Origin: an uncultured bacterium
GTDB lineage: Bacteria; Bipolaricaulota; Bipolaricaulia; Bipolaricaulales; Bipolaricaulaceae
Assembly: GCA_937122485.1 (NCBI GenBank)
Contig: CAKZKH010000189.1
Span: 1-21,343, forward strand
Reading direction: 5' to 3'
DNA length: 21,343 bases
The translations under genes and the position numbers were made by a program. A model generated the notes under the pieces. The model ran no database searches. It was not told the origin of the DNA and saw nothing but the letters and a program-made list of their open reading frames with translations. Positions 1 to 21,343 of the stretch are shown piece by piece (within the stretch, counting starts at the first letter, position 1; each line of letters opens with the position of its first letter).

Positions 1-1
1 G

Positions 2-532
2 GCGGGGTATCCCACGTTGAGCGGGGACCTGTGGGTGTTTGGGGGTGGGGGATCGGGAGGTGCGACGACCGGGTTGGTTTTCGGGGGGCTGGGTTTCGGC
101 GGGAGCGCCTCGGCCTTGGCCCAGGCCAAACGCGTGGATTTGGAGCTGGGCTTCGGGGGGATCACGGTGGAATTTGCCCGGTCCCTGAGCGACAAAGCCC
201 TCTTTGGGCTAGGGGTGGCCTTGGGGGGAGGAGGCTTGGACCTCACCGTGCGGGCGCGCATCGCCACGGAGTTTGCCGAGGCGTTGACCCAGCCCACGAT
301 GAGCCAGTTCAGCCTGGGGTTCCTGGGGGGCCTGGCCTACTTGCGGCTCCACCTGCAAGTGCTGGACTGGCTTTCCCTCGAGGGGTGGGTCGGCTACTTC
401 CTGGGTTTGGCGGGGAACTGGGAGGAAGGCGGCCGGGAGATCCCGGGCCCCAAGATCGAGCTTCGCGCCCCATTTTTCGGCGTCCGGATTGGCTTGGGGG
501 GCTTTGGACCGATCGAAGAGGAGACACCTTGA
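2..532 (+). CDS. Glycine-rich hypothetical protein, 5'-partial. TTG at 17 is the first possible start in the window, but the frame is open to base 2. Alternating Gly/hydrophobic segments suggest a possible beta-rich or outer-membrane-like protein.
   Basis: The frame is open from the window edge to TGA at 530-532. GC3 is very high. A downstream gene with its own RBS follows 11 nt later. No family was recognised by eye. Confidence 0.4.
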   Translation, partial: AGYPTLSGDLWVFGGGGSGGATTGLVFGGLGFGGSASALAQAKRVDLELGFGGITVEFARSLSDKALFGLGVALGGGGLDLTVRARIATEFAEALTQPTMSQFSLGFLGGLAYLRLHLQVLDWLSLEGWVGYFLGLAGNWEEGGREIPGPKIELRAPFFGVRIGLGGFGPIEEETP

Positions 533-543
533 GGAGGAAAGAA

Positions 544-987
544 ATGAAAGCGCGTTTTTGGGGCTTGACGTTCCTGGGAGCTGGCTTGTTCCTTGGAGGC
601 TGCTTGACCCCCCAGGGCTCCTCGGAACCCACCCTGCGGTTCCAGGCCCAGACGCCCACCTGCGCTGTGGTGGAAGAGCACTTTTGGGCCTGGGGGGAGG
701 TGGGCAAGATCCTGTTCCAAGGTGGGGTTTACCTTCCCAACCCCTGCTACGAGGTGGAAGCTCAGCTTGAGCCCTTGCGCTGCGGGTGCTGCGCCCGCTG
801 CCCCAACACCTACCAGCTGCGGCTGGTCGCTACGCGCCAAAACGTGGTGTGCGTCGAGTGCCTGGGCACGGTGTCCTTTGCCGGGGAGATTCAGGGCCTG
901 GAGCCTGGCGTTTACGCCCTGGGCGCTGTCCTCGTCGTCGACGGTGCGGAGCGGCAGCTGACCGTTCTCCAGGTGGAGGTGAGGTGA
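544..987 (+). CDS. Cysteine-rich lipoprotein of about 147 aa, with a signal peptide and lipobox LFLGGC. Function unknown.
   Basis: The RBS GAGGAGGAAAGAA lies immediately upstream of ATG 544. The N-terminus reads MKARFWGLTFLGAGLFLGGC, which looks like a lipoprotein signal. Eight further Cys residues are present. Confidence 0.6.
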   Translation: MKARFWGLTFLGAGLFLGGCLTPQGSSEPTLRFQAQTPTCAVVEEHFWAWGEVGKILFQGGVYLPNPCYEVEAQLEPLRCGCCARCPNTYQLRLVATRQNVVCVECLGTVSFAGEIQGLEPGVYALGAVLVVDGAERQLTVLQVEVR

Positions 988-988
988 G

Positions 989-1495
989 CTACAAGCGCCA
1001 AGCGGCCACGATCTCCCCGAAAAACAGGGTGTGGAGGTTGCCCCCGCTGTAGTACTTGGTGCGGACGGAGGCGTCGAGGAGGCCGGCGGGTACAAGGGAC
1101 GTGCGCACCAGGACCCGGCACTCGTAGGCCACGTCGCAGCCGGCGATGATGGGCGGCCCCACTTCGGCCCCGGCCAGGGTCTGAAGCCGCAGGGCCTTGA
1201 ACTTGTCCACCTCCCGGCCGGAGTGGCTCCCGCAGAAAGCCAGCTCCTCCTTCATCTTCCCAATCGGCACGCACACGGTGAACTCCCCGGTTCGTTCGAT
1301 CACGCCGTGGGTGTAGCGGGTGGGGCGCACCAAGGCCAAGAACATGGGTTTCCCCCACACCGTGCCGATCAGGCCCCAGCCGATGGTCATGGCGTTGGGG
1401 CGACCGGCTTCGGCCCCCACCAGGAACGCCCCATCCCCGTGCAAAAGCTGCTCCTCCACGTCGGCAAACTTCGTCCAGGGCGCAATTCTCTTCAT
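989..1495 (-). CDS. Flavin reductase-like protein (FMN-binding split-barrel domain), 168 aa.
   Basis: Translation MKRIAPW...NAMTIGWGLIGTVWGKPMFLALVRPTRYTHGVIERTGEFTVCV resembles the flavin reductase domain (PF01613). ATG 1495-1493 overlaps the TGA of the upstream kinase gene (ATGA). Confidence 0.8.
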   Translation of the reverse strand: MKRIAPWTKFADVEEQLLHGDGAFLVGAEAGRPNAMTIGWGLIGTVWGKPMFLALVRPTRYTHGVIERTGEFTVCVPIGKMKEELAFCGSHSGREVDKFKALRLQTLAGAEVGPPIIAGCDVAYECRVLVRTSLVPAGLLDASVRTKYYSGGNLHTLFFGEIVAAWRL

Positions 1496-3216
1496 CGTCG
1501 CCTCCCCATGGCCCGCTCCAGCGGGTTTGGAAAGTAGCCGGTCAGGATGCCACCCCCGATGAACTCCCGCAAGATGGACGTGGCAGGGATCTCCTCCCCG
1601 GGGTAAGGGGGCAGCCAGCGCACCTCCGCAAGAAGCCGCTCCGCCTCCAGCTGTACCTTGGCCTGCCGCACCCCCAGAAGCAAAGGTTCCACCCGCGGCC
1701 GCAGCACCGACCACTCGTACACCAGCGCCGAGTTGAACATCACGTCCGCCTGACCCTGGTAGGGGAAGATGAACCGCTTCTCCCCCCGCCGGACATTGCC
1801 CCACACCTGGAGGGTCACCTCCGCAGGGTACCCGCGGAAGCTGACGTCCCGCACCAACCGACGCAGCAAGCGGGTGTCCGTGGTGGACAGCCGCACGTAG
1901 TCGTCCAAGTTGAGCTGGGTCAGCGCGGAAACGTAGATTTTGAACGTCTCCTTGGGATCGAAACCTTCGGGGAGGATGGCCGGGTTGAGGCAGTGCAGCC
2001 CCTCCACCAGCAACAGGGCGTCTTCAGAAAGCTTCAGTTCCAGGCCGTCTTCCCTCCGGCCGGTGGGGAAGTCGAACCGGGGCAAGCGCACGGTCTGACC
2101 CGAAAACAGGGCCGCCATGTGTTCCTTGAACAGGGGGACATCGATGGCCGCCAGATCGTCGAAGTCCGTCAGGCCCCGCTGGGCCATTACCTCCCGGCTC
2201 AAGTAGTAGTCGTCCAAGGACACGGGGTAGGGCCGGAGCCCGAGGGCCAAAAGCTGGATGGCCAGCCGCTTGGTGAACGTGGACTTGCCGGCCGAAGAAG
2301 GACCGGCGATGAGCACCAGGCGGGGAAGCGGGGTGCGCCCCACGATCATCTCCGCGATCTGGGCGATCTTCTGGCTGTGCAGGGCCTCGGAAACAAGGAT
2401 CACCTCCGTCATCCGCCCCGTGCGCACCGCCTCCCGGACGGTCCAGGCGTCGTACACCCCCAACAGCTCCAGCCACCGCCCGTACTCGTCGAACACCTGG
2501 AGCAAGGGATGGTAGTCCTCGGTGGGGCCCAGTTCCGTGGGCTTCTCCCGGCGGGGGAAGCGGAGGATGAACCCCTGGTGGTAGGGGGTAAGGGCGAAGT
2601 ACCGCAGGTACCCGGTGGAGGGGACCATGGGGCCAAAGAAGTGATCGCGCAGCGGCCCCAAGGTGTAAATCGGAACCGGTTGAGCGTTCCAGCAGGCCTG
2701 GAGCATTTCGCCCTTGGTGCCCTGACCCTGACCTCGGAGAACCTCCCCCACCTCCGCCAAGGGGAGAAGCTCTTTTCCAATGGGCAGGTTTCGCTCCACA
2801 AGGGCCCGCATGTGGGTCTCCACCCGGCGGAGCTCGCTGGGGGTGAAGGGGGGCCGGCCGGCCAAGCGGCAATAGTACCCCCCGAAAGGCACGGAGTGGT
2901 CGATGATCAGGCGCACCCCGGGGAACAGCTCCCGCACCGCCGCGGCCAAAAGGAAGCTCAGCGAGCGGGTGTAGATGCGGATCCCTTCGGAGTCGGTGAG
3001 GAAAACAGGGCGGACCTCGGCGTCCTCCCTCAACGGCTCGGACAGCTCCTGGAGCTTGCCGTCCACCACAGCGGCCATGGCCGGAATCAGGGGATCGGGG
3101 TAGGCCCCGGCCACAAACTCCTCCAGGGGCGTGCCCACCGTTCCTTCCAAAATCCGACCATCCGGAAAGCGCGCCTGGACCGTATCCCTAAGCTGAGCAG
3201 GCCATACCTTGGCCAT
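1492..3216 (-). CDS. Uridine kinase/phosphoribulokinase-family P-loop kinase with a long N-terminal extension (TGS/ThrRS-N-like), 574 aa.
   Basis: The Walker A motif GPSSAGKSTFTKRL is followed by PRK-family residues (LDDYY, DFDDL). The domain architecture resembles the ~550-aa uridine-kinase family proteins. The start was chosen at ATG 3216 (MAKVWPAQL) rather than the longest ORF. Confidence 0.7.
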   Translation of the reverse strand: MAKVWPAQLRDTVQARFPDGRILEGTVGTPLEEFVAGAYPDPLIPAMAAVVDGKLQELSEPLREDAEVRPVFLTDSEGIRIYTRSLSFLLAAAVRELFPGVRLIIDHSVPFGGYYCRLAGRPPFTPSELRRVETHMRALVERNLPIGKELLPLAEVGEVLRGQGQGTKGEMLQACWNAQPVPIYTLGPLRDHFFGPMVPSTGYLRYFALTPYHQGFILRFPRREKPTELGPTEDYHPLLQVFDEYGRWLELLGVYDAWTVREAVRTGRMTEVILVSEALHSQKIAQIAEMIVGRTPLPRLVLIAGPSSAGKSTFTKRLAIQLLALGLRPYPVSLDDYYLSREVMAQRGLTDFDDLAAIDVPLFKEHMAALFSGQTVRLPRFDFPTGRREDGLELKLSEDALLLVEGLHCLNPAILPEGFDPKETFKIYVSALTQLNLDDYVRLSTTDTRLLRRLVRDVSFRGYPAEVTLQVWGNVRRGEKRFIFPYQGQADVMFNSALVYEWSVLRPRVEPLLLGVRQAKVQLEAERLLAEVRWLPPYPGEEIPATSILREFIGGGILTGYFPNPLERAMGRRR

Positions 3217-3320
3217 GGGAACGGCAAGTATAACCCGAAGGAACCACGGAGGGGGCCCGGCCGAACAACCTTGCTCGCCGCCACCCACCCCGGTGCTCGC
3301 GCCCTAAAGGCCGCCAAGGC

Positions 3321-3917
3321 TTAGGAAAGCAGCACCGCGGCCCCGGAGGGGACGGCCCGACCACGGTAGAGGAAGGTCAGCTGGCGGAACGCCGCCCAGA
3401 GGTCAAATTCGTTCAGGGCGCTTACGCAATCCTTGGGGACGATCACCCGCAACCCCCGCAGGGCCGCCGAGCCCGCGGCGTGAAGAACACAGATGTTCGC
3501 CACCGTGCCCACCACCACCAGGTTCTTCACGCCCCACTTCCTCAAGATCTCGTCGAGCTCGGTGCGGAAAAACGGGTCGTAGGTGGTCTTGCGCACCACG
3601 GGCTCGCCCTCCCTTGGGGCAAGCTCAGCCACGACTTCCGCACCCCAGGTCCCCTCCACCACGTGGGGCGGCCAAATCCGGAACTCCGGATCGTCGGGCC
3701 GGTGCCAGTCCTGGGTGAAGGCGACCCTCACCCGTTGGGCCCGGGCCCGGGAAAGAAGTGCAGAAATTGGCTGGATCGTGGCCGGGGCGGCGGGGACGAA
3801 CAGGGCCCCGTTTTCCCGCACGAAGTCGTTTTGCATGTCCACCACCAGGAGGGCCGTCTCCTCCCGCCGCAGCTCGATCCTCTCCGTCCAGGGGATTTCT
3901 GGAACTTCCACGTTCAT
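3321..3917 (-). CDS. pncA: Nicotinamidase (isochorismatase-family cysteine hydrolase), 198 aa.
   Basis: The isochorismatase fold includes LLVVDMQNDF and a catalytic Cys in VVVGTVANICVLHAA. RBS GGTGGAGGTG precedes ATG 3917. The start overlaps the pncB stop (ATGA). Confidence 0.8.
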   Translation of the reverse strand: MNVEVPEIPWTERIELRREETALLVVDMQNDFVRENGALFVPAAPATIQPISALLSRARAQRVRVAFTQDWHRPDDPEFRIWPPHVVEGTWGAEVVAELAPREGEPVVRKTTYDPFFRTELDEILRKWGVKNLVVVGTVANICVLHAAGSAALRGLRVIVPKDCVSALNEFDLWAAFRQLTFLYRGRAVPSGAAVLLS

Positions 3918-5215
3918 TTTGCCACCTCCACCAAGGCCTGGAGCTTGGACGAAAGCCGAACCGGGTAGTCGGGAACTTCGCAGGGGGAAAGGTCGGCCAG
4001 CTCCGGAGGAAGACCAAAAAGACTCTGGCGGACCTCTTCTCGGCGTCTGGCGAGTTCGAGTTTGGAAACGAGCCTTTCCCCGCGGACAAAAACCTTCTTG
4101 AGGAGCGGGCGACCCGGGCCTTTTTCCTCGTCTAAGGTTACTAGGTCCGCAAAGCCCTCCCGCCAGACCTGGCACTTTCCCGGAAGGGTGAGTTTCCCTG
4201 GGCTCTTTTTCATCCGCGGCCCCTTTTCGTCCTCGACGAGTTTGTAGACCCCGCCCAGGGCGGGAACGTCCCAGGACACCCCGAGCCGGGTTCCCACCCC
4301 GTACCCCCAAGCCACACCCCCCCGCCTCCGGAATTCTAGGATCCGGTACTCATCGAGATCGCCGGACACGAAAACCCTGATCTCCGGAAGGCCGGCCTCG
4401 TCCAGGATCCTTCGCACCTCCCGGGATAAGACTGCGAGGTCGCCGGAGTCCAGGCGAACTCCCACCACGGTCTTCCCCGTTTCTTTGGCCTCCTTGGCCG
4501 CTCGAACGGCGTTTCTTGCGCCCTGGATGGTGTCGTAGGTGTCGATGAGGAGAACCGGGTGGGGATGGTCTTCCACGAAGGTCCGGAAAGCCGAGAGTTC
4601 GTCGGGGAAGGAGAGGACGTAGGAGTGGGCCATGGTGCCCACCACGGGGATCCCGTAGAGCTTTCCTGCCAGGACGTTGGAGGTGCCGTGGAAGCCGGCG
4701 AGGAAGCTGGCCCGGGCGGCGCGGAGGGCCGCTTCCACCCCGTGGTCCCGACGGGGACTGAAGTCCACCACCACCGCCTCCGGCCCTGCCGCCACCAAGA
4801 TCCGCGCGGCCTTGGAAGCCACCAGGGTCTCGTAGTTGAGGACGTTGAGAAGCAAAGTCTCGATGAGCTGGGCTTGGATCCGCGGGGCGGTCACCGTCAG
4901 CAACGGCTCGTTAGGAAAAGCAATCTCCCCCTCGTCCATGGCCCAGACCTCTCCGGAAAACCGGAAGCTTGCCAGGTAGTCCAAAAAGGACCGGTGGAAG
5001 AGGCCCAAGCCCTGAAGGTAATCCAGGTCTTCTTCGGCAAACCGGAACTGTGGCAGAGCCTCCAGGAACGTGTCCAGGCCGGCGAAGAGGAGGAAGCGAC
5101 GGTGGGGGACCGGGGAGCGGACGAAGTAGGCGAAGGTGGCCTCCTGGTCCATCCCCTGTCGGAAGTAGGAGTAGGCCATGGTGAGCTCGTAAAGGTCCAG
5201 GAAAAGCCCGGGCAT
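3914..5215 (-). CDS. pncB: Nicotinate phosphoribosyltransferase, 433 aa.
   Basis: The N-terminus MPGLFLDLYELTMAYSYFRQG and internal GTMAHSYV motifs are characteristic of NAPRTase. It is translationally coupled to pncA. Confidence 0.9.
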   Translation of the reverse strand: MPGLFLDLYELTMAYSYFRQGMDQEATFAYFVRSPVPHRRFLLFAGLDTFLEALPQFRFAEEDLDYLQGLGLFHRSFLDYLASFRFSGEVWAMDEGEIAFPNEPLLTVTAPRIQAQLIETLLLNVLNYETLVASKAARILVAAGPEAVVVDFSPRRDHGVEAALRAARASFLAGFHGTSNVLAGKLYGIPVVGTMAHSYVLSFPDELSAFRTFVEDHPHPVLLIDTYDTIQGARNAVRAAKEAKETGKTVVGVRLDSGDLAVLSREVRRILDEAGLPEIRVFVSGDLDEYRILEFRRRGGVAWGYGVGTRLGVSWDVPALGGVYKLVEDEKGPRMKKSPGKLTLPGKCQVWREGFADLVTLDEEKGPGRPLLKKVFVRGERLVSKLELARRREEVRQSLFGLPPELADLSPCEVPDYPVRLSSKLQALVEVAK

Positions 5216-5467
5216 GCCAACTGAATTCTAGCGGAAGGAACCGGCAACGCTCAGCCCTTGGACTCCTCGGCCTAGCACGGCCTTACCCAAGGAGAGCCAC
5301 CAGGGGAAAGTTCTTTGGGGCGATGTTTGCGCCGAAAGTTGCGACCGGGCAACCGGTGCTCGTTCACCCTCTCCTACGTAGGGGGCAAGGCCCTTGGGAC
5401 AGGGGATTCACAGTAGGGGTAAGGTTCCCTGCCTACCGAACCGTGCGCTCATACCAAGAAGGCGCGT

Positions 5468-6007
5468 TCACACCACGGCGGCGTAGGTCTGGAAGTCCCG
5501 CGGGGAGAAGAGCACAAACCGGACTTCGCCGAACGCGCCGGGATGCGCCACCAAGTAAGCACGCACCGTTTGGAGGGCGACCCGGGCCGCCTCCGCCACG
5601 GGGTAACCGTACACCCCGGTGGAGATGCTGGGAAAAGCCAGGGAACGGATCCCTCGCGTTCGAGCGAGTTTTAGGCATGAGCGATAGGCCCGAGCCAAGA
5701 GCTCAGGCTCCCCGTGCGTTCCCCCTCGCCAAACAGGCCCCACGGTGTGGATCACCCAACGGGCGGGAAGCTTCCCTCCTGGGGTGATCACCGCGTCCCC
5801 TGTAGGCAGAGGACCGCGTTCCCTACGGATTTGGGCCGCAGCCTCCGTCACCGCAGGCCCACCGGCGCGGTGGATGGCCCCGGAAACCCCACCGCCCGGG
5901 GTCAGGTCCGGGTTGGCTGCATTCACGATCGCTTCTACATCCTGCTGGGTAATGTCCCCTTGGACGAGCACGAGCTTGGTCCCGGCCACCTCGACCTCAT
6001 GCCTCAT
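5468..6007 (-). CDS. Macro-domain protein (ADP-ribose / O-acetyl-ADP-ribose processing, YmdB/Af1521-like), 179 aa.
   Basis: Sequence GDITQQDVEAIVNAANPDLTPGGGVSGAIHRAGG...ISTGVYGYP is a typical macro domain. The start was set at ATG 6007, preceded by AAAGGGGGGAGT, rather than at the upstream in-frame ATG 6037. Confidence 0.85.
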   Translation of the reverse strand: MRHEVEVAGTKLVLVQGDITQQDVEAIVNAANPDLTPGGGVSGAIHRAGGPAVTEAAAQIRRERGPLPTGDAVITPGGKLPARWVIHTVGPVWRGGTHGEPELLARAYRSCLKLARTRGIRSLAFPSISTGVYGYPVAEAARVALQTVRAYLVAHPGAFGEVRFVLFSPRDFQTYAAVV

Positions 6008-6078
6008 ACTCCCCCCTTTCGCCCTAGAACCACACAAGAACCATCAGCTCCAAAGCCCAACGCTCCTGCTCCACGCGT

Positions 6079-6879
6079 TCACGCTGCACCGGGAACAGTT
6101 TGGCGGGCCAACTGAACCAGCCCCTGGGCCAACTCCAGTGCTTCCCGGGCCCGTGAGGGGCGAATGCGCTCGCGGGGAGCCAAAGCCGCGCGGTCCCCCA
6201 TGTGCAGGGAGACGTTCTCCATGCGGAGGAGGGTCTTGAACCTGCGGAACCCGGGGCTGCGGCGCACGGCCCGGGCCAAAAGATCGGAAATCCCCTCCCC
6301 TTCGAGCACCGAAGGGTCCTCACCCTGGACGACAAGCCAAGCCCGCAGGGCCCGATCGCAGGCGGTCAACGCCGCAGCGAAAGCCCAGTCGTAGACCCTC
6401 TGGCCCAACAGGAGTTCGGCCACGGAAAGATCGTGCTCGGCCTGCTCCAGGTACCGCCGCGCTTCCTCCCAGTCCACCTCCACCTCGCGCGCCCCCACCC
6501 CGGCCCGCAGCTCGTCCAGCATCCCCTCGTCGGGGAACCCCAGGCGATGGGCAAGCTCGTGGTACACCGTGCGCCGAATTTGGTCCCTCAGCTCCTCGGG
6601 AGTCTGGCACCATTCCTCCAGCGGCCGCTTGTAGATGACGAGCGTCCCCTCAAAATCCCTGGGGTTTTCGGCCTCGAGGATGGAGGGGCCCTCGTACATC
6701 CCAAACGGGTAGTCCGGGGGCACCAGCCCCCACTCCCGCATGAGCTCGTCCTCAGGGTAGTCCTCGACGCGGACCTCCAGCCCCTGGAGGTAGGGCCGAA
6801 ACGAGGAGGGCAGTTCCTCCAGGGCCCCGCGCACCAGGGCCTGGAAGGCCGCGGGCGTCAAGTGCACCGGCATACCCAA
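6079..6879 (-). CDS. Fusion protein of 266 aa. The N-terminal ~125 aa is a Zincin_1/DUF1025-type minimal metallopeptidase (HELAH). The C-terminal ~130 aa is a HEPN domain.
   Basis: YHELAHRLGFPDEGMLDEL is the signature C-terminus of the small zincin-like family. DWEEARRYLEQAEHDLSVAELLL...AFAAALTACDRALRAWLV...SRAREALELAQGLVQ follows the HEPN (PF05168-like) helical pattern. The two domains lie in one continuous ORF. Confidence 0.7.
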   Translation of the reverse strand: MGMPVHLTPAAFQALVRGALEELPSSFRPYLQGLEVRVEDYPEDELMREWGLVPPDYPFGMYEGPSILEAENPRDFEGTLVIYKRPLEEWCQTPEELRDQIRRTVYHELAHRLGFPDEGMLDELRAGVGAREVEVDWEEARRYLEQAEHDLSVAELLLGQRVYDWAFAAALTACDRALRAWLVVQGEDPSVLEGEGISDLLARAVRRSPGFRRFKTLLRMENVSLHMGDRAALAPRERIRPSRAREALELAQGLVQLARQTVPGAA

Positions 6880-6900
6880 AAATTATAGAATGCGGGGGGG
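6880..6900. promoter_or_regulatory. AT-rich divergent promoter region. On the minus strand, TATAAT lies 7 nt before the zincin-HEPN ATG, suggesting a leaderless transcript. On the plus strand, TAGAAT is followed by a G-rich SD for the flotillin gene.
   Basis: The sequence aaaaattatagaat is the only AT-rich patch between the divergent genes. On the minus strand it reads TTCTATAATTTTTGGGATG. On the plus strand TAGAAT is 17 nt before ATG 6909, with GGGGGGGTGA as SD. Confidence 0.35.
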
Positions 6901-6908
6901 TGATCCCG

Positions 6909-8873
6909 ATGGAGTTGTGGATTTGGGTGGCCGCAGGCGTTTTGCTGGTGTTGCTCGTGCCCTCCATTCGCATCATTGGCCCGGACCAGGTGGGTCTGGT
7001 CATCAAGCGGTTGAGCTTCAAGAAGCTCAAGGAGGGCGAGGTGGTGGCCTTCCAGGGGGAGGCGGGATACCAAGCGGATCTTCTCCTCCCTGGCTGGCGG
7101 TTCAAGCTGTGGATTCTGTACAGCGTGAGCAAGCACCCCATGGTGCAGATCCCAGCCGGCCAGATCGGGGTGGTGATTGCCCAGGTGGGGAAGCCTTTGG
7201 ACCCTGGAGCCAAGTCCGGGGTGTACAAGCCCGAGTTCGGGGATTTCCGGGACCTCCGCAAGTTCATGGGACTGGGAGGACAGAAGGGGGTGCAACGGCC
7301 GGTGCTTCCCCCGGGGACTGTGGCCCCCATTCATCCCGTGGGGTTCTTGGTGATCACCAAGGACCGGGTGTACGGGGTGCCCATCTCCCCGGAGCTGCAG
7401 GCGGAAAAGAAGTTGGGGCCGGCCACGTGGGGCCTCAAGCCCGAGGACTTCACCGTCACCGTGATCGAACCCCTCATGCGCCAGCTCCCCGACGGGACCT
7501 CCAAGCGGGTCGACGTGGTGGGAATTGTGGAAACGTTCGAAGGCCCACCTCTGGAGCCGGGGGACATTGCCGGGCGGCTGGAGGGATTCTCCGACCTTGC
7601 GGACCTGGAACGGAACGGGGCCGACGACCTCACCTTGGTCAACGCCGTCCTCAACAGCAAGAACAAGTTGCACAACAACTACCAGGACTACCAAGCGTTC
7701 CTCGACCACGGGGGCCGCATCGGCATCCAACACGACCCCCTCCTCTACGGGGCCTACAACCTCAACCCCTTCCTCGTACGCGTGCGGCGGGTGCCCATGG
7801 TGGTGGTGGAGCAGGGGGAAGTGGCGGTGATCAAGTCCTACGTGGGCCTGGAGCCGCGGGACGTGTCCGGGGCGGAGTTCCGGTTTGGGACCCTTGTACG
7901 GCCCGGCCACCGCGGGATCTGGCGGGAGCCGTTGCGCACCGGCAAGTACGCCCTCAACCCGTACTGCTACGACCACGAGATCGTCCCCACCTACATCCTC
8001 ACCCTTAACTGGGCTCTGCAAACCTCCGAGGCCCACAAGCTCGACCGCCACCTCAGCCAAATCGTGGCCAAAAGCCGCGAGGGGTTCGTGTTCAGAATCG
8101 ACCTCCAGGTGCAGATTCACATCCCCGACGTCCAGGCCCCCCGGGTGATCTCCGCCGTGGGCACGATGGCCAACCTGGTGGATGAAGTGCTCCAGGCCGC
8201 GGTGGGCAACCACTTCCGAGACAAGCTGCAAAGCATGCCGGCCATCATGTTCATCGAGAACCGCCAGCGCGTCCAAGAAGAGGCCCTCCACCACATCAGC
8301 CAGCAGCTCAAGGTGTACAACGTCGACACCCGGGGCGTGTTCATCCAGGACGTCATCCTCCCCGATCAACTCGTGGAGGTGCTCACCCAGCGGGAGATCG
8401 CCAACCAGCAAATTCAGACCTACCGCAAGCAGCAAGAGGCCGAGACCGTGCGCATTGAAACGGAGAAACAGCGGGGCACAGCGGACCAGCAGGCCGAGCT
8501 GGCTCGGTCCATGGTGGGCATCGAGATCGCCAGAAACCAGGCCTCGGCCCGCGTGGCCCAAGCCGAGGGGGAAGCCACGTACCTGGAGAAGGTGGGCACG
8601 GCCAAGGCGGCCGAGGTGCGGGCCGTGGGCCTGGCCCGGGCCGAGGCCTACGCCAAGCAGGTCCAAGCCCTGGGGGCGGACAACACCGCCTTGGTCAACG
8701 TCATCACCGCCCTGGCCACCAGCCAGCAGCCGTTCGTGCCCGAGGTGTACGTGGGGGGCAACGAGGCCCGCGGCGCTGCCGACGCTCTTTACGCCACCCT
8801 CACAGGACTCCTGCGCAAGGGGGGTCTGTCGGCCGTCTTGGGCCCAGGGGAGGGCAAAACCAGCGCCACGTAA
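6909..8873 (+). CDS. Flotillin-family SPFH/band-7 membrane protein, 654 aa, with an N-terminal TM helix, tandem SPFH-like regions and a C-terminal coiled coil.
   Basis: The N-terminal TM is MELWIWVAAGVLLVLLV. SPFH-like segments begin at PDQVGLVIKR and MVVVEQGEVAVIKSY. The long Ala/Gln/Glu-rich coiled-coil tail (QTYRKQQEAETVRIETEKQRGTADQQAELAR...) is typical of flotillin or YqiK. Confidence 0.85.
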   Translation: MELWIWVAAGVLLVLLVPSIRIIGPDQVGLVIKRLSFKKLKEGEVVAFQGEAGYQADLLLPGWRFKLWILYSVSKHPMVQIPAGQIGVVIAQVGKPLDPGAKSGVYKPEFGDFRDLRKFMGLGGQKGVQRPVLPPGTVAPIHPVGFLVITKDRVYGVPISPELQAEKKLGPATWGLKPEDFTVTVIEPLMRQLPDGTSKRVDVVGIVETFEGPPLEPGDIAGRLEGFSDLADLERNGADDLTLVNAVLNSKNKLHNNYQDYQAFLDHGGRIGIQHDPLLYGAYNLNPFLVRVRRVPMVVVEQGEVAVIKSYVGLEPRDVSGAEFRFGTLVRPGHRGIWREPLRTGKYALNPYCYDHEIVPTYILTLNWALQTSEAHKLDRHLSQIVAKSREGFVFRIDLQVQIHIPDVQAPRVISAVGTMANLVDEVLQAAVGNHFRDKLQSMPAIMFIENRQRVQEEALHHISQQLKVYNVDTRGVFIQDVILPDQLVEVLTQREIANQQIQTYRKQQEAETVRIETEKQRGTADQQAELARSMVGIEIARNQASARVAQAEGEATYLEKVGTAKAAEVRAVGLARAEAYAKQVQALGADNTALVNVITALATSQQPFVPEVYVGGNEARGAADALYATLTGLLRKGGLSAVLGPGEGKTSAT

Positions 8874-8919
8874 ACCACCTGGGGTTGCAGCGCGCAGAGA
8901 AGAGCGTAACGTTGCCCCC

Positions 8920-9723
8920 ATGCGCGTGGGCTACGTGCAGTTTGGTCCAGCGTTTGGAGACAAGGAGCGCAACTTGGCCCGGGTGGGGGAATTCCTGGGC
9001 CGCGAACAGGCCGACCTCTGGGTCCTGCCCGAGCTTTTCTCTACCGGGTACCAGTTCGCCAGCCGCGAGGAACTGGCCGAACTTGCGGAGCCTGTGCCCA
9101 AGGGGCCGACAACCCAGCGGCTTGCGGCCCTGGCCCGGGAGCTGGGCTGCCACATCGTCGCGGGATTGGCCGAGCGCGCGGGCAAAGCCCTGTTCAACTC
9201 AGCGGTTCTGGTGGGGCCCCGAGGGTTTGTCACCGTGTACCGCAAGATCCACCTCTTCTACCGGGAGAGAGAGCTTTTCACAGCAGGCAACGTGCCGTTC
9301 ACCCCCGTGGAGGTCGCCGGGGCCAAGGTCGGTCTCCTGGTGTGCTACGACCACTTTTTCCCCGAGGCCGCGCGGAGTCTGGCCCTGGCCGGGGCGGAAG
9401 TTTTGGCCCACCCAGCCAACCTGGTCATGCCCGGCCTGGGGCAGATGACCATGCGCGTGCGGGCGTTGGAAAACCGGGTGTTCGCCGTCACCGCCAACCG
9501 CGTGGGGGAGGAGAACCGCACCGGAGAACCCCTGCGGTTCACCGGCCTTTCCCAGATCGTCTCTCCCAAAGGCGAGGTCCTCGTTTCCTCTGGCGAGCAG
9601 GGCGAGGAAGCCCGGGTAGTGGAGATCGAGCCTTCCTTGGCCCGGAACAAGAGGATCAACGCCCTCAACGATTTGTTTTCCGACCGCCGCCCAGAGTTCT
9701 ACCAGGCCCTGACCCGGCCGTAA
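8920..9723 (+). CDS. Carbon-nitrogen hydrolase (nitrilase superfamily), 267 aa.
   Basis: Catalytic triad context: Glu in WVLPELF, Lys in VYRKIHLF, Cys in GLLVCYDHFFPE. The start is at the internal ATG 8920, because the in-frame upstream ORF 8182-8919 lies antisense to the flotillin gene. Confidence 0.85.
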   Translation: MRVGYVQFGPAFGDKERNLARVGEFLGREQADLWVLPELFSTGYQFASREELAELAEPVPKGPTTQRLAALARELGCHIVAGLAERAGKALFNSAVLVGPRGFVTVYRKIHLFYRERELFTAGNVPFTPVEVAGAKVGLLVCYDHFFPEAARSLALAGAEVLAHPANLVMPGLGQMTMRVRALENRVFAVTANRVGEENRTGEPLRFTGLSQIVSPKGEVLVSSGEQGEEARVVEIEPSLARNKRINALNDLFSDRRPEFYQALTRP

Positions 9724-10015
9724 CAGGCCTCCGCGCGGGCCGGCTTGGCCGCCTGCTCCAGCAGGCGCTTGGTCAGCTCGGCGAACACGATCTGCCGGTC
9801 GGTGACCACAATGTCCTAGACCTTGGACGAGAACAGACCTGTCTTGCCCCGAACCCCTGCAATCAACCCCGGAGCCTCTCCTCTTGTTGGGTCACCGGAC
9901 ACCTCCCCCGCGGGGGTATCCCCGCCGAAGCCCTGCCCGGCCAGCGGCCAAACACCCTGGGGCGTGGCCTTCTGGGTCGCACCACCTGGGCCGCCCTCTG
10001 GAGTAGGATCGTGCC

Positions 10016-10795
10016 ATGCTGAAGGTGGCCACCTTCAACTGCAATTCCGTGCGCAGCCGGCTGCCCCTGATCCTGGACTGGCTCAAGCGGGAGTCCCCCG
10101 ACGTCCTCTGCCTCCAGGAGACCAAGGTTCAGGACGAGGAGTTCCCGGCCTTGGAGTTCCAGACCGTTGGCTACCACGTGGTGTTTCGCGGGCAGAAGGC
10201 CCACGCCGGTGTGGCCCTGGCCACCCGGTCCAAGCCCAAGAACGTGCGCTACGGACTCGACGACGGGGGTCCAGCCGACGAGCCGCGGCTCGTGCAAGCC
10301 ACAGTGGAAGGAATCCCCATTGTCAACACCTACGTTCCCCAGGGGCAATCCCTGGACTCCCCCATGTTCCAGTACAAACTGGAGTGGTTCGCGCGCCTCC
10401 GGACCTATTTCGACCGCTACTTTGCCCCGGACAAGCCGTTGCTGTGGTGTGGGGATTTCAACGTGGCCCCCGAGGAGATTGACGTGCACAGCCCGGAAAA
10501 GCTCAAGGACCACGTGGATTTTCATCCCCAGGCGCGGGCGGCCTTAGACCAGGTGCGCCGCTGGGGGTTTGTGGACGTGTTTCGTCTCTTCCATCCCGGG
10601 GAACCGGGCCACTACACGTTTTGGGACTACCGAGTGCCCCAAGCGGTGGAGCGCAACGTGGGTTGGCGGGTGGACCACATCTGGACCACGAAGCCCTTGG
10701 CCGCGCGGGCGCTGCGTTGTTGGATCGATCGGGAGGCGCGCCGAACGGCCAAGCCCTCCGACCACACCTTCCTTGTGGCGGAGTTCTCTCCCTAG
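10016..10795 (+). CDS. xth: Exodeoxyribonuclease III (AP endonuclease), 259 aa.
   Basis: Family hallmarks: MLKVATFNCNSVRSRL, LCLQETK, WCGDFNVAPEEIDV and SDHTFLVAEF. SD GGAGTAGGA precedes ATG 10016. Confidence 0.9.
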   Translation: MLKVATFNCNSVRSRLPLILDWLKRESPDVLCLQETKVQDEEFPALEFQTVGYHVVFRGQKAHAGVALATRSKPKNVRYGLDDGGPADEPRLVQATVEGIPIVNTYVPQGQSLDSPMFQYKLEWFARLRTYFDRYFAPDKPLLWCGDFNVAPEEIDVHSPEKLKDHVDFHPQARAALDQVRRWGFVDVFRLFHPGEPGHYTFWDYRVPQAVERNVGWRVDHIWTTKPLAARALRCWIDREARRTAKPSDHTFLVAEFSP

Positions 10796-10821
10796 AAAAA
10801 AGGCTGCCCGGATGGGCAGCC
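10796..10821 (-). terminator. Intrinsic terminator hairpin GGCTGCCC-ggat-GGGCAGCC. Minus-strand transcripts would see six U after it. Plus-strand transcripts see a 6-A tract before it, so it may also stop xth transcription.
   Basis: Perfect 8-bp GC-rich stem (10802-10809 / 10814-10821) with a 4-nt loop, flanked by A6 at 10796-10801. It lies 15 nt downstream of the minus-strand small ORF stop. Confidence 0.6.
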
Positions 10822-10835
10822 ACGCAGGCCGTCGT

Positions 10836-10898
10836 TCACTTCTTCCGCTTCAAAAGCAACCCAAGCTTGGCCTGCATCCACTCCCTTAGCCGCTTCAT
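10836..10898 (-). CDS. Candidate small protein of 20 aa, MKRLREWMQAKLGLLLKRKK, basic and amphipathic.
   Basis: The minus strand reads AGGGAGGTGAcgATGAAGCGG...AAGAAGTGA. SD GGAGGTGA lies 2 nt before ATG 10898-10896, the stop TGA is at 10838-10836, and a hairpin plus U6 terminator follows 15 nt later. It sits in an otherwise unassigned 275-bp gap between xth and ddl. Confidence 0.5.
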   Translation of the reverse strand: MKRLREWMQAKLGLLLKRKK

Positions 10899-11070
10899 CG
10901 TCACCTCCCTGTATGCACCCCACCCTCTGCACCCCAGACAAGACTTTTCACTGGTCCGATTCTGCACTGGGCCGGTGCTGTTCGACCCCGCGGGGGGAGC
11001 GCACCTTTGCCTCGCCGGCCCGAGACATTTCCCCTTGCTCGTCTCCCACCGGGCGGGGAACCTCTGCACC

Positions 11071-12024
11071 GTGAACCAGGTACGTGTGGGCGTTCTTTGC
11101 GGAGGAACTTCGGCAGAACGGGAGGTTTCGCTGCGGTCAGGGCGGGGCGTGCATCGGGCCTTGCGCGCCAAGGGCTGGGACGCCGAGCTCATCGAGATCG
11201 ACACCTTCGATGGTCTGCCCCAGCGCCTCAGACCCTACCCCGTGGTGTTCAACATCCTCCACGGTGGACCTGGCGAAGACGGCACGGTACAGCTGCTTTT
11301 GGACCTTATGGGCAAGGCCTACGTGGGCTCTGGGCCCCTGGCCTCGGCCCTGGCCATGGACAAGGTGGAGTCGCGAAAGCTGTTCTCCGGCAAGGACCTT
11401 CCCGTACCCTCCTGGCTTGTTCACAGCGCGGGGGACCTCGACGCTTTCTTGGCACGGGCCGAGGGGCTGGGGTTCCCCTTGGTGCTCAAACCCCGGCGGG
11501 AGGGCTCGAGCGTGGGCCTCCATGTCGTGGAAAGCGCGGAGAGGCTGAAAGCGGCTGCCTGCGAGCTGAAGGCCCAGTTCGGGGAGTTCCTCGTGGAAGC
11601 GTACATCCCCGGCCGGGAGCTCACCGTGGGGGTCCTGGAGCGCCAAACACAGCCCGAGGCACTGCCCATCGTGGAGCTGCGACCCAAGGGCAGGGAAGTG
11701 TTCGACTGGAAGGCCAAATACACCCCGGGCGAGTGCGAGTTTCTCTGTCCCGCCCCGCTTTCCCCGGAGGAGTCCGCCCGAGTCCAGGAAGTGGCGCTGC
11801 AAGCCCACAAGCTCCTGGGCTGCCGAGATTTTTCCCGGGCGGACATCCGCCTGGACCCCCACGGCACACCCTACATCCTGGAGGTGAACACGCTTCCCGG
11901 GATGACGGAGATGTCCACCTTGCCCCGGGCCGCCCAAGCGGCCGGTCTCTCCTACGAAGATCTCGTGGACGGCCTAGTTCGCCGAGCCCTGGCCCGCTTG
12001 GCGTCCACCCCCGCTGTGGGTTAG
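11071..12024 (+). CDS. ddl: D-alanine--D-alanine ligase, about 317 aa. GTG 11071 is the preferred start, with GTG 11086 as an alternative.
   Basis: RVGVLCGGTSAEREVSLRSG matches the Ddl N-terminus. ATP-grasp motifs include LHGGPGEDGTVQ, GFPLVLKPRREGSSVGL and EVNTLPGMTEMS. GGGCGGGGAA lies 10 nt upstream of GTG 11071. There is no in-frame ATG between the preceding stop and the conserved N-terminus. Confidence 0.8.
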   Translation: MNQVRVGVLCGGTSAEREVSLRSGRGVHRALRAKGWDAELIEIDTFDGLPQRLRPYPVVFNILHGGPGEDGTVQLLLDLMGKAYVGSGPLASALAMDKVESRKLFSGKDLPVPSWLVHSAGDLDAFLARAEGLGFPLVLKPRREGSSVGLHVVESAERLKAAACELKAQFGEFLVEAYIPGRELTVGVLERQTQPEALPIVELRPKGREVFDWKAKYTPGECEFLCPAPLSPEESARVQEVALQAHKLLGCRDFSRADIRLDPHGTPYILEVNTLPGMTEMSTLPRAAQAAGLSYEDLVDGLVRRALARLASTPAVG

Positions 12025-12079
12025 AGTAGGGCCGAGTCCTCGTGCTAAGCGTTGGCTTTGTTGGGGAAGGAGGTCGGCT

Positions 12080-12727
12080 GTGAAACTCAACTGGATTGGG
12101 CATGCCTGTTTTTTGGTTGAATCCAAAGACGGCACGGCCATCGTGACCGATCCGTACGGGGAGAACGTCCCCTACAAGGCCCCGGAGGGACCGGCCCACG
12201 TGGTGACCGTGTCCCACGAACACTTTGACCACAACGCCGTGGGCCGGGTCAAGGGCTCCCCCCAGGTGCTGCGGGGCGTGGGCGAGTGGAACGTGCGAGG
12301 AATCCCGTTCCGGGGCATCGCCGCGTACCACGACACCAAGGGCGGCCGGGAACGCGGCCAAGACGTGATTTTCAAGTTCACAGTGGACGGCGTGACCTTG
12401 GCCCACTTCGGCGACCTCGGCCACACCCTCAACGCCGAGCAGCTCAAGTTCCTGCAGGACGTGGAGGTGGCCCTCCTCCCCGTGGGAGGGTACTACACGG
12501 TGGGCCCCAAGGAGGCGGTGGAAATCATCAAGTCCCTCCCCAAAGTGAAAGTGGTTGTCCCCATGCACTTCCGCACCCAGGTGGTCAAAGACTGGCCCAT
12601 TCGCCCGGTGGAGGAGTTCCTCCAGGAGGCCGCTCTCCCCACCAAGAACCTGGGCCAGGGCCCCGTGGAAATCACTCCAGGAAAGCTCCCCACCACAAAG
12701 GAGGTGTGGGTTCTCGACTATGCCTAA
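12080..12727 (+). CDS. MBL-fold metal-dependent hydrolase (UPF0173-like), 215 aa.
   Basis: MKLNWIGHACFLV...VSHEHFDHN is the characteristic pattern. RBS GGAAGGAGG lies 6 nt upstream of the GTG start. Confidence 0.8.
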   Translation: MKLNWIGHACFLVESKDGTAIVTDPYGENVPYKAPEGPAHVVTVSHEHFDHNAVGRVKGSPQVLRGVGEWNVRGIPFRGIAAYHDTKGGRERGQDVIFKFTVDGVTLAHFGDLGHTLNAEQLKFLQDVEVALLPVGGYYTVGPKEAVEIIKSLPKVKVVVPMHFRTQVVKDWPIRPVEEFLQEAALPTKNLGQGPVEITPGKLPTTKEVWVLDYA

Positions 12728-13934
12728 ACCGTCCGCGCGAAGTCAAGCGGCTCCCGCTTCCCCCATCCGCCGCCTCTACCCCCTGGCCGTGGAGGCCAAC
12801 AAGCGGGGCAAGAAGGTGTATCACCTCAACATCGGCCAGCCCGACATCCCCACCCCCCAGGCGTTCATGCAAGGCGTGCGCCAAGCCCGCATCGAGGTCT
12901 TGGACTACGCTCCTTCCCCGGGCATCTCCGAGGCTGTGGAGGCCATGGTCCGCTACTACGCCGATCATGGGCTGCAGGTGGCCAAAGAGGAGATCCTCAT
13001 CACCATTGGGGGTTCGGAGGGCATTACCTTCGCCCTCAGCATCGCCTGCGATCCCGGGGACCACGTGCTCGTCCCTGAGCCGTTCTACCCCAATTACCTC
13101 GGGTACGCCCGGCTCACCAACGTGGAAATCACCCCCATCACCACCCACCGCAAGGACGGGTTCCACCTTCCCCCCAGGCAGGAAATCGAGGGTCTGATCA
13201 CACCCCGTACCAAGGCCATCCTGTTCTCCCACCCCGGGAACCCCACCGGGGTGGTGTACACCCCCGCCGAGCTGGAGATGCTCGTCGCCTTGGCCCTCAA
13301 GCACGACTTGTTCATCATCTCCGACGAGGTGTACCGGGAGTTCGTGTACGACGGGGTGCACAAGAGCTTGCTCTCCTTCCCGGAGGTGCGGGACCGCGTC
13401 ATTTTGGTGGACTCCATTTCCAAGAGGCTTTCGGCCTGCGGGGCCCGGGTGGGAGCCCTGGTGTCCCACAACAAAGAGGTGATGGCGGCGGCCCTCAAGT
13501 GCGCCACGATCCGCCTCTCGGCCCCTACGTTTGAGCAGCTGGGCTTGGTGGCGTTCATGGCCGACCCCAACCACAAGAAGGTGGTGGAGGAGATGATCGG
13601 GGAGTACAAGGTGCGCCGGGACCTGTTCTGCCGGGAGCTCCTAGCCATCCCCGGCGTGACCTTCCGCGTCCCCGAGGGGGCGTTCTACGTGATGATGGGC
13701 CTTCCTGTGGACGACGCCGAGGCCTTCATCCGCTGGATGCTCACGGACTACCCAGGACCGGAGACGGTGATGCTAGCTCCGGGAGCGGGCTTCTACCGCA
13801 CAGAAGGGTGCGGCAAGGACGAGGCCCGGGCGGCCTACGTGCTCAAGACCGAGGACCTCAAGCGGGCTTGTTCCGTTCTCGCCGAAGGTCTCAGGCTCTA
13901 CGCTCGAGCCGCCGCCCCGGCCGGGAGGGGTTAG
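12720..13934 (+). CDS. PLP-dependent aminotransferase, class I/II (aspartate/aromatic aminotransferase-like), 404 aa.
   Basis: KKVYHLNIGQPD and SISKRLSACGARVG (a PLP-lysine motif of the SxSK type) place it in the AAT fold. The start was set at ATG 12720 (MPKPSARSQ), overlapping the preceding gene by 8 nt. Confidence 0.85.
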   Translation: MPKPSARSQAAPASPIRRLYPLAVEANKRGKKVYHLNIGQPDIPTPQAFMQGVRQARIEVLDYAPSPGISEAVEAMVRYYADHGLQVAKEEILITIGGSEGITFALSIACDPGDHVLVPEPFYPNYLGYARLTNVEITPITTHRKDGFHLPPRQEIEGLITPRTKAILFSHPGNPTGVVYTPAELEMLVALALKHDLFIISDEVYREFVYDGVHKSLLSFPEVRDRVILVDSISKRLSACGARVGALVSHNKEVMAAALKCATIRLSAPTFEQLGLVAFMADPNHKKVVEEMIGEYKVRRDLFCRELLAIPGVTFRVPEGAFYVMMGLPVDDAEAFIRWMLTDYPGPETVMLAPGAGFYRTEGCGKDEARAAYVLKTEDLKRACSVLAEGLRLYARAAAPAGRG

Positions 13935-13949
13935 ACGGACAAGGAGCGC

Positions 13950-14798
13950 TTGGACCTCCTTGTGGTGGCCCGGGGTCTCACGCCATCCCGGACCCAGGCC
14001 CAAGCCCTCATCCGCGCCGGCCGCATCCTCGTGGACGGCCGGGTGGTGGACAAACCCGGGACCCCTGTCCCCCCCACGGCGGAGCTGAAGGTTGTGGAGC
14101 CGCCGCGGTACGTGTCCCGGGGCGGGGAGAAACTCGAGGCCGCCCTGCGGGCCTTCGCCGTGAGCCCCGTGGGCAAAGTCTGTCTGGACGTGGGCGCTTC
14201 CACCGGCGGCTTCACCGACTGCCTCCTCCAGCACGGGGCGGCCAAAGTCTATGCCCTCGATGTGGGCCGGGGTCAATTGGATTGGAAACTCCGTGAAGAT
14301 TCCCGGGTCGTGGTGCTCGAAGGCCGCAACGCCCGCTTCCTCACCCCCCAGGCCCTGGGCGAACTTGTGGACCTCGTCACCGTGGATGTGTCGTTCATCT
14401 CCCTGCGGCTGGTCCTTCCCCCCCTTGAAGGGATTGTCCAACCCCAAGGGGACGTGGTCGCTTTGGTCAAGCCCCAGTTCGAGGCCGGCCGGGACAAGGT
14501 GCGCAAGGGCGTGGTGAGCGACCCCAGGGTGCACCGGGAAGTGCTCGAGGGGTTGGTGGATTTTGTCCTAACGGAACTGGGCTGGTCCGTGCTCGGGGCC
14601 GTGCCCTCGCCGCTTCTCGGTCCAGCCGGCAACAAAGAGTTCTTCGTCCACTTGGGGCCCCGGCCGGGAGAAAGCGTGGAACTTCAGTGGAGCCAGTTGG
14701 GGATCGGAGAGGGTTCAGAGGAGAAGAGCACCGGCGAGGGCCACAGCCCCCAAGAGAACAGCACTGGGGGCCAGCAGCCGCCGCCAGGTCGCCAATAG
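13950..14798 (+). CDS. tlyA: TlyA-family 16S/23S rRNA (cytidine-2'-O)-methyltransferase (hemolysin A-like), with a TTG start and a low-complexity C-terminal tail.
   Basis: An S4 domain (LDLLVVARGLTPSRTQAQALIRAGRILVDGRVVDKPG) is followed by an FtsJ-like MTase (LDVGASTGGFTDCLLQHGAAKVYALDVG). AAGGAG lies 6 nt upstream of TTG 13950. Confidence 0.8.
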   Translation: MDLLVVARGLTPSRTQAQALIRAGRILVDGRVVDKPGTPVPPTAELKVVEPPRYVSRGGEKLEAALRAFAVSPVGKVCLDVGASTGGFTDCLLQHGAAKVYALDVGRGQLDWKLREDSRVVVLEGRNARFLTPQALGELVDLVTVDVSFISLRLVLPPLEGIVQPQGDVVALVKPQFEAGRDKVRKGVVSDPRVHREVLEGLVDFVLTELGWSVLGAVPSPLLGPAGNKEFFVHLGPRPGESVELQWSQLGIGEGSEEKSTGEGHSPQENSTGGQQPPPGRQ

Positions 14799-15890
14799 GC
14801 TCGCCCCCGCGTACTCCGCAGAAACGGTCAAACAGGGGTGCAAGGGGGAAAGTAAGTACCCCAAGTACGTGGCCTGGTACAGCACCGAGAAGCCCCACAA
14901 GCTGATAGAGCCCTTGGCGGCAAGGTAGATGGGCAAAACCACGGACACCGCGGCCTGCTGCCTTCCTGTGGCCAGGCCCATCAGGAGCCCCAAGCCCAAG
15001 ACCACGCCCAGGACCGGAAGGTCCAGACGGGCCAACAGCCCGGGCAGCCCCGAGGCCTGGAATACCCCCAGGTACAGAAACATGCCCACCAAGATGAGGG
15101 AAAACCGCCAGGGTGCTCCCTTCCAAACCAGCTGGGGCACCTCCCGCCAGGACACGCCCCCCACCACGGCCAGCCCGAAGCTTGCACTCAAGGCGATCAG
15201 CGTAGCGAGCTCAGGCACCGGGAGCGCCACCAACCGCTTGAGGGCGTAGTCCAGTCCGGGAGCCAAGAGGAGCACCGCGAAGGGGAAAACGAACCGCCAG
15301 CGGGAGCCAGCGTTCAAAGCCGGCTTGGGACCCCGAAACGGAGCGAGGAGGAACGCCGCGCCCAGCCCCATGGCCAGGGCGGCCCAGGGGATCTGGTAGG
15401 GAAGCACGGTCCACACGTCCTGGCCGGCCAGCTTGGCTCCCGCAATCAGGGCCGTGGACATGGGGTAGAAGAACAGAAGCACGTGGCGGAACCACACGTT
15501 GGCCGCAGCCCGCTCCTCGGGCTTTCCTCCACCCACCCGCTCCAGAATGGGGGCGGAAAGGAGGGCCCCTCCGGGAATGGGCAAGAGCCCAAACACCGCC
15601 GGAGTGAGGGCAAAGGCCGTGCGCCTGCCTCCAGGCAGCTGGGCCACCAACGGCTCCATCCACCCACCCCGCTCCAGGGCCGCCCCAATGAGGGGAATGA
15701 GCCCCACGGCCGCGGCCAGGGCCAAAACCCCAGGATCGGCCAAGGCCTGCACCATGACGCCGGGCAGCGTCCCCAAGGGAACAGCCAACAGCCCAAGCAC
15801 GAGGGAGCCCAAGGCCATGGCCCCCCACAGGCTCCACCGGGCCAGGCCCAGAAGAACCCCAAGCGACAGTGCAAACCCGATCCAAACCAT
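14715..15890 (-). CDS. DUF401-family polytopic membrane protein, 391 aa.
   Basis: About ten predicted TM helices, rich in Gly/Ala/Leu. GATAAT lies 12 nt upstream of ATG 15890, so the transcript may be leaderless. The 3' end overlaps the tlyA 3' end by 84 nt in convergent orientation. Confidence 0.75.
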   Translation of the reverse strand: MVWIGFALSLGVLLGLARWSLWGAMALGSLVLGLLAVPLGTLPGVMVQALADPGVLALAAAVGLIPLIGAALERGGWMEPLVAQLPGGRRTAFALTPAVFGLLPIPGGALLSAPILERVGGGKPEERAAANVWFRHVLLFFYPMSTALIAGAKLAGQDVWTVLPYQIPWAALAMGLGAAFLLAPFRGPKPALNAGSRWRFVFPFAVLLLAPGLDYALKRLVALPVPELATLIALSASFGLAVVGGVSWREVPQLVWKGAPWRFSLILVGMFLYLGVFQASGLPGLLARLDLPVLGVVLGLGLLMGLATGRQQAAVSVVLPIYLAAKGSISLWGFSVLYQATYLGYLLSPLHPCLTVSAEYAGASLLATWRRLLAPSAVLLGAVALAGALLL

Positions 15891-15910
15891 GGGAAGGCGG
15901 GATTATCCCC

Positions 15911-15940
15911 AAAAAGGCGGGCCGCGCGATCCGGCCCGCC
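15911..15940 (-). terminator. Intrinsic terminator after the LolA-like gene: GGCGGGCCG-gatcgcg-CGGCCCGCC followed by UUUUU on the minus strand.
   Basis: On the minus strand it reads GGCGGGCCGGATCGCGCGGCCCGCCTTTTTGGGG. The 9-bp perfect stem sits 21 nt after the stop at 15961-15963. Confidence 0.65.
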
Positions 15941-15960
15941 TCCGTGCCCGTTCGGCAAGC

Positions 15961-16752
15961 CTACAGCTTCAGTTTCGCCAGGTTCTCGGGAACAAAGTAC
16001 GCGTCCGGGATGTCCGCGGCTGACCTCTCGCTCAGGCCAATCGTCGCCTTGGCCCCCTTCACCACGTCTTCCATCACCAACCGCGCCGGACGCAGCCCCA
16101 ACGCATCGCGCACCAGCTCGGGCACCGTCAAAACCCGGGTCAGCTTGCCAGTTCGGTCGAAGAACTCCACCCGCAGGACGATGAACTCCCCTTGGTACAC
16201 CCACAGGTTCAGCCGTGCCCAGTCGGCCTTGGGGTCCGTGGCCGTAAGCACAAGCTTCCAGACCCGCACCCCCTGCAAGGTTTCCTCACCGGTAAGCTCG
16301 GCCCTGTACCCCTGCCGGTAGGTGAACCCCCGGGCCACGTCCTCGTACGTGAAACCACTGCCTGCGATGAACTCCCCTTTCCGCTCGGTCTCCCCCACCA
16401 GTTCCTTGAGGATCTCCAGATCGGGGAGCCACAGCCAAATCCGGGAAGGCCCTCCTTGGGGGAGGTGGGCCAGGAACAGGGTGCCGGAAACTTCCTCAGG
16501 GAGGACGTAAAGGAGGAGGGTCTTGGCGCTCCCGTCGGGGTACCCCTTGGCCCAAACCCGGAAGGCGAAATCACGCGGGGCCTGGCGGGGCTCCTCCACC
16601 CGGACCTCGAGGGCCAGGTACATGCTCCCCTTTCCCGTTCCCAAGAAGCTCTGCTCTTCCACCCTCTCCAGGATTTGATCGGCCGTGAGGGCCTGGGCCA
16701 TCGCCACGGCCGCCCCAACCGCCACCGCCATCGCCAAAACAACGCTCTTCAT
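15961..16752 (-). CDS. Outer-membrane lipoprotein-sorting (LolA-like) protein, 263 aa, of the type usually partnered with MMPL/RND exporters.
   Basis: Signal peptide MKSVVLAMAVAVGAAVAMAQA. The beta-rich sequence resembles LolA-like proteins encoded next to MMPL genes. The start overlaps the MMPL stop (ATGA). Confidence 0.7.
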   Translation of the reverse strand: MKSVVLAMAVAVGAAVAMAQALTADQILERVEEQSFLGTGKGSMYLALEVRVEEPRQAPRDFAFRVWAKGYPDGSAKTLLLYVLPEEVSGTLFLAHLPQGGPSRIWLWLPDLEILKELVGETERKGEFIAGSGFTYEDVARGFTYRQGYRAELTGEETLQGVRVWKLVLTATDPKADWARLNLWVYQGEFIVLRVEFFDRTGKLTRVLTVPELVRDALGLRPARLVMEDVVKGAKATIGLSERSAADIPDAYFVPENLAKLKL

Positions 16753-19121
16753 CGCAAACCTCCTTCATCACCGTCTCCACCGGGGGAATGGGCCCGGTGG
16801 ACCGCAACCCGGGGGCGCACCGGCCGCCATGCCGGCAGCACCCATCTGGGCGGGATCCATGCCAGCACCGCGGGGAGGATGAACAACGCCCCCAGCAGGC
16901 TGGTGATCATGGTGACCGCCACCAGCCACCCAAAGGTCACCAGGGCCCCGAACCGCGACAGCAACATGACCAAGAAGCCCAAGGTGAGCGTCACGGCGTT
17001 GACCACAATGGCCTTGCCGGCAAAGCGGAACGTCTCTTCCAGTCCTTGGGCGTGGGAGAGTCCCTGGCCCCGGGCCCGCCGGTACCGGGCAAGGAAGTGC
17101 ACCGCGTAGTCCACCCCAATCCCCACCGAAAGGCTGGCGATCATGATGGTGGCCATGTCCAAGTAGGCCCCGGCGTAGCCCATGATCCCGAAGTTCCCGC
17201 CCACTGCCACCACCAACGGGACCAACGACAGAAGCCCCGCACCCCAAGAAAGCATGAGGAGGGAAACAATGGCCCCCACCGCGCCAAAGCTCGCCCCCAA
17301 GCTCACCAGCTGAGACCGGATGATCTTCTTGGAAAGCTGGATGTACAGAGCAGGAGAACCCGTGACGTAGTAGGAGACCACGGGGGCCGGCTTCTCTTGG
17401 GCCAAGAACTCCTCCACGGCCTGGGTCAGCTGCTCATAGCCCGACAGCCCCACCGAGCGGACGCGGGCCGAAACCCGGCCCTGGGCAAAGTCCCGGGTGG
17501 CCAGGCTGGACGTGACTTCCCCTCCCCCGGACTCGTAGAGGATGAGGGTCTGGGCCACAGCCCGCGACGTGGTGGGGAGGGTGTAAAAGGCCGGGTCATC
17601 GCCCCTCAACGTGAAGTAGGTCTCCTTCACCAGGTCGGCCAAGGACGAAGTGGCCCCCACCTCCGGCCGGGCCTCCAGGAAAGCCTGCAACCGATCCATG
17701 AACCGCAACACCTCGGGGTCCTTCAGCCCATCCCGCCGCCCGGTGTCCACCACCACCGACAGCTCCTGGCTCCCCCCAAACTGCCGTTCCACGAACCGCA
17801 GGCCCTCAACCACAGGGGAATCGGCGCGAAAGTACTTGGTGAGGTCGGACTCCACCCGGACCCAGGGAACGCCCGCCAGAAGCGCGCCGAGCACGCCCAC
17901 AGCAAGCCCCAAGGTGACCACCGGCCGCCGGGCCAGGAAGCGAGAACTCCGGTCCGCCAACCCGTCAAACCAAGGCACGGAGCGGGTGCGCTTGGGCCGG
18001 GGGGGGAGGAGGGCCAACACCGCCGGGATGAGCGTGAGGGCCAGCACAAACGCCACGACGGTCCCCACAGCAGCGAACAACCCAAACTCCCGTGTGGGAA
18101 CCAGGAACGACGTGAGCAAGGTGAGGAACCCCGCGGCCGTGGTCAAAGCAGCCCCGGCCAGCGGCAGGAGCATCTCCAGGGCCACGCGCTCGGCCAGCTC
18201 CCTTCGCTCCCCCCCAGCCCGGGCAAGCTCGGCGTGATCGTTCACCACGTGAATTCCATAGGCGCTCCCCACCGCCACCAGCAACACAGGCATGAACGTG
18301 GAGATCATCGTGAGCTTTGCTCCCACCAAAGCCATCAGGCCCATCGTCCACACCAAGGCCACCAGGACCACGCCCAAGGGAAGAAGAACGCCTCGCAAGC
18401 TTTGGAAGCTCAGGAACAGCACGGCCACCACCACGGCCACCACCACGGGGAGGAGCAACGCCAAGTCCTGACGCATGTTGCGGTTCACGTACACCAGGAA
18501 GGCCGCGTCCCCGGAGATGTAGAACTTCTCCGGTTGGGCGTACCGGGCCTCCAACGCCTTGAGGTGGTCCAGCACCCGCCCCATCGCTTCCTCGTTGTCC
18601 TCAAGGTCAGGGGTCACCCGGAGGACAATCACGGCTCCGGACCCGTCGGCGCGCACCAGGGTGTCCCGCACCATCCGCTCGGCCAACACCTTCTCCCGGA
18701 ACAGGGCCACGTCCTCCTCGCTCTCGGGGGGACGAGGGAGGATGGGGCGCACGGTGATGGCAGTGGCCGTGCCCTCCACGATTTTGACGGTGGCGGGGGA
18801 AACGACTTCTTCCACCAAACGCTCATCCACCAGCACCTGGAGCTCGGTGGTCAGGGCGTAGAGTTTCCCCAGCGAAGGCAGGTCGAAGATTGTGCCTCCT
18901 TCTTCCGCCGCCATGGCGAACATGAACAGGGACTGGCCTCCAAACACCTCGCGGGCGACCTCGTACTGGGCCACCACAGGGTCCCCCTGGGGGAGCATTT
19001 TGGAGTAGTCGGCTTCGAACCCCAGCCGGGGAAGGAACAAGGCAAACACAGCGGTGATGGCGGCGATCGAGGCCAGCGTGGCTTTGGGGTGACGGATGAG
19101 GAACCGCAGGACCCGGGTCAC
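16749..19121 (-). CDS. MMPL-family RND transporter, 790 aa, a putative lipid or lipoprotein exporter.
   Basis: Twelve-TM topology with two large periplasmic loops. Conserved MMPL blocks include SYGIHVVNDHAE, GVDYAVHFLARYRR and the GxxxD motifs. Confidence 0.9.
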   Translation of the reverse strand: MTRVLRFLIRHPKATLASIAAITAVFALFLPRLGFEADYSKMLPQGDPVVAQYEVAREVFGGQSLFMFAMAAEEGGTIFDLPSLGKLYALTTELQVLVDERLVEEVVSPATVKIVEGTATAITVRPILPRPPESEEDVALFREKVLAERMVRDTLVRADGSGAVIVLRVTPDLEDNEEAMGRVLDHLKALEARYAQPEKFYISGDAAFLVYVNRNMRQDLALLLPVVVAVVVAVLFLSFQSLRGVLLPLGVVLVALVWTMGLMALVGAKLTMISTFMPVLLVAVGSAYGIHVVNDHAELARAGGERRELAERVALEMLLPLAGAALTTAAGFLTLLTSFLVPTREFGLFAAVGTVVAFVLALTLIPAVLALLPPRPKRTRSVPWFDGLADRSSRFLARRPVVTLGLAVGVLGALLAGVPWVRVESDLTKYFRADSPVVEGLRFVERQFGGSQELSVVVDTGRRDGLKDPEVLRFMDRLQAFLEARPEVGATSSLADLVKETYFTLRGDDPAFYTLPTTSRAVAQTLILYESGGGEVTSSLATRDFAQGRVSARVRSVGLSGYEQLTQAVEEFLAQEKPAPVVSYYVTGSPALYIQLSKKIIRSQLVSLGASFGAVGAIVSLLMLSWGAGLLSLVPLVVAVGGNFGIMGYAGAYLDMATIMIASLSVGIGVDYAVHFLARYRRARGQGLSHAQGLEETFRFAGKAIVVNAVTLTLGFLVMLLSRFGALVTFGWLVAVTMITSLLGALFILPAVLAWIPPRWVLPAWRPVRPRVAVHRAHSPGGDGDEGGLR

Positions 19122-19567
19122 TGGGCGTCCACCCCCACCAAATAGTTCAACCGTTGCAGATACCCGGAGAGGAACAGAACGTACACGTCTTCATGCGAGC
19201 CGCGCACCTGCCGTCGGCCCTCGAAGGCCTGCACGAGGCCCCCAGCCAAAGCGTTGTAGGCCTCGGGCAGGGGGTCAGGAAGGTAGTTCACCGGGGCTGG
19301 GGTACAGAACCAAATGAGCTCCGTCTGGGGAGGGATCACAATGGCAAAGACAAAAGGCTCTTCGGTCCACGGTTCGGTAGGGAACCCCGCCAGGGCCTTG
19401 ACGGTGACCAACCCGGTGGCCCGCACGGCCCGCACAAACGCCAAGATCCTCAGGGATTCCTCCATGGTTCCGGTCTGATCCACGATGAGCAGGCGAAGGG
19501 TTTGCTGGCCCAGACTGCCCCATCCCAACGCCAGCAGGGTCACGACCAATGCAAGCGCTTTCCTCAC
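19118..19567 (-). CDS. Secreted hypothetical protein of 149 aa, with a GTG start and signal peptide, lying between TetR and MMPL.
   Basis: VRKALALVVTLLALGWGSLGQQ looks like a signal peptide. GTG 19567 overlaps the TetR stop (GTGA), and the gene's stop overlaps the MMPL ATG. An alternative ATG at 19600 would overlap TetR by 37 nt. Confidence 0.55.
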   Translation of the reverse strand: MRKALALVVTLLALGWGSLGQQTLRLLIVDQTGTMEESLRILAFVRAVRATGLVTVKALAGFPTEPWTEEPFVFAIVIPPQTELIWFCTPAPVNYLPDPLPEAYNALAGGLVQAFEGRRQVRGSHEDVYVLFLSGYLQRLNYLVGVDAQ

Positions 19568-20178
19568 AGAGCCTCCATTTCCGGGCGCAGGCCGCGCCAC
19601 ACCAAGTCCGCCAGTTCCTTGGGCCCCAGGCGGCGGAACTCCCCGGCCACGGCGTCTTCGCCCACCGCGCGGTCGGTTACAGCTTCCACCAGACCCAAGA
19701 GGGCGTAGGCCAGAAACAAAGGGTGGCCTTTACGGATTTCCCCCCGGTCCATGGCCTGGCGGAGAAGGTCGGCCACAATTTGGGCGTACTCCTCCCGCAA
19801 CTGGGCCACAGCCTCCTGCAAGGAAGGAACCTCCGCCCGGCGGGCCCGACCCAGCAGGCCGACCTCCTTGCCCCCGGCCAGGGCCTGGAAGTGGGTGGTC
19901 ATGACCTGGCGGAGAACCTCCACCCCAGGCAAGCCTTGGCGGAGGAGGTGCTGGGCTGCCTGGAGGTACCGCTCGTACTCGGCCCGCACGGCGGCCAAGA
20001 AGATCTGTTCTTTGGAGGGGAAGTAGTGATACAGGGCGCCGATGGACACGCCGGCTGCCCGGGCGATGTCGCGCATCCCCGTGCCATGGAAGCCCAAGCG
20101 GGCAAAGGCGTCACTGGCCGCGGCCATGACGCGTTCCACGAGGGGGAGGTCGCTCTCCGAACGAACGTTCGTTCGCAC
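19564..20178 (-). CDS. TetR/AcrR-family transcriptional regulator of about 204 aa. The start is ambiguous: GTG 20178 is given here, ATG 20127 is the alternative.
   Basis: The HTH GMRDIARAAGVSIGALYHYFPSKEQIF and helix 1 LVERVMAAASDAFARLGF match the TetR N-terminal domain. Comparison with TetR proteins suggests helix 1 begins before the first ATG, which favours GTG 20178. However, the 18-bp palindrome at 20158-20175 would then fall inside codons 2-7. Confidence 0.7.
   Translation of the reverse strand: MRTNVRSESDLPLVERVMAAASDAFARLGFHGTGMRDIARAAGVSIGALYHYFPSKEQIFLAAVRAEYERYLQAAQHLLRQGLPGVEVLRQVMTTHFQALAGGKEVGLLGRARRAEVPSLQEAVAQLREEYAQIVADLLRQAMDRGEIRKGHPLFLAYALLGLVEAVTDRAVGEDAVAGEFRRLGPKELADLVWRGLRPEMEAL
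20158..20175. promoter_or_regulatory. Perfect 18-bp palindrome CGAACGAACGTTCGTTCG, a candidate TetR operator.
   Basis: The sequence is identical to its reverse complement. It is 50% GC in a ~68% GC background. It lies 24 nt after the zinc-ribbon gene stop and 30 nt upstream of the TetR ATG 20127. Confidence 0.5.
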
Positions 20179-20198
20179 GCCCCGTTTGTACCCGCCCT

Positions 20199-20579
20199 CT
20201 ACCTCCCTGTCAAGCCCTCCCCACACGAACTGCACTTCCACACGATTTCCCCGCTCCACAAGTTCCACCGCACCGGAACCAGCACCCCCTTCCCACACTT
20301 CGGGCAGGGAATTCCTAGTTCCACCCCACTCAGCTGTGCTTGAAGCCCGCCCTCCACCCTGGTTGTCCCCCGCATGCTGAGGGCCAGCTCCTGGGGAAAG
20401 CTCAACGTGACCTTGAGCTCGTCCAGCGGGGGAGCGAGCACCCCCGCCTGGATGGAGCCCTCCAGGCGGAGGACGAGTCCCCGCTGCTCAAGGCGCACCA
20501 ACACGAGGAGCAGGCCCGCCAGAAGCCCTACCACAACGAAGACAAGCACCAACCCCAACAGCTTTTCCCAGCGATCCAC
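20199..20579 (-). CDS. Small membrane-anchored protein of 126 aa, with an N-terminal TM helix and a C-terminal zinc-ribbon (CPKC...CSSC).
   Basis: Strong SD AAGGAGGGG lies 5 nt before GTG 20579. The TM segment is LLGLVLVFVVVGLLAGLLLVLV. The metal-binding pattern is C-x2-C-x20-C-x2-C. GC3 is about 83%. Confidence 0.5.
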   Translation of the reverse strand: MDRWEKLLGLVLVFVVVGLLAGLLLVLVRLEQRGLVLRLEGSIQAGVLAPPLDELKVTLSFPQELALSMRGTTRVEGGLQAQLSGVELGIPCPKCGKGVLVPVRWNLWSGEIVWKCSSCGEGLTGR

Positions 20580-20613
20580 GGCCCCTCCTTGGGCAACCCT
20601 GTGCCCAAAAAAG

Positions 20614-20688
20614 CGCGCCCGGGAGGACTCGAACCCCCAACCCTCGGCTCCGAAGGCCGATGCTCTGGTCCTATTGAGCTACGGGCGC
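20614..20688 (-). tRNA. tRNA-Arg, anticodon TCG.
   Basis: Fold: GCGCCCG-TA-GCTC...GAGC-A-TCGGC-CTTCGGA-GCCGA-GGGTT-GGGGG-TTCGAGT-CCTCC-CGGGCGC-G. CCA is not encoded and a U6 run follows. Confidence 0.75.
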
Positions 20689-20765
20689 TGGGAGGAGCGA
20701 CGGGACTTGAACCCGCGACCGCCGCGGCCACAGCGCGGTGCTCTGCCAACTGAGCTACGCTCCCC
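20689..20765 (-). tRNA. tRNA-His (anticodon GTG), with an encoded G-1 and 3' CCA.
   Basis: G(-1)-GGGAGCG-TA-GCTC-AGTTGGCA-GAGC-A-CCGCG-CTGTGGC-CGCGG-CGGTC-GCGGG-TTCAAGT-CCCGT-CGCTCCT-C-CCA. The extra 5' G opposite C73 is the His identity element. Confidence 0.85.
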
Positions 20766-20768
20766 GGG

Positions 20769-20842
20769 TACGCCCGGGAGGACTCGAACCCCCAACCCGT
20801 GGGTTAGAAACCCACCGCTCTGTCCGGTTGAGCTACGGGCGC
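20769..20842 (-). tRNA. tRNA-Arg, anticodon TCT.
   Basis: GCGCCCG-TA-GCTC...GAGC-G-GTGGG-TTTCTAA-CCCAC-GGGTT-GGGGG-TTCGAGT-CCTCC-CGGGCGT-A. The acceptor and T arms are nearly identical to those of the Arg(TCG) gene. Confidence 0.8.
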
Positions 20843-20916
20843 TGGAGCGGGTAACGGGAATCGAACCCGTGTCACTGGCTTGGAAGGCCAGCGCTCTACC
20901 ATTGAGCTATACCCGC
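20843..20916 (-). tRNA. tRNA-Gly (anticodon TCC) with an encoded CCA.
   Basis: GCGGGTA-TA-GCTC-AATGGTA-GAGC-G-CTGGC-CTTCCAA-GCCAG-TGAC-ACGGG-TTCGATT-CCCGT-TACCCGC-T-CCA. Confidence 0.85.
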
Positions 20917-20933
20917 CAACCCAATCTTCGCCT

Positions 20934-20963
20934 ATCTTAGTCCAAGACCGGCAAGAGGGTCAA
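20934..20963 (-). promoter_or_regulatory. Putative sigma-70-type promoter for the minus-strand tRNA array: -35 TTGACC, 18-nt spacer, -10 TAAGAT.
   Basis: On the minus strand it reads TTGACCctcttgccggtcttggacTAAGAT. The -10 ends 17 nt before the tRNA-Gly 5' end. Confidence 0.4.
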
Positions 20964-20991
20964 GGACTGGAGGCGCCGGGCTTCTTGTGCC

Positions 20992-21020
20992 TTGCCGACC
21001 CCCGCCCCGCTGGCTATATT
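20992..21020 (+). promoter_or_regulatory. Putative sigma-70-type promoter for tRNA-Gln/thyX: -35 TTGCCG, 17-nt spacer, -10 TATATT.
   Basis: TTGCCGacccccgccccgctggcTATATT ends 11 nt before the tRNA-Gln 5' end at 21032. Confidence 0.45.
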
Positions 21021-21031
21021 GGGAGGGAGCT

Positions 21032-21103
<72 letters not shown>

Positions 21104-21106
21104 CCC

Positions 21107-21343
21107 GTGGCCCACGTACAGGTCCTTTCCATCACCCCGAACCCCGAGGCCCTCATTGCCCGTTGCGCCCGCGTCTCCCACCGCAGCGAGGCCCGTGCCT
21201 CCCCCCAGTCCGACGCCAAACTGATCCGCCGCCTCATCGAGCTGGGCCACGAATCCGTTTTGGAACTCGCCTCCGCCACCTTCCTCCTTGAGGGCCTGTC
21301 CCGCGCCTGCGCCAACCAACTCACCCGCCACCGCCTGGCCAGC
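21107..21343 (+). CDS. thyX: FAD-dependent thymidylate synthase ThyX, 3'-partial (first 79 codons), with a GTG start.
   Basis: MAHVQVLSITPNPEALIARCARVSHRSE...LIRRLIELGHESVLELASATFLLEGLSRACANQLTRHRLAS contains the ThyX RHRxxS motif and upstream conserved blocks. An in-frame TAG at 21101-21103 means GTG 21107 is the first possible start. Confidence 0.8.
   Translation, partial: MAHVQVLSITPNPEALIARCARVSHRSEARASPQSDAKLIRRLIELGHESVLELASATFLLEGLSRACANQLTRHRLAS

Follow-up and report, generated by a model that had tools for sequence, protein, structure and literature searches.

Small zincin domains coupled to a second, non-catalytic domain for substrate selection or signal sensing are known from IrrE/ImmA (COG2856) and SprT/Wss1. 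Closer to the protein described here are the mini-zincins of the DUF1025 (Zincin_1) family, such as Acel_2062 (3e11), acidic, cytoplasmic, single-domain proteins of about 110-125 aa with the Asp-zincin motif HExxHxxGxxD and no signal peptide. Activity has been demonstrated for no DUF1025 protein, and the published multi-domain forms carry either TPR repeats or a TM segment together with a septum-formation domain (PMC3890501); DUF1025/Zincin_1 has also been described as an actinobacterial signature gene (PMC4255298). HEPN-T proteins, including TT1696 (1ufb), TM0613 (1o3u), and sacsin (3o10), share a helical-bundle fold. A survey of HEPN domains by Anantharaman et al. showed that the Rx4-6H motif is lost in those fused C-terminally to nucleotidyltransferases, regarded as 'potential substrate-binding domains', and that some HEPN families use an alternative His located N-terminal to the motif (PMC3710099).

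The window analyzed here, a stretch of 21,343 nucleotides from an uncultured bacterium, contains a gene in which these two domain types are joined in one polypeptide. Its features are as follows.

6079..6873, minus strand: Zincin_1-HEPN fusion gene, 264 aa from ATG 6873, stop codon at 6079-6081
6520..6789, minus strand: mini-zincin domain (DUF1025/Zincin_1, provisional MEROPS M94), residues 31-120, from Pfam, profile, and Foldseek matches
6529..6561, minus strand: HELAHRLGFPD, the HExxHxxGxxD zinc-binding/catalytic motif as defined in PMC3890501
6106..6462, minus strand: HEPN-T fold domain (PF05168), residues 140-258, predicted to be non-catalytic, from Pfam, profile, and Foldseek matches
6187..6204, minus strand: HMGDRA, homologous to the HEPN R-x4-H active site, from alignments to TRYPDAH of TT1696 and column counts
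6202..6225, minus strand: RMENVSLH, a non-homologous site proposed earlier as Rx6H, with the His kept in 2/63 family members
6882..6887, minus strand: TATAAT, a -10-like box 8 nt ahead of ATG 6873

The mechanically defined ORF spans 6079..6879(-) with a TTG start at 6879, and public gene calls start at ATG 6873, as in the 264-aa protein P0001 that is 100% identical to the fusion. A first, sequence-only reading of this DNA had proposed that one ORF joins a minimal HExxH domain to a HEPN domain, and this was borne out by the Pfam and fold matches; HMM searches for Zincin_1/DUF1025 and HEPN (PF05168) detected both domains above the curated cut-offs, so that an absence of HEPN from the C-terminal half is refuted. 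The AF2 model of the fusion has a pLDDT of 86 and a pTM of 0.57, with pLDDT below 50 in the linker, which would be flexible and tether the HEPN half to the zincin.

The N-terminal half matched Zincin_1 (PF06262) over residues 31-120 (E, 1.2e-18; 67.3 bits against a cut-off of 22.4) and resembled 3e11 both in the profile comparison (E, 1.5e-18) and in Foldseek (E, 1.1e-5; target TM, 0.72). The motif, the fold, the acidic and cytoplasmic character, and the absence of a signal peptide are common to the fusion and the Acel_2062-type mini-zincins. In the zinc site, H107, E108, H111, G114, and M120 are invariant, and position 117 is Asp or Glu in 63/63 family members. The two differ in what follows the domain: the known DUF1025 proteins stand alone, whereas the fusion continues directly after the third zinc ligand into the C-terminal HEPN domain. 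Standalone Zincin_1 relatives end in LGYD or LGYG, whereas the fusion-family consensus is ELR-x-G; the terminal Tyr/Phe position of the former is A/x in the fusion family, followed by an invariant Gly, and the fusion therefore has no counterpart of the C-terminal aromatic residue proposed as a Met-turn substitute in DUF1025 proteins. With its HExxHxxGxx[D/E] site intact, the mini-zincin is presumed to be the catalytic part, acting as a metallopeptidase or amidohydrolase, and the label 'peptidase' is itself a prediction. The likeness to IrrE/ImmA and SprT/Wss1 stops at the arrangement of domains, as these belong to different zincin families and the fusion has no HTH, GAF, or evident DNA-binding features.

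The C-terminal half matched HEPN (PF05168) over residues 140-258 (E, 1.4e-6; 28.9 bits against a cut-off of 22) and 1ufb in the profile comparison (E, 2.2e-7). In Foldseek, 1ufb (TT1696), 3o10 (sacsin HEPN), 1wol, and 2hsb were matched at TM 0.72-0.76, with individual values for the AF2 model of 0.76 for TT1696 and 0.73 for the sacsin HEPN domain (0.73-0.76 for the HEPN-T proteins introduced above). The fusion and the HEPN-T proteins have in common the E-x2-R-x3-Q-A sequence of helix 1 and P-x2-R before the last helix; unlike them, the fusion is joined to a zincin, with an MNT nucleotidyltransferase neither adjacent nor fused. A further difference lies in the active site. In profile alignments with TT1696 and TM0613, the R-YPDA-H site of TT1696 falls on H226-MGDR-A231, which reads D-M-G-D-x-G in the family. 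At the Arg position, the 63 family members have D (41), G (9), E (7), A (4), or H (2), with H in the window; at the His position, 53/63 have G, and the window has A. The RMENVSLH segment, in which the sequence-only reading had seen the Rx4-6H motif, is displaced from this site, its H226 being His in 2/63 members and Asp in 41. There is no invariant His in the HEPN half among the 63 family members. Since the Rx4H position reads D/G/E...G family-wide, we predict the HEPN half to be RNase-dead.

The residues that are invariant in the HEPN half among the 63 members include E139, R142, Q146, A147, R203, P235, and R238. Of these, E139, R142, Q146, A147, P235, and R238 align with identical residues of TT1696 and sacsin, the HEPN-T proteins matched here, which are inactive or uncharacterized, and this identity makes scaffold roles look likelier than family-specific catalytic ones. 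The invariant E139-x2-R142 pair of helix 1, for which sacsin and TT1696 have identical aligned residues, also has a spacing unlike that of the Ex3[KR] motif. The charged residues E139, R142, R203, and R238 could nevertheless form a ligand site or an alternative catalytic site. We thus considered whether the HEPN half might be a non-canonical RNase that uses other residues, for example H149 with R142, R203, or R238, in the manner of AbiV/AF0298-type HEPNs without the motif His, and is processed or regulated by the zincin. The invariant Arg residues and the alternative N-terminal His described for some HEPN families are in line with such a site, but those families retain the basic residue of the motif, where the fusion family has D/G/E, and H149, present in 51/63 members, is replaced by G/A/S/D in 11/63. 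The net charge is -14 for the zincin domain and -1.6 for the HEPN domain, a poor fit to a basic RNA binder. Together with the scaffold-like identities to sacsin and TT1696, these points leave a non-canonical RNase very improbable. Most likely, the HEPN half would be a non-catalytic module for binding a substrate or ligand and/or for dimerization. Kanamycin-type nucleotidyltransferases similarly have a catalytic N-terminus and a C-terminal HEPN-fold domain without Rx4-6H, read as substrate-binding (PMC3710099), although their catalytic partner is a pol-beta nucleotidyltransferase instead of a zincin and the likeness is architectural, not whole-protein homology.

The Zincin_1-HEPN fusion is a new domain architecture and is rare among Zincin_1 proteins: among the 150 clusters listed out of 1,234 representative Zincin_1 clusters (E<=1e-10), about 4 contain the full-length fusion, and the others match the zincin half only. 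The earlier view that the two modules are usually separate thus holds. At 90% identity, the fusion family forms approximately 60 clusters, of which nearly all come from Candidatus Bipolaricaulota (Acetothermia). No HEPN or other Pfam domain was found in the extensions of the C-terminally extended Zincin_1 proteins P0110, P0135, P0200, P0088, P0150, and P0188. Phage homologues of the fusion were not found, and plasmid matches cover the zincin half only. Six standalone Zincin_1 loci (Tsukamurella, two Rhizobiaceae, Leisingera, Sphingomonas, and the P0070 MAG) have heterogeneous gene contexts, with no HEPN, MNT, or macro neighbor. In the window, the fusion gene is surrounded by the following features.

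5468..6007, minus strand: MacroD/YmdB-type macro-domain gene, 179 aa (Pfam Macro, NCBIfam NF001664)
6008..6078, minus strand: 71-nt spacer from the fusion stop to the macro ATG, containing the GGGGGGAG ribosome-binding site
3914..5215, minus strand: pncB, nicotinate phosphoribosyltransferase (NCBIfam NF006696, 530 bits against 503)
3321..3917, minus strand: isochorismatase-fold hydrolase, probable nicotinamidase (pncA) (Pfam E, 7.5e-45)
1492..3216, minus strand: PRK/uridine-kinase-family kinase, 574 aa, with the PRK domain alone detected
6909..8873, plus strand: divergent SPFH/flotillin-like gene, 654 aa (public calls), with an alternative GTG start at 6900

The co-oriented macro gene had been placed 71 nt downstream of the fusion, and this spacer length is exact. 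Related loci recurrently have the order xth/nitrilase, fusion, macro, and kinase. The macro gene follows the fusion in 17/24 complete related loci, which refutes the notion that the two are never co-located, and of the genes downstream of the fusion, the kinase is the one found most regularly (19/24 complete loci); its N-terminus may be a TGS domain in our reading of the sequence. In 15/17 of the macro-containing loci, extending to deep branches of about 51-55% identity, fusion and macro overlap by 4-17 nt, commonly by 4 or 14 nt. In 5 complete and 1 partial Bipolaricaulota loci, all nested within macro-containing clades, the fusion has no macro gene beside it, and the same is true of the three distant fusions L023, L027, and L036. 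Macro has been secondarily lost in some lineages, in which the fusion keeps every invariant residue. A macro pseudogene suspected in L040 was rejected, as the DNA there is 100% identical to that of the window and the gene is merely uncalled. The fusion itself is inherited vertically in fixed chromosomal synteny. Other genes of the window are of the housekeeping type (xth, ddl, aminotransferase, and MMPL/LolA). The flotillin-like gene is found in this position in this genome and L017 only, and a plus-strand TAGAAT (6886-6891) overlaps the TATAAT of the fusion by 2 nt.

With regard to transcription, 19/24 related loci have a TAnnAT box 6-9 nt ahead of the start codon, and one more has it at 10 nt. 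The promoter recognized earlier as apparently leaderless, with TATAAT at 8 nt from the ATG, is thus kept in relatives, and its position suggests that the fusion mRNA is leaderless, with transcription probably directed by this conserved -10 box. A sigma-70 consensus scan gave no full -35/-10 promoter, and the search for terminator-like hairpins gave a single weak one against 4.6 expected by chance. The fusion would be the first gene of a compact operon that continues with a MacroD-type deacylase and the PRK-family kinase.

The macro gene product is assigned by Pfam Macro (E, 3.7e-46) and NF001664 (O-acetyl-ADP-ribose deacetylase; 209 bits against a cut-off of 200), and its sequence carries NAANPDLTPGGGVSGAI and STGVYGYP, which match the NAAN...GGGV and G-V-Y-G loops; it is predicted to be an O-acetyl-ADP-ribose deacetylase/mono-ADP-ribosylhydrolase. 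This assignment bears on one of two earlier proposals for the cluster, namely a toxin-antitoxin or abortive-infection module in which a HEPN RNase toxin is restrained or activated by the zincin, with the macro protein as an antitoxin or ADP-ribose-processing partner, similar to DarTG or HEPN-MNT systems. In DarTG systems, a macro domain is the antitoxin, and the present locus resembles these systems in its domain types (macro; HEPN) and in a tight, overlapping two-gene arrangement typical of toxin-antitoxin pairs; in one macro-less relative, genes for Type ISP restriction-modification and GmrSD also lie two genes upstream. On the other hand, both the Arg and the His of Rx4-6H are missing family-wide, without an invariant His to replace them, and the macro protein is a MacroD equivalog, with a match to the PADLOC DarG model at E 0.013 and 13 bits. 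Neither DarT (DUF4433) nor MNT (NTP_transf_2) is present among the called genes of the window, and the fusion matched 0 PADLOC-DB v2 families at E<=1. The locus is also neither mobile nor patchy: full-length phage or plasmid copies are lacking, the synteny is vertical and fixed, and the fusion retained all its invariant residues where the macro gene was lost. A protease-regulated HEPN toxin with a macro antitoxin is therefore not supported, in view of the missing catalytic residues, the MacroD type, and the vertical synteny, and we regard a toxin-antitoxin or defense function as extremely unlikely.

The alternative earlier proposal, a housekeeping locus for NAD/ADP-ribose recycling, is the better fit of the two, although the case for its NAD-salvage part is weak. 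pncB and the pncA candidate do adjoin the macro gene, as had been noted, but in this genome only: the pair lies here between macro and kinase and occurs in 0/26 other related loci. Separated from macro by a 252-nt spacer, pncB is preceded by a TAGAAT box of its own (5225-5230) at 9 nt from the ATG. The pncA candidate scores 53.8 bits against the cut-off of 174 of the nicotinamidase equivalog model, and its assignment is based on the 4-nt overlap of its start with the pncB stop and on residues (D/K/C and D-x-H...H) recognized in its sequence. pncB-pncA is thus an insertion specific to this genome that has its own promoter and is separate from the conserved operon. A riboswitch or structured RNA in the 252-nt spacer was considered and rejected (Rfam empty even at E<=1; fold z-score, +1.2).

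The tight overlap of fusion and macro hints at a real functional partnership beyond a plain housekeeping label. It is possible, though we hold it to be rather unlikely, that the fusion and the translationally coupled MacroD, perhaps with the PRK-family kinase, serve a single housekeeping pathway of ADP-ribose, NAD, or nucleotide metabolites, in which the HEPN domain binds either a ligand of the nucleotide/ADP-ribose type or a substrate that is ADP-ribosylated or acylated, the zincin hydrolyzes this substrate or a partner, and MacroD removes the ADP-ribose-linked group. The overlaps, which include the deep branches, and the insertion of pncB-pncA into the same gene string speak for such a pathway, as does the nucleotide binding reported for the sacsin HEPN domain. 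Yet same-strand overlaps are common in this compact source genome (about 5/16 pairs in its gene table), and the upstream xth synteny is similarly conserved, so that adjacency may just reflect shared ancestry. The losses of macro in Bipolaricaulota and its absence beside the three distant fusions, the lack of a macro neighbor at the six standalone Zincin_1 loci, and the absence of pncB-pncA elsewhere also weigh against it. CinA and a LigT 2H-phosphoesterase are encoded a few genes downstream of the distant fusion L036, which would suit the same pathway, but tblastn finds neither in any other locus, and an ADP-ribose/RNA-end theme derived from them was discarded as anecdotal.

Altogether, we lean towards the interpretation that the fusion is a cytoplasmic, lineage-specific hydrolase of the mini-zincin type whose HEPN-fold domain is non-catalytic and serves binding or dimerization, encoded by a housekeeping operon gene and not part of a toxin-antitoxin or defense module. 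As a more specific and distinctly speculative extension, which we think improbable, fusion and macro might form a hitherto unrecognized two-component module: the RNase-dead HEPN domain would recognize a protein or RNA end that is ADP-ribosylated, acyl-ADP-ribose-bearing, or nucleotide-marked and hand it to the mini-zincin for cleavage, and MacroD would erase the mark.

The fusion represents no new class of system. A HEPN domain is usually taken to indicate an RNase toxin, and this family, a stable vertical fusion that has lost the HEPN active site and has an invariant zinc site, cautions against toxin or defense calls from a HEPN match alone. For the widespread DUF1025/Zincin_1 family, for which the solved structure has so far led to no known activity or substrate, the MacroD and PRK-family kinase operon partners are among the few contextual clues to the substrates. 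If the two-component module is true, the function of the orphan DUF1025/M94 family would become approachable for the first time, and a HEPN domain would be seen in a new role other than that of a nuclease.

The minus-strand ORF at 6079-6879 agrees with the public gene calls (GCA_036803185.1 DAIRUU010000009.1; ENA assembly), and its 264-residue product, read from the ATG at 6873, is 100% identical to the public protein P0001. The proposal that Zincin_1 and HEPN domains share this single ORF was borne out by Pfam, in which both calls exceed the curated cut-offs, by profile comparisons, and by Foldseek. The family profile matched the mini-zincin structure 3e11 with an E value of 1.5e-18 and the HEPN protein TT1696/1ufb with 2.3e-5 (2.2e-7 with a HEPN-only profile). 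The AlphaFold2 model of the fusion (mean pLDDT, 86; pTM, 0.57; pLDDT <50 in the linker, residues 128-132) matched 3e11 (TM, 0.72), 1ufb (0.76), and the HEPN domain of sacsin (0.73), as well as ST0689, AF_0298, and TM0613. The features of the locus are as follows.

Residues 31-120 of the fusion: Zincin_1/DUF1025 domain (Pfam E 1.2e-18; 67 bits, cut-off 22.4)
Residues 140-258 of the fusion: HEPN domain PF05168 (Pfam E 1.4e-6; 28.9 bits, cut-off 22)
6529-6561, minus strand: zincin motif HELAHRLGFPD
6202-6225, minus strand: RMENVSLH, earlier proposed as the Rx4-6H motif
6882-6887, minus strand: TATAAT box, 8 nt from the fusion ATG (6873)
6886-6891, plus strand: TAGAAT box, overlapping the fusion TATAAT by 2 nt, 8 nt from the flotillin GTG (6900)
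5468-6007, minus strand: macro-domain gene, starting 71 nt past the fusion stop, ribosome-binding site GGGGGGAG
3914-5215: pncB, downstream of the macro gene
3321-3917: candidate pncA (isochorismatase fold), downstream of pncB

The HExxH signature recognized in the sequence-only reading is present, and His107, Glu108, His111, Gly114, and Met120 are invariant in the 63 family members, with Asp or Glu always at position 117. RMENVSLH, on the other hand, is rejected as the HEPN active site: its terminal His is confined to the window sequence and one identical twin (2/63), the position being Asp in 41/63, and two independent profile alignments place the TT1696 motif (T-R-YPDA-H) and the TM0613 motif over His226-Met-Gly-Asp-Arg-Ala231. 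At that site the Arg position is occupied by Asp, Gly, Glu, Ala, or His across the 63 members, and 53 of them have Gly where the His should be. With an invariant zinc site and a lost HEPN motif, the zincin half looks active and the HEPN half RNase-dead, as predicted from the alignments. It is very doubtful that the HEPN half is instead a non-canonical RNase; no His in this half is invariant among the 63 members (His149, the candidate, is found in 51), and the residues that are invariant (Glu139, Arg142, Gln146, Ala147, Pro235, and Arg238) look like HEPN-T scaffold residues because they align with identical residues of sacsin and TT1696. The protein is acidic (net -14 in the zincin domain and -1.6 in the HEPN domain), which gives no hint of general RNA binding. 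A close architectural precedent is provided by the nucleotidyltransferase-HEPN proteins, in which the HEPN domain behind the enzyme has lost Rx4-6H and has been proposed to bind substrate (PMC3710099).

The fusion family differs from 3e11 at two places in window 6496-6873 (residues 43-60 and 120-129). It has a highly conserved insert, EWGL-x-PP-x-YPFG, of which a weaker form is also seen in the closest standalone Zincin_1 proteins, and it has invariant Met120 and an Arg125-x-Gly127 element, whereas the standalone proteins end there in an aromatic residue.

Among the 28 related loci fetched, 24 contain a complete fusion gene. In crown Bipolaricaulota, the fusion, the macro gene, and a PRK-family kinase gene stand in this order, flanked on the other side of the fusion by xth (exonuclease III) and a gene of the nitrilase family. 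The macro gene comes next after the fusion in 17/24 complete loci, supporting the suggested co-location across genomes; its start overlaps the fusion end by 4, 14, or 17 nt in 15 of these 17, and the kinase gene often lies 2-10 nt behind. The same-strand spacing of 71 nt noted earlier is exact, and is an exception to these overlapping relatives. In five complete loci (L002, L004, L009, L015, and L025, in agreement with the L034/L035 gene table) and the partial locus L022, the fusion is directly followed by the kinase gene. Neighbour joining of the fusion proteins nests the macro-less loci inside macro-containing clades; on this tree, the macro gene was therefore lost secondarily. Three distant fusions (L023, L027, and L036) have neither the macro gene nor the kinase gene as a neighbour.

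The macro protein is of the MacroD/YmdB type, scoring above the cut-off of the NCBIfam O-acetyl-ADP-ribose deacetylase equivalog and carrying NAAN...GGGV and GVYG loops. Its cooperation with the fusion in ADP-ribose or nucleotide metabolism is possible, though rather unlikely: overlaps between same-strand genes are common in so compact a genome (~5/16 pairs) and the synteny with xth upstream is about as well conserved, so that adjacency alone cannot prove a functional partnership. A toxin-antitoxin or defence module, the other role suggested for the cluster, is highly improbable. The HEPN Arg/His site is lost across the family, the DarG model matched the macro protein only at E 0.013, and the fusion kept every invariant residue in lineages that lost the macro gene; moreover, no DarT or MNT gene was found among the fusion neighbours, no full-length copy on phages or plasmids, and no PADLOC match to the fusion. 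The best-supported reading, which we hold to be somewhat better than evenly probable, is a predicted lineage-specific cytoplasmic mini-zincin hydrolase, whose degenerate HEPN-fold domain would serve as a binding, targeting, or dimerisation module and whose gene would head a leaderless operon that continues with MacroD and the PRK-family kinase.

No partner accompanies the fusion more constantly than this 574-residue kinase (1492-3216), itself uncharacterised, which matches uridine-kinase and PRK models only weakly, far below equivalog cut-offs. The absence of the macro gene from the JGI calls in L040 (5444-6308) reflects a gap in annotation rather than a pseudogene, the DNA there being 100% identical to the window. 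In the macro-less Bipolaricaulis L034/L035 (1-4203), Type ISP restriction-modification and GmrSD_N genes lie two genes upstream of the fusion, and were seen in no other locus. Four same-strand genes (PUA/SAM methyltransferase, putatively RlmI-like; response-regulator-PilZ; CinA; LigT 2H-phosphoesterase) come after the distant fusion of L036 (3602-7488; P0060; 45% identity), and none was found again at the other loci.

In 19/24 related loci the fusion ATG is preceded at 6-9 nt (at 10 nt in one more) by a hexamer of the form TAnnAT, in most cases TAGGAT or TACGAT, which supports the idea of a leaderless promoter. Its divergent sharing with flotillin holds for the sequence, in which the two boxes overlap; shared function would be an extrapolation, and public calls prefer ATG 6909 to GTG 6900 as the flotillin start. 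TAnnAT -10-like boxes lie 6-9 nt from the start codons of the fusion, pncB, and possibly flotillin (window 5225-5230, 6882-6891; L001-L025), and leaderless mRNAs may be widespread in this lineage. The NAD salvage genes do lie beyond the macro gene in the window, but in none of the 26 related loci. Given this absence, the TAGAAT box (5225-5230) that pncB has to itself 9 nt before its ATG, and the 252-nt macro-pncB spacer (no Rfam match or unusual fold), they are probably a genome-specific insertion. Flotillin (6909-8873) is found elsewhere only in L017 (88% identity; 26 loci), and both it and pncB-pncA (3321-5215) look like lineage-specific insertions in an otherwise conserved gene string. The remaining window genes are housekeeping (D-Ala-D-Ala ligase, aminotransferase, DUF401, LolA-like/MMPL/TetR genes, and tRNAs), including a minus-strand string at 15961-20298 (LolA-like lipoprotein carrier, 790-residue MMPL/RND-type transporter, small ORF, and TetR regulator) and five tRNA genes at 20614-21103 (four minus, 20614-20916; one plus, 21032-21103).

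Searched with a profile, 1.84 billion representative proteins gave 1,234 matches at E<=1e-10. Consistent with the view that the two modules are normally separate, among the 150 matches listed both domains are covered only by P0056, P0065, P0066, and P0067, the last a fragment, the rest matching just the zincin half, and no HEPN domain was found in Zincin_1 proteins with other C-terminal extensions. The 2014 family description has DUF1025 only standalone, with TPR, or with TM-plus-septum-formation architectures (PMC3890501); the fusion is mentioned neither there, nor in the HEPN survey (PMC3710099), nor in a full-text search pairing both domain names. Automated pipelines already name it, an example being the JGI label 'predicted Zn-dependent protease with MMP-like domain/HEPN domain-containing protein'. 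Candidatus Bipolaricaulota/Acetothermia MAGs account for nearly all of its ~60 clusters (90% identity), with a few divergent members (39-47% identity) in MAGs labelled Planctomycetota. The fusion is an architecture without earlier description, built from two known domains and essentially confined to one phylum. In Rhizobium and Sinorhizobium (L030 3953-4390; L031 3947-4381), a standalone Zincin_1 gene lies divergently beside an imuA-imuB-dnaE2 error-prone polymerase cassette, so that some DUF1025 proteins may be linked to DNA damage. Without opening a long-standing question, the fusion loci offer, through their gene context, a hint about the orphan DUF1025 family, and caution that HEPN should not be equated with a toxin.

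Follow-up and report, generated by a model that had tools for sequence, protein, structure and literature searches.

Most of the characterised small proteins of bacteria, such as AcrZ, MgrB, KdpF and CydX, are single-pass membrane proteins. Surveys of E. coli, Salmonella and metagenomes have brought out independent small proteins of up to 50 aa, each encoded by a stand-alone intergenic ORF with its own Shine-Dalgarno sequence (SD) and terminator; such genes are unannotated and are recognised because related genomes keep their reading frame. Type I toxins (Ibs, 19 aa; TisB, 29 aa; Fst, 33 aa) also have very short ORFs, and SpoVM (26 aa), the membrane-targeting sequences of MinD and FtsA, and the phenol-soluble modulins (20-25 aa) are membrane-binding helices. 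Tiny basic proteins of the ribosome include bTHX of Thermus, with about 26 aa, and eL41, with 25 aa. Two others are bL37 of Actinobacteria, which has 24 aa and a pI of 12.0 and whose M. tuberculosis ortholog is unannotated, and bS22, which has 33 aa and a pI of 12.75 (PMC10081302).

The locus compared here with these systems lies in a complete contig of a Bipolaricaulota MAG, 21,343 bp long, which is referred to as the window. Its GC content is 65.5%, not the 68% given in the first-pass annotation. The nearest named relatives of the window xth are those of Candidatus Bipolaricaulota/Acetothermia MAGs, at no more than 76% identity among the matches listed. The putative small gene (sORF) is on the minus strand between xth, a gene for DNA repair, and ddl, a cell-wall gene, and the features of the region are as follows.

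8182-9723, plus strand: Lnt-like CN_hydrolase gene
10016-10795, plus strand: xth (Pfam Exo_endo_phos, E 8e-34), TAG stop at 10793-10795
10796-10801, minus strand: T6 of the terminator, directly next to the xth stop codon
10802-10821, minus strand: terminator hairpin GGCTGCCC-ATCC-GGGCAGCC, 8 bp, of which 7 are G-C
10822-10835, minus strand: 14-nt spacer from stop codon to terminator; GGCCTGCGT within it can pair with ORF codons 8-10 (AUGCAGGCC) in a predicted fold
10836-10898, minus strand: sORF, read directly from the sequence and made up of ATG (10898-10896), the 20 sense codons MKRLREWMQAKLGLLLKRKK and TGA (10838-10836)
10910-10901, minus strand: SD AGGGAGGTGA, followed by CG and then the ATG
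10899-11070, minus strand: divergent region of 172 nt from the sORF ATG to the ddl GTG, which would hold the sORF promoter and 5' UTR as well as the ddl promoter
11071-12024, plus strand: ddl (Dala_Dala_lig_N/C), GTG start at 11071
12080-12727, plus strand: Lactamase_B_3 gene

The limits of the spacer depend on the start of ddl. In the relatives, the ddl proteins begin about five residues ahead of the RVAVLCGG motif, and since their N-termini agree, the start is placed at GTG 11071. With the xth stop at 10795, this makes the spacer 10796-11070, so that the 275-bp gap described earlier is borne out by a start fixed through homology. The ddl gene as called automatically encodes 385 aa and runs 68 codons further upstream, across the sORF on the opposite strand. 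This N-terminal extension can be set aside, as the ddl start of the relatives corresponds to 11071 and the sequence ahead of it lacks conservation; it is likely to be an annotation error. The sORF itself is absent from the gene calls of every contig fetched from both lineages in which it occurs. Because gene callers skip ORFs shorter than about 30 codons, its absence from the annotation is uninformative. The sORF is convergent with xth and divergent from ddl. The genes around it are housekeeping genes, with no transporter or exporter, immunity or mobile-element gene nearby, and inherited synteny may be all that links it to xth. These neighbouring housekeeping genes give no functional clue to the peptide. 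Nor does the layout suit a leader peptide or transcription attenuator, which would need a regulated gene beyond the terminator: the minus strand there has only the antisense of the convergent xth, in the window as in the sister lineage.

All of the elements listed in the first-pass annotation, namely an SD, an ATG, 20 codons, a stop, an 8-bp hairpin and U6, are present in the sequence, the one correction being that 14 nt and not 15 nt separate the stop codon from the stem. Scored on the general bacterial anti-SD, the window having no 16S gene, the GGAGGTGA portion of the SD forms eight contiguous pairs with the canonical 16S 3' end, and the spacing from GGAGG to ATG is 5 nt. Few of the 15 putative gene starts compared in the window have an SD as strong as this one. 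The SD together with the 63-nt ORF can be searched for with a pattern, for example ATGAARMGNHTNARRGARTGGATGCARGCNAARYTNGGN. When the combination is counted as GGAGG, 4-9 nt, ATG, an ORF of 10-60 codons and a terminator (hairpin plus T-run) within 70 nt, one is observed in the 21-kb window, against a mean of 0.023 in 300 first-order Markov shuffles, in line with the earlier statement that these signals are unlikely to coincide by chance. Terminator-like sites number 14 across 20 kb, fewer than in the shuffles (19.3), and of the 14 only this hairpin combines T6 and a tetraloop with a perfect stem of 8 bp, which makes it the sole canonical intrinsic terminator of that stretch. Homopolymer runs of T6 or A6 occur just three times in the whole window. 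On the plus strand no T-run follows the hairpin, and since the T-run is found on the minus-strand side only, the terminator appears to serve a minus-strand transcript and not xth.

Other ways of reading the frame can be compared with the 20-codon ORF. The sORF frame is mechanically open upstream as far as GTG 11204, which would give a protein of 122 aa. This extended frame has no family match, and a longer gene is rejected because the sister lineage has an in-frame TGA three codons before the ATG; the 20-codon ORF is thus the conserved unit, rather than the tail of a longer gene. An upstream in-frame GTG, giving 22 aa, is rejected since it lies inside the SD and L168, one of the sister assemblies, has a stop that closes this frame. 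An internal start at Met8, giving 13 aa, is rejected too, its SD-like AGGGAG being only 3 nt upstream.

Seven more contigs (L161-L167, 99% identical) come from the same species, and every one of them has an intact sORF unit. Within the species the xth-ddl spacer has seven variable sites, three of which are in the ORF: at 10858 TTG becomes TCG (L14S), at 10854 CTT becomes CTG (synonymous at Leu15), and at 10852 TTG becomes TGG (L16W). The ORF, with three sites in 63 nt, is no less variable than the remaining 212 nt of the spacer, which have four. This polymorphism, together with the non-conservative nature of two of the three SNPs (L14S and L16W), counts against a peptide gene. The terminator stem has a 1-nt deletion (10803) in two of the same-species contigs, which leaves 7 bp.

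The sister lineage is represented by three metagenome assemblies (L168, L169 and L175) that are mutually identical in this region. Its xth and the window xth are reciprocal nearest neighbours, 78% identical in both amino acid and nucleotide sequence. The gene after xth is a metallophosphatase (Metallophos) gene and not ddl. On the minus strand, directly after the xth stop, the sister has GGGAGGTGACG, a 4-nt insertion, an ATG, the 20 codons MKRIKEWMQAKLGRLFKRKK and a TAA. The SD block (C)ATA(C)AGGGAGGTGACG is conserved, the insertion lying between this block and the ATG. A hairpin of different sequence, GCGGCTACC-CACC-GGTAGCCGC, occupies the same place, and it contains a compensatory change in which a G-C pair of the window is replaced by A-T, both arms being altered. 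The T7 of the sister terminator overlaps the TAA of xth. That the unit keeps to xth while the other neighbour differs (ddl in one lineage, Metallophos in the other) supports a gene, and a 20-codon ORF with SD, terminator and peptide-preserving substitutions after the sister xth strengthens the proposal of a complete small minus-strand gene.

The first-pass annotation had also suggested that conservation of the ORF be set against conservation of the RNA, and had named a kept hairpin and UTR with a disrupted ORF as the refuting case. The result is the reverse of that case: the ORF, the SD and the function of the hairpin are kept, while the UTR and promoter region upstream of the SD differs in length by 46 nt and is mostly unalignable, two short blocks excepted. 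The stretch between stop codon and hairpin is largely unalignable as well. With such flanks, the constraint appears to be centred on the SD and the ORF.

Within the ORF, 52 of 63 nt are identical between window and sister (82.5%), the 11 differences leaving 16 of 20 amino acids unchanged. The two ORFs have the same length and differ by no indel, whereas indels do occur in the DNA that flanks them. The four replacements are CTA to ATC (L4I), AGG to AAG (R5K), TTG to CGG (L14R) and TTG to TTC (L16F); the silent changes are CTT to TTG at both Leu12 and Leu15, with two bases altered each time, and TGA to TAA at the stop. Over the haplotypes Leu15 is encoded by CTT, CTG and TTG. Positions 14 and 16 tolerate change both within the species and between the lineages, and M1, K2, R3, E6-G13 (EWMQAKLG), L15 and K17-K20 (KRKK) are invariant. 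When 11 random substitutions are placed in the ORF (200,000 trials, in a model that ignores mutational bias and clustering), start, frame and stop stay intact in 18% of trials, and they stay intact with at most four amino acid changes in 0.29% (p about 0.003). Frame 0 is the best conserved of the six frames, at 17/21 against 12-14 of 20-21. Differences at the three codon positions number 4, 3 and 4 in the ORF, compared with 43, 23 and 106 in xth, and the lack of the third-position excess that is seen in xth counts against a clean coding signature. The sample behind these coding tests consists of two lineages, with 11 substitutions, and three SNPs. Start, stop, length and peptide-preserving substitutions across species, the features by which a protein-coding gene is judged, are found in the two lineages, and selection on the peptide rather than on the RNA alone is the better-supported reading of the substitution pattern.

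The predicted peptide of 20 aa (2.5 kDa) has a pI of 11.75 (11.8) and a charge of +7 in the window and +8 in the sister, Lys and Arg making up 40-45% of its residues. It is hydrophilic, with a GRAVY of -0.83 to -1.30, and its longest run without a charged residue is five residues in the window and four in the sister. Of the description of the peptide as strongly basic and amphipathic, the first part holds and the second is not supported, as the helical hydrophobic moment is only 0.23 in the window and 58% of shuffles reach that value (0.23-0.36 and 26-58% over the variants). The remark that it is too short for a typical transmembrane (TM) toxin is in keeping with the uncharged run of five residues. 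Since it is hydrophilic and its uncharged runs are short, the peptide would not be able to span a membrane; a classical type I toxin is ruled out, and the idea of a membrane-active peptide is weakened. The composition fits a soluble polycation.

Each of the described systems shares some features with the sORF. It resembles the independent small proteins of up to 50 aa in being stand-alone and intergenic, with its own SD and terminator, and in being unannotated and recognised by frame conservation between related genomes. Unlike the AcrZ, MgrB, KdpF and CydX class, it encodes a hydrophilic polycation, and hardly any of those proteins is as short. With type I toxins it has in common a very short ORF, its own terminator, a patchy distribution and an mRNA predicted to be folded over the ORF or start; it lacks the hydrophobic TM helix of roughly 18 or more apolar residues by which members of that class are defined, has no recognisable antisense RNA and is present in single copy in the sequence examined. 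The membrane-binding helices of SpoVM, MinD, FtsA and the phenol-soluble modulins are similar in length, in mixing Leu, Trp and Met with Lys and Arg, and in having no signal peptide, but the sORF peptide has a much higher charge density, a hydrophobic moment within the range of its shuffles and no exporter nearby.

The closest match in size and composition is with bL37, bS22, bTHX and eL41. These and the sORF peptide have 20-33 residues, about 40% or more Lys and Arg, a pI of about 12 and a tail rich in Lys and Arg; they are restricted to one clade and typically missed by annotation, and the SD of the sORF is among the strongest of its contig. The sORF peptide is narrower in distribution (two species) and has a stretch rich in Leu, Trp and Met that they mostly lack. 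No significant profile match to bTHX, bL36, bL34, bS22/DUF1713, eL41 or bL37 is found in Pfam-A, NCBIfam or PDB chains, and the likeness to ribosomal proteins is a functional analogy only.

Taken together, the signals and the two-lineage comparison favour a genuine translated small-protein gene that is under peptide-level selection and restricted to one clade, with a probability of about 0.62. In such a case the gene would be free-standing and monocistronic on the minus strand. A promoter placed within 10899-11070 would give an mRNA of roughly 100-170 nt, on which the very strong SD would drive translation of the 20-residue peptide, and the terminator would bring the transcript to its end right at the stop codon of xth, preventing antisense transcription into xth. 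The selected product would be the peptide, judging from the substitutions between the two lineages. The mechanism preferred, though with low confidence, is that a short helix and the basic tail would bind the peptide to a polyanionic partner, an idea drawn from its size and charge only; the likeliest partner would be a structured RNA or the ribosome, much as for bTHX, bL37 and bS22. A more specific version, in which it would be a clade-specific ribosome- or rRNA-bound microprotein of Bipolaricaulota, recently gained and unrelated in sequence to bTHX, bL37 and eL41, is very unlikely.

The sORF probably represents a new small-protein family within a known kind, the bacterial microproteins. If real, it would be an unannotated protein gene of 20 codons, at the extreme lower limit of size, in a candidate phylum for which metagenomes are the only source. 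It would be a gene invisible to the callers used on these contigs and absent from protein libraries of billion scale, and it illustrates how tiny genes may be recovered from signals and a comparison of two lineages. Were the ribosome-bound reading true, 20 residues would make it the smallest free-standing bacterial protein of ribosomal type. As a polycationic microprotein, recently gained or retained, it is a compact case that lends itself to testing. Being so narrowly distributed, it is of limited value, and as conserved small-ORF families without an assigned function are common, it is plausible rather than surprising.

A different product, a small RNA or a dual-function RNA whose 63-nt block is kept for base-pairing or structure while the ORF is incidental or secondary, is unlikely, and several features do point towards it. 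The transcript would be short and stand-alone with a Rho-independent terminator, as is the case for many sRNAs, and a perfect 19-nt block, GGAGTGGATGCAGGCCAAG, is common to both lineages. Conserved residues keep the same codon in 11/13 cases, slightly above the 61% of xth (p = 0.06), which could hint at an extra constraint at the level of the RNA, and the absence of a third-position excess has the same tendency. In both lineages the region after the stop can pair with the ORF or the start region; in the predicted fold of L168, GUGCCAC after the stop pairs with GUGGCAU around the start codon. However, the two lineages differ in their predicted long-range pairings, which are not homologous, and the terminator aside, the RNA folds no better than its shuffles (z = -0.12 and -0.22). 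No Rfam family matches: the whole window yields only 5 tRNAs at gathering thresholds, and a permissive scan of 10700-11150 (E up to 10) gives E values of 0.6-7.7 only, far below gathering scores. A structural RNA would also leave unexplained why a near-perfect SD of 8-9 nt at the proper spacing, the ATG, the ORF length and the stop are all kept, and why Leu codons change by two bases at a time in an ORF whose conservation is rare under random substitution. The option of an sRNA with an embedded ORF, raised in the first-pass annotation, is weakened by these observations. Quite unlikely as well is a toxic or membrane-active product, either type I toxin-like, silenced by folding or by antisense from xth read-through, or secreted in the manner of a phenol-soluble modulin or leaderless bacteriocin. 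Its length of 20 aa, the stand-alone cassette with a strong terminator, the patchy, clade-restricted distribution and the cationic sequence with a Leu/Trp/Met face would suit such a role; the convergent layout makes any read-through from xth antisense to the sORF, and part of the ORF, or the start codon, lies within the predicted folds. Against this, the peptide has no hydrophobic segment, the sister ortholog carries a charged Arg within the supposed core, and the hydrophobic moment does not exceed that of shuffles. No antisense promoter or RNA can be identified on either strand of 10300-11500, nor any Rfam antitoxin family. The neighbours are housekeeping genes without exporter, immunity or mobile-element functions, and one copy is present in the window and in each fetched locus, whereas type I toxins are often multicopy.

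It is highly improbable that there is no gene at all, the hairpin being an element for xth transcription or RNA stability, or an insulator between convergent units, and the SD, ATG and ORF a product of chance or a decaying remnant of a longer gene, the 122-codon frame. In favour of this are the frame itself, open for 122 codons in the window, and the abundance of spurious ORFs in high-GC genomes; the sORF has no gene call in the fetched contigs, the element is absent from most relatives, and the search for a promoter is empty. Such an origin is hard to reconcile with a T-tract on the minus-strand side only, which orients the terminator against xth, with an SD, ATG, length and stop that are kept at 78% xth identity beside a flanking spacer that is unalignable, and with the sister stop three codons upstream of the ATG. 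Nor does the 122-aa frame match a family, and no larger protein with the sequence of the peptide occurs among 5.8 billion or 1.84 billion proteins. A consensus scan of 10300-11500 finds no sigma-70-like promoter on either strand, as had been noted earlier for the upstream region. TTGTCT...CATACA is rejected because its -10 puts the transcription start inside the SD, the only weak candidate, the -10-like CAGAAT at 10965-10960, is without a good -35, and the good TAAAAT of L168 is not shared by the window. Elsewhere in the window the organism does have recognisable sigma-70-like promoters (TTGCCG-17-TATATT before tRNA-Gln and TTGACC-18-TAAGAT before a tRNA cluster), and the lack of a convincing one here counts against a real gene.

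Searches of protein and nucleotide collections give a consistent picture of where the peptide is found. An HMM built from four peptide variants and run on six-frame translations of 175 loci and the window gives matches of 44-52 bits (E 1e-11 to 1e-13) only in loci of the window species and the sister; the next-best match is a chance viral one of 15.7 bits. Neither Pfam-A nor NCBIfam has a family for three variants of the peptide (hmmscan, E up to 10), and the sole PDB chain match in a profile search that included ribosome structures is a chance one to 11 residues of neuropilin (E = 2). The 40-aa concatenation of the two orthologs has no match among 5.8 billion protein clusters. With a 30-aa stretch as the HMMER query, the sole match among 1.84 billion representatives (P0130) is an artefact, a tandem-repeat protein of 1143 aa in which 16 weak repeat matches are summed. 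A viral match to back-translated EWMQAKLG lies inside a phage protein of 1687 aa and is due to chance, and a plasmid collection gives no tblastn match to the peptide. The peptide family is so far seen in two sister species of an uncultivated phylum and, by these searches, matches no known family.

The surroundings of xth in other genomes are in agreement with this narrow distribution. A protein search with xth returns the 90% cluster of the window protein, along with two further clusters that are 78% identical. Scans of GTDB genomes and JGI metagenomes with the same query give at least 160 loci, their xth no more than 76% identical among the matches listed, and no homologue of the peptide or the spacer is found in them by tblastn, blastn or HMM. 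Analogous basic sORFs or minus-strand terminators after xth occur nowhere else among 169 loci. Six relatives with the syntenic order lnt-xth-ddl (L001, L002, L003, L082, L084 and L086) have an xth-ddl gap without the element, and L170 and L171, with the same synteny and an xth at 78% identity, lack the unit as well. Because it is absent from the other syntenic lnt-xth-ddl relatives examined, the sORF would be dispensable outside its clade. Where it occurs, in the window and in each fetched locus, it is found once. The gap in these eight relatives is 76-167 nt in most, and L084 and L086 have an inserted gene on the plus strand; a minus-strand ORF or terminator is seen in none of the eight. In L174, the position of the sORF is taken by a DUF6504 gene of 85 aa.

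The 20-codon small ORF on the minus strand (sORF, 10836-10898) lies in the spacer between xth and ddl, where the start of ddl varies with the source of the gene call.

10866-11070, plus strand: extended part of the ddl call, from automatic gene calls, including those on the same-species contigs L161, L162, L164 and L167
11003-11014, plus strand: CACCTTTGCC, site of a 10-mer shared in a comparison of two lineages (about 4030-4045 in L168, the sister lineage)

In the automatic calls, ddl encodes 385 aa, begins about 70 nt past xth and crosses the sORF in antisense, while the JGI call is only 287 aa. Judged by homology with relatives, ddl starts at GTG 11071 and encodes 317 aa. In purely mechanical terms, no stop interrupts the ddl frame between 10483 and 12024. 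The spacers of the window and L168 share the minus-strand 10-mer GGCAAAGGTG and are unalignable elsewhere; the chance of a shared 10-mer is about 0.05. Other relatives carry GCCCTTG about equally far upstream of ddl. The 10-mer may be a -35 element or operator for the plus-strand gene, or a piece of the promoter region of the sORF.

Within the sORF, the same-species contigs have three SNPs grouped in codons 14-16 (10852-10858), which give L14S, a synonymous change at Leu15 and L16W. Codons 14 and 16 are changed in the sister lineage as well, and Leu15 is retained there through a synonymous codon change. A second, weak terminator-like hairpin (10874-10862) loses its T-run through these SNPs.

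10877-10885, minus strand: SD-like AGGGAG inside the sORF, 3 nt before Met8, conserved in both lineages

The counterpart of this motif in L168 is AAGGAG. Since a spacing of 3 nt is too close for normal initiation at Met8, the internal AGGGAG probably just reflects the R5/E6 codons.

Two further regions border xth.

9724-10015: gap of 290 nt between the Lnt-like gene and xth (about 2682-2880 in the same-species contigs L162-L166)
L174, 3792-4049: DUF6504 gene of 85 aa, convergent with xth, whose stop it overlaps by 4 nt

Minus-strand calls in the Lnt-xth gap, which differ between near-identical same-species contigs (65, 55 or 36 aa, or none), are probably spurious. In L174, a more distant relative with an xth 73% identical, the DUF6504 gene fills the position convergent with xth, and in the relatives L084 and L086 the space from xth to ddl holds an inserted plus-strand gene of about 270 aa. 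Together, these two genes mark the site downstream of xth as a hotspot of gene-content change.

Promoter-like sequences are found elsewhere in the window.

6870-6905 and 5215-5235: promoter-like sites at putative gene starts
6079-6879, minus strand: single ORF with a Zincin_1 metallopeptidase-like domain and a HEPN domain
20607-21106, minus strand: four-tRNA cluster Arg-His-Arg-Gly (with divergent tRNA-Gln)

The near-palindromic AAATTATAGAAT / ATTCTATAATTT, located between the divergent Zincin_1/HEPN (minus) and Band_7 (plus) genes, sets -10-like boxes a few nucleotides from the putative start codons, and TAGAAT lies 9 nt ahead of the putative ATG of NAPRTase. Boxes this close to putative starts suggest that leaderless mRNAs may be common in this organism. 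The pairing of Zincin_1 and HEPN domains recalls defence or toxin modules. The promoters of the tRNA cluster (TTGACC-18-TAAGAT) and of the divergent tRNA-Gln (TTGCCG-17-TATATT) serve as references for this genome; the cluster has a T6 run (20607-20612) at its 3′ end.
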